From positions 1 to 64,000 of the IMG/VR virus record IMGVR_UViG_3300043436_004480: a stretch of 64,000 nt of DNA; one strand, written 5' to 3'. A model generated the notes under the pieces. That model was not told the origin of the DNA. It ran no database searches and worked only from the letters and a program-made list of their open reading frames with translations. This stretch comes from a virus. Both the position numbers and the translations under genes were made by a program. The number at the start of each line of letters is the position of its first letter. Position 1 is the first letter of the stretch. This document shows, in pieces, positions 1 through 64,000 of this stretch.

Positions 1-250
1 CATTCCAGATGTTACAACCATTATCAACCAAAAATTTGATGTTTGTATCACCATTCAAAAACCACAGAAGTTCTGCAACTATGTTTTTAAATGATAACTT
101 TCTTAATTCAAGAAGTGGAAATCTTTCTTGAAGATCAAATCTCATCTGATAACCGAATAAAGATTTTGTAGCAGGCATATTTGCTCTCGCTGCTGGTTTA
201 TCCACACCTTCTGATAATATATCAGAAAGTAATTTTGCGTACTGTTTCAT
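1..250 (-). CDS. thyA: Thymidylate synthase (5' part; runs off the window)
   Basis: Hand translation from ATG at 250 gives MKQYAKLLSDIL...TKSLFGYQMRFDLQERFPLLELRKL...ELLWFLNGDTNI...IWN, a typical ThyA N-terminus. Confidence 0.92.
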   Translation of the reverse strand, partial: MKQYAKLLSDILSEGVDKPAARANMPATKSLFGYQMRFDLQERFPLLELRKLSFKNIVAELLWFLNGDTNIKFLVDNGCNIWN

Positions 251-252
251 TC

Positions 253-585
253 TTAAAGTTTTGGTAAATGATCTGTTTTGATTAGAACTGACAATAAAAA
301 TTCATACCTTTCAGGAAAGTTTATTGCGTATTCTAATACTGCTTCTTCGGTTCCAAAATTATAATACGGTAAATTCCGAATTACTTTTCTCAGATTCAGG
401 TAATTCTTGTGTTTAGCAAGTATTTGTCTAAAAGAAATTTGATCTGGAAAGGAAGTCATTTTTGAGTGAATGACATTTATTCTTAACTCTGAATGCGGAT
501 CAATTTCCTTGTTTAGTACAAAGTCTTGTAACAGAAGACTTATTTCTACTTTACTTTCAAATGGTATGTTTTCGGTGGTATACAT
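253..585 (-). CDS. Hypothetical protein
   Basis: 110-aa ORF packed into the operon. Confidence 0.6.
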   Translation of the reverse strand: MYTTENIPFESKVEISLLLQDFVLNKEIDPHSELRINVIHSKMTSFPDQISFRQILAKHKNYLNLRKVIRNLPYYNFGTEEAVLEYAINFPERYEFLLSVLIKTDHLPKL

Positions 586-587
586 TT

Positions 588-770
588 CTAGTCTTCGGTT
601 AAGTCCAAGTCATTGTCTGGATCTCTATCATTTAATGTAGGATCCAATTCGGAAATTTCCATCACATAATTTAAGGCATCTAAAACACCTTTGTTAAAAT
701 CTGACGGATCATTATCGTAATTTTCAGTTGCTCTTTTTTGAGCAGCACTAACTTCGTTTTTGTATAACAT
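588..770 (-). CDS. Hypothetical protein
   Basis: ATG at 770 abuts the upstream stop; the longer start in the ORF track overlaps the neighbour. Confidence 0.55.
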   Translation of the reverse strand: MLYKNEVSAAQKRATENYDNDPSDFNKGVLDALNYVMEISELDPTLNDRDPDNDLDLTED

Positions 771-772
771 AG

Positions 773-988
773 TTATTCTAGGCAAAGAAGTTTTAAGTTT
801 GAGAGTTCTAAGTCTGTTAAATTGCAATGATTCAAATGTTTACTTACAATTTCAGAAGTTGCAATTGAAAGAAACGCAACAAACATATTAAGTTTAAACT
901 TTGTCCCAGAAAAGAAAGAAAGATTCTCGACGTGTTCTTTAGTTTTCTGGTTCGGATATGGCACTTGTACTTTCTTGATGTTCACCAT
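773..988 (-). CDS. Hypothetical protein
   Basis: 71-aa ORF in the operon. Confidence 0.5.
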   Translation of the reverse strand: MVNIKKVQVPYPNQKTKEHVENLSFFSGTKFKLNMFVAFLSIATSEIVSKHLNHCNLTDLELSNLKLLCLE

Positions 989-1493
989 TCTTTTCTTTTT
1001 CTAAAGTTTCAATGTGAGAAATTATTGATGGTATGAATTCAGGTCTAATGTTCAGAACTTCTGTTACCATCTTCAAGAAAACATAATTATCAAAACTATG
1101 TAATGCTAAATCAAAGAAAATTTCAGAAGCATCCCAATAAGTTTCATCTAAACCTTGATTTTCTCCATCTAGTATTTCCTTTGATAAATCTTTTTCCAGA
1201 TTGTCAACTAGAGTATTAGCTAGTTCTAATAATTTTAATCTTTGTTGCTCATTTGTCTTATTCTTAAAAGGATTCAAGAACTGAGTTGTTGTCTGCGTTT
1301 GCTTTAACAACATTGAATAAATGAACAAAACTTTTGCATTTTGATCTTCCGTTCTTAAATACGGCATTTTTTCTGCTCTTCGTTTATTAAAACGAATCTG
1401 TCTAGCAGTTAAATTTTTCTTGAAATGGTCTTTCTTTTTACTGTTTTCAGTATAAAGATTTATGATTTGTTCTAATGTTGGCTTTTGATTCAT
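939..1493 (-). CDS. Hypothetical protein
   Basis: 184-aa ORF. Confidence 0.7.
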   Translation of the reverse strand: MNQKPTLEQIINLYTENSKKKDHFKKNLTARQIRFNKRRAEKMPYLRTEDQNAKVLFIYSMLLKQTQTTTQFLNPFKNKTNEQQRLKLLELANTLVDNLEKDLSKEILDGENQGLDETYWDASEIFFDLALHSFDNYVFLKMVTEVLNIRPEFIPSIISHIETLEKEKNGEHQESTSAISEPEN

Positions 1494-1500
1494 AGAAACG

Positions 1501-1520
1501 AAAAGGAGCCTTTCGGCTCC
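1501..1520 (-). terminator. Intrinsic terminator
   Basis: GGAGCC-GAAA-GGCTCC followed by TTTT on the minus strand. Confidence 0.75.
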
Positions 1521-1521
1521 G

Positions 1522-1668
1522 TTATAGTAAGATAGTAAACAAATTCTGTTTGATCATCTCAAACAGCGTTTCTTTGCGTTGTGATAAAAGTTCCATTCTT
1601 CTTTCGTATGGTAAAGAAGCGATGATTTTTTGGTCTTTGGTCAGTTTTGTTTTTTCTGTCTGTTTCAT
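1522..1668 (-). CDS. Small hypothetical protein (48 aa, not in the ORF track)
   Basis: MKQTEKTKLTKDQKIIASLPYERRMELLSQRKETLFEMIKQNLFTILL*, lying between a promoter and a terminator. Confidence 0.6.
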   Translation of the reverse strand: MKQTEKTKLTKDQKIIASLPYERRMELLSQRKETLFEMIKQNLFTILL

Positions 1669-1691
1669 AGTGGTTGTTGTGTTTAGATATA

Positions 1692-1722
1692 CAAATATAA
1701 AACAAACTTTTGAACTATCAAA
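1692..1722 (-). promoter_or_regulatory. Bacteroidota-type housekeeping promoter
   Basis: TTTG-N19-TATATTTG (-33/-7 consensus). Confidence 0.75.
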
Positions 1723-1726
1723 CTAT

Positions 1727-2509
1727 TTATGCACCTTTATCAATAGTAGGTTTGATTGCCGATTCGGGATTATCTAATACCGCAGGAGAAAAATATGGAT
1801 TTTTGCACAATATGGCATTACTATCAAATTTCTGTTGTGCTTCCGGTTGCTTTGAAATATAGAAAGTCTCCATTTCTTCGGCAGTATATACCCAGTCCTG
1901 TCGAACACTCATTTTTAAAGCATTGTATTCTGCTTTTACATCACGATTGTTTGCAGCTTCTTCTGAAAACTTAGTTCCATATCTTAGCCACAACTTTAAA
2001 TAGTTCATGTTCATACATTGAACAAGGAACGATCTTATGTCTTTGTGTCCAGATGGGGAATCTTTGATTTCGTACAAATATAAACTTGCATACAATTGAG
2101 CCATTACTGACACAATTTCTTGCTTGTTTATTGGCTTTTTGTACTCTACCGTTTTCTTAATTACATCTGCAAAATCTAACAGTAAGTAATTTAATGTTTT
2201 TGTCCCAGATAAATTTGAGTAAATATTTTTATCTGCTCCGAAAGACGTTGTCCAACTTAAAATTAAAGTTTCAACAAGATCTGTTATTCCTAACAAATCC
2301 ATAAGAATAGAAGAATAATACAGAATGTCTCCGGTTTCTTCTAATCTGTTTATGTAGTCTTTTTTGTCTATTGCTGCCGACAATTCTGGAAGTTCAGAAA
2401 TAATACCAACAAATGCGTGATATATTTCTTGATTTTCAGTAGTTTTGTTCCAAGTGACTTTACAGTTTGCAGTATAAGGTGCAAAAATTGGAGTTACGTT
2501 TATATCCAT
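1727..2509 (-). CDS. MazG-like NTP pyrophosphohydrolase
   Basis: HAFVGIISELPEL...EETGDILYY and C-terminal NYLKLWLRY motifs. Confidence 0.75.
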   Translation of the reverse strand: MDINVTPIFAPYTANCKVTWNKTTENQEIYHAFVGIISELPELSAAIDKKDYINRLEETGDILYYSSILMDLLGITDLVETLILSWTTSFGADKNIYSNLSGTKTLNYLLLDFADVIKKTVEYKKPINKQEIVSVMAQLYASLYLYEIKDSPSGHKDIRSFLVQCMNMNYLKLWLRYGTKFSEEAANNRDVKAEYNALKMSVRQDWVYTAEEMETFYISKQPEAQQKFDSNAILCKNPYFSPAVLDNPESAIKPTIDKGA

Positions 2510-3207
2510 TACCAGATTATTTCCGTTTGGTTTGTTAGTTTGAGAGCAACATTTATTTGCTGGAAGATTTGCTCATTCTCCCATTTTCTTTCTTCTCTTG
2601 CTGCAAATGCAGGATGTTCAGTTTCTTTTACCATATGTACAGAAGACACATATCTGCTGAAAGTTTTTGCTTTGGAACCAATAAAACAGAATAGTAATTT
2701 TCTATCTGTTGTACGAGCGCAAAGTTCTTTTATTACGTTACGAGTAAAATATTCCCAACCTTTTTCATAATGCGAACTAGATTCTTTTTCTCTTACTGTA
2801 AGTACAGAATTTAACAAGAATACTCCTTGATCTACCCAAGACTGCAAAGTTAAGTCTTTTGAAGCAGTTTTACTAGCATTCATTAAAATTTTTAATGTTA
2901 CAGGAGGTCTATGTTTGCTAAGTTGTGAAGCAAATGCCCTTCCCATTGCGTGTTCATTTGGATATGGATCTTGCCCCACTAAGATAACTTTTACTTTTTC
3001 TGGGGGTAAATCTCTGAACATTTTAAATGTATCAGAACTTTTCGGGTAAATATTAAATTTAGATCTTTCTTCTGCTAAAAAAGTTTTTAAAGCTTTCATA
3101 TCTCTAGATTCTAAATATTTACCAATAAGATTAGCCCATTCGTTTCCTAAAAAACGAATGGTGCTATCTTGAGGTTTATATGCAAACAGTTCTAGCTGGC
3201 TGGACAT
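2509..3207 (-). CDS. ung: Uracil-DNA glycosylase (family 1)
   Basis: VKVILVGQDPY, QGVFLLNSVLTV and HPA motifs. Confidence 0.95.
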   Translation of the reverse strand: MSSQLELFAYKPQDSTIRFLGNEWANLIGKYLESRDMKALKTFLAEERSKFNIYPKSSDTFKMFRDLPPEKVKVILVGQDPYPNEHAMGRAFASQLSKHRPPVTLKILMNASKTASKDLTLQSWVDQGVFLLNSVLTVREKESSSHYEKGWEYFTRNVIKELCARTTDRKLLFCFIGSKAKTFSRYVSSVHMVKETEHPAFAAREERKWENEQIFQQINVALKLTNQTEIIW

Positions 3208-3749
3208 ATGCGCTCTAACATTTCTTCTTTAAATTCAGAAGGAAATATAACAAATTGCTTTATTACTTCTCTCAAACTTTCTTCCATCATAGAAATATAC
3301 TTAAATAAAGTATTTACTATATAGTCAGCCGAAAGTTCAGATAATCCGGTTCCTATTGCAGAAAGAATATAAGTTTGATCAGAATGCATATTTATTAGTA
3401 CTGATTGAAGAAAGTGTTCAATACTTTTTTCAACTATAAACTTCTGGTCAACATCTATATTATTTCTTGTCAAACTCTTTGTAGGCAATGCATAAGTTTG
3501 TCCTGTAAAGCCTTCCGCAATTCCTATCTTTGCTCCTAAATGTTCATGTGCAAACTTTGCTGCACCTGCTCCATGAATACCTTCAATATTAGAACCGAAT
3601 ACAAAAATTAAATTTTTGTTGTTTCGATAATCTTCTACTGATGGCCATTTTTTGAAAATGTAAAATCCAGAATGACCTTTTTCATCTAATGGAGAAGCTA
3701 ATCCTCTGCTAACAAGCAGACTTAATTTAGAATTCGTTTTCATCTTCAT
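3192..3749 (-). CDS. Macro-domain-like phage protein (FVFGSN family)
   Basis: IFVFGSNIEGIHGAGAAKFA, GQTYALPT and IGTGL motifs. Confidence 0.7.
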   Translation of the reverse strand: MKMKTNSKLSLLVSRGLASPLDEKGHSGFYIFKKWPSVEDYRNNKNLIFVFGSNIEGIHGAGAAKFAHEHLGAKIGIAEGFTGQTYALPTKSLTRNNIDVDQKFIVEKSIEHFLQSVLINMHSDQTYILSAIGTGLSELSADYIVNTLFKYISMMEESLREVIKQFVIFPSEFKEEMLERICPAS

Positions 3750-5151
3750 TAGGTTTTGGTTCTTCTTTAATTTCAGAAAGATCCTTCATATATACAGTTT
3801 CTGCATAGTTTGCTTCAAGATTGAAGTCTATTACAAATCCGTTATAATCACCTTTCTGCTCTTTCATTTTGTAATATTCTTCCATCGAAGAATCTATTAC
3901 ATCATTTTGCTTTTCACCACCAACAAATCTTATTGGAGTAACCGGATTATATTTTCCAGAAGTTTGAATGTGGAAAATTGTGCTTTCAAAGCTTACAAAA
4001 CTCAGAAATTCCTGCGGATTTACTTCTTTTCCTTCGACTTCTCCTAGGAAATAAGAAATTTTTTTCTGCACTTCATCTTCTTCTTGTAAATAAGAAGTTT
4101 TCAAGTATTCTTCTTTTACAGAATCAAAAAGTCTTTTTATGAATACATTTTTAATATCTTCTAAGTTTTCTTCTTGTTCAAGAATAAATTGTCTTATCAA
4201 ATGTTGATAAAAACAAAGTTGCAAGATGTCAGTATCACCTTTGTTTGATTCTAAATAATCTACTGCGGAACTATAATTAGTTTTGTAATCACTTATTGAA
4301 AACAAAACTTGTCTAAGACCATCTTGTTCAGTCAATGTAAAATCAACTCTTAGATTGTCAATAGTTCCTTTTATCTCTTTACAAACTATCTGCAATTCTC
4401 TAAAGAAAACTGAAAAAGTAAATACTTTTCCTAATTCTGTTTCTCTAATGCTTAGTTTTACAGTATCTCCTTCGTTGTATAGATACTTGTAGAAGTTATG
4501 ATTTTTCAAATTATCAATACTTCTCTGCAAAGTTTGTCTTACTTCTGGAGTAACTAACAATTCAGTTTCCGGATTGTAAGTAACCAAAGCTTTGAAAAAC
4601 TCTTTATTTTCCAAAATGTCCAATTGCTCTAAAAAGAAATCAGCATTTTTATACCTTTTACTTTGTGTAGCAAGGAATGCACGAGTTACAGAAGCAGAGT
4701 TTTTCCAAACTTCGTTGTCTTTATTGTAATATCCTGCTTTGAATTCCCTAAGAAATTCTTCTTTGTAATTATCTGGATCTAAATCTGGATATAAATTTTT
4801 GTATTTTTCAACATACAAGTTTCTTTCTTCACGAGCAACCGCATTTATGAAAATACCGGTCTGTGTTGATTCATCTGGGCCTGTTGCAGATAGAATTTTT
4901 ACTTTGTCTGGATCTGCCATATACATATGGAAAGCGTTTCCAAATGCAACAGCTTTCTTTTGTTGTTCAGGTTCTAAAATACCTTCTTCTTCTGCTTCTT
5001 GTCTTGCTAGTTCAAGACCTTTGTAGTATTGATATTTTTGAGGAGAACCTCCTAAATATATAGATAATAATCTTAAGTCGGAAAAACTGACTTGAGAAAT
5101 TGATCTATATTCTTCTGTTGGTAATTGTTTGCAGAACGTGGACTTGTCCAT
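3727..5151 (-). CDS. PD-(D/E)XK exonuclease (RecE/ExoVIII-like)
   Basis: SFSDL, FGNAFH, KGTIDNL, DYKT and QLCFY motifs. Confidence 0.7.
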   Translation of the reverse strand: MDKSTFCKQLPTEEYRSISQVSFSDLRLLSIYLGGSPQKYQYYKGLELARQEAEEEGILEPEQQKKAVAFGNAFHMYMADPDKVKILSATGPDESTQTGIFINAVAREERNLYVEKYKNLYPDLDPDNYKEEFLREFKAGYYNKDNEVWKNSASVTRAFLATQSKRYKNADFFLEQLDILENKEFFKALVTYNPETELLVTPEVRQTLQRSIDNLKNHNFYKYLYNEGDTVKLSIRETELGKVFTFSVFFRELQIVCKEIKGTIDNLRVDFTLTEQDGLRQVLFSISDYKTNYSSAVDYLESNKGDTDILQLCFYQHLIRQFILEQEENLEDIKNVFIKRLFDSVKEEYLKTSYLQEEDEVQKKISYFLGEVEGKEVNPQEFLSFVSFESTIFHIQTSGKYNPVTPIRFVGGEKQNDVIDSSMEEYYKMKEQKGDYNGFVIDFNLEANYAETVYMKDLSEIKEEPKPNEDENEF

Positions 5152-5558
5152 ATTATTACTGATGCTTTAGTTTTTGATATTTCGTAACCTTCAAATACTG
5201 GAACGATAGTAGTTGAATCATCATCTTCTATCCATTCGAATTTTGTTAGTAAATCTAAAAGTAAATGGCAAACATTATGATAATCAAATCTTATCTTACT
5301 CGGTCTTATAAAATACATATGCAAATTATAAGGTTTTTCAAGATTTTCAATTGATTTCAGAAACTTGTTTTTAAAAGTAACAAACGAAAGTTCATTTCTT
5401 TCTGCCCAATCTTTAACTCTTGAAGAAGAGTGTATGATTGCTCTACCTTTTATTACTTTTATTCCTTTTGTGTTTTTTAGTGAAGGTATATTCCCAAAAA
5501 AAACAAAGAAAGTGGGCTTGTTACACCCACTTTCCAGATTTTCATTACTTTGCATCAC
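5073..5558 (-). CDS. RusA-like Holliday junction resolvase
   Basis: GNIPSLKN; FDYHN..LLDLL..IEDD. Confidence 0.7.
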   Translation of the reverse strand: MMQSNENLESGCNKPTFFVFFGNIPSLKNTKGIKVIKGRAIIHSSSRVKDWAERNELSFVTFKNKFLKSIENLEKPYNLHMYFIRPSKIRFDYHNVCHLLLDLLTKFEWIEDDDSTTIVPVFEGYEISKTKASVIIWTSPRSANNYQQKNIDQFLKSVFPT

Positions 5559-7332
5559 TAGGATTCAAAAGTTTATCGAATTCATCAAGATTCATAAGCT
5601 TTTCAGCATTATTTTCTGTAATTGGACTATCCGATCTTGAGAATTGAATATTCGTTTTATTTACAGACTTTCCTTGTTCATCAAAGTCTCTTGTTGTAAC
5701 TCTATAAACTATGTAGTTTATAAGTTTATGACGCATTTTCTTAACAGAAGCAATCTTCTTCTGTATTATTTCCTCTTCTTCTTTCGAAACGAGCAAAACA
5801 GCTTCTTCTTCAACTGCTTTATCTTTCTTGGCTTTTTTCTTTTTTGTCTGACCACTTTCTTCTGGTTTTGTTGTAGTATTGTCTTCTGCAACTTCCTGTT
5901 TAGCTTCTTCTCTTACTGCAACTTTTCTAGCAGATGCTTTTTTAGAAACAGTTTTTACAGCTTCTTCTTTTTGTTTTGCAACAGATTCAGGAAGACTCAT
6001 CAACTGTGGAACAGTACCAACACTTGTGTAGAAACGTAAAATTACATCCCTTACAACTCTGAACTTTTCTTGTTCTCCTTCTTCCGCTAACTTTTCTAAT
6101 TTCTCAGAAAGTTCAGAATAGCTAAGTTTAGCTAGTTCAGGATTCTGCTGTTCTACTTTTTCTTTTTCAAACTGTGCATCTAGTGTATTTACAGAAGTAA
6201 GTAGTGCAATTCTTTCTGTTTCTGGCAAAGAATCATAAGAGATTCTATCTCTTAGAACTTTTATAGGATAATACCTACAAACTCTGATTTTTCCACCATC
6301 TTGAGGAACTGCAACTGCATCTTCTGGAGAAAATGCAACCATTAGTAACACATTACCAGAAAAGTTATTTGCGTAGTTATAAGTACCTACGTGTAATCCT
6401 CTTGAACAAGTATTATTAGGATTCGTATCACAATGTTTTCTTTCTATTACCGCAGGAACAAAAAGACTAATATTCATTGATTTTGAATGAGAATCTACAA
6501 ACGAATGAAGTCTGTTTTCTCTATCCAATACCAATTTTTTCATTACTGTAAGTTCGTCAGGATTTGCAGGAACCACTTCAATTTTTCCTCCAACATAATT
6601 AAACTTAACAGTATTCAGATCTGTATTTTCCTCCGAAAGTCTTCTGATGATATTATCTTCTTCTGACAATCCTTGTTTAGAAGTCACTCGTTTGTAACCT
6701 ATCATAAATCCATTATCCATTACAGAAAATAAATTTTCCATAGTAGCATACTTCAGCAAACCTTTTGCTGCAATAGGATCTGGATTTAATGCAACTTTTC
6801 TTAAAAATTCAAGAAGTCCTTGCTTTGAAGAAACTGTACTGAATTTGTGAAACAGTTCCGTAGGAACAGAAATGTTTGTGTTTTTTATTACACAGACTTT
6901 TGTATCTTTTACAGAAATTACTTCAAAGTTGTTTGCAAAGAAAGCAGTTTTTGTAAATTCTCTGCTCTGATCATCTAAAGAGGATAAATCAAACGGTTTT
7001 TCCTCAGTTAAATACTGAATTACAAACGTCTTATTTTTAAATTCTTCTGAATTTTTTACTTTGCCATCAGAAACAACTGTTTCTTTTACTACTTCTCCTA
7101 CAACATCATCTTTTTTGATAAACATATCAATCACTTGACTATGCAAGCTTTGATTTTTAACATTTGTGATTGCAGACTTTACAAGTTCTTTTACCTGATC
7201 ACGAAGTTCTTTCTCTGCAATTATTTTGCTTGCAGTAAAAGTTTCGTTATTCAACGAATAGGAAATTATTAAGGTTTTTCCAACCTGTTTCCATCCGGCA
7301 ATTATGCCTAATGACTTTTGTTTCTTTGCCAT
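5545..7332 (-). CDS. rIIB: rIIB-like protein
   Basis: GYKRV, CSRGLHVG, PEDAVAVP and KIRVCRY motifs; lies directly downstream of the rIIA-like gene. Confidence 0.85.
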   Translation of the reverse strand: MAKKQKSLGIIAGWKQVGKTLIISYSLNNETFTASKIIAEKELRDQVKELVKSAITNVKNQSLHSQVIDMFIKKDDVVGEVVKETVVSDGKVKNSEEFKNKTFVIQYLTEEKPFDLSSLDDQSREFTKTAFFANNFEVISVKDTKVCVIKNTNISVPTELFHKFSTVSSKQGLLEFLRKVALNPDPIAAKGLLKYATMENLFSVMDNGFMIGYKRVTSKQGLSEEDNIIRRLSEENTDLNTVKFNYVGGKIEVVPANPDELTVMKKLVLDRENRLHSFVDSHSKSMNISLFVPAVIERKHCDTNPNNTCSRGLHVGTYNYANNFSGNVLLMVAFSPEDAVAVPQDGGKIRVCRYYPIKVLRDRISYDSLPETERIALLTSVNTLDAQFEKEKVEQQNPELAKLSYSELSEKLEKLAEEGEQEKFRVVRDVILRFYTSVGTVPQLMSLPESVAKQKEEAVKTVSKKASARKVAVREEAKQEVAEDNTTTKPEESGQTKKKKAKKDKAVEEEAVLLVSKEEEEIIQKKIASVKKMRHKLINYIVYRVTTRDFDEQGKSVNKTNIQFSRSDSPITENNAEKLMNLDEFDKLLNPSDAK

Positions 7333-7333
7333 T

Positions 7334-10300
7334 TTACAAAGTAGGGATTAAATTTGAACGGTGAAGATTTTTGAATACTCCTGTTGTATTATGAGCATTC
7401 TGCGAAAAGGCAGTTTTTCTTCTTTGAAATATGCTTGAATCTAAATTCGACAGATTATAAAAGAAATCATCTCTTTTTACAACTCTGTTTGCATACTTAT
7501 TAAAGTCTCCTTCTTTTAGTGATTTTAAATATTTTTGCTTTGCTTCAAGTCCTTTGAAATATACAACCTTTATCAAAGAACCATCTGTATAATTTCTCTT
7601 AATCATTTTATCTGTAAATTCATAATCGTTTGTTAATGAACAATTATAAATATCAGAATTAGAAAAACCTACTGATTTGGTTTCAATCAAAGGAAACAGT
7701 AGTTTTTTATTAAGATCAATATACGCATTTTTTAAGTTAAAAGTGCATTCTACACTTAGATTTTTTAAGAATTCTTCAACTTTTGCTTCATAGCTTGATG
7801 CGTTTCCTAATGTTTTGTAAACAGAAGCACCATACATTGATCTTTTCTTTGCATTAAGAGATATGTTTTCACAATAGAATTCAAAAACATGAATCTTTTC
7901 TGCACCTTCTGTTTGTGGAAACAAAGGATTATCTTTGTGATTTATTTTTATTATTGATTTTTGACTGTTGTAATCAATAAGTTTTGAATATTCAGGAAGA
8001 AAATTAGAAACATGTCTTTCAGAAAGAACAAATTTCTGTTTTCTGTGAATATATCTTTCGTTAGTAAGTGCTTTTGTAAATTCTTTTTCTTGTATACTAC
8101 CGTCCATCATAATAAAAGATGACAGAGTAGATAAATCACTATTTATATGCTTGTAAGTTTTGTCTATCATCTTGCATAATTTATGCAGATAGAGATATGC
8201 ATCATAGTGAATTTCTGTAACAGACAAAGCATATTTTAATTCAGTGAGAGAATTTTCAAATTCTTCTTCTGTCAGACAAATTCCTCCTAATGCTGTATAT
8301 ACATTATAAGCATTTGCAATTTCTAAGAAAAACAACTTCATTTTTCCTGAAAGTTCTGCTAAATCATTTACATTGTCGTTTATTGCAGGTCGATATGAAT
8401 ATCTAGAATGTCCATTTTTTGATATTCTATTCATATCTAAATACAAGTCACCAAGTTCTTTTGTGATTATCGCATCCGGATAAATCAGTTCTTCATTTAT
8501 GAAATCTAAGTTAGGACAGAAACTTGTTCTGACTTTACTATGATAGCCTCCATAATAATCAGATTTTGCAGGATCTTTAAAATACATATAGTCTATATGT
8601 AAATTAAAACTAGAAACTAACTTCTTCAAATTAGTTACATTTCCATATAACCAATTAGATGAAAATCTATCTGGAGTATAAGGATCATAAATAAGAACAT
8701 GCAGAGTTTCTAATAGTTTTTTATTATACTGATGTTTTTCAACTACGTTATGATAAGGCTGAGTAAACAGGACTTCATTTTTGAAATTGCTGTGATTCAT
8801 TCCGTTATTCAGATATATTTTCGAATCTGAATATTTTTCATTAGGAACAGCACCAATTATTTTCTGATCTCTTACCGGATATACAAAATCATTATGATAC
8901 TGCAATCTAGGAACTGTTTTTCTTAACTTCTCAAAAGGTCTTGCTATAAACTTTGAGAAATTAGAATAATCTCTAATCAATTCATCATGTTTAAGAAAAG
9001 TATACAACTGCATCGTAAAGAACGGATGCACAGTAAATATAAATTTATCAAAATGAAAAAGATTTTTTGCAAATTCTGCTTCTTCTGTTTCAAGATAATA
9101 AATCTGTTCTTCGTTTAACACAAATATTGAATTAAAGAAATCTTTATAGTAAGAAGAACTATCTTTGTAACCACCACTAAGTGATATAGATTCTTTATAA
9201 TGAACGAATTGATAACTTGTATATACAAACTGAAATGTATTTACTAAGTCTTTAACTCGTTCAACTTCTTCTGGTAAACAGTAAAGAAAGTAGTTAGGTT
9301 CTTTTTCTGCTAGAAAAGCTTTTTTAGTAAAATCTTTATCATCTACTTTTTTTATAAAGGTTTCAAGAGTTTCTACAAAGGAAGAGTTTTTTTTGAGTGC
9401 AATCGAACTCTGAGTAGGAGTATCTAAGTAAAGACATTTTACATTAGTTTTCTCTACCGGAATGATTTCTTTTGCTTCTCTTTTCTTTCTTTCTTTGATA
9501 AACTCTAGTCTTGCTGCTTCTAAAGAAGATTTTTCTAATCTTTGTTTTTCTGCTTCTATTTCTAGAGCTTCTTTTACTTTTAACTTGAGTTGAGAGAAAG
9601 CTGTCTCCAGATTATTCTTTTCTTCTTCTGGGGTGTTTACTATTCCATAAGTATTACAGATTTTATCTATATACTTTTTAGAATAGAATCTATTTTGAGT
9701 ATTTACAAGAAGTGCAAAAGCACTCATGTAATTTTTAAGTGCATACTTATTTACATAAAATTTTCTTTTTAGCCTTAACAAATCAGAATTTGTTACTGCT
9801 CTGTCTCTAAGTATGTTTGCTAAATCTTTTCTAGCTTCTGATGGATCAGAAGAAATAGTAGGATATTGACTTATTTGTTGATTAAACGAACCTATTAAAT
9901 CTTGTTCAATTGATTCGTAAAAATCAGATCTGTTTACAGTAGAAAACGAAAAATTTTGAGTTTCTATATAACTTAAAGAGAGAACGTCACTCAACAAATA
10001 CGGAGTTCTGAATAATATTTCAGGAAGAAGATTTAAATAACAAACAAATAAGTCTGCAAGCTTTGAGTCTTTTAAGATTTCATATGTGTCTAACTTTTTA
10101 TTAAAAAGTTCTACAAAAGACTTTTTGCTGTTAAAAGCATAATTCCTTTCTAGAAATCCTTTTCTGAAAACTCCTGCTTGAACAGTTTGCAAATTGTTTC
10201 TTGAAAAACAAGAATGTATTGCACTTCTGAGATATTCAAATTGCTGTTTCCAACTTCCGATGAAAGATAATTCTTTATCATCAATTATTGAAATTCCAGA

Positions 10301-12082
10301 CGGAAAACTTGGTATAAATGATGAAATATCTCTTGAATTTCCGATTACTTCTACAACTTCGTTCTCAAGATTTAAGTTTTTTAGTACTGCACCTACTGGA
10401 TTTCTATTAAAAAGAACTTGAAAATACGAATTTCCAAGATAACCTTTGTTATAACAAGCAGAAATTGCGGTTTTCAAAAGTCCATTTATATCACTTCTTA
10501 GGAACAAGGGTGTGTTTCTAAACCTGTTCCAGTTTTCTACTACACTTATTTGTCTAAATTCTTTTTTGTTTTCAGGAAGATAAAATTCTTCCCAGTTATC
10601 TTTCAGTTTTGAATTTATTTCATATATCTTTGGAAACTCTGAAAAGTTACTTGACGGAAAAGAACTCATTACAAAACCAGTAAATACCATATACAGATAA
10701 TACCGATAATTCAGAGAACTTTGTAACTGTTCATTACTAAGATTTTCCAGATCAAACGCTATAAATTCATTATGCAAGAAGTTTTCTTTTGATGAATTCT
10801 TTAATAAATGTCTTACTAAAGTTATACATTTTCTTGTTTCTTCATCTCCGGATTCAAAAATCTCTTTTATTAAAGCTGATGGACAAAAAGAAGTTGCATC
10901 TGACAAGTGATATGAAAAGAGTGAACTTATTACAGAATAAGGAATATAAAAGTCTTGATTATCTACTTTTAATGATAGACTTTTTGACTTGTGATAAATT
11001 CCATTTAGAAACTCCAATTCTTCTACTGTCGAAAAACCAATTATTTTTGGCAAATCTACATGAAATGTATAAAGTCTGATTTTAGAATGCTTTAGCTTAT
11101 CCAGAATAAAAAACGAGTATTCTAACAATACAGATTTTATTTTGTTTGCTATTACTTCTACACTTTCTTCTGTAAGCTTTATACTTTCTCTGCTTGGGTT
11201 TGGTAATAATTCACCAATTCCAAATCTGAGGAACATATATGGAATTGAAGCAAAAGATTTAAGCAAGTCTGAATAATAACCTTTTTGTTTTGAAACGTCT
11301 ATCTGGTACAATACATCGCCTAATAAGATATTAAGTCTGTGTGTATAAGAAAAAGAAGATTCGTGTTGTATTCCTTCTAAACAACGATGAAATACCGGAA
11401 AAAACAAGTATTCCTTGGTATTTATAAAATCTACTGCCTGATTAAAAGGACTTTCAAATATATTTGAAGTTATGTTAGGAAAGCCAAACAAAGTTCTGAA
11501 TGCGACTTCAGAAAACTTCTTTGCATCATCTCTATCTGTTAAAGGAATTCTAATTGTAGTTCCTTCTTCTTCAAATGGTGCTTCTTCTGTTTCTTGTAAA
11601 ACTAAAGAGGGAATATTCTTTTCATTTTTGTAGAAAAGATAAATTCTTTTTTTGTCTTCTCCTAAACATTTTGTTTCAATGTAGAAAGAATCTGTATAAG
11701 CAAAAGGAGATTTTGAACCAATTCCAAAACCTCCTATCATTTCATTTGAATTTCTTTTTGTGCTATCAAAATATTGAAGATAATTATCCCACATAAAAGA
11801 TTCCGACATACCTTTGCCATAATCTTTTACAGTTAAAAAATAATCATCTTCTGCCGAAGTAACCATTACTTCAACATTTTTTGTTGCATTGTTATCTTTA
11901 TTTGCATCTACTGCATTAGATGTTATTTCTCTAAGAATTGCAGATATTGGATCTTGATAGAGTCTTTCAGAAAGAGTTGATAATGCGCTTGCTAGATCTT
12001 TTGATGATATTCCAGCTTCTTTTGCATTTACATCTATTAGTCCTTCTTGTTCAGAATGGGAGGTTTGAATATCCGTTTTCAT
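7334..12082 (-). CDS. rIIA: rIIA-like protein with N-terminal GHKL ATPase (1582 aa)
   Basis: LYQDPISAILREITSNAVDA, VKDYGKGMS, STKR..IGGFGIGSKSPFAY, PSRESI. Confidence 0.85.
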   Translation of the reverse strand: MKTDIQTSHSEQEGLIDVNAKEAGISSKDLASALSTLSERLYQDPISAILREITSNAVDANKDNNATKNVEVMVTSAEDDYFLTVKDYGKGMSESFMWDNYLQYFDSTKRNSNEMIGGFGIGSKSPFAYTDSFYIETKCLGEDKKRIYLFYKNEKNIPSLVLQETEEAPFEEEGTTIRIPLTDRDDAKKFSEVAFRTLFGFPNITSNIFESPFNQAVDFINTKEYLFFPVFHRCLEGIQHESSFSYTHRLNILLGDVLYQIDVSKQKGYYSDLLKSFASIPYMFLRFGIGELLPNPSRESIKLTEESVEVIANKIKSVLLEYSFFILDKLKHSKIRLYTFHVDLPKIIGFSTVEELEFLNGIYHKSKSLSLKVDNQDFYIPYSVISSLFSYHLSDATSFCPSALIKEIFESGDEETRKCITLVRHLLKNSSKENFLHNEFIAFDLENLSNEQLQSSLNYRYYLYMVFTGFVMSSFPSSNFSEFPKIYEINSKLKDNWEEFYLPENKKEFRQISVVENWNRFRNTPLFLRSDINGLLKTAISACYNKGYLGNSYFQVLFNRNPVGAVLKNLNLENEVVEVIGNSRDISSFIPSFPSGISIIDDKELSFIGSWKQQFEYLRSAIHSCFSRNNLQTVQAGVFRKGFLERNYAFNSKKSFVELFNKKLDTYEILKDSKLADLFVCYLNLLPEILFRTPYLLSDVLSLSYIETQNFSFSTVNRSDFYESIEQDLIGSFNQQISQYPTISSDPSEARKDLANILRDRAVTNSDLLRLKRKFYVNKYALKNYMSAFALLVNTQNRFYSKKYIDKICNTYGIVNTPEEEKNNLETAFSQLKLKVKEALEIEAEKQRLEKSSLEAARLEFIKERKKREAKEIIPVEKTNVKCLYLDTPTQSSIALKKNSSFVETLETFIKKVDDKDFTKKAFLAEKEPNYFLYCLPEEVERVKDLVNTFQFVYTSYQFVHYKESISLSGGYKDSSSYYKDFFNSIFVLNEEQIYYLETEEAEFAKNLFHFDKFIFTVHPFFTMQLYTFLKHDELIRDYSNFSKFIARPFEKLRKTVPRLQYHNDFVYPVRDQKIIGAVPNEKYSDSKIYLNNGMNHSNFKNEVLFTQPYHNVVEKHQYNKKLLETLHVLIYDPYTPDRFSSNWLYGNVTNLKKLVSSFNLHIDYMYFKDPAKSDYYGGYHSKVRTSFCPNLDFINEELIYPDAIITKELGDLYLDMNRISKNGHSRYSYRPAINDNVNDLAELSGKMKLFFLEIANAYNVYTALGGICLTEEEFENSLTELKYALSVTEIHYDAYLYLHKLCKMIDKTYKHINSDLSTLSSFIMMDGSIQEKEFTKALTNERYIHRKQKFVLSERHVSNFLPEYSKLIDYNSQKSIIKINHKDNPLFPQTEGAEKIHVFEFYCENISLNAKKRSMYGASVYKTLGNASSYEAKVEEFLKNLSVECTFNLKNAYIDLNKKLLFPLIETKSVGFSNSDIYNCSLTNDYEFTDKMIKRNYTDGSLIKVVYFKGLEAKQKYLKSLKEGDFNKYANRVVKRDDFFYNLSNLDSSIFQRRKTAFSQNAHNTTGVFKNLHRSNLIPTL

Positions 12083-13040
12083 TAGGATCGTTTAGTAAAG
12101 TATTGAGAATTTGTGCAGCAGAAAACATATCATATGTTTCTATGAAGTCGGATATGTCTTTTTCTTCTCCTGGAAGAATTATATATGGCCATCCAGTTTC
12201 TGCTGATCTGTCTTTTGCAAACTGAATGCCTCTTTCGTCGTTATCGTAAAATATTACTGGTCTTTTGAACCTTGATTTTATATATTCTACGAACTTTGGG
12301 TGATATTTTGCATTTTCTGAAAGTGGAGATGCAGAAAAGTAAGAAAGTTCATGTAAACACATTACATCTTTTAAACTTTTAGTAATTAATATTACATCTC
12401 CTGTTTCAGGAAGTTGCCTGTAACCCATTATTTTTGAGTTTGTATTTTGGATGAATTTTGGTTCACCATATGGAAAGTATATTTTATAATGAGTTTCTCC
12501 TAGATAATATGCATATCCCGGATTTGTTTCATCATTTGTATATACAAGTCTTCCATCTACCCAAAGTCTATCTATTGCATAAACTTTGAATTTTTTTAAA
12601 GTCTTTGAAGAAATCTGATAACGCTCGTACCAAAAGTTTTTATCAACTCTCGAAAATAATCTTTCTTTTACTACAATGTTTTTCTCCGTCCCAGAAAAAG
12701 AAGAAAGATTATTTACAGGCGATGCTTTTACTTCTCTCCTTTCGCCAATATCAGTTTTTCCTTCATAATCAATATTAAAATCTCTAGCCACTATCTTTAA
12801 AGCCATGTTAAAATCGCAACTGTATAAAGTTTGCACTATGTCAAAACAATCATAAAACTGTTTTGTTCCATGATCATACATTACAAGTTTTCCTTTATTA
12901 TTATAGAAACTGCAACTTGGCTGAGTGTCTTTTCTAAAAGGATTTAATATTGTTTTTTTCGTTACTGAAATGCCATAAGTTTCAAATACATCTTCTTGTC
13001 TTATTTTGGAAAGTATAAAGTTCTTTGTTAGTTGTGACAT
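12051..13040 (-). CDS. DNA primase (crAss-type DnaG/TOPRIM)
   Basis: NPFRKDTQPSCSF, ITKSLKDVMCL, YDND..G and KDISD motifs. Confidence 0.88.
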   Translation of the reverse strand: MSQLTKNFILSKIRQEDVFETYGISVTKKTILNPFRKDTQPSCSFYNNKGKLVMYDHGTKQFYDCFDIVQTLYSCDFNMALKIVARDFNIDYEGKTDIGERREVKASPVNNLSSFSGTEKNIVVKERLFSRVDKNFWYERYQISSKTLKKFKVYAIDRLWVDGRLVYTNDETNPGYAYYLGETHYKIYFPYGEPKFIQNTNSKIMGYRQLPETGDVILITKSLKDVMCLHELSYFSASPLSENAKYHPKFVEYIKSRFKRPVIFYDNDERGIQFAKDRSAETGWPYIILPGEEKDISDFIETYDMFSAAQILNTLLNDPNENGYSNLPF

Positions 13041-13054
13041 TTTCAAATATAAAA

Positions 13055-13080
13055 AAAAGTCAGGATTTCTCCTGACTTTT
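13055..13080. terminator. Intrinsic terminator, probably bidirectional
   Basis: AAAAGTCAGGA-TTTC-TCCTGACTTTT. Confidence 0.75.
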
Positions 13081-13101
13081 CTTTCTCGCTTTGTAAGCTA
13101 A

Positions 13102-13800
13102 TTAAAATGCATCTTCTTCTTCTTTTTGACCTGCACTTGTTGCCGGAGCAGCATTTGGATCTTTGAAGTTCAGATATTCATTATAACTTTCTTGTTCTTT
13201 TTTACTTATTTTCATAAGTTCGGTTATAACTTTTTCACCTATTCTTAGGAAGTGAGTGTAACCAACTGCTGGAGTAGCAAGTCTTTTTTTGTTATTGTAA
13301 ACAGAAGCTGTTACTTTAAGCTGAAATTCTGCACCTTTGAAAGGTGAATTATCTATAATTTTGCTAATTGCTTCATATGCAGGGCGCATAAAAAGCATTA
13401 TGTCTGCACTTGCATCAGTTTCTCTTGTGAAACCTGCATTTTGCAGTTCGGTCATGAATTTTTCTTTACTGTTGTACTGACCATTTTCGTCAACATCTTT
13501 TTCAAACCTGTTTAGCAACATGTAAACTGTTGCGAAGAATCTTTTTTCTGCTTTTTCTGATTCTTCTTGCGAAGCACCTTCTCTTGCAAATGGAGGCCAT
13601 ACTACATAATCGTGAGTTTTCTTTTCATCATCTGACTTTGCAAATGTGAAAATTATACTTGGACTAATAGTTTCATTTCCTTCACTCAAACTTACAGATT
13701 TGAATTTACAGTTAGTAACTCCAAAATCAAAACTTGAGATGCTGGTTCCATTTGATGAGGTGTCTTGTGCGCTTTCCGCAGCTTGAAATAAGTTATTCAT
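13102..13800 (-). CDS. Probable single-stranded DNA-binding protein
   Basis: Position in the replication module; acidic C-terminal tail ending EEEDAF. Confidence 0.55.
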   Translation of the reverse strand: MNNLFQAAESAQDTSSNGTSISSFDFGVTNCKFKSVSLSEGNETISPSIIFTFAKSDDEKKTHDYVVWPPFAREGASQEESEKAEKRFFATVYMLLNRFEKDVDENGQYNSKEKFMTELQNAGFTRETDASADIMLFMRPAYEAISKIIDNSPFKGAEFQLKVTASVYNNKKRLATPAVGYTHFLRIGEKVITELMKISKKEQESYNEYLNFKDPNAAPATSAGQKEEEDAF

Positions 13801-13846
13801 ATTGAATATGAGGTAATAATGATGGGAATTGATTTATTTAAGTAAA

Positions 13847-13871
13847 AAAAAGGGATCCGAAGATCCCTTTT
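13847..13871. terminator. Intrinsic terminator
   Basis: AAAAGGGATC-CGAA-GATCCCTTTT. Confidence 0.8.
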
Positions 13872-13889
13872 CTAGGAATTTTTCAGAGA

Positions 13890-14471
13890 TTAAAACTCTG
13901 ATGGTATTTCAGAAGCAGAAACTACTTCTGATTCGTTTTCTGCTGGAGCATCTTCGCTAGTTGCATCTGCAACTACATCTGCTGTTTCAGCACCTTCTTC
14001 TTTAGTTCTTTTCTTTCTTTCTGTTGGAGCAACATAAGTAAGTTGAAGAACGGTGATACCTTCTTGGGTATCTGCATCTTCTAATTCTGCGGTTACATCA
14101 GTTGTGCTATAAGTAGCATCAATTTTTTCTGCTACACCAGTAGCAACGATTGCTTCTTCAAATGCTTGAGCAAAGTAAGATAAGCGTACAGTTGCACTCT
14201 TTTCTTTACCGTCTTTTCTTGCTTTGAAGATAGCTTTTTCAGCTTCTGCCGAACCGGCTGCAAAAATAACCATTAGCAATTTGCCATCTACGTGAGCAAT
14301 AGTGGCTGAACGGTTCTGCAAGTTTAAAGACTTAAACAGTTCATCTGATACTGTGCAATCGCCTTCAACTACACGAATATCGAAATCCTGAGATTTCTTT
14401 GCTCTTGGCTTACTGATACCAGTTCTTTTTGCTTTGTTAGGAATGGCAGAAATGATTGAATTAAGATTCAT
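13890..14471 (-). CDS. Hypothetical protein with basic N-terminus and acidic tail
   Basis: 193-aa ORF with its own promoter and terminator. Confidence 0.75.
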   Translation of the reverse strand: MNLNSIISAIPNKAKRTGISKPRAKKSQDFDIRVVEGDCTVSDELFKSLNLQNRSATIAHVDGKLLMVIFAAGSAEAEKAIFKARKDGKEKSATVRLSYFAQAFEEAIVATGVAEKIDATYSTTDVTAELEDADTQEGITVLQLTYVAPTERKKRTKEEGAETADVVADATSEDAPAENESEVVSASEIPSEF

Positions 14472-14513
14472 CTTGTTTGATGGGTTTAGATTGGGTTGTG
14501 ATTTACTGTATTA

Positions 14514-14543
14514 CAAATATAGAACTTTTTTTTGGTTCTACAA
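14514..14543 (-). promoter_or_regulatory. Bacteroidota-type promoter
   Basis: TTG-N19-TATATTTG. Confidence 0.6.
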
Positions 14544-15254
14544 TGGAAGTTCGTAATATTCTTTGATTTTTTTTGAGATCCAAAGACAGTCGTTTGGCAC
14601 GTCTATCAAATCTTTAGTTGGATCGGCATCATCGGTTAGCAAACCCGGAGGTACTTTGGCACCTGTACGTTTTGCATAACTTTTGAAAACATAAGTAGGA
14701 CGACCATCAGCAGTTTCTTCGCCTCTTGTTGCATAAAGAACAATAGGAAAATACGCTTCTAATTTTCCAGAAAATTTCTTTCCTTCGGTAGTCATTCTTA
14801 TTTCTCTAACTCCTTCGGTTTCATCTGTAATCATTTCTACGTGACAAGTCACATAAATGACTACATCTTTTAAGTTACGCATTGCATCGAGAAGTTTGTA
14901 ATAATCTTCTCCTAGTTGTCCATAGATTTCAAAGCCTTTATATGCTTTTCTATCATAGATTTCTTGCTTCTGCGCCCATAAACTGAAAGAATCAAAGAAA
15001 ATTGTTTTGATACCATTCTTATCTAACTTTTCTTGAGTTAAGAAAGAAAGCATATCTGATTTTCCTTGTGCATCAAAACCAGTTTTTACAAACTTGAATT
15101 TTGATTTGAACGGAAATGCTTTTTGTTCTGAATTTATTATTAGAGTAGTTTCAGGATCTAGATTTCTTGCAGCCATAGTTTTACCTCGACCAGAAGAACC
15201 TATAATTGCAACCATAATTGCAGGATGTCTGTCTTTTTTTATTTCATCGGACAT
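14538..15254 (-). CDS. AAA-family ATPase (Sak4/AAA_24-like)
   Basis: Walker A GSSGRGKT, Walker B IFFDS, TCH motif. Confidence 0.8.
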   Translation of the reverse strand: MSDEIKKDRHPAIMVAIIGSSGRGKTMAARNLDPETTLIINSEQKAFPFKSKFKFVKTGFDAQGKSDMLSFLTQEKLDKNGIKTIFFDSFSLWAQKQEIYDRKAYKGFEIYGQLGEDYYKLLDAMRNLKDVVIYVTCHVEMITDETEGVREIRMTTEGKKFSGKLEAYFPIVLYATRGEETADGRPTYVFKSYAKRTGAKVPPGLLTDDADPTKDLIDVPNDCLWISKKIKEYYELPL

Positions 15255-15266
15255 AATTAGTAAAGT

Positions 15267-16481
15267 TTAATACGGATCTCCCTCTTGATATTCAGTAAAG
15301 TCCGAGGGAGGAAGTTCCCTTACTGAATCTTTTCTTTTTTCTGGGAGAGCGTTTCTACCTGCTAAAACGTCTTCTAATAAATTTTTTGCCTTATCGTTAT
15401 TAGAAAATAAATTCTCGATTGGCGGTAATGGAGCGAATATTCCAGTTTCTCCAACATAAAGCATAGATCTGTCACCTAGTCCTCTACCATCTCTGTCTTT
15501 AAGTTTGTAAACTGATCTATATCTATCTCCTAATATGGAAATGTTGTAACCTTTATATTCTGCAAGATGGTATCTTGCAGGACTAAACAAAGCTAAAACA
15601 ACATTTGCATCCTTCTGCATGTTTTTACTATCTGAAAAATCATCCAGTACAGGCCATAATTCATCTTGTTTGCTTACTGTAAAACTATTTTTCGATTTTA
15701 ATTGTTGTACTGCTGCTATTGCAACATCATATTTATTTCTAAATTGAATAAAATCACCGGATAATTCATCCATCTGATCTTTTGCAAAATTTCCGTTTTT
15801 TCTTTTTACAAGACTTATGTGATCATAAATAATCAAAAGAAACATTGGACGTTTGTTAATCTTATTTACAAAAACTTTTCTTGTAGTATTTTCTTTCAAA
15901 ACATCATCGAAGAAATCTTCTTCAATTTCTTCTAGATGCATATCTAGAAATTTTTGTATTTGTTCTTTTGTTCTTGCTGCATCTTCTGGAATTTCTAGAA
16001 ATTTTACTTTCTCTTGAAGAACTTTAAAAAATGGCTGCAAATTTCTTATGTACTCCAAACCTCTTTCAGTAAGTGGCATATCTGTACTAAGAATTTTCTT
16101 TATATCTACGGGTTTTCTCGTTGTAGGAGTTAAAACACCTTCTCTATAAAGTTTATTTACTGCCAATTTTAGTAATTTTCTTTTCTTTGAAACTTCCATT
16201 GTAAAATACAAGCACATGAAGTTTTTATCTTCTCCATCTACCATATATTCCTCAATTGCATTCATTAAAAAGACATCGTCAACAAAAGAAGTTTTTCCAG
16301 TTCCGGTTTCACCACCGATTAGGTAAAAAGTACCTCTCTCGACTTTTGCAAAATCTGCAAAGTCTAAATTCGTATCAATTCCTGGTCTTTTCCCTTGTCT
16401 CGCAAGTGAAATTTCGCTAGTAATTAAACGAAAGTAATCTTTTTCCTTTTCTTTCTGCTTTTCTTTTTGTTCTTCTGTCAT
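15267..16481 (-). CDS. dnaB: Replicative DnaB-like helicase
   Basis: GETGTGKT, YFTME, IIYDH, VQQL, DANVVLAL motifs. Confidence 0.85.
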   Translation of the reverse strand: MTEEQKEKQKEKEKDYFRLITSEISLARQGKRPGIDTNLDFADFAKVERGTFYLIGGETGTGKTSFVDDVFLMNAIEEYMVDGEDKNFMCLYFTMEVSKKRKLLKLAVNKLYREGVLTPTTRKPVDIKKILSTDMPLTERGLEYIRNLQPFFKVLQEKVKFLEIPEDAARTKEQIQKFLDMHLEEIEEDFFDDVLKENTTRKVFVNKINKRPMFLLIIYDHISLVKRKNGNFAKDQMDELSGDFIQFRNKYDVAIAAVQQLKSKNSFTVSKQDELWPVLDDFSDSKNMQKDANVVLALFSPARYHLAEYKGYNISILGDRYRSVYKLKDRDGRGLGDRSMLYVGETGIFAPLPPIENLFSNNDKAKNLLEDVLAGRNALPEKRKDSVRELPPSDFTEYQEGDPY

Positions 16482-17224
16482 ATTTGATCAAAGTCTGGTT
16501 GTACCTTGTCAAAGTTAATAAAAGAATTGGTGCTTTGCATCAAAGATTGATAAATATCAATCGCTGACCTAAATCTACCAGATGAAATAAATGCAACAAT
16601 GCCATAAGAAAAGAAACTTTCTTTTGGTTTACTATGCAACTCTTGTTTTTTTATGTAATCTATGGCTTCCATAAGTAACTCGTGAGTTTCTTTGCTGCCT
16701 TCGATTGTAGTGTAATAATATTCGTAAAACTCAGTATCTGTAATTGTCTCTTTGTTTGTATTTTCTTTTGTGAGTTTTCTTATTACAGATCCTTCGTGAT
16801 CGACTTTTATCTGAGATCTTGACGGATAAAGATCTCCTTTTACTTTTATGAAAGACGGATAACGGTTTATTAAATCTAAACCGAAAGTTTTTACTTCTTC
16901 TTTCTTATAAACAGCAGTTATATATTTTTCGTAATCATGCGATATAATGAAATCATTAGTATCTGCATTTTCTGGATCACTACCTATATAACTGATGAAG
17001 CCACGTTCAATAAGTATGCGAATATCTAGTTCAGTTACTGGAGAAACATCAAAATCAATTTCTCCTAGTCTTCCTAGATATTCTGCATACCAAGTTATTG
17101 CGCTAGCTTTTTTATTTCCTCCTTGACCTTTTTCAGTTAATACGTGTAAAAACAGTAACTGATTAGGAGTTATTCGCAAGTCATTCAGTAAAAATTTCAG
17201 ACTTTTGAATTCATTATCTATCAT
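16478..17224 (-). CDS. Hypothetical replication-module protein
   Basis: 248-aa ORF coupled between the two helicase genes. Confidence 0.7.
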   Translation of the reverse strand: MIDNEFKSLKFLLNDLRITPNQLLFLHVLTEKGQGGNKKASAITWYAEYLGRLGEIDFDVSPVTELDIRILIERGFISYIGSDPENADTNDFIISHDYEKYITAVYKKEEVKTFGLDLINRYPSFIKVKGDLYPSRSQIKVDHEGSVIRKLTKENTNKETITDTEFYEYYYTTIEGSKETHELLMEAIDYIKKQELHSKPKESFFSYGIVAFISSGRFRSAIDIYQSLMQSTNSFINFDKVQPDFDQI

Positions 17225-18506
17225 TTATAGTCAATCGTTCTATTTTTGTGATTGTGTCCTCTAACGATAAATATGTTGCAGGTGCAGAATCTTTTTGCGC
17301 TTTTTCTAGCCAACTTTCCTCTACTGTTGAAGTGTAAACTAAATTCACAAACATTGCAGTTTTATAAGTTCCGTCTTTTCTAAGACGGCAAACCCGGCCT
17401 TTTCTTTGAACATTACTTGTTGCACTTGAATTATAAGCTGCTGCTATTCCAAGATATAATTTGTCGTCAGAAAATCCTTCGTTCAGTGCCGATGCAGACA
17501 ACATTACGTCTGTCTGTCCAGATAAAAATTCAGCTAATGCTGCATCTTTTTCCTTTTTTGTTAATTTGCTGTGATAAATACTGCATTTACGGAAAGTTTG
17601 AAGTTTAACTTTCAAATTTTCTATAAATTCAATAGACTGAGAGAATATAATAGTTTTACAGTTAGTTTCTGTGAGTATTCTAACTATTATATCTTCTTTT
17701 GCTTTGCTCTGCTGTAAAAGATCAGATCTTTTCTTCATAAAAGCCAAAAAACAAGAGGAACTTGTTTTTATTGCTTCTATCGGAAGATTTTTCTTTTTTG
17801 CCCATTTTGCTGCAACTGCCGGAGTATTACAAGCAGATGTTGCAGCAGCAAAATCGTTATCAAAAACTTTTAAGTTTTTTGGTATTTGCTCAGAATAATA
17901 ATCATATTGATTCTTCTGCTCGTGAGTCAGATTCATCCTTAGATTTATTTCCTGATAAGGTGCTACCCAACCATTTCTAACTGCCATTTCCAAACTTATA
18001 GTATATAAGATTGGAGCAAGTTGAGTAAAAGTTGTATGCAAACCATCTAGTCTTTCTGCTGTTGCTGAAAGTCCTAATATAAATTTGTAAGGAACTTCCC
18101 ACATTCTTACGAACTGTCTGCCAATTGCTTCATCAGCATTGCCTCCATAATTGTGAATTTCGTCTGCAATTATAAAGGTATTTTCAGTATCAGTTATTTC
18201 ACCAGCAATTAGTTTATTTACATAAGTGTTTATGATATAAACATTTATATTTTGTCTAAATTGTGGTAAAACAAATTTATCTAAGTCCGCAGTCCAGTTA
18301 ACAAGGTGGTTTGTTTTATTTAAGATAATTGTTATTGGAAGATTTGGATTTTTTGCTCTTGTTCTGTTTATTGCTTTGCAAGCCATTACAGTTTTACCAA
18401 AAGAAGTACAACAAGCAAATGTTCCTCTACCTTTATATGCTCTCCAATAATTATCTAATAAGTAGTCTTGAATCTGATCTCGACTCAATCCATCTATGTT
18501 TTCCAC
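17214..18506 (-). CDS. Superfamily 2 helicase
   Basis: FGKT, DEIH, GLSAT and QRKGRVCR motifs. Confidence 0.9.
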   Translation of the reverse strand: MENIDGLSRDQIQDYLLDNYWRAYKGRGTFACCTSFGKTVMACKAINRTRAKNPNLPITIILNKTNHLVNWTADLDKFVLPQFRQNINVYIINTYVNKLIAGEITDTENTFIIADEIHNYGGNADEAIGRQFVRMWEVPYKFILGLSATAERLDGLHTTFTQLAPILYTISLEMAVRNGWVAPYQEINLRMNLTHEQKNQYDYYSEQIPKNLKVFDNDFAAATSACNTPAVAAKWAKKKNLPIEAIKTSSSCFLAFMKKRSDLLQQSKAKEDIIVRILTETNCKTIIFSQSIEFIENLKVKLQTFRKCSIYHSKLTKKEKDAALAEFLSGQTDVMLSASALNEGFSDDKLYLGIAAAYNSSATSNVQRKGRVCRLRKDGTYKTAMFVNLVYTSTVEESWLEKAQKDSAPATYLSLEDTITKIERLTINDR

Positions 18507-18507
18507 A

Positions 18508-20415
18508 TTAAAATAAAGTTAATTGTTGATTTTCAATTTCGTGTGCAAACTTACTACATTCGTTAATATAAAATTTGTAGTCAATATCTACATCTTTTAT
18601 TGTAACTCCACGTAAGTCGTTTGCTAGTGTTAACAATGATTTTGCTATTACAAAACTCTCTGCTCCTGTGTCTTTATTACGTTTCATTAAATAACCACCT
18701 TTTTTAGATACGAAATACCTATTTGTTTTTGGTAGTTTTTCTATTTTAACGTCTCCATTCTGAACAATTTTGAATATAAATTCAAATTTAGAATCTGCTT
18801 TTTGAGAAGAACAGAAATCATACAAATCTGTATGCTCCATAATAGTTTTTCGGTAATCTATTCCTTCTGTAAAGTATTTAACTAAAGCATAAGGAATAAT
18901 CGGCATATCGAAACCTTTTTCTATTGGCTTTTCATAAAGAAATCCGCCTTTAGTTTTAATAGAGAATTTTCCATCTGCTTTTGGTTCCATTGCAACATAA
19001 CTGTTCATTGCTTTACAAACAAATTTGGTATATAGAGTTTCCTCCAATTCCATTTTTGTTGTATTTTCCCAATCAGTTCCGATTTTATCGTACTCTTCTT
19101 TTTTGTCAACTGGAACCAAAGTAAGAATACCATCGGTATTTGCAGAAATAGTTTTGAATCCGTGAATCTGATTTTGTTCTGCAAGCATCAAAATTCCTAA
19201 CTGCCCAGATAATGTAACAGTTAAAAATGCAGTCGGATCATATAAAGGAGAAGGAGGAGAAGTTTTTGATCTTCCCATATTAAATTTACCTACTGCTGCG
19301 TTAATAACAATTTTATTAACTTCTGCTGGTAATTTCATACCTTTAGCTTTGTATTCTAATCTTTCTACTGTTTGATCTTTTAGAATTTGATTAAATTCAG
19401 GACTTAAATGGTAAGGTCTTATAAGCCATTCATTACACAAACTTGGATAGTAAGATTTTACATCTTTGTCTGATAAATAATGAGTTTTTGTTGAATAATG
19501 AATTTTAGGATAATCTACTGTATGAATACCGCCAATTCCTAAAATATACTCAACATTATCAATCATTACTCTTTCTTTCATTACTCCTTTTTCAAGCTTA
19601 AAACTTTTATTACGAAGTTCTTCAAGAAATTTTTGTAATTGTGGAGTCTCAAACTTTACAAATGGTAAAATGCAATCTTTAAGATGAACAACTTTGTTTT
19701 CTCTAAAGTTTTTTCTGAATTCATGCTTATTATCTCCAGTTTTTTCACAATAAAGCTTAGTAATAAGCATATCTGCTACTGTACTACGAGAAGAAGACAT
19801 AACCGGTAAGTTATATCTGTTTTTTACGTTTTCTCTAAGCTTGATTTCAGGAAAAAAGTATTTAGTTAGTTCATGAGTTATTAAAACATCATTAAAACAA
19901 TAATCTCTAACTAAATCTGCTTGTTCTCTTGTAAGAATTGCTTCTGGAGAAAATGGTAAATCTTGAATAAGTGGCATTTTTAAATTTACTGCACAACTTT
20001 TCAAAGATTTACCAATTTTATCCAATCTACCTAAAGTCATCAAGTCAATTGTATTACAATGCAACTTGTCAATCTTATGATAGATTTTTTGTTCTCTTAA
20101 CTCTCGAATAAGGTTATTTGAAAAAGCATTCATTTTCTTAGGACTTGGGTTTTTCATTCCTAAGAACTTGTTCAGCATTACATCATCATAAGAAATGTTG
20201 TTGTAGCCGATCAGATAATCTTTTCCTTTTTCTGGGCCTGCTTCGAGAGATAATAAAAATTCTTCTAATTCTTGGGCAGAAGTTTTTGTTTCTTCTCTAC
20301 CTTCTTCTGAAACAAACAGTTCAAAATAAAACTTGTTATCTGTGTTGTATTCTTGAAAGCATACTAGAAAGTAATTAAGATAACTTTCTATATCATAAAC
20401 GAATTTTCTTGCCAT
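18508..20415 (-). CDS. DNA polymerase family B (crAss-type)
   Basis: Exonuclease motifs YDIE, GYN..YD, YCFNDV; polymerase motifs DVKSYYP, KIVINAAVGK, NTDG. Confidence 0.92.
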   Translation of the reverse strand: MARKFVYDIESYLNYFLVCFQEYNTDNKFYFELFVSEEGREETKTSAQELEEFLLSLEAGPEKGKDYLIGYNNISYDDVMLNKFLGMKNPSPKKMNAFSNNLIRELREQKIYHKIDKLHCNTIDLMTLGRLDKIGKSLKSCAVNLKMPLIQDLPFSPEAILTREQADLVRDYCFNDVLITHELTKYFFPEIKLRENVKNRYNLPVMSSSRSTVADMLITKLYCEKTGDNKHEFRKNFRENKVVHLKDCILPFVKFETPQLQKFLEELRNKSFKLEKGVMKERVMIDNVEYILGIGGIHTVDYPKIHYSTKTHYLSDKDVKSYYPSLCNEWLIRPYHLSPEFNQILKDQTVERLEYKAKGMKLPAEVNKIVINAAVGKFNMGRSKTSPPSPLYDPTAFLTVTLSGQLGILMLAEQNQIHGFKTISANTDGILTLVPVDKKEEYDKIGTDWENTTKMELEETLYTKFVCKAMNSYVAMEPKADGKFSIKTKGGFLYEKPIEKGFDMPIIPYALVKYFTEGIDYRKTIMEHTDLYDFCSSQKADSKFEFIFKIVQNGDVKIEKLPKTNRYFVSKKGGYLMKRNKDTGAESFVIAKSLLTLANDLRGVTIKDVDIDYKFYINECSKFAHEIENQQLTLF

Positions 20416-20461
20416 AAATTAAAAGATGATGTTCAGAGTATCAAAGTTAAGCAAACATTAT

Positions 20462-21097
20462 TTAGTTCTCAACTAAATTTTCACTTTTTGATTTCTTGAT
20501 ACTTACTGCTGCTGGGTTTAGCTGGGATAAACAGAATTTAGATTCATACTTTACATTAGAACGTATATCTAAATCTGCATGACCTTCTGTTGAGTAACGG
20601 AATGCAAAGAATTGATAATTACCAAACTGATCAAGTTTTACAGTTTTATCTTTTCTATCACGAACAAGCTGTTTGCTTTCTTTTTGACGAAGTAAATTCG
20701 CATCTCCTCGGTTTATTCTCTCTAGTTCTTCTCTTGTCAAGATAGGAATACTAGAAATTATTTTTTGAATGCGAGCATTTAGAGGAATAAACTTTTCAGA
20801 ACAAAGTTGTAAATCTTGATTCTGCATATAGAAGTCATATACATCGTCTTCTATACTAATTGTAATCTTTCTACTTTCTACTGGATGTTTTTTAACAAGC
20901 ATCATTTCACCACATAAAGAGTCGTGAAATTTATCTTGATCTTTTACAACTTCATAGTAACTTCTTTCGATGTCTTGTTGCAAAATAGCAATTTTCTTGC
21001 TAGATAGATCTTTGTGAGTAGTAATTGCGCTGAAATAAACAGCAAGGTCACTTACTTTCTCGATTAATTTTGGCGCAAACGCTTTTAACTTTTCCAT
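20462..21097 (-). CDS. Hypothetical protein
   Basis: 211-aa ORF. Confidence 0.7.
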   Translation of the reverse strand: MEKLKAFAPKLIEKVSDLAVYFSAITTHKDLSSKKIAILQQDIERSYYEVVKDQDKFHDSLCGEMMLVKKHPVESRKITISIEDDVYDFYMQNQDLQLCSEKFIPLNARIQKIISSIPILTREELERINRGDANLLRQKESKQLVRDRKDKTVKLDQFGNYQFFAFRYSTEGHADLDIRSNVKYESKFCLSQLNPAAVSIKKSKSENLVEN

Positions 21098-21129
21098 TTT
21101 GGTCTGAGGTTTTGGAAACTAATTTTAAT

Positions 21130-21918
21130 TTACTGTTCTGCTAATATTTCATCAACAGATTGTGGTACTGAACGCAACTTTTTAATTGTACTGTTTGTAT
21201 TGCAATGATATTCTAAGAACATACAATTACAAAGTCCGTGTGAAATGTGAGTATTTCCACTATCTTTGTCGTGAATTTCTCCACATAAATACTTTTCTAA
21301 ATGATTTATCAAAGAGTTTATGATTTGATGTGGATCCATTTGTTTTTTCCAGTTATTAGCTGAATATTTTTTTGCTCCTTCTACCAAACATTCTGCAAAT
21401 TCTGGAAGAACACTACAAAAGAGACTATGATCCACTTTTGAACTGTTGTCTCGCATTGCTTCATTAGGAAGCAAATGTTTAGAATTTTTCTCGTATTTCT
21501 TTAGTTTTTCTATTCCTATATCAAATACATACTCTTTATCTTTTTCAGATAAACCAATAAGAAAAAAAGCAACTGCTGTTTGCATACAACAGTTCATAAT
21601 ACTATCAACATGTCTGTTTTCTGGACTGCACGTTTTAAAGTATTCATAGGAAGCTATTAAAACTTCTTCTTCTTTTGTAGTTGCAAAATAATACAGATTT
21701 TTAAGAAAATAAGAATAAACTAATTTTAAAAATATAGGTTCTATTAGAAACAAAGAGTTTTTCTCAGCGAGAAAATCTTTTAATAGATAATCCCTCATGT
21801 GTGAAAACTGAACTTCAAAATCACCATGAGTCGGATTATATATTATGTGTTTTACAGAAATTATATCGTGAAGAAATTCAGGATTTTCTGTAAGTTGCAT
21901 ACCTTCTTGATTTAACAT
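21130..21918 (-). CDS. dATP/dGTP diphosphohydrolase domain protein (DUF5664-like)
   Basis: GAKKYSANNWKK...SLINHL...DSG..HISH..CN..FL in the C-terminal part. Confidence 0.75.
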   Translation of the reverse strand: MLNQEGMQLTENPEFLHDIISVKHIIYNPTHGDFEVQFSHMRDYLLKDFLAEKNSLFLIEPIFLKLVYSYFLKNLYYFATTKEEEVLIASYEYFKTCSPENRHVDSIMNCCMQTAVAFFLIGLSEKDKEYVFDIGIEKLKKYEKNSKHLLPNEAMRDNSSKVDHSLFCSVLPEFAECLVEGAKKYSANNWKKQMDPHQIINSLINHLEKYLCGEIHDKDSGNTHISHGLCNCMFLEYHCNTNSTIKKLRSVPQSVDEILAEQ

Positions 21919-22054
21919 ACTTAGTACATTTTGATGGTTTTAAGGGCTTGAGAATTGAATAGATTTTAGCAAGCTGACCATTGGGCAAGGATATTAAAAT
22001 CTAAATGGGTATTGATTGAGGTATGAACCCCAGAAAAAGAAAGAAGCTGGCGGA

Positions 22055-22243
22055 CTACCACATTTCTAACCATTTCTTGAATAATGCAACGATTGTTATT
22101 ATTGAAACTCCCCAAATTAAACCTACCAAAAACCAATCTGAAAATCGGTTCTTTTTAATGGCGTCATTTAAAGAAAGCGCACAAAACATTGCATGAAGAA
22201 GGATTATTATTACAAATCCTATTGTGTAAATAACTTCTTTCAC
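22055..22243 (-). CDS. Small membrane protein with two hydrophobic segments
   Basis: Two hydrophobic stretches. Confidence 0.6.
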   Translation of the reverse strand: MKEVIYTIGFVIIILLHAMFCALSLNDAIKKNRFSDWFLVGLIWGVSIITIVALFKKWLEMW

Positions 22244-22245
22244 AA

Positions 22246-22563
22246 CTATTCAAGTTTTGGGAATGGACTCCAATGTGAATACATATAGTATTCTGCATAA
22301 TACTTGTTTTTAGTTATGATTTTCTCTCCGTCTATGTGAGAATGACCATCCGTAAGACGATCAGGATTAAAACGAACATCTCTGGAGAAAATTGTTCCGT
22401 ATACAATAATACTTTGTCCTTTCTCTGGCAATTCGTCTGCAAATCTCTTGGGTTTTAGTTCAGTAAATGCAGCATCTACTCCTCTTTTGAAAGCAACCAT
22501 TGAGTTACTTTCTGTATAGGGATTTTCTATTTTTATTTTCATAATTCTGGAAAAGGTAACCAA
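22246..22563 (-). CDS. NPY/HW.PFP paralog family member (DUF551-like)
   Basis: IENPY..GVDAA..ELPE..YSHWSPFP. Confidence 0.65.
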   Translation of the reverse strand: MVTFSRIMKIKIENPYTESNSMVAFKRGVDAAFTELKPKRFADELPEKGQSIIVYGTIFSRDVRFNPDRLTDGHSHIDGEKIITKNKYYAEYYMYSHWSPFPKLE

Positions 22564-22835
22564 TGAGTGTATTTAAAATAATTTACATAACAATTATCTT
22601 TTATCTTCGTGGAATCAAAAGATGTAATGTTAGCAAAACTAGTTATGTGCTTACCAAGAACCAAAACAATCTGTCTTTCTTCCGGAAACTCATCTGCAAA
22701 CTTTTTAGGTTTTAATGCAGAAAATGCAGCTTGAACACCTTCATCGAACACAACTGATTTCAAAAAATTGAAATGTGCTGTCGAGTTTTCTGTTCCTATT
22801 TGCTCTGCTGTTCTATAAGGATTTTTAATATCCAT
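22539..22835 (-). CDS. NPY/HW.PFP paralog family member
   Basis: IKNPY..GVQAA..EFPE..YTHWLPFP. Confidence 0.65.
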   Translation of the reverse strand: MDIKNPYRTAEQIGTENSTAHFNFLKSVVFDEGVQAAFSALKPKKFADEFPEERQIVLVLGKHITSFANITSFDSTKIKDNCYVNYFKYTHWLPFPEL

Positions 22836-22840
22836 AAGTA

Positions 22841-23122
22841 TTAACTTTTAAATGGAAATGGTCTCCAATGTGTATATTTATAATTACAAAAAGTAAATAT
22901 TCCATCTTCAAGATGGTCCTCCCAGAAAAAAGCTTTTTTACAATTCATATTATCCATAACTATTATTGGTTGCCATGGTTCTGGTAATTGTTCTTTAAAA
23001 CTTTTTTCTCTGGTTGCTTCTAATGCAGCTTGTACACCTTCTGCAAAACATTTTTCTCTAACACTAAAGTAGATTTTTCCGTCTTTACAGTTTTCTTTGA
23101 CGTAAGGATTTTTAATATCCAT
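22841..23122 (-). CDS. NPY/HW.PFP paralog family member
   Basis: IKNPY..GVQAA..QLPE..YTHWRPFP. Confidence 0.65.
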   Translation of the reverse strand: MDIKNPYVKENCKDGKIYFSVREKCFAEGVQAALEATREKSFKEQLPEPWQPIIVMDNMNCKKAFFWEDHLEDGIFTFCNYKYTHWRPFPFKS

Positions 23123-23124
23123 AG

Positions 23125-23454
23125 TTATTTCTTGATTAAGTAAAAATCCATGTTTACTTTTTTAGAAGTTTTAAGAATTGTAAAAGAAAGTGAAAATTCA
23201 AAATCTTTATATTTACCTAATTCTTCTGAAAACTCTGAGTTTATAAACTCTTTTACTGTAATCTCTAAACCTTTGACTTTTTCTGATGCAGTTCCAAACT
23301 TATCATCTTCAAAGATTGGATTCGTGAGAACTAATCTTTTTGCAAATGAGGTAAAACCTTTGTTGTGAAGTACAGAATCTTCGAGTCTTGCTAATAGTTC
23401 TTTTCCAAGTTCTTTGATGGAATTATGGAATTCTGTATTGAAACCGTCTATCAT
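23125..23454 (-). CDS. Hypothetical protein
   Basis: 109-aa ORF. Confidence 0.6.
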   Translation of the reverse strand: MIDGFNTEFHNSIKELGKELLARLEDSVLHNKGFTSFAKRLVLTNPIFEDDKFGTASEKVKGLEITVKEFINSEFSEELGKYKDFEFSLSFTILKTSKKVNMDFYLIKK

Positions 23455-23486
23455 CTTCTTCTTTTTCTGGGGTTTGTAACGAAGTC

Positions 23487-23897
23487 TTAATACAAATCTT
23501 CGCTAAATAGAGTTTTTGTGGATTCTCCAGTTCTAGGACAAATTCCTATAAATTCTGCGGCTTCTTCTCTTGTCAAGTAATTATTATGTGAAGTTAGAAA
23601 ACCTTGTTCACTAAATCCATTTGTCATATCATCTACTTGTTCTTGAGTTATATCTGGATTTGCTGCTTTTACTATTGCTACAAATAACCAGATACAATGT
23701 GCGTGTCTAAGTCCAGAAATCACTATTCCTGAATCTTTATTTCTTGGCTTTACAAGCTTGGATATATCATCAGAAAACAAATTTTTGTTATTTTCTGTTT
23801 CTTCTATATAAATTGCAGAGCAAATTATATATTCTGGAACTATGATCAATCCGTGACTATCTCTTTCTTGATTATTCATCGTCTTCTTCGTCTTCAA
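23487..23897 (-). CDS. Conserved phage hypothetical protein
   Basis: IICSAI..GLRH..C..QGFLTS..TREEA..LFSEDLY pattern. Confidence 0.65.
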   Translation of the reverse strand: MKTKKTMNNQERDSHGLIIVPEYIICSAIYIEETENNKNLFSDDISKLVKPRNKDSGIVISGLRHAHCIWLFVAIVKAANPDITQEQVDDMTNGFSEQGFLTSHNNYLTREEAAEFIGICPRTGESTKTLFSEDLY

Positions 23898-24126
23898 ATT
23901 CGTCTAAATCGAATTCTGCATCTTCGTCAAGATCAAAATCTTCATCAAAGAATAAATCGTCGTCTTCTTCTTCACAATCTTCATCATCTAAATCGTCGTC
24001 TTTTTCGACAGAACGATCTAAATCATCAAGTTCTTCCTCTTCTGGATCATCTGGCCCAGTTTCGGTATCATATTTCTTTAGAACTATTGGTTCTATCTCT
24101 TCGTGTTCAAGTTCTGAAAACATCAT
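23872..24126 (-). CDS. Hyperacidic small protein
   Basis: About 48 of 84 residues are D or E. Confidence 0.65.
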   Translation of the reverse strand: MMFSELEHEEIEPIVLKKYDTETGPDDPEEEELDDLDRSVEKDDDLDDEDCEEEDDDLFFDEDFDLDEDAEFDLDEFEDEEDDE

Positions 24127-24374
24127 TCTTTTGGAGTTTGCTTTTTAAGTTCGTTAAACTTTTTAGTTATATCCGAAATATCAAGATTTTGAAGTTCTGC
24201 AAGTCTGTACAAAGTTACTAACCATTGTAAAGTTGCATCTTTCAAATGTTGATTTTTCTTCACTTTATCTGATTCGCCAATTATATTTACAAATAGGCTT
24301 GTGTGAATCATTTGTATTGCTCCGAGACAATCAGAAATTTTCTTTGATCGTTCATCTGGCTCTTCTGTATTCAT
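24123..24374 (-). CDS. Hypothetical protein
   Basis: 83-aa ORF with AAAATTATG start context. Confidence 0.6.
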   Translation of the reverse strand: MNTEEPDERSKKISDCLGAIQMIHTSLFVNIIGESDKVKKNQHLKDATLQWLVTLYRLAELQNLDISDITKKFNELKKQTPKE

Positions 24375-24393
24375 AATTTTAAAGTGTTAAAGA

Positions 24394-24421
24394 AAGGAAG
24401 TATGAATTAACATACTTCCTT
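24394..24421 (-). terminator. Hairpin, probable terminator
   Basis: AAGGAAGTATG-N6-CATACTTCCTT. Confidence 0.6.
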
Positions 24422-24432
24422 GTGATTGAGAT

Positions 24433-24822
24433 TTAGGAATTACGTAAAGTCTCCAGTTCTTTCTGCAATTCTTCAACAGATTTGCCTTTCAGAGCCTCAT
24501 TATTTTTTTCAGCAATGAGTTCTGTAATTCTGGCAATATCTGCTTCTTTTCTTGCACGTTCCTTTGCTTTTTCAGCAACAGATTTCTTTTCTGCAATTAC
24601 GAATTTCAAGATTTCAAGACGTAATTCTGAATCTTTGTCAGAAGTAGTCTTTTCATCAATGAAGCTTACAACTTGAGAAGCTTGAACTTTAGAAAAAACA
24701 TCTTTTGCAATGTTATCTAAAGAAGGCAAATTCAAATCCCAGAGTTCTTCTGTTGAGATTTGACCTTTGTTGGTAGTAAATCTAAGTTTCTTCTTAGATG
24801 CTTGTAGGAATAAATTTTCCAC
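24433..24822 (-). CDS. Conserved phage coiled-coil protein
   Basis: LF.QASKKKLRF.T.KG..STEELWDL motif; helical C-terminus. Confidence 0.7.
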   Translation of the reverse strand: MENLFLQASKKKLRFTTNKGQISTEELWDLNLPSLDNIAKDVFSKVQASQVVSFIDEKTTSDKDSELRLEILKFVIAEKKSVAEKAKERARKEADIARITELIAEKNNEALKGKSVEELQKELETLRNS

Positions 24823-24843
24823 GTTTTTGAATTGGGGTTTTAA

Positions 24844-25074
24844 CTAATTATTTAATTTTACTAGTGGTTGAACACCTTTGCTTTCTATAAATGCTTTTAT
24901 AGATTCAAAAGTGTAATGGCCTTCTTCTTTTGCAGCTTTTCCACCATCAAAAGATTCAAACATCCCTTTGAATTCAAAGGTTTCTTCATCATACTTGTAG
25001 CCTGCGGAAGTAATAAGATTTGTATTTCCTACGTTACCTCCAATACTTTTCAGATATAAAGTCTTTATTGCCAT
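24844..25074 (-). CDS. Hypothetical protein
   Basis: 76-aa ORF coupled to its neighbours. Confidence 0.55.
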   Translation of the reverse strand: MAIKTLYLKSIGGNVGNTNLITSAGYKYDEETFEFKGMFESFDGGKAAKEEGHYTFESIKAFIESKGVQPLVKLNN

Positions 25075-27092
25075 TAGAAAGTTACTTTTAAAACTCTTTC
25101 GAAGCTTCCTTTTACTCTAACAAAAATTTCATTTCTTTGAGTTTCAGAGAAACCTAAGCCTGATAATTGTTGTTGAGAAGGTTCTACTTTTAATTTTGAA
25201 CCTAAAACTTCAAATACCTTTCTGTTTTCATCAAATTCTTGTTTTAAGAATTCGTTGAAGAAAGGTCTTGGAGTTTCATCACAAATACAGTTTTCAAGCA
25301 CAAATATGTAGTGCTTGTTTCCTGTTGCTTGTCCCCAGTGGTTTGGAGAAAGCATTACGTTCTTAACTTTGACAAAGTTCTGAGTTTTAGTTCCCCACTT
25401 TTCAACTGATTTTGCAGCTGATTCTTTTGAGTTTAATGGAGAACTTATTGTAAACTTGCCATTTTTCAAGTTCACAACTGCAACTTGAACATTTTCATCG
25501 CCTTTTAAGTTTTTTGGGTACTCAAATTCATGTATGATACCATCAAACTCCACTTGCGCTTTAAATCCTCCTTTGCTGAGACTATGAGAAAAATTGTTAA
25601 CGTACAGATTATAGTTTCCGTCTTGCATTCTTGCTTTGTTAGACCAAACTATATTTTCTACTGCTATATCTTTTCCCGGGAATCTTATATCTACATCCAA
25701 ATTTCCTGACATTCCAGAAATTGATCTGTCACCACTTTTATTATACTGTCCGTAATAAATGTGAGTTCCGTTAGGTTCCTTTGCGTGAGCATCAAAATCT
25801 ATACTGTTTTTGCCATCATGATTCCATTCAATTGAAAATCTCAAAACACCTTCGACATTTCCGCCTGCACTCTTTACTCTCTCTTTCATAGAATCTGCAA
25901 TTGCATTTACATATGACCAAGAGAATAAATTATTCCATTTGAACAATGGTTTTGCATCTTTGTTTACTCCTGTGATAAGAGTAATCAAATTTGACAAGTG
26001 ATTGTTTTCTACAAGTAATTCAACTGAACTACTTGTTGGAAGTACATCTTTTATGAATTTCTCAATGGAAATTGTTTCTGCTTTTGAGAAAGATTTTGCA
26101 GAAACAGAAGATGTTGCGAGATCTGAAAATACGTCTTTTACGGTTGAACTTTTATCAACAAATAAAATATCGTTTATGTCCAGATCTGATTCTACTGCAA
26201 ATCTTCTTTCTAAAGAATCTTGCAATCCTAATTCAGTCAACTTTTCTTTCGCCTGTTCTACCATTTTTGGAGTAACTAGCGCAGTAGGTCTTTTGTAATT
26301 AGCTGGAGCCATAACTACTTCATATTTTGAAACGCAGGCATCCAAATCTAATACACCTTCTGACAAATCGACAAGCAATGTACCAATTGCGGCATTTCTT
26401 AATCTTGATATTGTAGGAGGAACCATACTTGCAGTTTTCATGCAGAAGTTTCTTTTTACTTCTACATCATCTGGAAGTTTTACAAACAATTCTTTTAAAC
26501 GAGAGAATTCTTTTACTAAATTCACAAATTCTGAACCACGATACAAGGAGTTTTGATTTGTCAATTCTACAACTGTTTGCAAAGCATCAGTAGTTATAGT
26601 TTCTAAACCTCTCTGCAAAACTTCGGCAGTAGTTCTGAACTCACCAACTTCACTTGCAACTGTGCCACCTCTAACTACATAAGTAGTTGGAAGTTTTAAG
26701 AAAAAGTGATTCCAATTTACGTCTTTGATCGGATCATAATTCTTATCTGTACCAAGTTTAACAAAATCATTAATGAATTTGCTACGAACTGGTAAAGAAT
26801 GAATATAGTCACGAATATTTTTTACAGATTGAAAATATTCATCTGTTTCTTCAAGTTCAATATCCCAAAGAGATAATTTCTTGTTGTTCTGAATTGCTAC
26901 AATTCCTGACCATTGTCTTAGGAAGGATTTGCAACAATTACAAGTGTTACCTTGACGAGTTTCTTCTGTGAAACCATCTAAGTATAAGTCCCAAATCTTA
27001 TCTTTGTCTATTTCAACAAAGAATAATGTGGAACCTGTCAGTAATACTTCAAACTGACTTTGGACTTTCTGTTTTAGTGCTAAAAAGCTCAT
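25074..27092 (-). CDS. Large conserved phage protein with CxCC motif and TerD/YfaP-like C-terminal domain
   Basis: TCNCCKSFLRQ; APANYKRP; LRFSIEWN..DFDAH..EP; LDVD..AVENI; SPNHW..GNKHYIF. Confidence 0.65.
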   Translation of the reverse strand: MSFLALKQKVQSQFEVLLTGSTLFFVEIDKDKIWDLYLDGFTEETRQGNTCNCCKSFLRQWSGIVAIQNNKKLSLWDIELEETDEYFQSVKNIRDYIHSLPVRSKFINDFVKLGTDKNYDPIKDVNWNHFFLKLPTTYVVRGGTVASEVGEFRTTAEVLQRGLETITTDALQTVVELTNQNSLYRGSEFVNLVKEFSRLKELFVKLPDDVEVKRNFCMKTASMVPPTISRLRNAAIGTLLVDLSEGVLDLDACVSKYEVVMAPANYKRPTALVTPKMVEQAKEKLTELGLQDSLERRFAVESDLDINDILFVDKSSTVKDVFSDLATSSVSAKSFSKAETISIEKFIKDVLPTSSSVELLVENNHLSNLITLITGVNKDAKPLFKWNNLFSWSYVNAIADSMKERVKSAGGNVEGVLRFSIEWNHDGKNSIDFDAHAKEPNGTHIYYGQYNKSGDRSISGMSGNLDVDIRFPGKDIAVENIVWSNKARMQDGNYNLYVNNFSHSLSKGGFKAQVEFDGIIHEFEYPKNLKGDENVQVAVVNLKNGKFTISSPLNSKESAAKSVEKWGTKTQNFVKVKNVMLSPNHWGQATGNKHYIFVLENCICDETPRPFFNEFLKQEFDENRKVFEVLGSKLKVEPSQQQLSGLGFSETQRNEIFVRVKGSFERVLKVTF

Positions 27093-27123
27093 TTTGAATT
27101 AATTTTAAAGGTAATACTTAATT

Positions 27124-27408
27124 TTACTCAATTAATTGAGGAGGTGGAGGTGACATATTCACTTTTATATTTGTGTAAGCAGTTTGTTTTGGTTTGCCAG
27201 TTGTAGAATCTAAATGCACATTGACTTCTATACTTACATGAAAATCTAATTTTCTAAGATCTTCGCAGACTTTGTTGATTACTGCGCCATTTGAAGATAT
27301 AATTGTGAATTTGAACTCCGACTGAACTATTTCAAAATGCTTAAAAACTGCAAGTTTGATGGTTTGAACTAGCAATCTTGTTTTATCAACATTTCTTGAA
27401 TAAAACAT
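27124..27408 (-). CDS. Hypothetical protein
   Basis: 94-aa ORF. Confidence 0.55.
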   Translation of the reverse strand: MFYSRNVDKTRLLVQTIKLAVFKHFEIVQSEFKFTIISSNGAVINKVCEDLRKLDFHVSIEVNVHLDSTTGKPKQTAYTNIKVNMSPPPPQLIE

Positions 27409-27920
27409 CAGGTAAGTGCTTTTAAAAGTAAATTGTTACTTCCATCTCCATAAGTTTCATACAAAACTTTACTATCATAAACTCTGATAGAAGGTTTGAA
27501 ATCTTTTATAGAAAGGGAAGAGAATGTTGCTTTTCTTGTAGCTTTATCAAATTTTTCTAAAACTACAATATGAAATCCTCCAGTACAATAAGACATTGTT
27601 ACTTTGCCGTCTTCGTCAATTTCAGATATAACTAATTCTCTATCTGAAAAACGATTTCTGATTGCAAATACATCTCCTTCTTCTAATGAACTTGACGAAC
27701 TTGGATATGGAGGGAAGGTGCCGTCCGGTCTTATATTCTTTGCTTTTTCTGGGATATTTAACTTATCTATATCATAGGAATTTTCTAGATTTCGATAAAT
27801 ACCCAATAAATCTTTAGAAGTTAACAATTCTTTGAATTTTGCTGATCTTTTGATTGCATAACTCAAACAAGTTTCATTCTTCTCGATTATTACTTTTTGT
27901 AATACTGATTGAGTTTCCAT
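27408..27920 (-). CDS. Hypothetical protein
   Basis: 170-aa ORF, translationally coupled. Confidence 0.65.
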   Translation of the reverse strand: METQSVLQKVIIEKNETCLSYAIKRSAKFKELLTSKDLLGIYRNLENSYDIDKLNIPEKAKNIRPDGTFPPYPSSSSSLEEGDVFAIRNRFSDRELVISEIDEDGKVTMSYCTGGFHIVVLEKFDKATRKATFSSLSIKDFKPSIRVYDSKVLYETYGDGSNNLLLKALT

Positions 27921-28171
27921 TATTTAGGTTTTAAGAATGAAAAAAATCCTTTTTTCTTTTTTTCAGGTGTTTTTCCTGTCAAAGAGTAAATGTGTGTTTG
28001 TATTGCATCTTCATAGGTCTTTTGAAATGTTTCTAATGTTTTAGATTCCATTATTAACTGTCCGTTTTTATAGAAATTAATTGTTCTGGAATCAAAGTCT
28101 ATGCAATATTTACCTTCTGGCGTAACGTGCCATTTACGATGTTTGTTTTTTCTGTCGTCTGAAAATTTCAC
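27920..28171 (-). CDS. Hypothetical protein
   Basis: 83-aa ORF. Confidence 0.55.
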   Translation of the reverse strand: MKFSDDRKNKHRKWHVTPEGKYCIDFDSRTINFYKNGQLIMESKTLETFQKTYEDAIQTHIYSLTGKTPEKKKKGFFSFLKPK

Positions 28172-28182
28172 GATTGAAAGTT

Positions 28183-28701
28183 TTAAATTTTAAAATCAGT
28201 TTGTGTAGAAATATAATTGTACACTTCTGCGTTCCATCTTGCATCTGCTAATGCGTTATGGTCTCCTGATACTTGTTTAGGAAGATCACGTTTGTTAATC
28301 TTATGAAGATCCAAAAGAAATTTTAAATCTCTTGTGTACATAGGAAATTGTTTTGGCAAATCTACCATCTGTCCAAACAATCCGCAAAACATAACCCAAT
28401 CGTAATTACCATAATAAGTATAAAATTGGTATTCTTCATGATCTTGGATAATTTGCTGATAAACAAAAGAAGTTATTTTATCTTTTGCATCTTCAACTTT
28501 TATCAAATGTTCTCCATTTCCTTTTGCCCAAGACATTTTTGGCAGAACATTCTTTTTTACAAAATCATTCTGATATGCTTCTGGACAAGGAGGAAATTCA
28601 AGATATAAAGATTTATCATTTTGTAGGTTTATTAATCCTATTGATAAAGGAATAATATTTGAGCCAACTGCTACAAATTCAGTATCAAAAGTAAATTTCA
28701 T
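28183..28701 (-). CDS. DEDDh 3'-5' exoribonuclease (Rv2179c/RNase AS-like)
   Basis: FDTEF, SIG, YDWV and HNALADARW motifs. Confidence 0.8.
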   Translation of the reverse strand: MKFTFDTEFVAVGSNIIPLSIGLINLQNDKSLYLEFPPCPEAYQNDFVKKNVLPKMSWAKGNGEHLIKVEDAKDKITSFVYQQIIQDHEEYQFYTYYGNYDWVMFCGLFGQMVDLPKQFPMYTRDLKFLLDLHKINKRDLPKQVSGDHNALADARWNAEVYNYISTQTDFKI

Positions 28702-28719
28702 GGCTGTAATTCTGCTGGT

Positions 28720-28896
28720 TTAGGTCTGATGGAATTTGTTATTACCGTTGATTATATCCAAATCTTTTGGATAAATGTTCCAATCTGGAACGGTTGCATA
28801 CAAATAAGAAGATCCTGTTACCAGAATCTTCTTGTCAGGTCTTTGCGCTATTTGATAGAGAACGTGTCTGAACTCTTCTGTAAATTGTTTTTGCAT
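28720..28896 (-). CDS. Short ORF with a nucleotidyltransferase-like motif, possibly truncated
   Basis: ILVTGS...PKDLDII; only 58 aa. Confidence 0.4.
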   Translation of the reverse strand: MQKQFTEEFRHVLYQIAQRPDKKILVTGSSYLYATVPDWNIYPKDLDIINGNNKFHQT

Positions 28897-28900
28897 AATT

Positions 28901-29746
28901 TTAAGCAAATAAAAGCGGAAAATCAGACTTGTTTGAATTACAAAAATCAACGAGAGTTTTTAAATGCTCGTCCATTTTGTCGGTGTTGTAAAATTCTGTT
29001 TCTAGATCTGAATTCTGCTCCAGAAGATAATCTTTCAGAGCATCTGAAATACAATATAAATGCCAACGATCTTCTAAGAAGTTTTTAACCTTTTTCAAAC
29101 CTATAAGTTTTAAAAACGGTCGTGTTTGATTATTTGTACCAGCAATTTTTAATCCTTGTTCAACAACAGTTCTTACTGATTCAAAACTAGGAACCCATTC
29201 GATTTCTTTTTTAAAATTTAATAAGTCACGAAAAGTTGTACACTTATTTCCAATTTCGTCAACTTCTCTTACAAATGAATTATCCCAAATTAATTCAGGA
29301 ATATTTTCTCCTCTTCTAAGAGTATCAAGTTCTGAATCCCAAATTGCAATCTTGTAGATATTTGGTAAACTTGGCAAACTTTCGAGATATTGTTTTTCTT
29401 CTGGATAGGCAGCAATAAACGCTTCCTTTTGAAAATCTTCTGCTACACTAAACATCAAAGCCATGTGTAGATAATAAAGAAAAACTGCATCTTGTACTGA
29501 AAGTATAACCAACTGTCCAGATACAAAAGCTTCTAGCTTTTCTTTAAGCAAATTTTTAATAAAAAGTATTTGCTTCTGACCTACTTTTGATTCTAAGTCG
29601 GATGCACTTTCTATGTTGCCGAAATATCTCTGTCTTATCAAAGAAGCTTCTGGAGCAAGACTGTCTAATCCGATTAGAACAACAAATGCTTGAAGGTTAT
29701 TTGTGTCTATAAATGCACAAACTTTTTCGTTTGGGGTATTACTCAT
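28901..29746 (-). CDS. Hypothetical protein
   Basis: 281-aa ORF. Confidence 0.7.
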   Translation of the reverse strand: MSNTPNEKVCAFIDTNNLQAFVVLIGLDSLAPEASLIRQRYFGNIESASDLESKVGQKQILFIKNLLKEKLEAFVSGQLVILSVQDAVFLYYLHMALMFSVAEDFQKEAFIAAYPEEKQYLESLPSLPNIYKIAIWDSELDTLRRGENIPELIWDNSFVREVDEIGNKCTTFRDLLNFKKEIEWVPSFESVRTVVEQGLKIAGTNNQTRPFLKLIGLKKVKNFLEDRWHLYCISDALKDYLLEQNSDLETEFYNTDKMDEHLKTLVDFCNSNKSDFPLLFA

Positions 29747-30021
29747 AGTGATTTTAGTTTTAGAATTACAGGTTCTCCGAAATCTTGAGTCATTCGTTTT
29801 TCGATGACTGAAATGATTTCTTCTTTTGCTTTTTGCATTGATGAATACTGCTCATCAAGAACATCATCACCTCCTGCAAGTACAGTAGTCATGTAAACTA
29901 ATTCTATTTCTTTGTTTGGCATTTTTGCAGGTATTGTGTTGATTTCGCAATGAAATCCGCAAAATGCTAATACGAAACTACTGTCAGTTTCCAAGTCTGG
30001 CGTTAATTCTTTCTGGATCAT
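29743..30021 (-). CDS. Hypothetical protein
   Basis: 92-aa ORF with ATGA overlaps. Confidence 0.6.
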   Translation of the reverse strand: MIQKELTPDLETDSSFVLAFCGFHCEINTIPAKMPNKEIELVYMTTVLAGGDDVLDEQYSSMQKAKEEIISVIEKRMTQDFGEPVILKLKSL

Positions 30022-30296
30022 AAGTTTTCTTTAAATCTTGTATAAGGTAACCAACAATCAAAAGGATCTCCACAAAATGTGTAATATCCTTCTGAATATT
30101 TTGATGCGAGAAATATGCAGGGTTCTGCTTTAGTTTCAAATACAGAATGAAAAACTACAATTTCTTGTCGTTCTTCAGGAAGTTCTTCAGTAAACTTCTT
30201 AATTCTTAATTTGTTGTAAGCAGTTTCTACGCCTTTGTTAAAAGCGTGCCACATTGCAGTTCCTTCTAAATAAGGATTTATAACTTCAATGTTCAT
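30018..30296 (-). CDS. NPY paralog family member (dispersed fourth copy)
   Basis: VINPY..FNKGVETA..KKFTEELPEERQEIVV..WLPY. Confidence 0.65.
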   Translation of the reverse strand: MNIEVINPYLEGTAMWHAFNKGVETAYNKLRIKKFTEELPEERQEIVVFHSVFETKAEPCIFLASKYSEGYYTFCGDPFDCWLPYTRFKENL

Positions 30297-30432
30297 CTTC
30301 TTTTGCGTTTAGAACCTTTCTGATAAATAGGTTGTTCTTTTGGTTTTTGTTTGTAAGGCATGTAAGTAGTAAATTCTCTTATTAATTTTTGAGTTCTTTC
30401 TACTTCATGTCTTAATATTTCTGGCTGTTCCA

Positions 30433-30624
30433 CTATTCTGATATTTTTCTTGTTGTAAAAACTACTTCTGAAACTTGTGCAGTAACTCGGTATTCTTTAC
30501 CACACTTTTTACAAGTGTCATTTAAGAAATGATCGGTATTGGCTAAAACTTCCAGCCAGCCACACCTTTTGTTTTCTTCTCCACAATGAGGACAAATAGG
30601 ATATTCTGTTTTTTCAGTTGTCAT
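30433..30624 (-). CDS. Small zinc-ribbon protein
   Basis: CPHCG...CKKCG. Confidence 0.6.
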   Translation of the reverse strand: MTTEKTEYPICPHCGEENKRCGWLEVLANTDHFLNDTCKKCGKEYRVTAQVSEVVFTTRKISE

Positions 30625-30628
30625 AATT

Positions 30629-30841
30629 TTAAGGTTTTACGTGCGGAAGTTGTGAATCAAGAATTGCTATTCTTATTTCACCATCTTTAAACTTTTGAAG
30701 ATGTTCATGCAATATCCATCTTCTTCTTCTCATTCCTTTTTCCCTATTCTTTTTCAAGATATAGGTATCAAAATACAAAGTTCTCTGCGATGCTTTACGA
30801 ATTTGATCTTCGTTAAGCCAAGTGTATCCTACTGGTAACAT
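30629..30841 (-). CDS. Hypothetical protein
   Basis: 70-aa ORF. Confidence 0.55.
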   Translation of the reverse strand: MLPVGYTWLNEDQIRKASQRTLYFDTYILKKNREKGMRRRRWILHEHLQKFKDGEIRIAILDSQLPHVKP

Positions 30842-30842
30842 T

Positions 30843-31424
30843 TTATTTATCTGGATTATCTACAACTTTGAATTTTAATACTCCTGAATCCATTTTTTCT
30901 TTTCTAATAGAAAATATATTGAATCCAAGAGTTTGCGCTCTCCAAGATGCCATATTTACAGTTTCAACTTTTTTTGAACCTATATTTCTGAATGTATCTT
31001 GAATAATATCTGGATAATACTCCAGAACTCTTCCATTTTTTGCAGAAGTATCAAAAACTAATAGTATTTTATCTTTTTCTGGCATCGGTATTTTCTCAAA
31101 AGTCAAAGTTTCCCAAGTTTCATGAAAAACACCGTAAGTCACTAATACTTTTTCTGAACTCTTTAGACAAAATAAAGATTTTTCAAATTGCCAACCTTCT
31201 CCTTCATTTCCAAACAAGTTTGAAAACAAATAGAAATGCTCAGGAAAATAACTATATCTAACCAAATTCAAGTCCAAATGAACTTTTTTTAGATATATAA
31301 GTTCTTCCCCAGAAAAAGTAAGAATCCTTTCACCGGGCGAAAGCATTTTCTTCTCAACCAGAGTTTCTATTTCAGTAGCTTTACTAAAATCGTAAGAAGC
31401 TTGAATTATTTGTTGTCTTGTCAT
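30843..31424 (-). CDS. Hypothetical protein
   Basis: 193-aa ORF. Confidence 0.65.
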   Translation of the reverse strand: MTRQQIIQASYDFSKATEIETLVEKKMLSPGERILTFSGEELIYLKKVHLDLNLVRYSYFPEHFYLFSNLFGNEGEGWQFEKSLFCLKSSEKVLVTYGVFHETWETLTFEKIPMPEKDKILLVFDTSAKNGRVLEYYPDIIQDTFRNIGSKKVETVNMASWRAQTLGFNIFSIRKEKMDSGVLKFKVVDNPDK

Positions 31425-31428
31425 AATT

Positions 31429-31782
31429 TTAGAATTTTAATTTATGAATTTCGTTAAATCCTTCTACTTTGTATTCAAGAAGAATACTACAAATTTGTGA
31501 AGTATCATACTTTTCAAACAATTCTTCAGATTTACAATTAAGTAATTCGCAAGCAACTGTTTTAAATTCTTTAAATTCTTCTAACTCATGTCCTTGTTTA
31601 TGACATTCATTAGCAATCTCTACTAATCCTCTACAACCTGTCCATGCAAATTTTGAAGATTTAATTTTTGAGTCAGAAGGGATTAAATTTTCAAGAACTT
31701 TTTCCCAATCTTTTGGATGCATGGCTTTTAATTTGTCAAGACCATTTGCCATTTGTTTTACTAATGATTCCAAGTTTTCCAT
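31429..31782 (-). CDS. Hypothetical protein
   Basis: 117-aa ORF with AAAATTATG start. Confidence 0.65.
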   Translation of the reverse strand: MENLESLVKQMANGLDKLKAMHPKDWEKVLENLIPSDSKIKSSKFAWTGCRGLVEIANECHKQGHELEEFKEFKTVACELLNCKSEELFEKYDTSQICSILLEYKVEGFNEIHKLKF

Positions 31783-31804
31783 AATTTTAAAGTTTGAAGT
31801 GAAT

Positions 31805-31831
31805 AAAAAACAGGCTCCTAAAAGAAGCCTG
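31805..31831 (-). terminator. Probable terminator
   Basis: CAGGCT-N9-AGCCTG followed by a T run on the minus strand. Confidence 0.6.
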
Positions 31832-31886
31832 CTTTTAAACTACCTATTAAATACACCAAATTTGTATTAACCAAAATACAAAGTCT

Positions 31887-32480
31887 TTATTTCTCTAATG
31901 CACAATGATCGAGAAACAACAAGAAATCTTCAGAAATAGACTTTTCTTCATTATTTACAAATTTACATTTAAAAATGTAAATGTGATCGTGGATTAAAGA
32001 AACCAAAGTTAATTCTAAGTTATCTTCAAGAATGTTTTCCGCTTTAACTATTTCTCTATAAAAGAAAGGGTTTTTGCAAAGTTTCTCAATGTGATAATGT
32101 TTTAGAATTGAAACTGATAGAGGATTATATCTTGAGTGATATTCTATTGTTATTGGATTTCCAGGATTTCTATTATACGTACTAAAGAAATACCATTCTT
32201 TGTCTGCACTCCTATTTCCTGAAAAATAGTTGTTTAAAACCTGATAATATTCAGGGTTTATTAAAGTTCCTTCCAAGTTGTAAGTTTTCTGTGCTTTCAG
32301 GTAGATTATATCGTCTACTTCAAACTTCTTTTTGAATTCGGAAATTTTGTTTCTGAAATGATTAGTAGAAAATACTTTTTCCTTAGGATTCAAATTTACA
32401 AATCCGAAGAGAAAGAAAGGAATTGCCAACAATATGCAAATCCCTTGAGTGCTAAATTCAATGAGTGTTTGTGAGTTCAT
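31887..32480 (-). CDS. Membrane-anchored hypothetical protein
   Basis: Likely start MNSQTL; N-terminal hydrophobic helix. Confidence 0.6.
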   Translation of the reverse strand: MNSQTLIEFSTQGICILLAIPFFLFGFVNLNPKEKVFSTNHFRNKISEFKKKFEVDDIIYLKAQKTYNLEGTLINPEYYQVLNNYFSGNRSADKEWYFFSTYNRNPGNPITIEYHSRYNPLSVSILKHYHIEKLCKNPFFYREIVKAENILEDNLELTLVSLIHDHIYIFKCKFVNNEEKSISEDFLLFLDHCALEK

Positions 32481-32494
32481 TTTTGAGTGTGGTT

Positions 32495-32599
32495 TTATAA
32501 GAAAGTTACTAATGCAACTATTACGCAAGCTGCAAGTGCAAATCCTATTATAAAGATTGACATTTTGTTTTGTCTGATAATTTTTTTTGTGAGTTTCAT
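32495..32599 (-). CDS. Small membrane peptide
   Basis: MKLTKKIIRQNKMSIFIIGFALAACVIVALVTFL. Confidence 0.45.
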   Translation of the reverse strand: MKLTKKIIRQNKMSIFIIGFALAACVIVALVTFL

Positions 32600-32731
32600 T
32601 TTGTTGCTGTTTGAGGTTGAAAGTAGAACTCCTATCTTTAACGAAAAAGAATATAAATGCAGGAGGACACATTTATACAAAAGCAAATCTAATGCAGACC
32701 AGCGTTCAGATTTCTTTTTAGGAGTTTTTAA

Positions 32732-33877
32732 TTAAGATACTAACATGTAATATCCATATTGGTAAGGTTTTACATCTAAAAACAATGTAGTCAAAGGATC
32801 TTGAAAACTAAGATCAAAATCTTTAGAACTTATACCTTTTTTAGAATCTTCTGAATTCAAACTCAAAAGAACTGCGTTTTTGAATGGCTCTTTGAATATA
32901 GCATCTGCTATTTCAAGAAGAACATCAAAATATCTTTCTGGATCGGAATTCCAAATTGTAGGATTTTTTAAAACTTGTAAACAATAGCCATTAGAAAAAA
33001 TAAATTCTTCTGCTTCATACAAATTCAGTTTCTGAGTGACTATATCTCCCTGATTTACTAAATCAGAATTAATAGCTTTTCCTATGTAGAAAAACTCAAT
33101 TTGCTTCTTTTTGTTTTCCATCAAGGCTGCAAATATTTCTAAATAGGATTTGTGAGTTACTAAATCTTGTATGGATCTAATAGACAGATCAGAAAACAAC
33201 ATTCTTGTTTTTTCTGGGCATAAACTTGCTATTTCAATTAAATAACTTCTCAATAAGTCAAAATTCATTCTTGACTCAGAAAAAAGATGACTTCTTTCTG
33301 GATCTACTATTTCCAAAAGAAGTTTATAGCTATCTGTCGCTTGTAAATCGGAATCTTTAGTAAAAGAATTTGTTAATTCTTTATCTTCTCCACTAACAAG
33401 TAATTTTTTTAACAGTTGTTCTGGAGAAACATTCTCAATAGGAGAAACTTTCTTTTTGAAATCTAAATAAGAAACAAAAGAATTTTTAACCGCTTCTTCT
33501 AAGTTATTCCCTAAAGAGTGACTTCGTCTTCTAGAAATTTCTTCTATTTTTTTATTGAAAACAAATTCGTCTTCTTTTTCGTAAGAAACTAGAAGAATAG
33601 ATAATTCTTCATCATGTTCTTTTCTTTGATTGTTTACCAAATTAGAAAGAGCTTGGTTATCAGTTAACAATACATTAACTTGTTTATGTTGTATCTCAAA
33701 CTGTAACTTGAAATGCTCTTTTTCTATTGCTAGTTCTGCGTTACTCAAATTTAAACTTTCTATATCTGCTGCCATTTTTCCACGAATTGGATCATGTCTA
33801 ATCTGATACCAAAGAATGGTAATTCCAACTGAGTATGCAAGTAGCAATATTACTACAAATAATAATTGTTGTGTCAT
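32732..33877 (-). CDS. Membrane-anchored coiled-coil protein
   Basis: N-terminal hydrophobic segment followed by a heptad-like region. Confidence 0.7.
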   Translation of the reverse strand: MTQQLLFVVILLLAYSVGITILWYQIRHDPIRGKMAADIESLNLSNAELAIEKEHFKLQFEIQHKQVNVLLTDNQALSNLVNNQRKEHDEELSILLVSYEKEDEFVFNKKIEEISRRRSHSLGNNLEEAVKNSFVSYLDFKKKVSPIENVSPEQLLKKLLVSGEDKELTNSFTKDSDLQATDSYKLLLEIVDPERSHLFSESRMNFDLLRSYLIEIASLCPEKTRMLFSDLSIRSIQDLVTHKSYLEIFAALMENKKKQIEFFYIGKAINSDLVNQGDIVTQKLNLYEAEEFIFSNGYCLQVLKNPTIWNSDPERYFDVLLEIADAIFKEPFKNAVLLSLNSEDSKKGISSKDFDLSFQDPLTTLFLDVKPYQYGYYMLVS

Positions 33878-33975
33878 AACTATTTAAGTTTTTTTTTGAC
33901 GTTAGAGATAATTTTAAAGAAATAAACTGGCATTAAAAATGCCAGTCTATTTTCCGAAAAAAAAGCATATGGTCA

Positions 33976-34311
33976 TTATTTAATATTACTTTTCAATATT
34001 GAATAATGGTCAGCTTTTACTATACAACTCTTTTCTAGTTCTTCAATAACAAAAAGACTTTCATCTTTTGTTACTGTTCCATCTAGTAAACTTTTTTTGT
34101 ATATCTGAATTAACTCTATGTCAGATTCATTTAATGAATCTACTACATAAAGCATGTTTTTTTGTTTTGTAGAACTATGGTCTTGCTGCTGGAAATCTTG
34201 GTGGATAATCTCTATTTTTGAGACTGACCAAATTCCTATTATCAACAATATGATTAGGAGTCCCAGTTCTAAAATCCTCAGATTCTTTATTTGATCTTTG
34301 TTGTAAGTCAT
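33976..34311 (-). CDS. Single-pass membrane hypothetical protein
   Basis: ILELGLLIILLIIGIWSV. Confidence 0.6.
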   Translation of the reverse strand: MTYNKDQIKNLRILELGLLIILLIIGIWSVSKIEIIHQDFQQQDHSSTKQKNMLYVVDSLNESDIELIQIYKKSLLDGTVTKDESLFVIEELEKSCIVKADHYSILKSNIK

Positions 34312-34624
34312 AATTTTCTTTAGTTTCTATCAACCAATATTTAACTTTTGGTTGATTACGATTGACAATTGATTCTTTTTCAGATACGACAAAGCCGTAT
34401 TTTTCTAATCTGCGTTTCACGCTTTCTAGTTCACCTTCTTCATATTTTTCAATATCAAGAAATGCTTCGATTGGATTTGCAGGGTTCTTTGCTGCATTAC
34501 GCAGTTCAAAGTTTATTTTTTCGAGAAGAGGAATTTCATCATTCCTATTTTCACGAATTCTTTTTAAGTCGTCCAAACTTGTTACTCGAGACAAACTTTT
34601 AAACGTAGTCACTTTAAAGCCCAT
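34175..34624 (-). CDS. Hypothetical protein
   Basis: 149-aa ORF with AAAATTATG start. Confidence 0.6.
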   Translation of the reverse strand: MGFKVTTFKSLSRVTSLDDLKRIRENRNDEIPLLEKINFELRNAAKNPANPIEAFLDIEKYEEGELESVKRRLEKYGFVVSEKESIVNRNQPKVKYWLIETKENYDLQQRSNKESEDFRTGTPNHIVDNRNLVSLKNRDYPPRFPAARP

Positions 34625-34650
34625 AATTTTGATAATTTTAAAGGTTAAAA

Positions 34651-34677
34651 ATGTGCAGACTTTTACATCTGCACATT
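34651..34677 (-). terminator. Probable terminator
   Basis: AATGTGCAGA-N8-TCTGCACATT followed by TTT on the minus strand. Confidence 0.6.
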
Positions 34678-34687
34678 AATTTTAATA

Positions 34688-35365
34688 CTAAGCTTTTACA
34701 GTTGTTTGTTCTGCATAATTACCTGCTGGAACAGAAACAGCATTGGAGACAGATGTTTTTGCAGCAGTTTCTTGAAGTTTCAAGTCTTTTGCAAGCAAAT
34801 TTTCAATCTCTTCATCTAACCAAATGTCGTGAGTTTCACGATAATCAATGTCAGTTTTTCCTCCAAGAGTTAATGAAGCAACTTTAAATTGAGCTACAAA
34901 GCGAGCTTTAACTTCGCCAGTTTCTTGATCTACAAAGTTTCTTCTCAAATACGGAACAATTTCTCTGTCTTTTAGACGTACTAATTGTGCCATTTTGATT
35001 TTATCAAAAGTAGTAAGACCATTGGCAATTGCACTTCTTTGATTTTCGCTTAGCAACGGAGCGCAGGCATAAATCATAATAATTCTTGGTCTGTCCCAAG
35101 CATCCACTTTTTTCTGCAATTCTTCTATGGTATCTGTTTCATTAACTTCCATCCATACTATTCTTTTGGAATCGTAAGATTTTGTTGATGCATCAGTTAA
35201 CAAAACTTCGTGGTGGGTTTTGCTAGGATCGTTACCATAAAACAACTTTACTTCTTGTTCAAGCGTTGCTTGAAATCTGTTTTCGCCAATTGACGACTTT
35301 TTTACTTCTGTTACAGTTAATTTGCCAAACTGTACTGGACGAGAACTTTGATTTAAGTTTTCCAT
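34688..35365 (-). CDS. Hypothetical protein (225 aa) with a structured upstream region
   Basis: ORF preceded by the triple-hairpin element. Confidence 0.75.
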   Translation of the reverse strand: MENLNQSSRPVQFGKLTVTEVKKSSIGENRFQATLEQEVKLFYGNDPSKTHHEVLLTDASTKSYDSKRIVWMEVNETDTIEELQKKVDAWDRPRIIMIYACAPLLSENQRSAIANGLTTFDKIKMAQLVRLKDREIVPYLRRNFVDQETGEVKARFVAQFKVASLTLGGKTDIDYRETHDIWLDEEIENLLAKDLKLQETAAKTSVSNAVSVPAGNYAEQTTVKA

Positions 35366-35404
35366 TAGGATTTTTGAGATTATTTTGAGAAATAGTTTTA
35401 ATTC

Positions 35405-35478
35405 TTAGCATTGACAGCTAAATTCAAATAAACTTATGCGTTGACAGCATTGCTACATTGACAGTAAGCACGTTTATT
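35405..35478 (-). promoter_or_regulatory. Three hairpins with a conserved 7-nt loop (UGUCAAY)
   Basis: Plus strand: TTAGC-ATTGACA-GCTAA, ATGC-GTTGACA-GCAT, TAC-ATTGACA-GTA. Confidence 0.6.
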
Positions 35479-35746
35479 AAGGAAGGATGTGTTTCTGCAC
35501 AATACACATCAAATTGTTGTGAAATAAGAACTTTTTAAAATACTTAAAGTCTCTCCGCAATTTTCTATTAATAAGGACTTCTGCAACGACTTCGCAGCAT
35601 TTGGAATCTTATGAAAATAGAAATAATTAACTAAGGAAGTTAATACATGATTTTTACTTCTGCACGATACCTCTTACGTTATGAACTAGTCATCGACTTG
35701 AGTTACGCCCCACATGTTTGTCATTTCTGAAGAATTTCTGTAAAAT

Positions 35747-35775
35747 AAAAAACTCTCTGATTTCTCAGAGAGTTT
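35747..35775 (-). terminator. Terminator of the tmRNA coding piece
   Basis: AAACTCTCTGA-GAAA-TCAGAGAGTTTTTT. Confidence 0.8.
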
Positions 35776-36050
35776 ATTCACCGTTTTAGTAGGTTTCACT
35801 CGTTTAGCTTATGCTGCAACTGCAACACGAGAAAACATAGGTACTGATTTGCCGTTTATGGCTTTGCTTTCCTTTCTCAGCGATTTTTCATACTGTCAAA
35901 ACCGGTCTTCCCCAATTTGCAGAAATGCATCTGCACAGTACTAAAGCGACTGGTTAGCTACAACAAAAGTTGAGTGGAGAAGTAGGGATTCGAACCCTAG
36001 TCCAACATGAATTCTACTTCGATACAAGCGGAACGCATCGTAAAAGTATG
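35750..36050 (-). ncRNA. ssrA: Circularly permuted (two-piece) tmRNA
   Basis: Acceptor piece ...GAC TAGGG TTCGAAT CCCTA CTTCTCC A ends at 35975 and lies upstream of the coding piece, which starts GGGGAAG ACCGGTTTTGAC at 35913. G3-U70 pair present. Tag frame 35853-35809 reads GKSVPMFSRVAVAA*. The 5' end of the acceptor piece is approximate. Confidence 0.9.
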
Positions 36051-36109
36051 CAGAGTTATTTAACTATGCAACTTTAAATTTTAAATCTTTTCCCAGAAAA
36101 AGAAAAAGA

Positions 36110-36499
36110 TTAGGGCAACTGTTGATTTTCAACATCTGACTCCTCGAACTTGATTATTATATCAAACTCAATTTGTAGTTCTGCACCAGTTAACATTTGT
36201 TCTTCTGGAGTCCAAGATATATACACTTCACTACCTATGAATATGTTATTCATAACAAGTTCAGGAATTAATATGTATCTATGTTGCCACTTAACTGTAT
36301 TTTCATCATAAGTAAAGAAATCTATTTGTAAAGCTTCATTTTTTGAAGCATTATCTAAGTAATCTTTATCTATGTTGAGAAAACACTTGTTTTGCAATTC
36401 TATTCTTAAACTTGGTGCAATTTCTTCAAGTTTTATACCTTTTATAAAGCTTGTTTCCTCTGACCAATTTTGTGTTTTGCACTCTCGTGTTATTTTCAT
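36110..36499 (-). CDS. Hypothetical protein
   Basis: 129-aa ORF. Confidence 0.65.
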   Translation of the reverse strand: MKITRECKTQNWSEETSFIKGIKLEEIAPSLRIELQNKCFLNIDKDYLDNASKNEALQIDFFTYDENTVKWQHRYILIPELVMNNIFIGSEVYISWTPEEQMLTGAELQIEFDIIIKFEESDVENQQLP

Positions 36500-36500
36500 A

Positions 36501-36659
36501 CTAATCTGAATTCATTTTGTACAAACCGGCTATTCCTAGTAAAGATATAATTCCAAAAGCATAGCTTTTTCCAAAGTTTGATTCTAAAACACCTTCTATG
36601 CAAAGAAATAAATCTATTCCTATTAATACGCACATGATAATACTTCCTATTTTTTTCAT
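36501..36659 (-). CDS. Small membrane protein with two hydrophobic segments
   Basis: MKKIGSIIMCVLIGIDLFLCIEG...AFGIISLLGIAGLYK. Confidence 0.6.
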   Translation of the reverse strand: MKKIGSIIMCVLIGIDLFLCIEGVLESNFGKSYAFGIISLLGIAGLYKMNSD

Positions 36660-36666
36660 AGATGTA

Positions 36667-36807
36667 TTATTTTCTACAACCTGTACCCATAGTACAAGCT
36701 GGTCTGTTTCCATACTTTTTATAAGCAGTATGTCGCTTTTGTGCATTATTCTGAGTTGCACAACTCGTTATTGCTATTAAAAGCAATAATGCAATTACTG
36801 TTTTCAT
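36667..36807 (-). CDS. Small lipoprotein (46 aa, not in the ORF track)
   Basis: MKTVIALLLLIAITS-CATQ..., a signal peptide with a lipobox. Confidence 0.65.
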   Translation of the reverse strand: MKTVIALLLLIAITSCATQNNAQKRHTAYKKYGNRPACTMGTGCRK

Positions 36808-36947
36808 GCTGTTTCAGTTTTAATTTTAAATGTTGTTGTTTTCTGTATATCCTGAAATAAAATAATCCAGAGCCATAGACTCTGGAATATTAACTACATA
36901 TTATACAAAATTATGAACACATCATTTCGATTACCCGAAATGTAGTT

Positions 36948-37032
36948 GCTGCGTACACAGGATTCGAACCTGCTTTGTTCAGACAACACGAGTTTCACGT
37001 GCGCAAACAAAATCACCATTAGAAATACGCAG
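36948..37032 (-). ncRNA. tRNA-like RNA without a canonical anticodon arm
   Basis: 8-bp acceptor CTGCGTAT/GTACGCAG, D-like loop TAATGGT, long central hairpin, T-arm GCAGG-TTCGAAT-CCTGT. Confidence 0.7.
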
Positions 37033-37294
37033 TTTAATTTATTAAACTTTCTTTGCAGTATCTTAGCAACAGAATAATAAATTAGTAAGTTTCTCTGGTT
37101 CTTCCCCTTTCTCTTTGAAACTTACAAATGTCTGAGATTGGAGGTTCTTGGTTTAAACAAGTCGAAATACGGGATTCATAGCCCGCACTTCAACTCAAAG
37201 TATGTTTACTCTTAATAAAATCACATAGACGGAAACATACAAAGTTTCTATGCAAAGTTTTACTCAATTACAATAGTTGTAATTATTCATTTGA

Positions 37295-37753
37295 CTAATC
37301 ATGTCCAAATATATCTTCTTCAAGATAAGACTTGACAGGCTCCTGAGTTTTTTCTTTTTCTGGGACATCTTTCATAGAATCAATCCTTGAAAGTAAGTTC
37401 TTTACATCAACTTTTTGACGAAGATCAGAATTTTCTTTTGCCAAGTTATCAATTTGACTTTCTAAACTTCCTATCAATTGAAGACGAAAAGCATTTTTAT
37501 TTACTTCGTTTGCAAGATTTCTATTTATTCTTTCCGTTTCTTTATTCACTTGATTTACAAGTAGATAGCAAAGTAGTATCAAACCTAAAACAGAACTCAA
37601 TAACAAAAGAGTCAAGAGTATAATTTCAAGTTTAATTAAGTTAGTTCCAAGAACTATCCAGAAGATTAAACATGTTGCTACAATTGACAATGCAATTATA
37701 GCTAGAATTTGCGTGAATGCAGTAGCTGCAATTTTATTGATTTTGGTATTCAT
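37295..37753 (-). CDS. Membrane protein with two hydrophobic segments and a coiled coil
   Basis: Two hydrophobic segments followed by heptads. Confidence 0.7.
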   Translation of the reverse strand: MNTKINKIAATAFTQILAIIALSIVATCLIFWIVLGTNLIKLEIILLTLLLLSSVLGLILLCYLLVNQVNKETERINRNLANEVNKNAFRLQLIGSLESQIDNLAKENSDLRQKVDVKNLLSRIDSMKDVPEKEKTQEPVKSYLEEDIFGHD

Positions 37754-37762
37754 AATTTTAAT

Positions 37763-37786
37763 TCTGTTAGCCTATACACAGAAAGG
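37763..37786 (-). repeat. Leader pseudoknot, type I, copy A
   Basis: CCT-T-TCTGT-GTAT-AGG-CTA-ACAGA, 9 nt before ATG. Confidence 0.7.
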
Positions 37787-37809
37787 TGTTTTGGTTGGTA
37801 AATGAGCAA

Positions 37810-38259
37810 TTACGATAATAGTAATTGCTCTAATTTGTACTTTGATTCTTTTATTAACATTTCTAAAATGTCAACATGACCAATTAAATATGCAGTTTCA
37901 TTTCCAATATGACCTTCTGCACGTTTTTTGTATTCTGCAATTTTACTTTCATAAAATTTGATGTTCTCTTCATGAACATTTTTAATATTATGAATATTTT
38001 GCATCTTTTCATCTTGAAGTGCATCCCAAGCATACAAACTTTCATCTGCAAGTTTGTTAATATCTTGGAATGTTTCCCTAATCATAAAGCACATTCCTAT
38101 GAATGCGCCAAATCCTAGAGATATTAGAGCGTAACCCATAATTACTACGGATTCCAACTTGTTTTCTGTAAATTTGTTTCCTATTATACAAGAAACGAAA
38201 ACTAACAAAAACATTGTTAGTATGGCAAATATATTGCCTTTGATTTTACTTGAATTCAT
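37810..38259 (-). CDS. Membrane protein with two hydrophobic segments
   Basis: Two N-terminal hydrophobic segments. Confidence 0.7.
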   Translation of the reverse strand: MNSSKIKGNIFAILTMFLLVFVSCIIGNKFTENKLESVVIMGYALISLGFGAFIGMCFMIRETFQDINKLADESLYAWDALQDEKMQNIHNIKNVHEENIKFYESKIAEYKKRAEGHIGNETAYLIGHVDILEMLIKESKYKLEQLLLS

Positions 38260-38270
38260 AATTTTAAAGT

Positions 38271-38294
38271 TCGATTGACCTATGTATCGAGAGA
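38271..38294 (-). repeat. Leader pseudoknot, type I, copy B
   Basis: TCT-C-TCGAT-ACAT-AGG-TCA-ATCGA, 11 nt before ATG. Confidence 0.7.
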
Positions 38295-38302
38295 TATTAT
38301 TT

Positions 38303-38665
38303 TTAAAGTTTTGTTAAGCTTCTACATCCGATGATTTCACCTTCGGAATTTCTTACTGTTTCTGCAACGATGTAAAAATCATTGCGTTCGGGATAATACG
38401 TTTTTATTGATTGTGCAGCAATTTGCGACACAACATAAATCGTATTTTCCTTTTCTTCTGGGATGAAATCTGGTTCTCCGAAAGACGTTTTAGCCATAAC
38501 TGGAATTCCGAATGTTCCTCTACTTATGAAAGTTTCTTGAACATATGGATTCTGCTTTGCTCTAACAATTCCGTCACTTTCAATCTCTAATGCGATGACA
38601 TCTACGTCATCTATTTGTGCATAAAATCTTAGTTTATGCGGAGTGAAATTTTTTATTTCAGTCAT
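38303..38665 (-). CDS. Conserved phage protein (NxTPH family)
   Basis: IKNFTPH..VVS..VRNSEGEIIGCRSL; start moved to the ATG after the leader motif. Confidence 0.7.
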   Translation of the reverse strand: MTEIKNFTPHKLRFYAQIDDVDVIALEIESDGIVRAKQNPYVQETFISRGTFGIPVMAKTSFGEPDFIPEEKENTIYVVSQIAAQSIKTYYPERNDFYIVAETVRNSEGEIIGCRSLTKL

Positions 38666-38675
38666 AATTTTAAAT

Positions 38676-38699
38676 TCGATTAACCTATACATCGAGAGG
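38676..38699 (-). repeat. Leader pseudoknot, type I, copy C
   Basis: CCT-C-TCGAT-GTAT-AGG-TTA-ATCGA, 10 nt before ATG. Confidence 0.7.
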
Positions 38700-38708
38700 T
38701 TTTGAGAT

Positions 38709-39062
38709 TTATAATTTGTTGTTACTACGGATCATGAATTTTCCGTATGCCATTAGAGTTTCTCCTGCTAATTGAGAGTAAACTGAATCGGGACACATGT
38801 ACGCATCAGTTAGAAATTCTACTTCTACTAAAGTTTCAGGGTTAGTTCCTAATTCTAGTGCATTATCAACGTGCTTTTTTAGCTCTGCTAAAGTTAAATG
38901 TTTACTTTTACTTTGAACTTCTTCAAGTTCAGCAAAAGCCAACTTTTCTTTCAACTGATTCATTTCTGAAGTCATCTGAGTTATCAATTCTTCGCCAGTT
39001 GAACCAGCGATGTCTGCTGCGTAACCTTTAATACGCATTTTTAATTCTTCTACCTTTGTCAT
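38709..39062 (-). CDS. Hypothetical protein
   Basis: 117-aa ORF. Confidence 0.7.
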   Translation of the reverse strand: MTKVEELKMRIKGYAADIAGSTGEELITQMTSEMNQLKEKLAFAELEEVQSKSKHLTLAELKKHVDNALELGTNPETLVEVEFLTDAYMCPDSVYSQLAGETLMAYGKFMIRSNNKL

Positions 39063-39072
39063 AATTTTGAAA

Positions 39073-39094
39073 TGGTTGCCTTTACACCAAAAGG
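39073..39094 (-). repeat. Leader pseudoknot, type I, copy D
   Basis: CCT-TT-TGGT-GTAA-AGG-CA-ACCA, 10 nt before ATG. Confidence 0.65.
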
Positions 39095-39330
39095 TTAATT
39101 TTGAATTTTAAATTTGACGGAATGTGCAGTCACGCACTGTGAATAAGAACTTGTTCTGTTGATTAGACTACAAACAATTTGTTTCTTACATCTGCACATT
39201 CATTTTAACAGAGGCCAAGATATAATATGCAAGTTGACAAAAGTTAATCAGACTTTTGTCCAATGTTATTCTTTCTGCACTATATCTTATTTATGCTCCA
39301 CGCATACCTCTGCTAAAACTGTCAAACTTT

Positions 39331-39440
39331 GTCACAATGAGAAGATTCGAACTTCTAAAGTTTTTCGGATTAGAATCTTGTCTAATCTTACTAAGGAATC
39401 TACCGATTTCCTCAACTATTCCACCGACTGGACATTGCGA
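39331..39440 (-). ncRNA. tRNA-like RNA with a branched domain in place of the anticodon arm
   Basis: Acceptor TCGCAATG/CATTGTGA, D-arm TCC-AGTCGGT-GGA, T-arm AGAAG-TTCGAAT-CTTCT. Confidence 0.75.
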
Positions 39441-39590
39441 ACAAGTAGTTTAAAATTACGACGTATATCAAATTCATTATTTGATATTTACTTAGGTCGT
39501 GTCTATTTTTCACCCTATAACAACAAAATAGACTAAATTTGTTACTGGGATGCTTTCTTACGAAAGTTTTCAGGAAAAGGTACTATCATA

Positions 39591-39647
39591 AACAGTTTAA
39601 CAACTTGTTGAGGTTCTGAAAAAGCAGTTTTAAAACTTGCTTAGGTT
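39591..39647 (-). repeat. Type II motif, two tandem copies
   Basis: AACCTAAGCAAGTTTTAAAACTGCTT and AACCTCAACAAGTTGTTAAACTGTT. Confidence 0.65.
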
Positions 39648-39676
39648 TTGAAATTAACGGTACTATTATAAACGAA

Positions 39677-40240
39677 TTATTTAAATTCGTTTATAAACTC
39701 TTGAGAGCAACGGCAAATTTCTAATTCTGTATCATCTCCTCTATTTAAATAAAACAGAATGTCAAAATTATCCACTTTGATCACTAATTCATAAGAACCT
39801 TGACCAGAAGCAATCATGAAAAATTCAAGATTTCTTTTGTTAAGTTTGAATTTTTCTATTTCTCTTTTTAAGGTAGAAAATACAAGTTCAGCATCTTCTC
39901 TGCTAAGAATCTTTGATTCATTATCACAAAGAAATTGTTCACGTTCTGCAAGTTCTCGTTCTGTTTTAGAAAACATAGGACGAATTCTTTCGTCTATATA
40001 TTCTGCATGCTCTTCATCATGTTTATTAGCATAATGAATATAATCTGTTGAATTGCTGAATTCATACAGAGGACCATTTTCGTCATTCTTTATGTATAAC
40101 AAAATGTCGTTACCGTTATCATGAACAAGATATTGTTCATTTACTAATTTGAAAGCATATCTAGCTTCTGTGTTAGCAATTATTTCTTCTAAATTAGGAA
40201 ATAATTTAATTGCAATGTCCTTTGTGATTAACCTAGGCAT
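39677..40240 (-). CDS. Hypothetical early protein, possible internal duplication
   Basis: 187-aa ORF. Confidence 0.7.
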   Translation of the reverse strand: MPRLITKDIAIKLFPNLEEIIANTEARYAFKLVNEQYLVHDNGNDILLYIKNDENGPLYEFSNSTDYIHYANKHDEEHAEYIDERIRPMFSKTERELAEREQFLCDNESKILSREDAELVFSTLKREIEKFKLNKRNLEFFMIASGQGSYELVIKVDNFDILFYLNRGDDTELEICRCSQEFINEFK

Positions 40241-40316
40241 AACTCTGAATGCAGCTTCTCATCTGAGAATTTCGACTCCTTTAAGTCTTATTATACTGCT
40301 ACTTTTTACTTTTAGA

Positions 40317-40362
40317 TATTATTGAAAGATTCGAACTTTCTGATCCACCGACTGGAATAATA
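40317..40362 (-). ncRNA. Minimal 46-nt tRNA-like element (acceptor, D and T arms only)
   Basis: TATTATT-CC AGTCGGT GG-ATCA-GAAAG TTCGAAT CTTTC-AATAATA. Confidence 0.7.
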
Positions 40363-40364
40363 AG

Positions 40365-40390
40365 GAACAGTTTTTAAACTTGTTCAGGTT
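40365..40390 (-). repeat. Type II motif, third copy
   Basis: AACCTGAACAAGTTTAAAAACTGTTC immediately after a stop codon. Confidence 0.65.
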
Positions 40391-40720
40391 TTAATCTGCT
40401 AACCAGTCGTATTCAGATTTATCGAAATAGTCTGGATCACTAATATCTTTGTTATCGAATGCTTCTAGTTCTTCTATGCTTTTTCTTAACGAAGGATGCA
40501 CTCCAGTATTTTCTTGCCACTCGACTATCTGCTCATCAGTAAGTTCAACTTCATTTCTAAGTTGTGCAAGAAATTTATTTCTATCGTCGTCTGTAAGGAT
40601 TTCTCCATACATATTCTCAAAAATTTCGACGTTGTCTTCATGATAAAGACGTTCTGCTTCTCTGAAAGGAATTTTTAACTCTAAAGAAGCGTATGCGATT
40701 AATTCGTTTTGAAGGTTCAT
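40391..40720 (-). CDS. Acidic early protein
   Basis: About 29 D/E versus 10 K/R in 109 aa. Confidence 0.7.
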   Translation of the reverse strand: MNLQNELIAYASLELKIPFREAERLYHEDNVEIFENMYGEILTDDDRNKFLAQLRNEVELTDEQIVEWQENTGVHPSLRKSIEELEAFDNKDISDPDYFDKSEYDWLAD

Positions 40721-40856
40721 TGCTTTGAAGTTTTATGGTGATAATCTATGAATAATATACCTGACAATTCCAAGACAAAATTAATTGTGATGGAAATGTT
40801 CAAGGTTTTCAATTAGTATGATGAAGACTAATTGATTTGGCAAAAAGAATTGGTTG

Positions 40857-41087
40857 CTAAAATGCAACCAATTCCATCATAATTCTCCCGTCTGGAAGAA
40901 CCATTTCTACTTGCTTGATTTCTTTGCAAGTAAATTCAAAGGTCTCTCCAGCTTCTGCTGGGCCTTCAAACCGCATGAGACCAGGAAGTTTCCTGAATCT
41001 GCCAGTAGCGACTTCGGTGCTTATACTCCACCACGAGTTTTCGCCTGACTTGGTCAGGCAAACGAAAGTTGCTTTAACTTTGTTCAT
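40857..41087 (-). CDS. Hypothetical protein, first ORF of the leftward early block
   Basis: AAATTATG start MNKVKATF; 76 aa. Confidence 0.6.
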   Translation of the reverse strand: MNKVKATFVCLTKSGENSWWSISTEVATGRFRKLPGLMRFEGPAEAGETFEFTCKEIKQVEMVLPDGRIMMELVAF

Positions 41088-41129
41088 AATTTGCATCTGC
41101 ACGTTAGTGTGTACAGCCAACTTTAGGCA

Positions 41130-41280
41130 GGGGGGATAGTGGGGGGTTAGCTCTGCAATTGAAAATGAAATAAATTTTTTTAATTTTTTTTTTTGAAAAA
41201 ATTTTGGAGTTTAAATTTTAGCTCTTCAATCCAGATCGAAAAATAATTTTTTGAAAAATTTTTCTGGAATTTTTTCTCTG
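41130..41280. other. G6-N5-G6 tract followed by an A/T-tract-rich imperfect tandem repeat (candidate terminus, pac or origin)
   Basis: GGGGGGATAGTGGGGGG; the unit TTAGCTCT..TTTTTGAAAAATTTT occurs twice. Confidence 0.4.
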
Positions 41281-41292
41281 CTTCTGCAAAAC

Positions 41293-41368
41293 AAAAAACG
41301 CCAACCTACACTTTCGCTGGTTGACGCTTTTCGAGGTCTTTGTCCGCAGACATGACTTTGCAAAGATA
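41293..41368 (-). other. Promoter plus short transcript ending in a terminator
   Basis: TATCTTTG (41368-41361); hairpin GCGTCAACC/GGTTGGCGT followed by TTTTT; optional 15-aa ORF MSADKDLEKRQPAKV. Confidence 0.45.
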
Positions 41369-41754
41369 AGAAAAAAAAACAAAACCCACCAGAATTAACT
41401 GATGGGTTCTGCGTACTGGCAAGAATATCTGAAAATTAGCTTTCGCCAGAGTTCTCAGCATAAGTTTGTTTTTGCTTTTTAAAAAGTTCCAGATCACAAA
41501 TCTGAAATTTTCTTCTTTATAATATTCTCAATTTTCAATCCTAATTTACTTCCTTATTTTTTATTTTTCAAATCCAAAATCGGATTTTAAAATTTTTCCT
41601 TTTTCTGGGAAAATCAAATTGCCTGTACCATTGGTAGAAGAGGCGTTATCTTTGATGCACAACTTCGGTCTCTTGGTGGTCGCTTTGCTTTGACCTTAGC
41701 AAGATACAACTTTTTCCTGACATTATGGTTAACTATCCAAACTTTATTTTCATA

Positions 41755-42591
41755 CTACAATGAATTAAGGATTTGTTTAGAGCGAGTAGGTAATTCATAA
41801 ACAGTCCATTGTAGAGAATGTAGAAACTGAAAAGCTTCTTCTGAAGTTTCATTTTGAAGAAGTAATAATCCTAGATCTTCATGAATAGAAGCAACAGGTC
41901 TGTTATTGTAAAGAATTACTACTGAACCTCGAAGTTCTGGATGGTTAAGATAGAAAGAAGAGAAAGGAAAGTCTCTGTTTATATCTGAATACAAATTTTG
42001 CATAGGAACAACTCCATATTCGAAGTGAGGTATATAGAAAGCTGTCGCAGATTCTTGTTCGTTAGTAACTCCAATTGCATATGAATTTCCATATTGAAGA
42101 AGACATCCAAGTTGAGAAGTTTTAGCTTTTGTTTTTAAATACAAAGCACTAAGCAAAGGATTTATAGAAGGATTCTGCAAAAGAAGTTCTACTGCAAACC
42201 AATCAACAGTATATCGTTGTGAATTTGAAAATCTAACAAGTGGACAACCTAAAGCTGCATCATCTATATATATATGTGCAAACTGTTTATTAGAATGGCT
42301 CCAACTTTGATCTGGATTAAAGTTCAACCAATCAAGATTGAATTTAAGATCGTGCATTTTGAGAAAGTCAAAAGCTTCTTGCAAAGTGTCTACTGGTTCT
42401 GAATCTTTGTCTGGTCTGATTTGCAGAGTACTTCGCATAGTCCAGAGCATAAGTTGAACTTCCGGAATTGTAGATAGTTTAGTTAGAACTTTCTTTGCAT
42501 ACGGAACAAGTTTGCCTATTCTTGGGAAATCATGAGTTACAATTGTTCCATCGAAGTCAACTCCGATAATAATCTGGTTTTTTTGAGACAT
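41755..42591 (-). CDS. HAD-superfamily phosphatase (BT0820-like) with C-terminal extension
   Basis: VDFDGTIV, LWTMR, YIDDAALGCPL. Confidence 0.8.
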   Translation of the reverse strand: MSQKNQIIIGVDFDGTIVTHDFPRIGKLVPYAKKVLTKLSTIPEVQLMLWTMRSTLQIRPDKDSEPVDTLQEAFDFLKMHDLKFNLDWLNFNPDQSWSHSNKQFAHIYIDDAALGCPLVRFSNSQRYTVDWFAVELLLQNPSINPLLSALYLKTKAKTSQLGCLLQYGNSYAIGVTNEQESATAFYIPHFEYGVVPMQNLYSDINRDFPFSSFYLNHPELRGSVVILYNNRPVASIHEDLGLLLLQNETSEEAFQFLHSLQWTVYELPTRSKQILNSL

Positions 42592-42709
42592 ATTATATAT
42601 GTATAGGTTAAAGGTTAGATTGCTCTGGGAAAGAGGGCCGAAATGAGAATCGCCCAAGTCTTTTTCTTTTTTTGGGACTACTATTGACCTGTAAAAATTT
42701 TGACTTTTA

Positions 42710-42740
42710 CAAATGTAACTTAATACTGACTAAGAAGCAA
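42710..42740 (-). promoter_or_regulatory. Leftward Bacteroidota-type promoter
   Basis: TTG-N20-TACATTTG. Confidence 0.6.
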
Positions 42741-42757
42741 GCAATTTCAAAAATTGT

Positions 42758-42788
42758 TTTGTAATTTATCAAACTATGTGTACGTTTG
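42758..42788 (+). promoter_or_regulatory. Rightward Bacteroidota-type promoter of the virion module
   Basis: TTTG-N19-TACGTTTG; forms a divergent pair at the strand switch. Confidence 0.7.
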
Positions 42789-42804
42789 TAAAAAACATCA
42801 TCTA

Positions 42805-43611
42805 ATGTCATCAGCAACTTCAAATTATTACAAAACTCACTCTGTTGAAAAAGTTCCTAAGATAATTAGGGATGAAAATCATATATATAGAGATGAAACA
42901 GAAAAACAATATACTTCTGTTACAACTTTGATCGGACAGTTTAAAAATAAATTCGATACCGAGAAAATTAGCAAAGCATATTCTGAAAAGCATAACATAC
43001 CACAAGATCAAGTTAAGAAAGCTTGGTTGCAGACTTGTGTAGATGCTTGTGAAAAAGGATCGTTACTTCATGATTTAATGGAGAAAGGATTAGAAGATGT
43101 TGATGCATATGTAAAAGCAGAGATGAATAATTTCAATTCTCCTGCTTTGGCAAGAGATGTCCTTAGTTCAGACGATATTACAAAGTTTGAGAATAACGAA
43201 AAGTATCTTGTCTGCAAAGAACCAATTATTGCTTTCTCTCTGCCGGGAAATAATAAAGGTATTGCCGGAGGAATTGATTTTATTGCTGAGGAAATAGGAA
43301 CAAATGTTGTACATTTACGTGATTGGAAAACTAACAAAGCGTTAAATCGTTCTGGATATAACAATCAAATGATGAAGTTTCCAGTTTCTCATTTGCCAGA
43401 TTGTAATTATCAGCATTACGTTTTGCAACTTTCATTATATGCATTCATATTAGAGTACGGATATAATAAAACTATTGGTACTTTAGGAATACACCATTTT
43501 AATTATCTTGCAAACACAGTTCAATATTATGAAGTTCCTTATCTGCGGAACGATGTATGCGATATGTTAGCAATTTTCTTTCATGGTTCTATAATGAAAA
43601 AAGTCTGCTAA
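42805..43611 (+). CDS. PD-(D/E)XK nuclease
   Basis: YTSVTT, GSLLH, IAGGIDF, DWKTN, YVLQLSLY. Confidence 0.85.
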   Translation: MSSATSNYYKTHSVEKVPKIIRDENHIYRDETEKQYTSVTTLIGQFKNKFDTEKISKAYSEKHNIPQDQVKKAWLQTCVDACEKGSLLHDLMEKGLEDVDAYVKAEMNNFNSPALARDVLSSDDITKFENNEKYLVCKEPIIAFSLPGNNKGIAGGIDFIAEEIGTNVVHLRDWKTNKALNRSGYNNQMMKFPVSHLPDCNYQHYVLQLSLYAFILEYGYNKTIGTLGIHHFNYLANTVQYYEVPYLRNDVCDMLAIFFHGSIMKKVC

Positions 43612-43668
43612 AAGCAGACCTCTTTCAATTCAGTATCTAAACACCATCTCTAAATTAATTTTACAAAA

Positions 43669-44082
43669 ATGAGTCAAAATACCGAACAAACAAACGATTA
43701 TGTCTTTACTAACGATTCGCTCGAAGAAGGATGCTTACAATGGGTTACAATGTTAGCCGGATTAAGTTCTTTAACAGATACAGAAATAAGATTTCTGACG
43801 AAGTTCGTTATTAGAGATTATAAATACAGAGAATCTGCTCCTCATATACCAAGAGGAGATAGAGATTTTGAATATAAAGTTGCTTTGTACTTGCGTTCTA
43901 ATAGAGTAAGAGAAGAAATTTGTGCAGAACTAGATATAACAGATGGTTATTTTGCAATTCTGATGAACAGATGTAAAGAGAAGAAAGTTATTATTGCAAA
44001 AGATATTAAGTCTTTAGCTGTAAATCCTATTTTCTGTTTTCCTAAAGACGGAGTAGCAAACATCATCTTCAAATTAAACTAG
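43669..44082 (+). CDS. Hypothetical protein, possible HTH
   Basis: 137-aa ORF. Confidence 0.65.
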   Translation: MSQNTEQTNDYVFTNDSLEEGCLQWVTMLAGLSSLTDTEIRFLTKFVIRDYKYRESAPHIPRGDRDFEYKVALYLRSNRVREEICAELDITDGYFAILMNRCKEKKVIIAKDIKSLAVNPIFCFPKDGVANIIFKLN

Positions 44083-44084
44083 TA

Positions 44085-44276
44085 ATGAGAAACGTACAGG
44101 ATATAATTGACAAAATATCAGAAGATAAAGAAATTCCTAGAGATTTAGTGGAGAAAACTATCATGCGTTTTCATGAAATGATGTGTGATAAGGTAAAAGA
44201 AAGTAAGTTTGACATAAAACTCCCAAGATTTGGGTATTTGCATTTGAGTAAACCTAAAAAAGATGAAAGTAAATAG
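44085..44276 (+). CDS. Short HU/IHF-like protein
   Basis: IIDKIS...IKLPRFGYL. Confidence 0.55.
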   Translation: MRNVQDIIDKISEDKEIPRDLVEKTIMRFHEMMCDKVKESKFDIKLPRFGYLHLSKPKKDESK

Positions 44277-44820
44277 TTTTAAAAGTTCAGAATCAAATTT
44301 CTGGGAGTTTAATCCTAGTTTTTCTTATGTTCCTGAGTTTTCAGCAATAAGAAAACAAGATCTTTCTACTTTGAAGAAAGATTCATCTTATTATATGTGG
44401 TTTGCTTGGTTTATGTTTGATCCAGAAAGTCCATATCACTATTTCCCAGAAAAAGAAAGAATGCAGAGGATTGCTGAATGTGATTTCTTCCGCAAATTTA
44501 GATCTGGAGAAGATGATATTATATCAAAAGATGATAAAGATTGGATTCCTAGAATATTAGTTGAATATCAGAAGGTAACAATGACTTCTGCACAGCGTTC
44601 TTTGTATATGTTTGATGAGCATATAAAAGAACGTGAAGAATACATGAGAAGTTTAACTTACTCAGATCCTAATAATGCAAAAGTAAAAGATGATCTTCTT
44701 ATAAACACAAAGAAAGTTTTAGATTCAAGAAAAGAAATCGAAAAACTAGCTTTGTCAGAAATGTCTTCGGTTGAAATAAATAATTCAGAAGCTTCTTTAA
44801 GCGATAAAAATGTTATATAA
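44263..44820 (+). CDS. Hypothetical protein, candidate terminase small subunit
   Basis: Overlaps the terL start; assignment is positional only. Confidence 0.5.
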   Translation: MKVNSFKSSESNFWEFNPSFSYVPEFSAIRKQDLSTLKKDSSYYMWFAWFMFDPESPYHYFPEKERMQRIAECDFFRKFRSGEDDIISKDDKDWIPRILVEYQKVTMTSAQRSLYMFDEHIKEREEYMRSLTYSDPNNAKVKDDLLINTKKVLDSRKEIEKLALSEMSSVEINNSEASLSDKNVI

Positions 44821-46969
44821 CCGTTCTAACTTTATTCTTCCTGAAATACCTTTAATAGATCCGAGAAGTCCAGAATATACAGACTTCTGGAGAGGAGAAA
44901 AAAGAAAAGCTATTGAAGGAGTTTGGGCAGGAGGATTTTGGTGTCCTCCTACTGTATATCATTATGCAAACTTTAGTAATATAGATATTACTCAAGGAAA
45001 GATAAGGGTGCAGAAGAGAGCTGAACTCAGAGATTTAGAATGGGAAAAGGGGAAAGTTCATGCAGTAATGAGAGGATTTTCAGGATTTGAAAACGATCCT
45101 GAATTTACTTGTGATATAACTGCAAAAGAATTTGGAGTAGATGCAAAAGGAAGAAAGTATTTAGAACCTATGGACTATTTAAACCGTTGGTTTAAAACAG
45201 ACTTAGGAAAAGCTAGATATAATAATCCGAACTTAAATCTTTTAGATATGGAAGCACGTGGAACAGGAAAATCTTTCTGGGCTGCGAATTTAATATCTCA
45301 TTACTTTTTGTATGATGGTGCAACAGACTATGATGTGTATTCACATCAAAGAAATATAGGTGAGCAGATGAACTGCGAAATTATAGTTGCTTCTGTTCAA
45401 GACACTTTCATTGATGCTTTGCTTTCAAAAGTAGATAAACACTTAAGTAATTTACCCGGAGGACAAAGTATAAATGGAAGATACCATCCATCACCTTTAT
45501 CAGTTACATACGCTGGACAATTAGATAGCAAAAATAAATCTGGAATTGTAAAAGGAAGAAATGTAAAGAAAGGTGGAGTTTGGGTATTCGAAGGTTCGCA
45601 GACTCAAATATTAGTAAGAAACGTAGGTACTAAAAAAGCAGCTTCTTCTGGTAGTCGTGCAATGTATGTTGCAATTGAAGAGTGCGGACTTGATCCAAGA
45701 TTAGATGATGTATTTGCAAACTTAAAAGACGTAATTAAAACAGATACTGGAAACTTTGGTTCTATACATATGTTTGGAACTGGAGGAGAAGTTGCAGCAG
45801 GAAAAAGTCAAGCTGCAAAAAAGATGTTTTCTAAGCCTAGAACGTATGATTGTTTGTTTTTTACAGACAAGAAAGGAACAGAAATAGGATATACAGTTCC
45901 TGCATATAAAAAGTATAATGAATTCAGAGATGATAATGGTATTCTAGATGAAGCAAAAGCATTAGCTTTCTATAATAAAGAAAGAGAACGAGAAAAAGGA
46001 GATACAAAATTATATTATGATTTTATTCAAAACAATCCGTTAGAATGGGAAGAGATGTTTCTAATTCCGGGAGGAAATAGATTTCCTACTCAGTTATTAG
46101 AACAACAAAGAAGTTATTTAATGACTGCTGCACATCCTAGAGAACTAGGAATTTGCGGAGAATTAAGTTCAATTGGTGCAGATGGAAAAGTTACATTTAC
46201 TCCAGATTTAGAAAACAAACTAAAACCCGCATCTTATCCAGTAGAAGATAAGAATAATAAAGATGAAGGTTGTGTAGTTATATTTGAATTTCCAGATGAA
46301 GATTTAGTTCAGCACGATGGAGTATATATTGCAGGACTAGATCCATATGATCACGATGATGCAAGTTCAAGTTCTTCATTAGGTTCTATAATAATATTCA
46401 AAAGTTGCAGAGCAAACAAATATAAGAAAGATGCAACATCAGAAATCATAGTTGCAGAATATACTGGAAGACCTAAGTCAGCAAATGACTTCTATGAAAT
46501 TTCGTTAAGACTTTTATGTTTTTATAACGGAAAAGTTCTTTATGAAAATGAAAAGATAATGGTGAAAGCTTATTATCAGAGAAAAGGTTTTGCACATAGA
46601 CTTGCAGGAACTCCAAATATATTGAGATCGTCAGTTGATGCTTCAATAAAAAATAGAAATGGTGTTGGAATCAACATGACTCTCGACATAAAGAAAGAAG
46701 CAGAGGAAATGTTAAAAGATTATTTTACAGAATCTGTAATTATGCAAATTAAGTCCATTCCTATTCTGTCAGAAGCAATAGATTTCAATCTTTCTGGCAA
46801 CTTTGATAGAATGATTGCTCTAATGTTAGCTATTATTTATAACTTGCAAATAAAGACTGACGATGGTGATGAAACTCAGGCAGTTAATAATGACTTAATG
46901 GATTATCTTAGAAAAAAGACAGAGCATATGCGAACAAGACCGAATCTAAGAAATCTAATCCAGAGATAA
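44810..46969 (+). CDS. terL: Terminase large subunit
   Basis: ARGTGKS, IEECG, FGTGG, AGLDPY, SLGS, LYENE, NFDRM motifs. Confidence 0.93.
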   Translation: MLYNRSNFILPEIPLIDPRSPEYTDFWRGEKRKAIEGVWAGGFWCPPTVYHYANFSNIDITQGKIRVQKRAELRDLEWEKGKVHAVMRGFSGFENDPEFTCDITAKEFGVDAKGRKYLEPMDYLNRWFKTDLGKARYNNPNLNLLDMEARGTGKSFWAANLISHYFLYDGATDYDVYSHQRNIGEQMNCEIIVASVQDTFIDALLSKVDKHLSNLPGGQSINGRYHPSPLSVTYAGQLDSKNKSGIVKGRNVKKGGVWVFEGSQTQILVRNVGTKKAASSGSRAMYVAIEECGLDPRLDDVFANLKDVIKTDTGNFGSIHMFGTGGEVAAGKSQAAKKMFSKPRTYDCLFFTDKKGTEIGYTVPAYKKYNEFRDDNGILDEAKALAFYNKEREREKGDTKLYYDFIQNNPLEWEEMFLIPGGNRFPTQLLEQQRSYLMTAAHPRELGICGELSSIGADGKVTFTPDLENKLKPASYPVEDKNNKDEGCVVIFEFPDEDLVQHDGVYIAGLDPYDHDDASSSSSLGSIIIFKSCRANKYKKDATSEIIVAEYTGRPKSANDFYEISLRLLCFYNGKVLYENEKIMVKAYYQRKGFAHRLAGTPNILRSSVDASIKNRNGVGINMTLDIKKEAEEMLKDYFTESVIMQIKSIPILSEAIDFNLSGNFDRMIALMLAIIYNLQIKTDDGDETQAVNNDLMDYLRKKTEHMRTRPNLRNLIQR

Positions 46970-46975
46970 CGAACA

Positions 46976-49372
46976 ATGAATACTAACAAGATACTTTTCC
47001 AGACTGCTGCCGTAGGATTTCCTCCGCAGAAAATTGCCAGTTCCAAAAAAGGAAAAGAGTGGCAAAGACAATGTATGGATGCCATAATTGGAAAAGCTGC
47101 ATTGTTAAACCAACAAGGAGGAAGAAGAACAGATAGAAACTCAAAGATTAGAAATTATAATCTTTTGAATTCAATCTTAGATCCAAATGATTTTCAGTCA
47201 GTAGTTAGTTCATTAGGTTATACAGAAGATACACTTGCAAACGATCCCGCAAAACTGAGACCGTTTAATATGTTTTATCCAATACATCAACAGTTAATAG
47301 GAGAAGATTTAAAAAGACCTTTTCCTTTTACTGTATATGCTAGTGGTGGATCTATTGTGGAAGAAAAAGACAGAATGAAAAAAGAAGCAGTAGTTACTGA
47401 ACTTCTAAAAGGATTCCGTCAAAAAGTAAAAAGAACTGCAAATCCAGATGTTGAAGAAGAAGAAGTTAATCTTGATCAAGTTGTAAAAGATTACGGAAGT
47501 TCTTATTATCACAAGAAAGAAGTATTAGCAAATAAGTATTTGAAAAGTCTGTACAAGACTTGTGAATTAGATATAACTTTTAGAGATGGTTTAAGTCACG
47601 CAATTATAGTTGCAGAAGAACTTTACAAAGTTACAAAAGTAAACGGACAACCATCAGTAAGAGTAGTTGATCCTTTGCAGATCGAATTTGACTTACCTAC
47701 TGGATCTTCAAAACTTGAGGATGCATATTGGGTAAGAGAAGAAAGACAGATGACTCTTGCAGAAGTAATTGATGAATTTGCAGAAGACTTAACAGATGAG
47801 CAGATTTCCGAATTAGAAGAGTTAGGCGGAAACCACATGCAAGGTTATTCACCAACTACTGATTTTCCGGGAGTAATATCGAATGATATAGATATACGTA
47901 ATACAGAAAGGTATGGTTCTGCACAAGGAAGAAGTGTAGGAACCATAACAACTTTTGATGTGCATAATGTATGTTGGAAATCATTCAAGAAAACTCCTTA
48001 TTTAGAAGGAATAGATGATTCAGGAATTCCATTTAAAGTTCTTGTAGAAGAAAACAGAAAACTTACTTCTGAAGAAAAGAAAAAAGGTTACAAGATAAAT
48101 GTACTTTGGATAACTGAAGTTTGGGAAGGTGTAAAGATTGGCTACTTGCATTTGAAAGCAAATCCAACAGAAGTTAGATATGCTTCAATGAGCAATCCGA
48201 AAGCTGCAAAACTTCCTTACGTTGGTACAGTATATAATGCACTCAATTCTCTAGCAACTTCTATTATAGATTTAATAAGACCTTTAAATTATTTGAAGAT
48301 CATTATTATTTATAGATTAGAAAGAGAACTAGCAAAAGCAAAAGGTAAAAAGATAGTAATAGATAAAGCAAAAATTCCGGGAGATATGTCTTGGGATGAA
48401 TGGTTCTATTACTTAAATGAACAAGATGTAGAAATCATAGATACATCGAAGATTGGTTCTGGCTCTCCTAATCTTGCATACAATACTTATAAAGATCACG
48501 ATTTGACTATTTCGTCAAACGCAACTCAATACTTAGGTATTATACAATATATAGATAACGAAATTTTCAGAATTACTGGGATGAGTAGTGCTAGAATGGG
48601 AACTCCAACACAAGATGGACTTGGAGTAAACCAAATGGCAATGACTCAATCTTATGCAATTACCGAAAATCTTTTTTATCAGCATAATGATGTAAAGAAA
48701 AGAGTTCTTTCACATTTATTGCTTTTGGCGAAATACTGTTATGCAGATACAGAAAATGTAAAGTATCAGCAAATGAATGGCGACCTTCTGACGGAAATTA
48801 TAGAAATGGATGGTGGAATATTTGCTGATTCTGATTTCGATATATTTGTTATGAATAGTATCAAAGAAAATAAGATCTTTGCAACTATTGAAGCACTTGC
48901 TACTACTGCAATGCAGCAACAAAGTATAACTATGACAGAATTTGTCAAAGCATTAAAATCTGAATCATCTGCCGAAATGGAAGCTGTATTAGGAAAAGCA
49001 GAAGAAAGAAAACAACAACAACAAGAGGCATTCCAACAACAAAGTCTGCAAGTTCAACAAGAGAAAAACGAAATTGAAAAACAGAGAATGGAAATCGAAC
49101 GTCAAGAAAAACAACTTGACAGAGAAAACCAAGTTCTAATTGCAGAAATAAAATCAGGTAGCGACATACAAAGAACTATGTTAGGCCTAAATGATAATGC
49201 AGAAAATCAAGCAAACAGAACATTTGCATTAGATGCTGCAAAAAGTCAAACAGAAAATCGTAAAGTAGATGTCGAAGCTGCATTGAAGATTGCAGAACTG
49301 AAAACTAAAGTTTACGATGCAGATACCAAACTCAAAATAGCAAAAGAAAATAAACTACCCGGAGAAAAATAA
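46976..49372 (+). CDS. Portal protein
   Basis: Follows terL; crAss-type N-terminus (PPQKI..KEW), WEGVKIG, Q-rich C-terminal coiled coil. Confidence 0.88.
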   Translation: MNTNKILFQTAAVGFPPQKIASSKKGKEWQRQCMDAIIGKAALLNQQGGRRTDRNSKIRNYNLLNSILDPNDFQSVVSSLGYTEDTLANDPAKLRPFNMFYPIHQQLIGEDLKRPFPFTVYASGGSIVEEKDRMKKEAVVTELLKGFRQKVKRTANPDVEEEEVNLDQVVKDYGSSYYHKKEVLANKYLKSLYKTCELDITFRDGLSHAIIVAEELYKVTKVNGQPSVRVVDPLQIEFDLPTGSSKLEDAYWVREERQMTLAEVIDEFAEDLTDEQISELEELGGNHMQGYSPTTDFPGVISNDIDIRNTERYGSAQGRSVGTITTFDVHNVCWKSFKKTPYLEGIDDSGIPFKVLVEENRKLTSEEKKKGYKINVLWITEVWEGVKIGYLHLKANPTEVRYASMSNPKAAKLPYVGTVYNALNSLATSIIDLIRPLNYLKIIIIYRLERELAKAKGKKIVIDKAKIPGDMSWDEWFYYLNEQDVEIIDTSKIGSGSPNLAYNTYKDHDLTISSNATQYLGIIQYIDNEIFRITGMSSARMGTPTQDGLGVNQMAMTQSYAITENLFYQHNDVKKRVLSHLLLLAKYCYADTENVKYQQMNGDLLTEIIEMDGGIFADSDFDIFVMNSIKENKIFATIEALATTAMQQQSITMTEFVKALKSESSAEMEAVLGKAEERKQQQQEAFQQQSLQVQQEKNEIEKQRMEIERQEKQLDRENQVLIAEIKSGSDIQRTMLGLNDNAENQANRTFALDAAKSQTENRKVDVEAALKIAELKTKVYDADTKLKIAKENKLPGEK

Positions 49373-50244
49373 TGAGAACAAGATCAAAAATTAATTCTGA
49401 CGGTTCAGTTACAGAACGTAGCAATCTGTCAGATCTTAATAAATACCCAGACGGTACTAAAAAGGTAAAAGCACCTAGTACAGAAACGAGAGGTGATAAG
49501 ACTGCAACGGCAATGCCTGCAAAGAGAAAGGCAATGACTAATGAAGAAGAAATAAGAAGCACAAGAGGTACACAAATGGAGCGTGGTTCTTATTATGATA
49601 ATAAGGATAAAAATCAGTTTGAAGGAGATGTTTATCAAGCACAAGACAAAGCAAGGGATATAAAAAAGGCACAACAAAACCAAAGGGATAAAGCCCTTGA
49701 AAGAGCAGTATCTGGCAAATTTGAAAAAGGTACTTCTGGTGTTTCTAATTCCAAAAAATCTCTTGCAGAAAGATATGCAGAAAACAAAGGCGGATATGCA
49801 AGAGCATTACAATCTGGAAAAGTTGTAGAGAAAAACGGAAAGAAAGTTGTAACAGATCCAGATACAGGTCTGGAATATGAATACAAAGGGAATCCGGAAA
49901 AAACTTCTGAATCTACAAAACAAGGATTGTCTAAAATAAACAATCAGATTGATGGAGATAATTCTGCAAAGAGAAGAATGCCAAAAGCAATGAATTTAAT
50001 GCCACAATCTGACAAAGTTAATATTCCTATGTCAAATCCTAAATCAGGAAATTTAGGAACTCCAAAGACTTCTTCTATGTACGATAACGAAGCTGTCAGA
50101 AAGGCAACCGGCAGAACAGGTCAAATAAGTAACCGAGACAGAATAAACGCAGCTAAAGGTAATAATACTTCTAGCACATCTACACCGGTGACTGCTTTTT
50201 CAAAAAGGGAAGAAGAATTCCAGAGAAAATTAAGAAATAAATAA
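49372..50244 (+). CDS. Basic low-complexity virion-module protein
   Basis: K/R/S/G-rich; contains KFEKGTSGVS. Confidence 0.65.
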   Translation: MRTRSKINSDGSVTERSNLSDLNKYPDGTKKVKAPSTETRGDKTATAMPAKRKAMTNEEEIRSTRGTQMERGSYYDNKDKNQFEGDVYQAQDKARDIKKAQQNQRDKALERAVSGKFEKGTSGVSNSKKSLAERYAENKGGYARALQSGKVVEKNGKKVVTDPDTGLEYEYKGNPEKTSESTKQGLSKINNQIDGDNSAKRRMPKAMNLMPQSDKVNIPMSNPKSGNLGTPKTSSMYDNEAVRKATGRTGQISNRDRINAAKGNNTSSTSTPVTAFSKREEEFQRKLRNK

Positions 50245-50269
50245 TTTCGTAACCAATCTTTAAATTAAT

Positions 50270-51316
50270 ATGTCAACAAAAGCAAGTGAAATCGAAGAAA
50301 CCTTTGAAGATACAAATGACTTCATTGGAAATTTAGTATCGCAAGATACTTCTGCCCAGACAGATTTGAATTCAGGAGATAATGATCCTGATGAAGATGA
50401 TGATGATGCAGATGATGATTCTGGAACTCAGATTGCAGATGATTCTGCAACTAGTCAATCATCTCAGCAAACCGCACCTGCAAATAAATCAGTAGAAGAA
50501 ATTCTAGATGTATTTACAGAACATCTATTTATTCCAGCAGAAGGAGTAGATGTAACAAACAAAGAAGAAGTTTCAAAACTATTAGATTATCATAACACTA
50601 CTGTTATTGATACTTTTATAGATCAGACAAAAGAAAATCTATCTGAAAAAGAAGTTATGCTTTTAGAAGCACTTACTTCTGGAATTCCTTTGTCAGAAAT
50701 TGATTTTGATTTTCAGGCTGTTGATTATTCACAAGTGGATGAAACAGACGAAGAAAATCAAAGAAACTTGTTATTTGATTACTATGTTAATGTTAATAAT
50801 ATGGACGAAGAAGATGTAGAAATTTTAATTTCTTCTCTTAATCCTGAAACATTAGCTAGCAGAGCAAGAGTAGCAAAGGAAAAACTTTCCGATTTTCAAC
50901 TTTTGGAAATTCAGAATGCAAAGGAACTGCACGAAAGGAGACTCGAAGAACAAGAAATTATCGAGAGACAACAACTTGCAGATTTTAAGAGTAAAATTTT
51001 GAGTATAGACTCAGTAGCAGGAATGAATTTATCAAACGAAGATAAACTTGCTATATATGATTACTATACTTTGCCAGTAAAAAATGGAAAAACTCAAAAT
51101 GAGTTAGACCAGACAAGTATTGATAATGTTGCTTTGCGAGCAATAATGAACATAAAGAATATTTCTTTAGATAAATTGAGCAGACAGGCAGAAACAAAAG
51201 TTGTAAATAGACTTTTAAGAGTTGGTTCATCAGAACAAAATACAGGTGGCAGAACTGTTCAGGGAAAATCTGGAATTGCTACTACGCAAAATACTACCTT
51301 TGCTTATGACCTATAA
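50270..51316 (+). CDS. Acidic scaffolding-like protein
   Basis: Acidic helical protein directly upstream of the major capsid gene. Confidence 0.6.
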   Translation: MSTKASEIEETFEDTNDFIGNLVSQDTSAQTDLNSGDNDPDEDDDDADDDSGTQIADDSATSQSSQQTAPANKSVEEILDVFTEHLFIPAEGVDVTNKEEVSKLLDYHNTTVIDTFIDQTKENLSEKEVMLLEALTSGIPLSEIDFDFQAVDYSQVDETDEENQRNLLFDYYVNVNNMDEEDVEILISSLNPETLASRARVAKEKLSDFQLLEIQNAKELHERRLEEQEIIERQQLADFKSKILSIDSVAGMNLSNEDKLAIYDYYTLPVKNGKTQNELDQTSIDNVALRAIMNIKNISLDKLSRQAETKVVNRLLRVGSSEQNTGGRTVQGKSGIATTQNTTFAYDL

Positions 51317-51338
51317 TAATAACAATAATATATAAACC

Positions 51339-52859
51339 ATGCCAGCAGAAGCACAATTTAATGCAGGAAGGTTATCTAACTTACAGGTAACCACTCAAGA
51401 AGCACTTGTAGGAAATCTTTCTACAAGCGATCACTTAGAACGAATGTTCGCAACAGAACGCCATAAACTAGGAAGATTTTTATCTTACGAACTTGGTGGT
51501 AGGAATGTAAAAAATGGAAAATTCTTAATGCAGTTCTTGACTGGCGGTTTAGGAAATGAAATTTTTACAGAAAGCGAAGAATTCAGTTGGGATTTAATTC
51601 TCCCTCAGATTTATTACGGTGAAGTAATAAAAGATGCAACAGAAGTTGAACCGAACAACGAATTCGTTGGTAGGTATCATACTGTATTTAGGGTTGTAAT
51701 GAAAGATAAAGTCTTTAACCAAAGAGATATTATCTATTCAGATAAAAACATTGACATCACCTGTCAAGTTTGTGCAGAACCAGTTCCGTATTCAGCAGGT
51801 GGTTGGATGTATTCATTGGTAATTTCAAATGCAGACAAAGATTTGTATTTGACCAAAGATGCAATTAGTACTGGTGCTAAATGGAGCAGAGACTTTACAG
51901 CAGTTGAAGAACTGTCAACTAAAGTTGAAAGTGGTAGAGCGCATACATCAGCAATGTTTGTAAACAATCTTACCACAATCAGAACAGGTTATTCAGTTTC
52001 TGCAAAGTTAGCAATGCAGAAGATGATAATTGAAATTCCAGATTCAGAAGGTAAGTTCCACAAAAAATGGATCAACTATGCTGACTGGCAGAACATGATT
52101 GATTTCCAAAATGATTTTGAAAATCTATTGTTCTACGGAAATCCATCATTTGACCAAAATGGTTTGAGCCACTTAAAAGGTAAAAACGGAAAAGTAATTA
52201 AAATTGGTGCTGGGGTTCGTTCTCAGATTTCCGATTCAATGAAGCATTTCTACAAAGGTTCATTTACTTATGATTTCTGGGATGAAATCCTATTGGATAT
52301 GTCATACCAAGTACAAAGAAATGGTGGAAATCATAACTTTGTTGCATTCACAGGTAAAATGGGTATGCGTAAGATTACCGAAATGGTAAATAAGAAATGG
52401 AAAGGAATGGTTACTCCGAATTTCATTAGTAATGATGCACGTTTCTTGGATGGAAAAGGTCAAGAAATGCAATTCTTAGGAATGGAATTCCAAACAATTC
52501 ATTTCCCGAACGGAATTAAGTTAACCGTAAAAGAACTTCCTGCATACGATGAAATGTCAGGTCGTGGTTTAACAAGAGATCCGTTAACAAACAAACCAAT
52601 TGAATCTTCAAGATTTACATTGATGAATTTTGGTACAGCAGATTCAAGTGGTACTAAGAATATCAGAAAAGTCACCAGAAAAAGTTCAGAAAGAATGTGG
52701 TACACAGGTGGTTCAATTGATCCAATGGGTATTGTTTCAAATTCTAAATCGAAAATGGGAAGTACTGATATTGATGGTTACGAATTGCACAGGATTACAG
52801 AAGGCGGTGTAATTATTACCGATCCTACTCAATGTTGTGAAATTATCATGAAAGCATAA
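51339..52859 (+). CDS. Major capsid protein
   Basis: 506 aa, crAss gene order, NNLTTIR and GAGVRSQI motifs, followed by a strong terminator. Confidence 0.88.
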   Translation: MPAEAQFNAGRLSNLQVTTQEALVGNLSTSDHLERMFATERHKLGRFLSYELGGRNVKNGKFLMQFLTGGLGNEIFTESEEFSWDLILPQIYYGEVIKDATEVEPNNEFVGRYHTVFRVVMKDKVFNQRDIIYSDKNIDITCQVCAEPVPYSAGGWMYSLVISNADKDLYLTKDAISTGAKWSRDFTAVEELSTKVESGRAHTSAMFVNNLTTIRTGYSVSAKLAMQKMIIEIPDSEGKFHKKWINYADWQNMIDFQNDFENLLFYGNPSFDQNGLSHLKGKNGKVIKIGAGVRSQISDSMKHFYKGSFTYDFWDEILLDMSYQVQRNGGNHNFVAFTGKMGMRKITEMVNKKWKGMVTPNFISNDARFLDGKGQEMQFLGMEFQTIHFPNGIKLTVKELPAYDEMSGRGLTRDPLTNKPIESSRFTLMNFGTADSSGTKNIRKVTRKSSERMWYTGGSIDPMGIVSNSKSKMGSTDIDGYELHRITEGGVIITDPTQCCEIIMKA

Positions 52860-52881
52860 CAAAAAATATCATTATATTTGT

Positions 52882-52908
52882 GGGAGAAGAGCAATCTTCT
52901 CCCTTTTT
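52882..52908 (+). terminator. Intrinsic terminator
   Basis: GGGAGAAGA-GCAA-TCTTCTCCC-TTTTT. Confidence 0.85.
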
Positions 52909-52925
52909 ACTTAATCTAAACATCC

Positions 52926-53813
52926 ATGAGTATCAAAACTTTAGTACCAATTAAAGCAACTAATTCTTTTCTTGGTTTGCAGACAGATCCTGCATTGAAA
53001 AATTTAACAAGACTTCCAGAAGCAGGAACCAGACTAGGACTTGCAGAAGATGATTACGGAAATGTAATTACTGGGATTCCTGAAAGCGAAAGAGCAGAGT
53101 TAGAAAAAGAATTAGGATTAAAATCTGGTCAACTTTCTACAAGTTCTGAATTCTGGAGAACTTCTCCTGCATTCAAAGCAGGTATTACGATTCCAGCAGA
53201 AGGTTTAACTTTAGATCTAGGTAAAGCAGAGGATAAAGTTAAATGGTACTTGATGCAGACGTATGACATTTTGCAGACTGGAGCAATCAGAAAAGCAAGT
53301 CATGAATTTTATGTAAAAGATGAAGAACAAGAACTAAAAGTTTCTTCTGAAAAGCTTACTAAGAAGAAATTCTTGTACGGTTTGTATGTAAACTGGAATT
53401 TAAAAGACAAACGTGACTTCTTGTATGCATCTGGAGTAAAACATTTAGGTCTTTCTGAATTGAAGATTGATGATTTGGTTTCTACTAGAATTGAAGATAA
53501 GACCGCAGAATCTTATGAATTGTTAAAAGATCCAAGATACAATAAAATTGTAATGTTGGAAAAACTTTTAACTACTTCTGTAATTACATATTCTCCTCAA
53601 TTAATGAGATATGAATTCCAAGATGAAGCATTAGCAGAAACAAAAGATGGACTATTAGCACTACTTGCCAGACAGGATGAAAAAACTGGTGCATTAGTTC
53701 AAAGAATTAGACTTGTCTATGCAGACAGATTGAAATCTAATGAATATGTAGATTTAGCATCTGAAACTGATTTGACACCGGCAAAAGAAGCTCCCGCAAA
53801 AGCAGATAAATAA
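52926..53813 (+). CDS. Conserved crAss-like protein downstream of the major capsid gene
   Basis: 295-aa ORF; gene order. Confidence 0.65.
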   Translation: MSIKTLVPIKATNSFLGLQTDPALKNLTRLPEAGTRLGLAEDDYGNVITGIPESERAELEKELGLKSGQLSTSSEFWRTSPAFKAGITIPAEGLTLDLGKAEDKVKWYLMQTYDILQTGAIRKASHEFYVKDEEQELKVSSEKLTKKKFLYGLYVNWNLKDKRDFLYASGVKHLGLSELKIDDLVSTRIEDKTAESYELLKDPRYNKIVMLEKLLTTSVITYSPQLMRYEFQDEALAETKDGLLALLARQDEKTGALVQRIRLVYADRLKSNEYVDLASETDLTPAKEAPAKADK

Positions 53814-54541
53814 TGACAGCCTTAGAATTTCACGAACTCTTTAGACTTCGTATTGACAGAATGGATGGATCTTATCTCCCTGATATATTAGCAGAGGAGA
53901 TAGATTCATTTCTAAATGTTGCACAACTGCAAATTCTGAAAACGAAGTATGGAATAAATAATATTTACCAGAAAGGATTTCAAGAAATTCAGAAGAGAAC
54001 AGACGATCTGAATCCAATAACTGGGACTTTTTACTTATTCCCAGAAAAAGCAAAAGATAGATTGGAGAGGACGGAACTTAAATTCGACTTCTCCAAACTT
54101 CTATTGCCAACAGAACAAGCAGATTCATATTTAGAATCTTACTTTGTAGATAGCAATAAAGAATACTTAATATTCTTACGTGCAGAAGCAAGAACAAAAG
54201 TTGATAAATGTGATTACAATTGGCAAAAAGTAAATATTGTGCAAATTGATGATCTGAATCATTTGCTAAAAGATCCGCACAATCGTCCTACTGCTGAATA
54301 TCCAGTAGCTTACTTTGTCGAAAATCGAATTGTGATGCCCATTACAAATTTCGAAATAGAAGTGCTAAAGATAAACTGTATCTTTAAACCAGATAAAATA
54401 AGTCTAGCAGAAGATAAAACTACAAATTTACCTGAATTAGTTCACGATGAAATTGTAGAAAGAGCAATAACTCTAGCATTAGAATCTATTGGACATCCGA
54501 GAATTCAAATACAACCACAAATATCACAGAAAACTGAATAA
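53813..54541 (+). CDS. Tail or neck ring protein
   Basis: EEIDSFLNVAQ, KRTDDL, LPELVHDEIVERAI. Confidence 0.7.
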   Translation: MTALEFHELFRLRIDRMDGSYLPDILAEEIDSFLNVAQLQILKTKYGINNIYQKGFQEIQKRTDDLNPITGTFYLFPEKAKDRLERTELKFDFSKLLLPTEQADSYLESYFVDSNKEYLIFLRAEARTKVDKCDYNWQKVNIVQIDDLNHLLKDPHNRPTAEYPVAYFVENRIVMPITNFEIEVLKINCIFKPDKISLAEDKTTNLPELVHDEIVERAITLALESIGHPRIQIQPQISQKTE

Positions 54542-54543
54542 TT

Positions 54544-55971
54544 ATGAGTGAATTAGAAAATGCTACACGCAGGCAGTACATTCAAAATACGAATACTGCC
54601 GGAACAAGAACAGGTGATCCTGCTGCAAATTTAGCAGAAGGTGAAATTGCAATTGTAGATAGAGCCGGAAAAATCATAACTGTTGGTGGTGCAAATCCAT
54701 ACACAGGAAATGCTTTGCAGAAAGAAATTGCAATTGTGCAGAAACTTGACGGAAGTATTGATTATAGTCCGTGGTTTAAAACTTCGGATATTGAAGTTCT
54801 ATCAAAAGAAGCTTACAAAGCACCAGATCAACAAGTTTTGGTTTTAGGTGTTGCAGGAACAGTTGGCAGAAATCCAGTTTGGACTGCTGCGGAAACATAT
54901 CGAATGTCGGTGGAATTTGAAGACCGAACTCGTGTGGCTGCAAATAGAAATCCTGAAAGATACTTTGTTTCAACTCTGGCTACAACTAGTCAAGCTGATA
55001 AATTAGCACTGTTTTCAGATTTCTTAGCCCAACTTCAAGCAGATAACTATTGCAAAAAGTTTTGCAGAGCATATTTAACTGCAAATGGAAGTTTTGTTGC
55101 TTCTACAACAGCAGGAGCAAACGCAAACTCAACTTATGCATTTACAAAAGGTTCTAAAACAGTAACCGTTACTATTTTAGGAACTGCAACTGTTGGAAAC
55201 TCAGTTATTGCAGATGCTTGGTGGAAAATTTCAAATAATCCACAAACAAATTTAATTTCTGGCGCACCAGTCGCATCTTCTCCAGTTTATAAAATTGTAG
55301 CTGCATCTAATGCATCGCAAGTTTATACTTTGACTTTAGATCGTCCATACGAAGGTGAAACTCAGACTTTAACTTTAGGAGCAAACGCAGTTGCAACTCA
55401 AATTACAGTTATAGCTGCTGCAAATACAGCAACCGTTACTGAATTTGGAATTGGAATTGTTGGTTTACGTCAGCCATTCGGAGAAAGAATTGGCAGACAC
55501 ATTGTAAGAGTCTATGCAAACTTGGGCGTAGATGATATAAATCGTGGAATAAGAACTTTAACCGAATCAAGTTCTTCAACTTCAATTCAAGAAGCAGATT
55601 ACGGTGCAGGTGCTTGGGAAACAATTTTTGATATGGAAAGACAAAGTATGTTTGCAAATGGTTCTCAGAATCATGGAGAGTGCATTCGTATTCGTCCTGC
55701 ATTTAGAACTTTGGAAAATGGAGCGTACAGTCTCTTTAGTATTTTTGTTAACAGCAAAACACAAAGAGCAATGTACACAACAGGAGTTGCACCACTTGCA
55801 ATGCACATTGCAATAAATGCAGGAGCCGGTGCTGGATTTGAAACCTCTGATACAACAATGGTTTATTTCAATACTGTATTAGGACTAATTGCAGTTGCTG
55901 AAAAAATCGTACCTGATTCAACGGCTTGGAACGCAGCATATACAAGTGGCGGTGTAACTATTGCATCGTAA
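54544..55971 (+). CDS. Structural protein, candidate auxiliary capsid or decoration protein
   Basis: A/T/G-rich, beta-strand-like 475 aa, followed by a terminator. Confidence 0.55.
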   Translation: MSELENATRRQYIQNTNTAGTRTGDPAANLAEGEIAIVDRAGKIITVGGANPYTGNALQKEIAIVQKLDGSIDYSPWFKTSDIEVLSKEAYKAPDQQVLVLGVAGTVGRNPVWTAAETYRMSVEFEDRTRVAANRNPERYFVSTLATTSQADKLALFSDFLAQLQADNYCKKFCRAYLTANGSFVASTTAGANANSTYAFTKGSKTVTVTILGTATVGNSVIADAWWKISNNPQTNLISGAPVASSPVYKIVAASNASQVYTLTLDRPYEGETQTLTLGANAVATQITVIAAANTATVTEFGIGIVGLRQPFGERIGRHIVRVYANLGVDDINRGIRTLTESSSSTSIQEADYGAGAWETIFDMERQSMFANGSQNHGECIRIRPAFRTLENGAYSLFSIFVNSKTQRAMYTTGVAPLAMHIAINAGAGAGFETSDTTMVYFNTVLGLIAVAEKIVPDSTAWNAAYTSGGVTIAS

Positions 55972-55992
55972 TTACAGAATCTGTAAATTAAA

Positions 55993-56016
55993 AAAAGGGG
56001 GCGAAAGTCCCCTTTT
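55993..56016 (+). terminator. Intrinsic terminator
   Basis: AAAAGGGGGC-GAAA-GTCCCCTTTT. Confidence 0.85.
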
Positions 56017-56042
56017 CTTGTTTTATTTAGTTATATTTGTAT

Positions 56043-56720
56043 ATGTTACTAAGTCAAATAGTTTACGACATTCTGAACACAGTTTCAAAAGGAGTTCCAG
56101 CAGATGATACTCCATATAGTGAACGTCATTTGGTTTATTTGATAAATAATACCAGAGCATTACTTATTCGTTCCGAAACTGAAAAAGGAAAAGAAATTGC
56201 TGGAAATATAGTTCAGAATTTAAAAGGCGTAAAAGTAACAAGAGAAAAATCATCTTTAACAGAATGTTGCAGTCCAAACCAATGTTTGTATGTAACAGAA
56301 AAAGAACTTCCTGTACCAATATCGACAAACAGCAAAACTTTGTTTACTTATGTTGGTAATGATAAAGGAAAATCTTTTCAGGCAACATCATATCAAAATA
56401 TAAACTACGACAGATCTTCTTCTATAACTAAAAATATGACAAGGTATTTTTATTTAGAGAAAAGAATTTATATAGTTGCTCCTAGAAATGAGTCTGGTTT
56501 AGAATACATAAACATTCATGGAGTTTTTGAAGATCCTCATTTAGCAAACACATTTGCAACTTGTGAATGTGAAAACGGAGTTTGCGATTCATCAATCGAA
56601 TTTGAATATCCAATAAAGTCAGATATGCTTTTAAATTTAAAGGATATGATAGTTAAGAGAGATGTTGCTTATATGAACTCGTTTGTTAATGACAGTTTGA
56701 ATAACACATCACCATCTTAA
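56043..56720 (+). CDS. Tail ring protein
   Basis: IVYDIL..DD..SER..RALLI; GVFEDP..EYPI. Confidence 0.7.
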   Translation: MLLSQIVYDILNTVSKGVPADDTPYSERHLVYLINNTRALLIRSETEKGKEIAGNIVQNLKGVKVTREKSSLTECCSPNQCLYVTEKELPVPISTNSKTLFTYVGNDKGKSFQATSYQNINYDRSSSITKNMTRYFYLEKRIYIVAPRNESGLEYINIHGVFEDPHLANTFATCECENGVCDSSIEFEYPIKSDMLLNLKDMIVKRDVAYMNSFVNDSLNNTSPS

Positions 56721-56721
56721 T

Positions 56722-57177
56722 ATGACAAACGCATACGATATTTCTTACTTTGTTTCATTTGATGAAACAATGAGCAAAGAAAAAGAAGTTCCTACTTTAA
56801 AATCATTATTTTTAAAAGCTGGAATAAAATACTCTTTGGCAAAAGAAATACTTACTGAATATTTTAAACTTGTTCCGCAGGCACTTGTAAATAACGGAGA
56901 ATATTCATTTCCGGGATTAGGCAAAGTATCAATACGAAGATACAAAGGCAAGAGAACAAAAATGTTAGATTATAAGCATTATAAACTAACCGGAGAAATT
57001 CAGCATATTTATGATACTGAACTAGATAGAAACTATTTCAGATGTTTGTGGACAAGACCTTTTAATGCAGCTAGTCATAATTATAGATTATCAATATCTA
57101 TAAGGTGTTTCAGAGCAATGAAAAAAACAATAGAAGATAACAATCTTCAAAACAATTATCCTTTGCAGAAATCATGA
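56722..57177 (+). CDS. IHF/HU-like protein of the crAss tail module
   Basis: YSFPGLGKVSIRR; position before the tail tubular gene. Confidence 0.6.
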   Translation: MTNAYDISYFVSFDETMSKEKEVPTLKSLFLKAGIKYSLAKEILTEYFKLVPQALVNNGEYSFPGLGKVSIRRYKGKRTKMLDYKHYKLTGEIQHIYDTELDRNYFRCLWTRPFNAASHNYRLSISIRCFRAMKKTIEDNNLQNNYPLQKS

Positions 57178-58052
57178 ACATAACTTTTATAGATTACAGA
57201 GAAGCAATTTCTAAAGTTATTCGTGACTTAGCAATAAGGAATAACGAAATTCCAGATCTAGATTTCATAGAATGGATTGCAGAATGTCTTAAAGATATTG
57301 GCTCTTATTATCAATTAGTAAGAACTAAAAAATTATTAACTGTAAATGATTACAGAGCATCTTTGCCATTAGAAGCGCATAGTGTAAATTCTATAAATGC
57401 ATTTTGTGAATATGCATCGGCAAAAGCAATAATGTCAAATGCAGGAAGTTATCAAATAACTTACTACAATACGAAGATTGAAGAAATAGACGAACTTCTA
57501 ACTACTGAAACGAATCCTGATATAATTGCAGATTTGGTAACGAAGAAAGAAATTTATAAAGCTACAAGGGACGAAAGAATTGCAGCAATTAACTATGTGC
57601 AACCAGAATATCCGGCAGATATGCTAGATCTCTTTTCTTTTTCTGGGACAATGCTCAATAGTGCAAAGTATATAGTTCAAGGTAGTTATATTGATGTTTC
57701 TTTTAGACATGGTTTTGTAGAAATAGAATATATGGCATTTCCAACAGATGATTGCGGAATACCAATGATTCCAAATACACAAAACACAAAAACAGCAATA
57801 TTCTGGAAAATTGTAATGCAGTTGTGCATTCAAGGAAGTTCGTTTATTAAAAACGATGCTTTAAAAAATCTTGATTATGTTACAAAACAATATCAAAGAT
57901 TTACAGATATGGCAAGAGCAGAAATAAATACTCCTGATAGAGAAACTATGATGAGGCTTGCAAATAGCTATCACAAGATGATTCCTACAAACAATGATTT
58001 CAGAACTAAGTTTGTAAATCTAGGAAAAGAAAGAGTTTTAAACTTACGATAA
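57174..58052 (+). CDS. Tail tubular (ring) protein
   Basis: IEWIAECL..IG; SFRHG.VEIEY.AFPTDD.G.PMIP. Confidence 0.78.
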   Translation: MNITFIDYREAISKVIRDLAIRNNEIPDLDFIEWIAECLKDIGSYYQLVRTKKLLTVNDYRASLPLEAHSVNSINAFCEYASAKAIMSNAGSYQITYYNTKIEEIDELLTTETNPDIIADLVTKKEIYKATRDERIAAINYVQPEYPADMLDLFSFSGTMLNSAKYIVQGSYIDVSFRHGFVEIEYMAFPTDDCGIPMIPNTQNTKTAIFWKIVMQLCIQGSSFIKNDALKNLDYVTKQYQRFTDMARAEINTPDRETMMRLANSYHKMIPTNNDFRTKFVNLGKERVLNLR

Positions 58053-58053
58053 A

Positions 58054-61000
58054 ATGAATAGCTTCGAAAGAGGATTACATACTGAATTTGATCCAGCATT
58101 CCAACCAAAAGGATCTTATAGAGATTTAACAAATGCAGTTAGAGATTTATCAGGAACTCTTTATTCGGAAAATGGAACTATTGAAATAATGAATATACCT
58201 ACTGGTCTTAAACTGGTAGGTAAAATTCTTATTAACCAAACTCTAGTTTTGTTTCTTTCTAATTTGCAGTCAGGTTCTGAAAATGTATCTGAGATAGGAA
58301 TTTATGAAAACGAGCAGTATGTACCTTACGTTTCAAATAGAATTAATTCTGGTGCAAAACTTCAATTGACAGAGGATGTATTCAGATTTAACGAATTTAA
58401 TTTAGTTCCGGGAACAGGAAGAACAAATTACAATGGTGACTTGTTGATTTATTTTTCTGATGGAAACGGAGAAGCAAGAACAATAAATTTAACAAAAGTA
58501 GAAAGTGAAAACCCTTTAACTTTTGCAGAAGACAGTAAGCTTTTTATATCAAGATTAATTCCTGTAATAAATTATGTTTCTGTAACTGATGATGGAGAAT
58601 GCTTATCCGGAGTTTATCAATTTGCAGCTAGGTATGTTACAAATTCAGGAAATACTTCTCCGTTCGGATTTGTAACTAATCCTATTTCTATTGTAGATGA
58701 ATCAGAAAATTCAAATTTTGGTCAATACGATGGATGTTTACCGCAAACACAAACTGCAAAATCTATAAACATAGAAGTAAGTCACTTAGACACAGATTAC
58801 CCATTTATAGAAATAGCAATGCAGACTTATGTAGGTTTGCAGAATACTCCTACATATAAAATTATTGCTCGTTTGCCAAATAACAAATCGGTAATAAGTT
58901 ACAAATTCACAGGAAAAGAAGACAGAGGCTCAATAACAAAAGATGAATTTATACAAGAAGGTGCATCTTATTCATTTGTTTCTTTTTATCAACAGAAAAA
59001 TAATCATTTGTTAATTGCTGGACTTGCTGCAAAAAACGAAGACTTTGGATTTGAAGAACTTGCAAATAACATTGAGATAAAACTACAAGCTAGATTTACT
59101 TCTCCAAGTCAAAACAGAGTATTGTTTAATACTAGTGAATCTGACGATGGAAGATTTCCTACTTATGTAGATAGTGATTATATAAATTATGGAAATACGC
59201 TAATTACAGGAAGAGGAAATATTATAGATTTAAAATCTCAGTCATTAGGAGGAGCAAACACTTACAAATCTCCAGTTTTTGCAGCAGATAATAAATGTTA
59301 TATGCCAGACGAAGTCTATTCGTTTGCATTCGTTCCTATTTTTAAAGATGGAACTTATGGATTTGCATATCCGATATTAGCAAAATCAACACTTCCAAAA
59401 ACAGAACAAGATTTTGCTAATCTTTTAGGAGAAGACGACATTCTTGAAACTTTCAACCCTTTTACAGGAATCGGAACTTTGTTAAGATATGATTCAGAGG
59501 AAACTTATGCAGATGGAAATGAATCTAAAATCATAAGACATTTTAGATTTCCTCCGAAAAGATATTATGCAAAATTTGTAGAGGATGTTTATAAAGGAGA
59601 AGATGTTCCTAATCCAGCAAGACATAATGTTGTATATGGAATACATGTTTCAAATATAAACTTTACAGAAGCACAGAAAAAAGTATTACAAGGTTACGTG
59701 ATTGTTCGTCAAAAACGAGATACGTTTCAAAACAAATCTGTATTATCACAAGGTTTTGCAAAAAATTTCAGTAAAAACAATGCAGGAAACGTAACTGTTT
59801 GGGACATTCCTGTATTGGGAACTACGCAGTTGGAAAATTATCCTCCAGACGGAGGAACTGATTCAGACAGATTAGTCGGAATAAATACTTCTACTGGAGA
59901 ACTTCTTTCTGCAACAATAGGTGATTATTGCAAATTTTATAGTCCTGATATTTTTCACAATGTTGAAACTGGACAGTTTGCAAAACAAATGTGTTATGGA
60001 GGAGATTTGAAAATATCTTTAGGGTATCTTGCACAAGGAGGAGGAACAAGTGTTCAACAAGATTTGTTTGTTGCTTCGTTAGAAAACACTAATTATACAA
60101 ATGATAGTGCATACGATCAAGGTTTTTCAGACTTTATAGAAGATAGGGCAAATTTAGGAACTGAACTAGAAGAAAGAACCATCATTGCAAACTTATTAAA
60201 AAACGTAAGCGCAGACAATTATTATGATACAAATTCTTTCTGGAGACCATCAGGACTAGATTATCAATCATTTGGTGATCAATCAAAAACATGTCTGTAT
60301 AGATTAAACGGAAGATTAAAAAAGACTTATAATCGTCAAACTTTAGCTGGAGCAGATTTCAATTTTGTTAAATTACGCAGAGATAGTTCAAACAACGTAA
60401 GCGATTTCGATGGAAACAAGACCAAAAAAGTAAAACTTTCAACTCATTATATAAAAGCCAATAATACTCGTCAATACGGAAAGTTAGAAGAGGCTGAATA
60501 TATGCAGGTTGGAGTTTCTTTTGATTTGAATGCAACTTCTATTTCTTTAATGGGCGGAGATTGTTATCTTTCTTATTATTGGATGAATTACAAAGAACTT
60601 TTATCTTTTGAGGGATTTAATCGCTCAATATTTACCATTGTTCAGTTACCTATTCTCTCAGAACAAAATTACAATTTAAGGCATTATGTAGAGGCTGGTT
60701 CAGGACAGACTGCACAGGACAGCGAAGGAACGCAGCCATACTACCCTAAAGAAACTCGCATTTTTAATGGTAGTACCGGACAAAGAATTGGATTGGCAAA
60801 TTTAGATATAAAAAATGGAGTTTCGTCTGGATATAATAAACAATACGGATTTCAGAATATAACTAAATCCTTTTTTGCAAAACCTTTTCTATATGAAAAA
60901 ATAATTGACTTTAGTAATCGAGTTGCTTATTCTGATCAGTCAATAGAAGGAGAACAACTAGATGCATTCAGAATATTCAAACAGAATAATTATCAAGATG

Positions 61001-62046
61001 TAACCAGACAGTTTGGAAAGATTTCTGATTTATTTGTATTTAATGATGTACTTTATGCACATTGTGAAAATGCTTTATTTAGATTGTCTTTTTTAGAACA
61101 AACTGCATTAGTAACAACATCTGGAGAAGTAGAAGTTGGAGACGGTAAAAAGTTGATGAATTCTCCTAGAATTGTATATGATATAAACGGAGGATATGCA
61201 GGAACTACAACTCGTTGGGCAAATGTAAATACTCCGTTCGGAAGATTCTTTATAGATACAAATCAGAAAAAAGTATTTTTGCTTTCCGATTCAATCAGAG
61301 AGATTTCTGATCTGGGTATGAAAAGATTGTTTTTTGAAAATCTAAAGCATAAAGAAAATTCATATTATAACAGATATATAGGCACTTATGATTATCAGAA
61401 CGATAGGTATTTGTTGTTTGATACAGATCCTAGTTTTAGCTTTGCTTATTCATACCATCCGAAATCAGAAAGTTGGTTATCAAGACATACTTGGAAGCCA
61501 CAGGATTTGTTTTACTTCGGAGCCAAACTCTTTTCTTTTTCTGGGGATAAGATGTATGCTCATACAGATAATAAGAATACACTTATTATTTATGGAAATA
61601 ACGAAGAGTTTTCAATAACCGTAGTTGAAAACGAGCAAATAGTTCAAACGAAAAGATACGATAATGTTCGTATGTATTGTGAATTTTTCAGAAATACAAA
61701 TAGTTCTGGAATAGAAACTATTATTGATCCGAAATCAGTATTACCAATACATTTGGAAGAAAAAGGGTTATCATACAAAAACTTCTTTGATGAAGTTACA
61801 ATATCAAATGATAATCATCTTGTAAACAAACCTTTTAGTTTTGATATAAAAGATACAGAATCTGTACTTGTAAGAAGACTAAATTCTGAATATAGGTTTG
61901 CTATACCAAGAAATACAAATCCTGAAAAAGTAAAGCAACGTATTACAGGAAAGTTTGCTATATTAAGCATCAGAAAAAACCAATCTGCTGGCGACTCTAT
62001 AAAACTAAACTGGATAGATATTACTTCAACACCTTACGAGAGATAA
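58054..62046 (+). CDS. Tail stabilisation (muzzle) protein
   Basis: NSFERGLHT..P..QPKGSYR..NA; ISDLGM; WLSRHTWKP; 1330 aa. Confidence 0.82.
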   Translation: MNSFERGLHTEFDPAFQPKGSYRDLTNAVRDLSGTLYSENGTIEIMNIPTGLKLVGKILINQTLVLFLSNLQSGSENVSEIGIYENEQYVPYVSNRINSGAKLQLTEDVFRFNEFNLVPGTGRTNYNGDLLIYFSDGNGEARTINLTKVESENPLTFAEDSKLFISRLIPVINYVSVTDDGECLSGVYQFAARYVTNSGNTSPFGFVTNPISIVDESENSNFGQYDGCLPQTQTAKSINIEVSHLDTDYPFIEIAMQTYVGLQNTPTYKIIARLPNNKSVISYKFTGKEDRGSITKDEFIQEGASYSFVSFYQQKNNHLLIAGLAAKNEDFGFEELANNIEIKLQARFTSPSQNRVLFNTSESDDGRFPTYVDSDYINYGNTLITGRGNIIDLKSQSLGGANTYKSPVFAADNKCYMPDEVYSFAFVPIFKDGTYGFAYPILAKSTLPKTEQDFANLLGEDDILETFNPFTGIGTLLRYDSEETYADGNESKIIRHFRFPPKRYYAKFVEDVYKGEDVPNPARHNVVYGIHVSNINFTEAQKKVLQGYVIVRQKRDTFQNKSVLSQGFAKNFSKNNAGNVTVWDIPVLGTTQLENYPPDGGTDSDRLVGINTSTGELLSATIGDYCKFYSPDIFHNVETGQFAKQMCYGGDLKISLGYLAQGGGTSVQQDLFVASLENTNYTNDSAYDQGFSDFIEDRANLGTELEERTIIANLLKNVSADNYYDTNSFWRPSGLDYQSFGDQSKTCLYRLNGRLKKTYNRQTLAGADFNFVKLRRDSSNNVSDFDGNKTKKVKLSTHYIKANNTRQYGKLEEAEYMQVGVSFDLNATSISLMGGDCYLSYYWMNYKELLSFEGFNRSIFTIVQLPILSEQNYNLRHYVEAGSGQTAQDSEGTQPYYPKETRIFNGSTGQRIGLANLDIKNGVSSGYNKQYGFQNITKSFFAKPFLYEKIIDFSNRVAYSDQSIEGEQLDAFRIFKQNNYQDVTRQFGKISDLFVFNDVLYAHCENALFRLSFLEQTALVTTSGEVEVGDGKKLMNSPRIVYDINGGYAGTTTRWANVNTPFGRFFIDTNQKKVFLLSDSIREISDLGMKRLFFENLKHKENSYYNRYIGTYDYQNDRYLLFDTDPSFSFAYSYHPKSESWLSRHTWKPQDLFYFGAKLFSFSGDKMYAHTDNKNTLIIYGNNEEFSITVVENEQIVQTKRYDNVRMYCEFFRNTNSSGIETIIDPKSVLPIHLEEKGLSYKNFFDEVTISNDNHLVNKPFSFDIKDTESVLVRRLNSEYRFAIPRNTNPEKVKQRITGKFAILSIRKNQSAGDSIKLNWIDITSTPYER

Positions 62047-64000
62047 TGAAACATAAAAGTTGCAGGTGCAAAAACAAGAAAGGCGTTAAAAAGTACCAAA
62101 TGGGTACTCAGAATATTAGCGCAGGAAGTAATACATTTCTAGATTCTCCAGATTACAGAGAACTGGATGAAAAACTAGACAGAAAAGCAAATAGAGATGC
62201 AGCAGTAAGAAGTGCTGCTGTTATGGCAGGAGACGCAGCACTTCCGGGTTTAGGAACTGCAATTGGAATCGTAGATTCTTTTACCGACAGAACCAAAGAT
62301 GAACATGGAATATATAAAAGTAAAGGAGCAGAAGTATTGGACAGAATAAGTCCTATACATAAAACAAAAGCTTTGTTTTCTGGTGACAGAGATGAAATAT
62401 TAGATGCTGCTACTTTTGGTATTGCAGGAAAATCATCATCTGATAAAGCAAAAGAACTAAAGAAAAAAGCAGAAGTTGAACTGAATCAAAGAGTTCAAAA
62501 CAGAAAATATGCAGGAACTGATTCAACTTCTTTTCAATCTTCAAAACAATTCAGAAGAGGAACTTCTGGAGTTTCTAAATATACAAACGGATTAAAGAAA
62601 GCAAAGTCCATAGTTTCAGAAAATGATAAAACATATGATGAAACAAAAGCACCAAAAGATGGTGATTTGTTGTTGCCAGATGTAAATAGACCTAGTTATA
62701 AAAACAAAGAAGGTCAGATTGTATCTGAAAATAAAATAACAGTAGGCTTTGACGATGGTGAATATGTAATACCGACAGTAGTTAATGGTAAACAACTATC
62801 AGAAGAAGAAGCAGTTGCAGAATTTAAACGTACCGGTTTACATATGGGAAAATTCAATAGTTCAAAAGATGCAGATATATCTGCACAAAAAAGAACTATG
62901 AAATACAATGTTCTTGCAGATCCTGTTCGTAATCAGTCAGAACAGATCTATAAAAAAGGAACTTCTGGATTAAATAAAAACGGAGTAAAAAATACTCTTT
63001 GGAATAATATCAGAGCAAATAGAGGTTCTGGAAGAAAACCAACTGCTCAGATGTTAGAACAGGAAAAAAAGATCAAAGCTTCTGATAAATATGAAAAAGG
63101 AGGAGAAGTTTGGACAAGAAAAGAGGGGCAGGATCCTGACGGAGGACTTAATGCAAAAGGTAGAGCCGCATATAACAAAAAACACAATGCTAATTTAAAA
63201 CCTCCACAACCAGAAGGAGGAAGCAGAAGAGATAGTTTTTGTGCAAGAATGAAAGGAATGAAAAGAAAGCTCACGTCTGCAAAAACAGCAAATGATCCTA
63301 ACAGTAGAATAAACAAATCATTACGTGCTTGGAAATGTAAAACTGGTTGTGTGGTAACAAACTCGGAAAATATGAAAACTAAAAAGTATCCCGGTGGAGT
63401 AGCAGGATTAACAGGATTAAAAGGAATGGATTTATCTTTTATGAAAGATATGAATGTTCCTAATAGTACAACTACAAATTCTGCATCTGCACAATCTATG
63501 GGTTCTGGATTCGGTTCTGCATTTCAATCAGGAATGCAAAGTCCTTATGGTCAAGCTGCATTAGGATTAGTAAATACTTTTCTTGATAATCAAGAAGAAA
63601 AAAGAAAAAAGCGCAGAGACCAAGGTAAAATAAATAATTTTCCTACTACTTTTGAAAAAGGAGGACAAGTGAGAAGTGGTTATAAACGTCAAGGTAAATT
63701 TAAAAATAGAATTACTGGCGGAGAAGGTTTTAATGTAGATAATACAGGAAAAGCTGTAACAATTGGTAAAAAACTTTATAATAACCGCAGATCAGATGAA
63801 GAATTTGCAAAACTTCGTGTTGGTTACAGTTTAGATGGAATCAGAGAATTAGGTGCAGATGAACTTGCAGCAATTACTGATAAATCTAAACTTATTAGAG
63901 TTCGTGTAGGAGATGGAAAATATGGAGATAATAATTCTTTGTATAGAGATAATGTTCCACAACCAGTTTCTCCACCAAATAGAACTCCATTTACACCACC
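62046..64000 (+). CDS. Large modular virion cargo protein (partial, runs off the window)
   Basis: ATG overlaps the upstream TAA; no stop in the segments translated by hand and absence from the ORF track fits an open 3' end; repeated [YF]xxG[GT] motifs. Confidence 0.75.
   Translation, partial: MKHKSCRCKNKKGVKKYQMGTQNISAGSNTFLDSPDYRELDEKLDRKANRDAAVRSAAVMAGDAALPGLGTAIGIVDSFTDRTKDEHGIYKSKGAEVLDRISPIHKTKALFSGDRDEILDAATFGIAGKSSSDKAKELKKKAEVELNQRVQNRKYAGTDSTSFQSSKQFRRGTSGVSKYTNGLKKAKSIVSENDKTYDETKAPKDGDLLLPDVNRPSYKNKEGQIVSENKITVGFDDGEYVIPTVVNGKQLSEEEAVAEFKRTGLHMGKFNSSKDADISAQKRTMKYNVLADPVRNQSEQIYKKGTSGLNKNGVKNTLWNNIRANRGSGRKPTAQMLEQEKKIKASDKYEKGGEVWTRKEGQDPDGGLNAKGRAAYNKKHNANLKPPQPEGGSRRDSFCARMKGMKRKLTSAKTANDPNSRINKSLRAWKCKTGCVVTNSENMKTKKYPGGVAGLTGLKGMDLSFMKDMNVPNSTTTNSASAQSMGSGFGSAFQSGMQSPYGQAALGLVNTFLDNQEEKRKKRRDQGKINNFPTTFEKGGQVRSGYKRQGKFKNRITGGEGFNVDNTGKAVTIGKKLYNNRRSDEEFAKLRVGYSLDGIRELGADELAAITDKSKLIRVRVGDGKYGDNNSLYRDNVPQPVSPPNRTPFTP

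Follow-up and report, generated by a model that had tools for sequence, protein, structure and literature searches.

A two-piece tmRNA, a Hatchet ribozyme, tRNA-shaped modules and covarying hairpins on one strand of a lake-water crAss-like phage

Between 35.4 and 40.4 kb of the 64,000-nt window (the whole stretch of DNA analysed here), the minus strand of a crAss-like phage from lake water encodes a tmRNA in two pieces and a Hatchet ribozyme, together with three tRNA-shaped modules and two hairpin families whose stems covary. A cluster of structured RNA elements spanning about 5 kb of one strand had been claimed in the initial annotation; this is borne out, with all confirmed elements lying on the minus strand, and the Hatchet ribozyme, three intrinsic terminators and the spread of the hairpin motifs to unrelated phages are observations that it had overlooked. 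We tentatively favor, with a probability of roughly 0.45, a reading of these sequences in which RNase P and RNase Z would cut the tRNA-shaped modules, the ribozyme would cut in cis and the hairpins would protect or regulate the newly formed ends.

Structured RNAs of the region

The features are as follows:
41379-41412, minus: intrinsic terminator
40365..40390, minus: stop-proximal motif B, copy 1, directly 3' of the stop codon of ORF 40391-40720
40317..40362, minus: E1, 46-nt mini-tRNA with no anticodon arm
39590..39647, minus: motif B, copies 2 and 3 in tandem, starting at 39647 and 39615, 3' of ORF 39677-40240
39443..39497, minus: motif B, copy 4, split by an inserted hairpin and ending 3 nt before E2 (from sequence, by eye)
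39333..39439, minus: E2, 107-nt tRNA-like RNA (minimum-energy fold)
39110..39320, minus: pair of long, irregular hairpin domains 3' of E2 (from sequence; folding z-score -5.6, with coding controls similar)
39060..39096, minus: start-proximal motif A, copy 1 (ACCU, 5-bp stem, loop GUAAAGG, then UCAAAAUUAUG)
38663..38701, minus: motif A, copy 2, with the real start codon at 38665
38257..38296, minus: motif A, copy 3, with UCU for CCU giving a U-G pair
37751..37788, minus: motif A, copy 4
36949..37032, minus: E3, 84-nt tRNA-like RNA with an 8-bp acceptor stem, an AAUGGU D-loop and a T-arm
36856..36886, minus: intrinsic terminator about 60 nt 3' of E3
35809..36021, minus: permuted (two-piece) tmRNA (Rfam RF04321, 59.1 bits against a cut-off of 47)
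35740..35775, minus: intrinsic terminator 3' of the tmRNA coding piece
35645..35734, minus: Hatchet self-cleaving ribozyme (Rfam RF02678, 61.4 bits against a cut-off of 51)
35405..35467, minus: triple hairpin (stems differ, loop UGUCAAY in all three), about 40 nt 5' of ORF 34688-35365

The permuted tmRNA of the initial annotation is confirmed by Rfam and by ARAGORN, which places it at 35718-36064. The T-arm and 3' acceptor piece comes first, followed by an intervening stretch of about 56–61 nt (56 nt in the cmscan alignment) and then by the 5' acceptor piece GGGGAAG with the tag frame GKSVPMFSRVAVAA; G3-U70 and A73 are present, and CCA is not encoded. Permuted tmRNAs are also found in the distant crAss-like relatives G017 and G022. 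Host tRNA-processing enzymes have to cut the precursor of such a tmRNA at two sites, where its coding piece begins (5') and where its acceptor piece ends (3'). The permuted form must itself undergo cutting by tRNA-processing enzymes (PMC11915505). Neither SmpB nor a CCA-adding enzyme nor RtcB was found in the phage genome, and the phage would therefore rely on the enzymes of its host. The Hatchet ribozyme starts about 15 nt past the U-tract of the terminator that follows the tmRNA. Ribozymes of this class self-cleave at their own 5' edge; the P1 stem has only 3–4 bp here, so that the predicted activity is not assured. A second Hatchet ribozyme lies 3' of a terminator in relative G005, and a literature search turned up no paper connecting Hatchet with tmRNA.

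The three tRNA-like elements without anticodons that had been described on this strand are likewise upheld, with both their T-loop word and their T-arm/acceptor architecture above chance expectation. The word GTTCGAATC occurs four times in the 64 kb, always on the minus strand within 35987-40336, where 0.41 occurrences are expected, and a search descriptor that demands a T-arm and a 7-bp acceptor recovers all three elements, compared with an average of 0.4 hits in 20 shuffled genomes. E1 combines an A/U acceptor stem of 7 bp, the sequence AGUCGGU resembling a D-loop, and a 5-bp T-stem with a UUCGAAU loop; E2, with which it shares an identical D-arm, folds with a T-arm and an acceptor stem that contains G2-U71, and two hairpins stand where an anticodon arm would be. 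The center of E3 is a single irregular helix of 14 bp capped by UGAAACU, and its ends read UG...CAG|CAAC. No tRNA gene is called in the region by ARAGORN or Rfam, and the genome has no intact tRNA.

Distant crAss-like relatives carry mini-tRNAs of 41–50 nt in the same region and on the same strand, all elements examined being intergenic. The 80 loci analysed in these relatives contain 59 T-arm candidates, of which 20 have a 7-bp acceptor that closes in register (3–6 in shifted controls), and 17 of these 20 lie on the strand opposite TerL. An ortholog of E3 in G017 shows compensatory changes in both acceptor and T-stem. Relative L157 has a tRNA-Leu-like gene whose anticodon arm is ruined.

The triple hairpin proposed earlier is also real, its members being the only three UGUCAAY-loop hairpins of the genome, all at 35467-35405. 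Folding z-scores do not separate the intergenic gaps of the region from coding controls.

Two hairpin motifs and their spread

Four start-proximal and three stop-proximal elements had been read as pseudoknots; as hairpins they are supported by compensatory stem changes, and the candidate crossing stems are invariant among the copies. Motif A is confined to four copies in the 93.7-kb genome, with both sides changed in four of the five pairs of its 5-bp stem, and its hairpin stands 9–11 nt ahead of an A/U-rich start region of the Bacteroidota type. Motif B, built in copy 1 of AACCU followed by a hairpin with a 5-bp stem, a bulged A and an inner GUU/AAC stem, shows compensation in four of its five outer pairs. 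The G-U pairs earlier said to favor the minus strand are seen in E2, E3, one copy of motif A and many of motif B.

The 3' edge of motif B falls 2–3 nt before the 5' ends of E1 and E2, and the motif lies 7–8 nt before a true tRNA-Asp in the unrelated phage L082. In 29 of 47 cases it stands 7–8 nt past the stop codon of the preceding gene, across no fewer than 17 unrelated gene contexts. Only 3 of about 52 copies have a tRNA or tRNA-like element as a neighbor, from which it follows that in most phages motif B works without such elements; its invariant loop is not accounted for by end protection alone. Unannotated copies occur in over 100 viral contigs as well as in cultured phages of four bacterial phyla, and Rfam lacks the motif. 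Motifs A and B also turn up by themselves in many unrelated phages and do not belong to a system peculiar to the present one.

Cutting at built-in signals and its alternatives

Under the favored reading, the minus strand from 35.4 to 40.4 kb would be organized as short transcription units, whose RNAs would be cut to give small RNAs and individual messages. RNase P and RNase Z recognize the acceptor/T-arm/elbow shape; E1–E3 present this shape, and the host would thus be expected to cut on both sides of them. The stop-proximal AACCU hairpin could then form the 3' end of the upstream message as a shield against exonucleases, the start-proximal hairpin could provide a protective or regulatory 5' end for each downstream message, and the Hatchet ribozyme would sever transcripts that read through the terminator from the tmRNA into the gene beyond it. 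Processing is supported by the occurrence of a self-cleaving ribozyme in the same strand and series as the tRNA-shaped elements, by the placement of motif B beside E1, E2 and a true tRNA in an unrelated phage, and by the relatives' intergenic mini-tRNAs. Of the earlier proposal that tRNA-shaped tags direct the processing of one long early transcript, the processing finds partial support in the tmRNA, the ribozyme, these adjacencies and the relatives, whereas the single long transcript is contradicted by three intrinsic terminators on the same strand, and "early" was an assumption. A role as punctuation is limited by the position of E2 within a 614-nt non-coding stretch rather than at a tight gene boundary, and E3 has its own terminator and an ortholog in a distant relative, features that fit an independent small-RNA gene better than punctuation.

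This last point leads to an alternative that we regard as unlikely, namely that E2, E3 and perhaps E1 are products rather than cutting signals: stand-alone small RNAs acting in trans on the host tRNA or trans-translation machinery. Such RNAs might act by titration of SmpB, EF-Tu, a synthetase or the CCA enzyme, or as decoys for tRNA-attacking defenses. In its favor, besides the terminator of E3, the G017 counterpart lies upstream of the tmRNA with the same UG...CAG|CAAC ends. Precedents also exist in the tmRNA of phage DS6A, which is cut down to a tRNA-like domain and reportedly inhibits tmRNA (PMC4131195), and in the abundant early long non-coding RNAs, of unknown role, of the crAss-like phage phi14:2 (bioRxiv 10.1101/2020.03.07.982082). 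Against it, E3 carries G3-C70 and not the G3-U70 alanine mark of tmRNA, and E2 and E3 match a class-II-shaped family model only weakly (16–18 bits). The decoy variant, already raised in the initial annotation, is without support, as the elements lack the anticodon loop that is the usual target of anticodon nucleases, and no defense or counter-defense gene is tied to E1–E3.

That E1–E3 are functionless, decaying leftovers of a former tRNA gene array is very improbable. Such arrays are frequent in crAss-like phages, the present genome retains no intact tRNA, and the ruined gene of L157 would fit such decay; yet the acceptor, D-loop and T-arm are intact with the anticodon part alone missing, the same design recurs in many relatives, and both the compensatory changes in the E3 ortholog and the identity of the E1 and E2 D-arms argue against decay. 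Decidedly doubtful, too, is the view that the two hairpin motifs act mainly as DNA. They would then be promoter-like or recombination sequences by which small gene cassettes pass from phage to phage, in the manner of the promoter-stem-loop cassettes known from T4-type phages. This view would account for nearly identical 26–40-nt copies in otherwise unrelated phages, for the small genes of unknown function that they flank and for the rarity of motif B in bacteria (5 hits in 185,579 species genomes). However, pairing is kept through two-sided changes and through U-G pairs that exist on the sense strand alone and would be A-C mismatches on its complement, orientation always agrees with that of the flanking genes, and spacing is fixed from motif B to stop codons and from motif A to start codons.

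Comparison with known systems

Taken singly, the components are of known kinds; what appears to be undescribed is the use of tRNA-like signals by a phage, together with stop-proximal motif B. A literature search found no paper describing tRNA-like punctuation in phages. Conserved intergenic hairpins among small early genes are seen in T7, with RNase III sites between its early genes, and in T4-type phages, with promoter-stem-loop cassettes; these either make stable mRNA ends or mediate gene-cassette shuffling. Motifs A and B resemble them in placement but are too short for RNase III, have no recognizable promoter and span phages of several bacterial phyla.

The tmRNA parallels the two-piece form of methylophage Melnitz and other aquatic phages (PMC9004378) in being a permuted ssrA with its own tag frame, near the start of a transcription unit, in an aquatic phage without SmpB. 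Here, in contrast, the carrier is an environmental crAss-like phage, tRNA-like RNAs precede the tmRNA and the Hatchet ribozyme comes after it, and Rfam detects no glutamine riboswitch. Like the HDV-like theta ribozymes beside phage tRNAs (PMC10879173), the Hatchet is a small 5'-edge self-cleaver directly downstream of a tRNA-type gene, a placement that allows it to set the 3' end of the RNA before it; it differs in ribozyme class and in sitting 3' of an intrinsic terminator rather than of a tRNA body, and its P1 is unusually short for the known Hatchet class. E3 shares with the DS6A domain (PMC4131195) the acceptor stem, the D-loop analog, the T-arm and one long helix where the anticodon arm would be, but has G3-C70 and an 8-bp acceptor and is missed by tmRNA models. 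In position, the long intergenic stretches among small genes recall those of phi14:2 (bioRxiv 10.1101/2020.03.07.982082), which in that phage are transcribed above most genes.

A close parallel for E1–E3 as non-decoding tRNA shapes between or after coding regions might be struck with the t-elements of plant mitochondria and the tRNA-punctuation model, in which cutting by RNase P and RNase Z, proposed or shown, creates mRNA ends (Forner et al. 2007, PMC1920247). In the bacteriophage setting, the enzymes would be the bacterial ones of the host. The mascRNA of MALAT1 is a further non-decoding tRNA shape for which such cutting has been proposed or shown. What sets the phage region apart from the mitochondrial t-elements is that its tRNA-shaped elements stand among small hairpin motifs and alongside a tmRNA and a ribozyme.

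Genomic setting and the search for kin

The window covers the first 64 kb of an IMG/VR virus record (93.7 kb, 32% G+C) and encodes a crAss-type major capsid protein and a muzzle protein, and the capsid protein shares only about 33% identity with its nearest counterpart among the GenBank Crassvirales. The DNA runs that contain the phage are lake and freshwater metagenomes. The genes that point leftward (on the minus strand) start at about 42.66 kb and those that point rightward at 42.75 kb, and the region of RNA elements (35.4–40.4 kb) sits in the leftward block amid small ORFs without a known family. Single-protein searches of viral contigs returned no close relative of the 187-aa ORF, the 120-aa ORF, a 672-aa protein or the capsid protein, and a search of the same kind in metagenome contigs returned none for TerL; the DNA of the whole region had no match among GenBank phages, and the 120-aa protein had zero relatives among 5.8 billion proteins. 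The best relative, P0003, has a TerL of 77% identity and lies on a 90-kb contig of an NCBI metagenome-assembled genome. The set of relatives compared here comprises 80 environmental crAss-like phage loci gathered through alignment of TerL homologues (35–39% identity), with up to 10 kb on each side.

Two proteins of the minus strand may be mentioned in passing. The ORF at 41755–42657 codes for a 300-aa protein whose relatives in crAss phages are labeled in GenBank as polynucleotide kinase/phosphatase or phosphoheptose isomerase; the former label could not be confirmed, the sole match, and that below the cut-off of the family, being to a BT0820-type HAD phosphatase. Over its whole length the 672-aa protein (25074–27092) matches phrog_1735 (E = 3.7e-225), and it is about 44% identical to proteins, with conflicting annotations, from large phages of Klebsiella, Salmonella and Clostridioides; given this kinship, it is not crAss-specific.

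Permuted tmRNA, Hatchet ribozyme and tRNA-like elements

At Rfam gathering thresholds the window yields two matches, a permuted tmRNA and a Hatchet ribozyme, both on the minus strand, which also bears three tRNA-like elements (E1–E3).

Structured RNAs of the region
35809–36021, minus strand: permuted (two-piece) tmRNA; Rfam RF04321, 59.1 bits against a cut-off of 47
35645–35734, minus strand: Hatchet ribozyme; Rfam RF02678, 61.4 bits against a cut-off of 51; not in the initial annotation
40317–40362, minus strand: E1, 46 nt; acceptor stem, short D-like loop and T-arm only, no anticodon arm
39333–39439, minus strand: E2, 107 nt; two hairpins in the place of the anticodon arm
36949–37032, minus strand: E3, 84 nt; 8-bp acceptor and a single long central helix, loop UGAAACU

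The split tmRNA of the initial annotation is borne out by the Rfam match and by an independent ARAGORN call, which gives the tag GKSVPMFSRVAVAA followed by a stop. By the Rfam alignment and the sequence itself the gene is circularly permuted: the T-arm and the 3′ acceptor strand precede the 5′ acceptor strand and the tag frame, with the 3′ piece ending in ...CUUCUCC-A, an intervening stretch of about 56–61 nt, and the 5′ piece starting with GGGGAAG. The pairing of GGGGAAG with CUUCUCC yields a G3-U70 pair, which together with the discriminator A73 corresponds to alanine identity; CCA is not encoded, and the tag frame is complete with a resume codon and a stop. Among 32 longer records of relatives, a permuted tmRNA scores above the cut-off in two (G017, whose tag AKVIPMTGMQVRLAA resembles that of the window, and G022) and a standard tmRNA is found in one (G009); all three genes lie upstream of TerL and on the opposite strand, the same arrangement as in the window. 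The transcripts of permuted tmRNAs are cut into two pieces by tRNA-processing enzymes (PMC11915505), and two-piece tmRNAs have been published for aquatic phages (PMC9004378), a list to which a crAss-like lineage is now added. As no SmpB is encoded in the 93.7 kb of the phage genome, tmRNA action would need that of the host; a CCA-adding enzyme and RtcB are likewise not encoded there, and with all three missing the phage would depend on its host.

Hatchet is a class of self-cleaving ribozymes represented in Rfam. In the window copy the Rfam alignment matches the core nucleotides (...UGACAA..., ...UGUGGGGCGU..., ...UCGUGCAGA.GU.AAAAUCA...), with most of the P1 of the model, next to the cleavage site, deleted and only a 3–4-bp UUC/GAA stem possible. 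A Hatchet is also present in the relative G005 at the same relative position and, as in the window, just downstream of an intrinsic terminator; a class whose biology is largely obscure gains in this way a concrete, recurring genomic context, directly after intrinsic terminators. Theta ribozymes adjoining phage tRNAs have been published (PMC10879173), and no paper linking Hatchet to tmRNA was found. The minus strand carries three intrinsic terminators, which point to several transcription units rather than the one long early transcript that had been proposed; "early" is an assumption only.

Four occurrences of the T-loop word GTTCGAATC, against 0.41 expected, are present in the 64 kb, all of them on the minus strand from 35987 to 40336: one within the tmRNA and three within the tRNA-shaped folds E1–E3. 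All three have the shape of mini-tRNAs or t-elements, with a 7–8-bp acceptor stacked on a 5-bp T-stem, a UUCRANY loop and GG in the D-loop (AGUCGGU in E1 and E2, AAUGGU in E3). A descriptor composed of a T-arm and an in-register 7-bp acceptor, which finds a mean of 0.4 matches in shuffled genomes, recovers E1–E3 from the genome along with two A/T-rich matches that are probably false. With a canonical tRNA taken as having an anticodon stem of 5 bp and a loop of 7 nt with U33 and a purine at position 37, ARAGORN and the Rfam tRNA model at default settings call none throughout the genome, and calls emerge only at thresholds that also give 17–26 false ones in 8 kb. The excess of the T-loop word, the comparison of the descriptor with shuffles and the lack of a canonical call uphold the claim of three tRNA-like elements without anticodons. 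The sole Rfam match of E3, to tRNA-Sec, is weak (21.8 bits, E = 1.1); a DS6A-type tmRNA reduced to its tRNA-like domain was considered for this element and ruled out by its G3-C70 pair (not G3-U70) and the lack of a tmRNA match.

Applied to the TerL-anchored relatives, the same descriptor finds mini-tRNAs of 41–50 nt at the loci L142, L188 (two), L190 (two), L198, L210 and L217, and larger odd tRNA-like RNAs at L157, L165, L223 and L224, all intergenic and all on the strand opposite TerL. Without pre-selection, an in-register 7-bp acceptor is closed by 20 of 59 T-arm candidates, against 3–6 at shifted controls. Upstream of the tmRNA of G017 lies an ortholog of E3, a tRNA-like RNA of 121 nt with the same ends (UG...CAG followed by CAAC), whose differences from E3 in the acceptor and T-stem are compensatory. 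A pattern of D-arm plus T-arm searched in viral contigs gave chance matches in coding sequence and one true tRNA-Leu, nothing else. A metagenome search with the 3′ end of the G017 element retrieved tRNA-Gln genes and about 30 members of one conserved RNA family shaped like class II tRNAs (107–172 nt, with Gln-like ends UG...CA-G then CAAC), the fold of which comprises a 3-bp D-stem with a AAAUUGGCAGA loop, a 5-bp stem with a YNGUCUC loop, a long variable arm and a T-arm.

Example loci of the class-II-shaped family in metagenomes
L261:6136–6244
L275:1195–1310
L304:10442–10722
L223:8827–8947
about 25 more

Some of its members stand within phage tRNA arrays, and not one is called by ARAGORN or Rfam. 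In a family model, R2, built from 16 members, the G017 element is a clear member that itself belongs to the training set, and the candidate members E2 and E3 score only 17.8 and 16.0 bits, with rough E-values of about 0.009 and 0.03, respectively. About 1 kb upstream of the permuted tmRNA of G022 there is a tRNA-like gene (L224:5417–5523; Rfam tRNA 45 bits, no ARAGORN call) in which a hairpin insertion enlarges the anticodon loop to about 36 nt.

Hairpins next to start and stop codons

Motif A, a start-proximal ACCU hairpin, has exactly four copies in the genome (39096, 38701, 38296 and 37788), ahead of four consecutive genes, each ending 9–11 nt before the AUG. An IMG/VR pattern scan also locates it in four unrelated phage records of 21–68 kb, again directly before a start codon; it is absent from cultured phages. 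In a comparison of eight copies, both sides have changed in four of the five stem pairs, which supports the hairpin, and the four start-proximal structured elements with covarying stems, first described as pseudoknots, hold up as hairpins. The candidate crossing stem (CCU with AGG) is invariant save for a single C-to-U substitution, by which a U-G pair is retained.

Motif B, a stop-proximal AACCU hairpin, is present in the window in three copies (40390, 39647 and 39615) and a fourth (39497–39443) split by an inserted hairpin. A pattern scan gives matches in at least 116 viral contigs; the true copies have at least 17 unrelated upstream-gene contexts, and their orientation is always that of the flanking genes. 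Among the matches listed, 29 of 47 have ACCU beginning 7–8 nt past the stop codon of the preceding gene, and pairing at the five variable positions is bimodal, with five Watson-Crick pairs in 44 contigs and the rest near chance. This split is the unbiased evidence; the covariation count (compensatory changes in four of the five outer pairs) is inflated, as the copies from outside the window had been chosen for a fully paired stem; several lineages have U-G pairs that become A-C mismatches on the opposite strand. The three stop-proximal elements of the initial annotation can likewise be retained as hairpins with compensatory pairs, and the candidate crossing stem AAC:GUU is invariant and competes with an equally invariant inner stem. 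The motif is a compact and nearly invariant RNA hairpin. Cultured phages carry it too, among them those of Planktothrix, Polaribacter, Moraxella and Clostridium, where it stands in spacers that lack annotation, flanked by small hypothetical genes; copies lie at about 1626–1653 in Moraxella phage Mcat1 and at about 48432–48460 in Polaribacter phage P12002S. Its function is directly testable because phages of these four are tractable. It is nearly absent from bacteria (five matches in 185,579 bacterial genomes), and no paper containing its sequence was found. In the window it stops 2–3 nt short of E1 and of E2; in an unrelated phage, 7–8 nt short of a true tRNA. Neither motif occurs in the 80 TerL-anchored relatives or matches any Rfam family. 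Short DNA contigs from other lakes match only pieces the size of a motif (34–36 nt), embedded in otherwise unrelated sequence, and offer too little material for a covariation analysis. Judged by sequence comparison, motifs A and B are real RNA-type hairpins that are not private to the phage of the window.

Both motifs open with AAACCU, a word also seen 5–25 nt upstream of many start codons even without a hairpin (e.g., AAACCUUAAAAUUAUG), as at 34646, 30636, 29774, 27930, 21111 and 3755 on the minus strand of the window and near 5400 in L224; it may be a shared 5′-UTR or cleavage signal. Positions 39110–39320, downstream of E2, hold two long and irregular hairpin domains; one opens with AATGTGCAGATGTAA, a word that recurs in a hairpin at 34677–34650. 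In one group of unrelated phage contigs (L029, L030, L059), DnaA-box-like word pairs (TTATCCACA / TGTGGATAA) are found 40–70 nt downstream of motif B. The triple hairpin reported earlier is recovered as the only three UGUCAAY-loop hairpins of the genome, clustered at 35405–35467, and with about seven of the nine minus-strand gaps filled, the statement that almost every gap holds an RNA element is sound. Dinucleotide-shuffle folding z-scores of three coding controls (37295–40240, sense strand) range from −2.6 to −4.6, as low as those of the non-coding gaps, and such scores are thus unusable as evidence in this genome.

Proposed RNA processing and its alternatives

With a permuted tmRNA, of a type cut by tRNA-processing enzymes, and a ribozyme of a self-cleaving class, the strand would have two or more built-in modes of RNA cleavage. 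The likeliest reading of the sequence evidence, to which a probability of roughly 0.45 may be assigned, is that phage RNAs are processed at tRNA-shaped signals and a ribozyme, with hairpins at the message ends. E1–E3 have the acceptor, T-arm and elbow shape by which RNase P and RNase Z recognize their substrates, and are predicted to be further cut sites; an RNase P cut downstream of motif B would leave it as a 3′-terminal hairpin on the upstream message, and motif A would provide a structured 5′ end just ahead of an A/U-rich start region. The claim of processing at tRNA-shaped tags is favored by the permuted tmRNA, the Hatchet, the recurrence of mini-tRNAs in relatives and the abutment of motif B on E1 and E2, but the single long transcript that was part of it has not survived.

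Two observations count as limits on the processing reading: E3 has the look of an independent small-RNA gene, and most copies of motif B in other phages are without a tRNA-like neighbor. Beside the former stands the alternative that the tRNA-like RNAs act in trans, which we regard as unlikely. That the hairpin motifs act at the level of DNA appears more improbable still: their recurrence in unrelated sequence speaks for it, the compensatory pairs, the U-G pairs of several lineages and the constant orientation of motif B relative to genes against it. Least probable is that E1–E3 are decayed tRNA genes; their preserved acceptor, D-loop and T-arm and the compensatory differences between E3 and its ortholog speak against it. 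If host RNase P and RNase Z do cut phage messages at tRNA-shaped tags, the expression of phage operons would hang on tRNA-processing enzymes, and the tags would help to predict where mRNAs of uncultured phages begin and end. A broader proposal is put forward tentatively, with the odds against it: many phage lineages, that of the window included, might routinely punctuate early or middle transcripts by host-read tRNA-shaped signals, self-cleaving ribozymes and the AACCU hairpin, which is known here from phages of several bacterial phyla and would stand at a fixed distance past stop codons, a modular and undescribed RNA-processing code for operons. On this view motif B would be a novel RNA element, widespread among phages and recognized by a factor that very different hosts share or that the phages bring with them.

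The initial observation is confirmed and extended, and its interpretation partly supported. What is new is the proposed phage use of tRNA-like signals and the widespread motif B; the tmRNA and the ribozyme are of kinds already known. Abundant early non-coding RNAs are known from the crAss-like phage phi14:2, and tRNA-shaped tags cut by RNase P and RNase Z have been described for MALAT1. No paper on tRNA-shaped punctuation in phages was found. tRNA-like processing signals are established in plant mitochondria (PMC1920247), and it is these that signals of the E1–E3 type in a phage resemble.

Follow-up and report, generated by a model that had tools for sequence, protein, structure and literature searches.

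The window analysed here is a stretch of 64,000 nt (positions 1 to 64,000 of IMG/VR virus record IMGVR_UViG_3300043436_004480) from the 93.7-kb genome of a lake crAss-like phage. In the early region of this phage, which also carries a Hatchet ribozyme and a permuted tmRNA, four successive minus-strand genes are each headed by a copy of one short motif of ~26 nt. From the upstream end of the array, the features are:

39073..39096, minus strand: motif copy 1, AA-CCT-tt-TGGT-GTAA-AGG-ca-ACCA; arms CCT 39094-39092 and AGG 39081-39079, stem 2 TGGT/ACCA; 10-nt A/U spacer to ATG 39062; 55.9 bits
38709..39062, minus strand: gene behind copy 1; 117 aa, no family match
38676..38701, minus strand: motif copy 2, AA-CCT-c-TCGAT-GTAT-AGG-tta-ATCGA; arms CCT 38699-38697 and AGG 38686-38684, stem 2 TCGAT/ATCGA; 10-nt spacer to ATG 38665; 71.1 bits
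38303..38665, minus strand: gene behind copy 2; 120 aa, match to phrog_30542 of unknown function
38271..38296, minus strand: motif copy 3, TCT-c-TCGAT-ACAT-AGG-tca-ATCGA; arms TCT 38294-38292 and AGG 38281-38279, stem 2 TCGAT/ATCGA; 11-nt spacer to ATG 38259; 56.9 bits
37810..38259, minus strand: gene behind copy 3; 149 aa, N-terminal hydrophobic segments, no family match
37763..37788, minus strand: motif copy 4, CA-CCT-t-TCTGT-GTAT-AGG-cta-ACAGA; arms CCT 37786-37784 and AGG 37773-37771, stem 2 TCTGT/ACAGA, extendable to 6 bp; 9-nt spacer to ATG 37753; 67.9 bits
37295..37753, minus strand: gene behind copy 4; 152 aa, N-terminal half hydrophobic, no family match

The four proteins show no meaningful similarity when compared with one another. 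A blastn search of positions 36000-41000 against cultured phages returned no match, and a protein-anchored search for close relatives recovered only ~30% identity for the exonuclease and nothing for the 120-aa protein. The public runs listed for this phage are all lake DNA metagenomes, with no RNA runs among them.

A sequence-only reading of the window had described four pseudoknots at near-fixed distances from consecutive start codons, and both the positions and the spacing are confirmed. The four copies exceed chance expectation; a covariance model of the motif picks out these four sites and no others in the 93.7-kb genome, with E values from 5e-8 to 6e-11 against 1.5 for the next-best match. 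The loose CCT/AGG pseudoknot pattern alone turns up ~35 times by chance, so the 3 bp of stem 1 add no statistical support by themselves. Two elements of the earlier consensus required adjustment. The loop piece GTAT is present in two copies and is replaced by ACAT in copy 3 and by GTAA in copy 1, where the variant permits CCUU/AAGG pairing. The trailing TAAAATTATG, which had been included in the motif, is placed outside it because it is the general start context of ~11 minus-strand genes. The immediate surroundings of the copies also differ. Copy 1 follows ~600 nt without any ORF, and the stop of the preceding gene lies 9 nt 5’ of the CCT of copy 2. The start assigned by the ORF lister to the gene behind copy 2, ATG 38692, falls within the motif itself (GATGTATAGG) and is for that reason probably not the true start.

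A wider covariance and pattern search showed that the motif is not local to this phage; it belongs to a very large family, found in more than 100 non-redundant places. Carriers include Crassvirales (e.g., the lake phage and Kolpuevirus of Bacteroides cellulosilyticus), other tailed phages of Flavobacterium, including Flavobacterium columnare, and of Riemerella, ssDNA Microviridae, and prophage and defence-island cassettes in Bacteroidota genomes. In two Microviridae genomes, the copies immediately precede start codons that are annotated or evident. Almost all bacterial contigs with the motif are from Bacteroidota. The earlier assignment of the hosts to this group, which initiates translation without Shine-Dalgarno (SD) pairing, is supported. 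The motif is nonetheless sparse: bacterial genomes of 2.5-5.4 Mb contain only 0-4 copies each, and only 1-5 genes per genome bear it. Arrays of copies occur in the lake crAss-like phage (four), in phage L040 (four), and in L088 (five). The motif is also shown to be independent of gene family. The 109 downstream proteins (median 121 aa) fall into 96 unrelated clusters, and their genes include GmrSD, AAA_15, DUF2779, PD-(D/E)XK, NADAR, and HNH endonuclease. As it is used by viruses that have no proteins in common, its partner is likely a conserved host component rather than a phage-encoded one.

The family form of the motif is UARA-ACCU-y-[5 nt]-GUAU-AGG-yyA-[5 nt’]-(8-10 nt)-AUG, in which the stem sequence is free and the hairpin loop of 9-10 nt (GUAUAGGyyA) is nearly invariant. 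The family alignment was collected by patterns that fixed ACCU and GUAUAGG, and the invariance of these two segments is therefore partly by construction; further copies recovered by the covariance model also retain both. The compensatory changes that the sequence-only reading had seen in stem 2 are borne out on this large alignment. Both-sided changes occur at four of the five pairs, in 88 cells, and 29 distinct stems are represented; 95% of cells are paired, and none of 500 shuffles reached the observed score. In a separate test that makes no structure assumption, using a pattern that leaves the stem free, all four free stem pairs were complementary in 56 of 115 non-redundant matches. Shuffling of the partners gave a mean of 13.3 fully complementary matches and a maximum of 24 (2000 shuffles). 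Judged by this covariation, the hairpin is under selection. Folding energy contributes little: the hairpin alone is predicted at -3 to -5 kcal/mol (-5.0 kcal/mol for copy 4), with z-scores near 0, and none of the shuffle z-scores of the four copies is significant. The case is built on covariation and not on folding energy, and a thermodynamically weak hairpin of this kind would be expected to gain extra stabilization from a knot or from a partner.

The alignment also agrees with the earlier description of a structured element, specific to one strand and linked to start codons, in that its distance to the ATG is fixed and its distance to the upstream stop is variable. The motif always lies on the strand of the gene that it precedes. 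Of 96 copies, 60 have a spacer of 8-10 nt between hairpin and ATG and 77 have one of 7-12 nt, whereas the upstream stop may lie anywhere from -4 to -46 or be absent. Approximately 15-20% of copies are located 12-27 nt from the ATG, as in Flavobacterium phage FCV-1 and Riemerella phage GDF21, and some of these carry an intervening SD-like AGGAG. Given these distant copies, a fixed docking geometry is not obligatory.

The second helix, stem 1, pairs ACCU with AGG(U). Two of its pairs never vary, one varies one-sidedly, and no both-sided change was observed. An H-type pseudoknot of ~26 nt, formed by this crossing stem, is thus plausible rather than proven, as ACCU and AGG are complementary yet invariant and may each be read as sequence instead of helix. 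Every variant observed preserves the pairing: UCU/AGG, as in copy 3 (a G.U pair), ACCU/GGG, and CCUU/AAGG in copy 1; a variant in L088, possibly GCC/GGC, could also pair. A scan with stem 1 left free to vary was swamped by chance hairpins. The loops of the putative knot are short (1 nt and 2-3 nt), and the 1-nt linker covaries with the fourth stem pair (47/3/3/54, p=8e-23; p=0.012 when counted by distinct stems), with both classes coexisting within single genomes. This coupling hints at a compact fold. Directly 5’ of the knot, a single-stranded UARA is conserved.

We found no description of this motif in the literature, and Rfam 15 covariance models, including preQ1-I and other small riboswitches, gave only weak, chance-level matches to unrelated families. 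The nearest catalogued Bacteroidota leader pseudoknots are DUF805b (RF02914) and DUF805 (RF03081), two motifs of unknown function from the set of Weinberg et al. 2017 (PMC5737381). They are likewise small H-type leader pseudoknots of Bacteroidota located upstream of start codons, and genuine DUF805b copies contain a conserved ...GUAGG segment paired to CC(N). Their position is comparable as well, 18-25 nt before the AUG, against 15-18 nt for the AGG of the motif. The topologies, however, are mirror images. In the DUF805b copies that we read, the variable hairpin comes first, ACC lies in its loop, and AGAGUAGG(N)A follows 3’ of the hairpin; in the present motif, ACCU precedes the hairpin and AGG lies in the loop. 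DUF805b is also common in chromosomes (14 copies in one Paludibacter genome), where the phage-enriched motif is rare. The DUF805b model (35.6-bit threshold) recovers genuine copies in Bacteroidota genomes and matches neither the four copies at E<=10 nor nine motif-rich loci at E<=1. The DUF805 model (51.1-bit threshold), run on the whole genome, has its sole match at 2242-2317 (E 6.6), and it likewise misses the four copies and the nine motif-rich loci.

In behavior, the motif resembles the SAS/ESAS elements of Cluster K mycobacteriophages, short conserved elements located shortly before the starts of some non-structural genes (PMC3203893). These also precede unrelated gene families in one orientation and are nearly absent from host genomes, and a role in translation initiation is proposed for them (PMC3203893). 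The resemblance is of behavior only. SAS is a 13-nt sequence (GGGATAGGAGCCC) with an SD core, lies 3-7 bp before the start in an SD-using host, and is confined to one phage cluster, and the 17-bp inverted repeats of ESAS are conserved in sequence. The motif differs from SAS in both sequence and spacing, is defined by structure, lacks functional SD spacing, and spans virus realms. Similarly, the PeSL cassettes of T4-type phages are ~40-50 nt repeats between small variable ORFs, comprised of a sigma-70 early promoter and a terminator-like stem-loop, and their repetition is thought to drive shuffling (PMC2839356, PMC4122927). The motif contains neither the promoter box nor a U-tract, its stem is weak, and its spacing to the AUG is fixed; an early promoter joined to a terminator-like stem-loop was not found. 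Nor were the RYYYAAC / GTTRRRY cores of integron attC sites, which lie 3’ of a cassette ORF and go with an IntI integrase; the motif keeps its distance to the ATG that follows rather than to the upstream ORF. Finally, the E. coli rpsO (S15) pseudoknot, the T4 gene 32 and gene 43 operators, and the MS2 hairpin are found at the initiation region and act on 30S binding; each binds one specific protein, occurs once per genome, and overlaps the SD and AUG. The motif is likewise a small pseudoknot or hairpin, but it is multi-copy and lies upstream of the AUG.

Several other candidates were rejected. The anatomy of the motif does not fit a type III toxin-antitoxin RNA, a CRISPR repeat, an intrinsic terminator, or a tRNA mimic (ARAGORN). 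A readthrough or frameshift stimulator is inconsistent with downstream ORFs that are out of frame (stop-to-ATG distances of 46, 46, and 59 nt) and with the varying stop distance. UARA does not act as a stop codon; it is not the stop of the upstream gene, and it keeps no frame with the AUG (18/16/15 over the three frames). Loop complementarity to 16S rRNA was also dismissed, as CCUAUAC is absent from Bacteroides and Chryseobacterium 16S. AGG is unchanged in hosts with an alternative anti-SD (Chryseobacterium copies), an observation that is uninformative because wobble pairing remains available to AGG.

As our best explanation, held tentatively and at not quite even confidence, we propose that the motif is a portable cis-acting mRNA leader whose target is translation initiation by an SD-blind host ribosome. 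In Bacteroidia, the anti-SD is sequestered by the ribosome, which depends on leaders that are A-rich and unstructured (PMC7797042, PMC9976891, PMC13000457). In the proposed leader, the loop AGG(U) of a 5-bp, free-sequence hairpin would probably pair back to the invariant ACCU located 1 nt 5’ of the hairpin. The end of the knot, 8-10 nt before the AUG, would then occupy the site of the SD/anti-SD helix on the 30S platform, where it may help or gate binding of the SD-blind ribosome to a short, A/U-rich initiation region, with a conserved host component as the putative partner. Within the mobilome of Bacteroidota, the element would head cassettes of accessory genes and move together with the gene behind it. 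Formation of stem 1, RNA-level action on the ribosome, and activation as opposed to repression are the parts of this model that we infer. Some observations weigh against a translational leader: compaction of the genome around a minimal initiation region could by itself keep the spacer tight, use by 1-5 genes per genome suits a regulatory or stability role equally, and the copies 12-27 nt from the ATG, some with AGGAG between, sit awkwardly with it. We consider it doubtful that the motif goes further and serves as an mRNA-borne ribosome-recruiting device for a ribosome that lacks SD use. Here, the hairpin would take the SD/anti-SD site. An invariant mini-helix, ACCU(C/U):AGGU, would imitate in sequence an SD bound by the 16S tail (…CACCUCCUU) and would dock on the 30S platform beside the bS21/bS18/bS6 pocket, in which the genuine tail is sequestered.

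Alternatively, the motif may be a signal for RNA processing or stability, a reading that we regard as unlikely. Host RNases would cut the polycistronic message beside the knot, for example in the UARA or the A/U spacer, and the knot would cap the downstream 5’ end or the upstream 3’ end against exonucleases, giving selected accessory genes their own mRNA half-life. The conserved, single-stranded UARA could be the cleavage site, a host RNase would account for use by unrelated viruses, and the ribozyme and permuted tmRNA lie in the same early region; copies far from the ATG are also better accommodated than under ribosome docking. Yet the structure is weak relative to known exonuclease blocks, and it is the distance to the ATG, not to the upstream stop, that is tightly constrained. 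Somewhat less probable still is an operator or sensor, in which the invariant loop and 5’ arm would bind either a small ligand, like a riboswitch the size of preQ1-I, or a conserved RNA-binding protein of the host, and switch translation of mobile accessory genes with host state. Aptamers and protein operators typically combine invariant loop or junction nucleotides with a stem that covaries freely, as seen here, and the location beside the initiation region, the restriction to selected genes, and the occurrence in several virus classes all fit. Against this, the genes behind the motif share no function, unlike those controlled by riboswitches; no riboswitch or leader family of Rfam matches, and no candidate protein is known.

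We assign a low probability, beneath those of the RNA-level readings, to an element that functions as DNA, either as a cassette-exchange joint (PeSL/attC-like), a hairpin priming or nicking signal in ssDNA, or an unconventional promoter starting near AGG. The suggestion of a recombination joint in the sequence-only reading is supported only indirectly, in that the motif stands at the head of unrelated cassettes, frequently as part of an array, and is almost the only DNA shared by the dissimilar phages L040 and L110; comparison of these two phages revealed no mosaic breakpoints. Homing-type HNH endonuclease and defence genes among the downstream genes, the presence of the motif in ssDNA microviruses, and the resemblance of TATAGG to the initiation region of T7-type promoters also speak for a DNA element. 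On the other hand, recombination or priming would not need strict orientation and spacing to a downstream ATG, and stem covariation is unexpected for a duplex promoter or a protein-bound palindrome. Hairpin promoters of the N4 type have a 5-7-bp stem and a 3-nt loop, whereas the loop is 9-10 nt in all copies. There are likewise no attC cores and no recombinase or polymerase common to these virus classes. Bacteroidota sigma-A promoters would place TAnnTTTG at -7 and TTTG at -33, and no such arrangement at a fixed place was seen; across the 40-nt upstream regions of 115 copies, TAnnTTTG appears six times, at scattered positions, and it never appears inside the motif. A promoter is therefore unlikely, as the host -7 box is absent upstream.

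In practical terms, the motif could serve as a marker of mobile accessory-gene cassettes and could aid the calling of true starts, since an ATG within it misleads ORF callers; it is possibly also of use as a portable expression part in Bacteroides engineering. Cultured systems with the motif include Flavobacterium columnare phages, Riemerella phages, and Kolpuevirus on Bacteroides cellulosilyticus, and a purified translation system is available for F. johnsoniae. If the motif were indeed a ribosome-recruiting device, mobile genes of any Bacteroidota virus would gain context-independent or privileged initiation. How Bacteroidia choose start codons without SD pairing is an active question (PMC7797042, PMC9976891, PMC13000457), as is how the abundant phages of Bacteroidia, crAss-like phages included, compete for ribosomes. 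A 26-nt structured leader at the position of the missing SD offers a concrete, mutable handle on both.

The record comes from a lake metagenome and, to judge from its terminase, portal, major head protein and gene layout, belongs to a crAss-like phage. In it, the same leader arrangement stands ahead of each of four consecutive small genes. Window genes around this cluster lie on the minus strand, and the motif copies are numbered in the direction of transcription:

Copy 1, before ATG 39062, minus strand: arms UGGU/ACCA; loop piece GUAA
Copy 2, before ATG 38665, minus strand: arms UCGAU/AUCGA
Copy 3, before ATG 38259, minus strand: arms UCGAU/AUCGA; UCU replaces CCU; loop piece ACAU
Copy 4, before ATG 37753, minus strand: arms UCUGU/ACAGA

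From 5' to 3', the motif consists of (A)CCU, a linker of 1-2 nt, a 4-6-nt arm, GUAU, AGG, 2-3 nt ending in A, and the complementary arm, followed by an A/U spacer of 9-11 nt to the AUG. The sequence-only reading had described four structured copies at this distance from consecutive starts; these are confirmed and greatly extended below, and a covariance model of the motif matches the 93.7-kb record at these four places only (E 5e-8 to 6e-11). The GTAT loop piece of that reading holds for two copies and fails in copies 1 and 3. No ORF precedes copy 1, and for the other three the upstream stop lies 8, 9 or 23 nt from the motif; it is thus the start codon, and not the stop before it, to which the element is tied. 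Since the four downstream proteins are mutually unrelated (two have hydrophobic N-terminal segments), the repeats are not remnants of gene duplication.

The trailing UAAAAUUAUG, previously counted as part of the motif, is common to about 11 minus-strand genes and hence not specific to the motif-headed four. The minus-strand starts at 34311, 34624, 31782 and 24374 also have this context, and the hairpins upstream of them, some terminator-like (e.g., UCAACCAA...UUGGUUGA ahead of ATG 34311), are outside the motif family. The motif itself includes an ATG (within GATGTATAGG). In copy 2 it is in frame (window 38690-38692, minus strand), so that ORF listers begin the gene at 38692 rather than 38665; in the annotation of phage hattifnatt, a CDS is drawn across the motif copy. 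The internal ATG may be a general reason why genes of these phages are called with starts too far upstream.

A first IMG/VR pattern scan recovered the complete motif in four further viral contigs. A second pattern that left the stem free, ACCT-N5-TGTATAGG-N1-2-AAY, matched at least 116 stretches. Among the matches listed, all four free stem positions were complementary in 56 of 115 non-redundant matches, against a mean of 13.3 and a maximum of 24 when 3' arms were re-dealt among matches (2000 shuffles), and the 115 copies carried 29 distinct stems. In an alignment of 85 model matches, four of five stem pairs changed on both sides, in 88 cells, with 95% of cells paired, which bears out on the family the compensatory changes originally noticed in the window. 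The consensus is U-A-R-A / A-C-C-U / y / N-N-N-R-U / G-U-A-U-A-G-G / (y)y-A / A-Y-N-N-N. Among the matches listed, 60 of 96 copies have an AUG spacer of 8-10 nt, and 77 of 96 have one of 7-12 nt; a minority lie 12-27 nt away, some followed by an SD-like AGGAG. Arrays recur in other viral contigs, with four copies at consecutive small genes in L040, five in L088, five in L039/L107, and three each in L110 and L054.

The search beyond the window that had been called for places the motif in many Bacteroidota phages, Microviridae and bacterial genomes. By BLAST, which covered cultured phages, carriers are Flavobacterium columnare phages (FCV-1 and the FCOV-F and V series), Flavobacterium phages hattifnatt and snusmum, Riemerella phages, a crAss-like Kolpuevirus of Bacteroides cellulosilyticus, and gut-sample ssDNA Microviridae; the copy in Capybara microvirus Cap1_SP_66 takes up the whole interval from the major capsid gene to the next annotated gene. 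A prokaryote scan of one genome per species gave, among the matches listed, 57 that form the hairpin, nearly all from Bacteroidota (Paludibacteraceae, Prevotella, Bacteroides, Odoribacter, Chryseobacterium and others). Motif-positive whole bacterial genomes hold 0-4 copies per 2.5-5.4 Mb, versus four in this 94-kb phage.

At the level of sequence, the stem-2 hairpin is established. The crossing stem of ACCU with AGG, and hence a pseudoknot, is complementary in every copy and is a candidate only, not established, because ACCU and AGG almost never vary (partly by construction, the search patterns having fixed both) and covariation cannot be counted. The rare stem-1 variants all remain pairable (UCU/AGG, ACCU/GGG and, in copy 1, CCUU/AAGG), a divergent L088 copy has a possible GCC/GGC pairing, the connecting loops of 1 nt and 2-3 nt have the short lengths that such a knot requires, and the hairpin by itself is weak (-3 to -5 kcal/mol, not above shuffled sequence); pairable variants, short loops and weak lone hairpin speak for a knot. 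So does a coupling that the sequence-only reading missed: the 1-nt linker is C with an A-U fourth stem pair and U with G-C (47/3/3/54, p=8e-23; by distinct stems 9/3/2/9, p=0.012), and both classes occur together within single genomes, this phage among them. A single-nucleotide loop, in crossing the stem's deep groove, would adjoin that fourth pair. That ACCU and GUAUAGG stay constant next to a stem that varies freely suggests a conserved partner that also recognises their sequence.

No Rfam 15 family matched the motif, and no description of it was found in Rfam 15 or the literature searched. The Bacteroidota leader models DUF805b (RF02914) and DUF805 (RF03081) do not match the window's copies. 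Genuine DUF805b copies in Bacteroidota chromosomes have the mirror arrangement, in which ACC lies inside the loop of a leading hairpin and AGAGUAGG follows that hairpin, 18-25 nt ahead of the AUG. Because DUF805b and the present motif both have a small GUA(N)AGG:CC(U) helix at a comparable distance from the AUG, they may represent one theme in two variants. There is no Bacteroidota promoter box (TAnnTTTG) and no U-tract 3' of the hairpin, whose loop exceeds the length expected of N4-type hairpin promoters. The UARA does not supply the upstream gene's stop, nor does it share a reading frame with the AUG; given the reading frames, the next gene cannot be reached by readthrough or frameshifting.

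Other RNA elements lie near the cluster:

Window 35645-35734, minus strand: Hatchet ribozyme (RF02678), 61.4 bits
Window 35718-36064, minus strand: circularly permuted tmRNA (RF04321), 59.1 bits; ARAGORN tag peptide GKSVPMFSRVAVAA
Window 40365-40390, 39622-39647 and 39591-39615, minus strand: sister motif, AACCU-n-[stem]-AGUU-UAAAA(A)C-[stem']

The tmRNA is directly upstream of the Hatchet, and both are just downstream of the four genes on the same strand. The sister motif has the 5' AACCU and knot architecture in common with the start-codon motif, but its crossing stem is AAC/GUU; its copies follow stop codons or lie within a 600-nt non-coding stretch, one adjoining a tRNA-like element. Elsewhere, the L040 contig has a hammerhead type I-like match (11416-11464, plus strand; 31.5 bits, gathering score 34), and in Bacteroides neonati a FopS-family sRNA (RF04319; L164:5829-5895, minus strand; 77.8 bits) immediately follows a motif-headed 61-aa gene on the opposite strand.

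What has to be explained is a strict strand and AUG spacing, with any gene behind, in viruses without common proteins, together with a restriction to Bacteroidota, a phylum whose ribosomes hide their anti-SD and initiate on leaders that are A-rich and unstructured (PMC7797042, PMC9976891, PMC13000457). An mRNA leader that would act via the host ribosome explains this most economically, a reading which we hold tentatively. The knot would end near -10, the place of an SD/anti-SD helix, and its effect on initiation would be enhancing, insulating or gating. The copies 12-27 nt from the AUG, some with AGGAG, argue against a rigid docking geometry and leave room for three alternatives. A processing or stability element, toward which the adjoining ribozyme, tmRNA and tRNA-like elements also point, is unlikely; an operator for a host factor or ligand is rather more doubtful, and a DNA-level cassette joint is improbable. 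The first interpretation, which had spanned most of these roles, is partly supported.

In Bacteroides the 16S tail reads ...CACCUCCUUU, which is similar to the ACCUC/U arm, and for this reason the motif might be an SD/anti-SD mimic supplied in cis, a quite unlikely reading by analogy. The 16S tail of Chryseobacterium caseinilyticum (L279) reads ...ACAUCUCAUUUU, the alternative anti-SD that PMC7797042 describes for Chryseobacteria, and Chryseobacterium motif copies keep ACCU/AGG.

The genes behind the motif are diverse. Among the matches listed, 109 downstream proteins (median 121 aa) form 96 clusters, and those on bacterial contigs include GmrSD, AAA_15, DUF2779, PD-(D/E)XK, NADAR and HNH endonuclease families; the cassettes that the element heads are thus accessory, defence or mobile ones without distinction.

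Follow-up and report, generated by a model that had tools for sequence, protein, structure and literature searches.

What is a 46-nt sequence that resembles the top half of a tRNA, lacks the anticodon arm completely and lies between two genes of an uncultured phage? The sequence was noticed in a stretch of 64,000 nt (positions 1 to 64,000 of the IMG/VR record IMGVR_UViG_3300043436_004480; hereafter the window), and an earlier note, prepared from the letters alone, described it without naming the strand; the letters quoted there are those of the minus strand. When read on this strand from 40362 to 40317, the element consists of UAUUAUU, CC-AGUCGGU-GG, AUCA, GAAAG-UUCGAAU-CUUUC and AAUAAUA (Table 1). 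We could find on this strand every part that had been described: a 7-bp acceptor stem (seven of seven pairs), a perfect T-arm (five of five stem pairs together with the T-loop), a D-loop AGTCGGT closed by CC/GG, and a 4-nt ATCA linker in the place of the anticodon and variable arms. The D-arm mimic and the linker form a 15-nt D-like segment, CC-AGUCGGU-GG-AUCA, that replaces the D, anticodon and variable arms, and the loop of the mimic contains a GG that would contact the T-loop. The T-stem has 5 bp with the G53-C61 closure of the loop UUCGAAU and with A-U at position 52; the 3' strand of the acceptor abuts its CUUUC with zero intervening bases and is followed by U-C-U-A (discriminator and trailer), and CCA is not encoded. 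The view that the element is a mimic of the tRNA top half, without an anticodon arm, is supported.

Table 1. Coordinates of the 46-nt element, its parts, neighbouring features and family members in other phages. Positions without an accession number are those of the window.
Feature	Position	Strand	Remarks
Whole 46-nt anticodon-less mini-tRNA-like element	40317..40362	-	From sequence; top match of model R2 in the window, with identical ends
Acceptor stem, 5' strand (UAUUAUU)	40356..40362	-	7/7 pairs with 40317-40323
D-arm mimic (CC-AGUCGGU-GG), 2-bp stem	40345..40355	-	Exact 11-mer shared only with 39421-39431
Linker (AUCA), 4 nt, replacing anticodon and variable arms	40341..40344	-	From sequence
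T-arm (GAAAG-UUCGAAU-CUUUC)	40324..40340	-	Seen in the MFE fold
Acceptor stem, 3' strand (AAUAAUA)	40317..40323	-	From sequence
28-nt spacer with bulged hairpin	40363..40390	-	Fold of 40300-40400; between upstream stop codon and element
Upstream ORF, 109 aa	40391..40720	-	Stop codon 40391-40393; no Pfam match
Downstream ORF, 187 aa	39677..40240	-	Orphan; start 76 nt past the 46-nt element
Paralogous 107-nt tRNA-like element	39333..39439	-	Same D-arm, other acceptor stem; fold z = -2.43
82-nt tRNA-like element	36950-37031	-	7-bp acceptor, D-arm UC-UAAUGGU-GA, T-arm
Permuted two-piece tmRNA and Hatchet ribozyme region	35645-36021	-	Rfam tmRNA_permuted, 59.1 bits
P738 member	MK911750.1 27000-27041		Streptococcus phage; verified by eye and model
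phiCD27 member	NC_011398.1 50011-50051		Clostridioides phage; verified by eye and model
P12002S member, 47 nt	NC_028763.1 49413-49459	-	Polaribacter phage; verified by eye and model
cr53_1 member	NC_055889.1 75416-75456	-	crAss-like phage; BLAST match alone

The window is part of a 93.7-kb record of an uncultured virus that encodes terminase large subunit (TerL), portal, major head protein and DNA polymerase. Among cultured phages, the window TerL is nearest to those of Cellulophaga phage phi14:2 (29.5%) and gut crAss-like phages, and because of this we regard the phage as crAss-like; its host is presumably an aquatic member of Bacteroidota. The nearest TerL homolog (P0003, 77% identity) is located on a 90-kb NCBI MAG contig (locus tag EBU90_01535), while no relative of the window TerL was found in JGI metagenomes, no match to the major capsid protein in IMG/VR, and no blastn match to 35.5-41.5 kb in cultured phages. 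The genes to the left of ~42.7 kb are on the minus strand, and the 46-nt element is intergenic on this strand of its flanking genes, 28 nt after the 109-aa ORF and 76 nt before the 187-aa ORF, for which no relatives were found in IMG/VR and only the protein itself was matched in a set of 5.8 billion proteins. Terminator-like sites of the minus strand were found at 41412-41379 and 36886-36866 with none convincing in between, and on this basis the element and its two larger cousins described below are probably carried within one transcript; a scan for sigma-70-type promoters gave fewer sites than in shuffled sequence. Searches of the phage record (completeness 57% according to CheckV) gave neither a CCA-adding enzyme (PF01743) nor SmpB (PF01668). 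Short hairpins of the type xxCAG-UUUWAAAA-CUUGxx recur 3' of stop codons of the operon (39591-39647 and 40365-40390, minus strand), and the latter immediately precedes the 46-nt element; both sites had been called pseudoknots in the earlier note and appear as bulged hairpins in MFE folds, a method blind to pseudoknots. Elsewhere in the window, a 1582-aa protein (7334-12082, minus strand) matches RIIA lysis-inhibitor families over its first ~330 residues (phrog_612, E 3e-61) and is unassigned over the remainder.

The 93.7-kb genome contains only two copies of the D-arm 11-mer CCAGTCGGTGG, both on the minus strand (40345-40355 and 39421-39431), and a flanking T and A bring the identity to 13 nt. 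The second copy belongs to a 107-nt tRNA-like element in which two hairpins, one with a GGUA tetraloop closure, replace the anticodon arm. The D-arm identity that had been reported for an element at 39331-39440 is exact, and the accompanying remark that the acceptor and T stems of the two copies differ and still pair also holds: the acceptor stems CGCAATG/CATTGTG (107 nt) and TATTATT/AATAATA (46 nt) are different at every position and both pair perfectly, and two T-stem pairs are changed on both sides. In total, the genome has four UUCGAAU T-arms, all on the minus strand within 35.9-40.4 kb and belonging to a permuted tmRNA and the 82-nt, 107-nt and 46-nt elements. The 82-nt element has a long central helix with a 7-nt loop UGAAACU (no U33, C37), gives only a weak match to tRNA-Sec (21.8 bits, E ~1), and is followed downstream by the aforementioned terminator-like hairpin at 36886-36866. 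The tag of the phage tmRNA assigned by ARAGORN is GKSVPMFSRVAVAA; a Hatchet ribozyme (35645-35734, minus strand, 61.4 bits) lies 3' of this tmRNA with a terminator-like hairpin (35775-35750) between them, and such a self-cleaving ribozyme directly after the tmRNA may define an RNA end. With default settings ARAGORN called only the tmRNA in the window and left the 46-nt element uncalled (its relaxed output of 179 calls was rejected as meaningless), and Rfam assigned the tmRNA and the Hatchet ribozyme. No family of Rfam 15 overlaps 40317-40362 even at E<=10, and no match to the tRNA clan was obtained there.

When the same architecture is found repeatedly in other phages, its maintenance can be judged by comparison. 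We examined 80 IMG/VR loci having TerL with 33-38% identity to the window TerL, by scanning for a T-arm and then for pairing of the 7-nt strand with a 5' partner. Nine elements of 41-50 nt were found (L007, two in L053, two in L055, L063, L075, L082 and L084), with perfect 7-bp acceptor stems whose sequences are unrelated to one another, a G-closed T-arm with the loop UUCGAWU (UUCGAGU in L063), and a short linker with (A)UGGU. These TerL relatives carry 1-3 copies on the strand opposite to that of TerL, at a distance of 3.8-6.9 kb upstream of the gene, which is also the placement in the window, and a search of five full records of relatives with the covariance model R2 explained below gave full-length matches nowhere outside that pre-TerL region. 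Strict T-arms in the loci of the relatives and the window genome number 26 on the strand opposite TerL versus 4 on the TerL strand. The elements of L075 (CC-GUGGU-GG) and L063 (4-bp D-stem) are intermediate between the stem-less 41-nt form and the 46-nt form of the window.

Several other tRNA genes and tRNA-like elements were noticed. In L082, and identically in L084, the segment 4304-4659 of the minus strand packs three tRNA-like elements into 350 nt, all of them with ACCA or ACTA behind them. The shortest is a mini-element of 50 nt in which AUGGU precedes a 6-bp palindromic hairpin; the other two (~73-85 nt) contain large inserts and have a mismatch at the 7:66 pair. Further non-canonical tRNA-like genes upstream of TerL were found on the minus strand of L022 (2485-2558 and 1586-1682), L057 (2795-2901), L056 (1553-1622) and L030 (983-1057 and near 3061), and among them are a tRNA to which ARAGORN assigns an anticodon of four bases (tcca), a type-II-like tRNA of 97 nt missed by ARAGORN, a tRNA of 107 nt whose anticodon arm carries an insertion, a tRNA of 70 nt that lacks U33, and a ~67-nt form in which a tetraloop hairpin replaces the anticodon arm. 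A 130-kb viral contig (L130) carries eight tandem tRNA-Leu genes (six UAA and two CAA) at 1448-2408 on the plus strand with a period of 125 nt.

A search of IMG/VR was conducted with the pattern ATGGT, 3-20 nt, GGTTCGAWTCC, in which the acceptor stem is left unspecified. Among the pattern matches listed, 52 were inside tRNAs called by ARAGORN and 67 were outside; 32 of these 67 have at least six of the seven acceptor pairs at the expected place and 12 of the 32 have all seven, for which the chance estimates are ~4 and ~0.4, respectively. The same architecture was found in at least dozens of unrelated viral contigs: a 6-7-bp acceptor stacked on a 5-bp T-arm with the GUUCGAWUC loop, no anticodon arm, and an 8-23-nt D-loop-like segment with GGU as the sole joint between acceptor and T-arm, the whole ranging from 39 to 55 nt. 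A 41-nt member matched the crAss-like phage cr53_1, Streptococcus phage P738 with related phages, Clostridioides phages (phiCD27 among others), and Polaribacter phages P12002L and P12002S, with no annotated feature underneath the matches in these cultured or reference phages; in P738, phiCD27 and P12002S alike, a small hypothetical CDS begins 12-45 nt after the member. A stem-less (A)AUGGU is present in most members, and the subtype with a 2-bp D-stem is present also in L075; the subtype of the window (CC-AGUCGGU-GG, short linker and T-arm) is found also in the metagenome contigs L288, L254 and L267. Two sets of candidates were rejected in this process: exact-D-arm patterns in IMG/VR (L001, L004 and L005) were chance matches in ordinary tRNAs or coding DNA, and the candidate of Listeria phage LP-125 (L197) has just five of seven acceptor pairs.

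The 44 elements listed are mostly intergenic, and ~24 of them have a same-strand ORF start less than 100 nt downstream, often at 14-40 nt. The leader is U-rich, with A or U at position -1 in 39 of 43 members, and 38 of the 43 have A or C as discriminator; trailers are often ACYA, and an encoded CCA is rare. In Rfam searches the 47-nt Polaribacter copy was a sub-threshold tRNA (28.3 versus 29 bits), and four other members gave nothing at E<=1. A full-text literature search gave no description of anticodon-less tRNA mimics in phages. The family is absent from Rfam; processing signals that resemble tRNAs are known in general, namely from t-elements, mitochondrial punctuation and mascRNA. We are highly confident that the 46-nt element belongs to a widespread phage family that is real and under selection.

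Covariation was examined in an alignment of 26 members to the structure (A6), from which the window element was excluded. Standard pairs occupy 95.4% of the stem cells versus 56.3% after shuffling and 42-52% with the partners slid, changes on both sides are present in 11 of 12 pairs, and the covariation score is 0.996 versus 0.09-0.19 with the partners slid. Fitting an alignment to a structure is a bias in favour of such values; the acceptor complementarity was already visible in pattern matches chosen without the acceptor. The pair 7:66 is unformed in 8 of the 21 cells with letters, and its frequent absence fits the alternative fold of the window element with a 6-bp acceptor. The family strand is taken to be the gene strand because the G-U pairs of several members fall there only. 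The covariance model R1, built from four sequences, was too sequence-specific to score the window element and was replaced by R2, built from the 26 members without the window element. With the filters off, the best of the 26 matches of R2 in the window was 40317-40362 of the minus strand, with exact ends (18.1 bits; E 0.014, a rough value from a short calibration), and with default filters the element was missed. The second-best match in the window was the T-arm region of the phage's own tmRNA (18.0 bits), and R2 also recovered L055b, L075 and the 50-nt element of L082, which were not used for training. The selection on shape proposed in the earlier note is now backed by covariation across phages, by the match of a model made from other phages, and by the conserved position in distant relatives.

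Folding energy was less informative. The MFE structure of the 46-nt element (-6.9 kcal/mol, z = -0.99) has two separate hairpins, in which the T-arm and a small D hairpin are kept and the all-A/U acceptor stem is open. The full tRNA-like fold has -3.3 kcal/mol, and a variant with the 6-bp acceptor and a 4-bp D hairpin has -5.7 kcal/mol at 37 C and equals the MFE in energy at 15 C; the tRNA-like folds are thus 1.2-3.6 kcal/mol above the MFE at 37 C. For other members, MFE folding gives the acceptor/T-arm shape in 10 of the 11 tested (the exception is L055 3098-3139), which is not the case for the window element. Thermodynamics by itself does not set the 46-nt element apart from chance, and the comparative evidence is decisive. 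The low z-score would suit the view that A/T-rich inverted repeats have arisen by chance around a TTCGAA palindrome, or that the site acts at the DNA level, e.g., as a protein-binding palindrome; likewise, the element contains no G-U pair by which the strand could be fixed, and a loose architecture (a TTCRANN loop on any stem of 5 bp, with a 7/7 acceptor at a distance of 4-30 nt) is expected 0.4 times per simulated genome of the same composition and was present in 59 of 200 simulations, i.e., in ~30% of them. When the family features (G53-C61, TTCGA loop and GGT in the linker) are added, however, this strict architecture was obtained in 0 of 1000 simulations versus one observed, and the R2 E-value covers both strands of the window. 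Because, in addition, the T-loop register and the GG are compatible with the gene strand only and the four TTCGAAT T-arms of the genome are all on the minus strand within 4.4 kb, we regard this explanation as highly improbable.

Several known RNAs are instructive for interpreting the element. In plant mitochondria, t-elements fold like tRNAs and have a conserved T-arm; their ends coincide with those mapped for mRNAs, and they bear C/CCA that is not encoded (Forner et al., 2007; PMC1920247). Like the phage elements, they are non-decoding folds inside mRNA precursors; t-elements are cut by RNase P and RNase Z, whereas cleavage of the phage elements is a proposal. The t-elements are organellar, ~74 nt long and imperfect cloverleaves, being degenerate tRNA relics of one genome, whereas the phage elements are 39-55 nt, lack the anticodon arm wholly, and form a covarying family across many phage lineages. 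To the t-element motif GGTTCRANYCC, the window sequence AGTTCGAATCT matches at 9 of 11 positions, and most other family members match in full. From the 3' end of MALAT1, RNase P and RNase Z excise another small tRNA-like RNA, the mascRNA (Rfam mascRNA-menRNA), and its excision leaves an upstream RNA with a structured, protected 3' end; the phage element has a hairpin just upstream. The mascRNA is, however, a nuclear RNA of eukaryotes, ~61 nt long, in which an anticodon stem is retained in reduced form, and we do not imply common descent. In the tRNA-like module of YrlA, a bacterial Y RNA, the acceptor end is closed and the 5' and 3' ends form a Ro-binding helix; the phage element has the opposite topology, with its acceptor as an open end and no further helix. 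The two have in common that YrlA is non-coding, is also found in phages, and has a module that mimics the D/T elbow of tRNA (Chen et al., 2014; PMC4201824). The comparison with YrlA and mascRNA models that had been recommended in the earlier note, made with Rfam, gave no match at 40317-40362 at E<=10. Mycobacteriophage DS6A encodes a tmRNA consisting of the tRNA-like domain (TLD) only, a kind reported to inhibit tmRNA, perhaps via SmpB titration (Hudson et al., 2014; PMC4131195). The TLD of tmRNA and the TLD-only RNA of DS6A share with our element the acceptor, the T-arm, a stem-poor D-loop, the lack of an anticodon arm and phage encoding; different from these, the element has neither G3:U70 nor a match to the tmRNA family of Rfam, is located between ORFs, not as a stand-alone gene, and occurs in several sequence-diverse copies per phage lineage. 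Canonical tRNAs share with the element the acceptor stem, T-arm, T-loop consensus and D-loop GG. Armless mitochondrial tRNAs have lost D- or T-arms and keep the anticodon arm; the phage element is the reverse and cannot decode.

RNase P, RNase Z and the CCA-adding enzyme recognize the acceptor/T-arm half and the elbow of tRNAs, not the anticodon arm. The features conserved in the family, i.e., the 12-bp acceptor/T helix, the T-loop and the GG for the elbow, are those read by these enzymes, and because of this we favour, at about even confidence, the interpretation that the 46-nt element is a cis processing signal for host RNase P and RNase Z in the leftward operon, comparable to the t-elements of plant mitochondria. 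According to this proposal, the element would be transcribed within a polycistronic message, in which the RNA would form the acceptor/T-arm helix and the D-loop/T-loop elbow and would be recognized by the tRNA-maturation enzymes of the host. RNase P would cut on the 5' side, between 40363 and 40362, and RNase Z or 3' exonucleases would act past the discriminator (40316). The message would be split in this way, the upstream mRNA ending in the protective hairpin of the 28-nt spacer and the downstream gene acquiring a new 5' end, and an RNA of ~46 nt, perhaps CCA-tailed, would be released. Since the phage has no detectable CCA-adding enzyme, any CCA tailing would rely on the host. The pre-tRNA-like flanks seen across the family (position -1, discriminator and trailer) count for processing. 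Counting against it are the weak all-A/U acceptor stem of the window element, its modest R2 score of 18.1 bits, a D-region longer than the family norm, A instead of G at position 52, a discriminator U that is rare in the family (4 of 43), and a distance of 76 nt to the next start codon in place of the usual 14-40 nt.

The main alternative is that the same conserved surface is read by a host factor in trans. A small tRNA-shaped RNA, accumulating by processing or from its own promoter, might titrate a factor that reads the acceptor, T-arm or elbow, for which SmpB with trans-translation, a defence nuclease or toxin directed at tRNAs, and tRNA-modifying or CCA-adding enzymes come into question. 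The shape is near to that of the tRNA-like domain of tmRNA, as is reflected in the second-best R2 match mentioned above, and the 1-3 copies per genome in the clade are below one per gene boundary, which would suit such a decoy. The 3:70 pair is, however, U-A, so that the alanine identity pair G3:U70 is absent; the phage has its own tmRNA, which is at odds with the blocking of trans-translation; and the elements are located between ORFs of the same orientation and often precede a start codon by 14-40 nt, which fits a cis role. We consider a decoy function of the element unlikely, and note that it is compatible with release by RNase P/Z and itself requires such release. For the family in general, the view that mini-tRNAs are stable CCA-tailed RNAs of ~40-50 nt acting in trans on a host protein that reads the tRNA top half, whether SmpB, an end-processing enzyme, or a defence nuclease or toxin directed at tRNAs, appears to us quite doubtful.

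It is also conceivable that the element acts in the mRNA without being cleaved, as a block to exonucleases or an organizer of downstream translation, in a host phylum that mostly lacks Shine-Dalgarno pairing. The intergenic location on the gene strand and the closeness of many members to the downstream start codon are in favour of this explanation. A plain hairpin would be enough for protection, and yet the family keeps tertiary features specific to tRNA (G53-C61 with the T-loop UUCGAWU, and the GGU of the D-like segment) together with the pre-tRNA-like flanks; a purely structural role is therefore judged distinctly unlikely. A different possibility is that the element does nothing, being an undecayed remnant of a recent internal deletion in a copy of the 107-nt tRNA-like gene or in a tRNA. 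The 13-nt identity of the D-arms at a distance of 0.9 kb suggests a recent duplication or gene conversion, and the orphan ORFs nearby indicate that the region turns over fast. Against this, the acceptor is wholly unlike that of the paralog and yet pairs at 7 of 7 positions, two T-stem pairs are double-changed, unrelated contigs contain the same shape without an anticodon arm and also its CC-AGUCGGU-GG subtype, and the same genomic position is used in distant relatives. The decaying stems by which, according to the earlier note, a deletion remnant would be recognized were not seen, all 12 stem pairs being intact and the shape recurring in unrelated phages, and a non-functional remnant is very improbable in our judgement.

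If the favoured interpretation of cleavage by RNase P and RNase Z is correct, many phages, from crAss-like phages of Bacteroidota to those of Streptococcus and Clostridioides, use the "tRNA punctuation" known from mitochondria. A stripped-down signal of 40-50 nt would then set the ends and stabilities of mRNAs gene by gene without a phage-encoded nuclease, would account for many "empty" intergenic spacers, and would be a compact natural RNA-processing tag. If the elements act in trans, they would represent a new type of tRNA-shaped decoy and a widespread class of phage RNAs for counter-defence or host takeover. Annotation of phage genomes could be improved, because present tRNA finders and Rfam miss mini-tRNAs, and under either interpretation the family is directly testable in the cultured phages that carry it.
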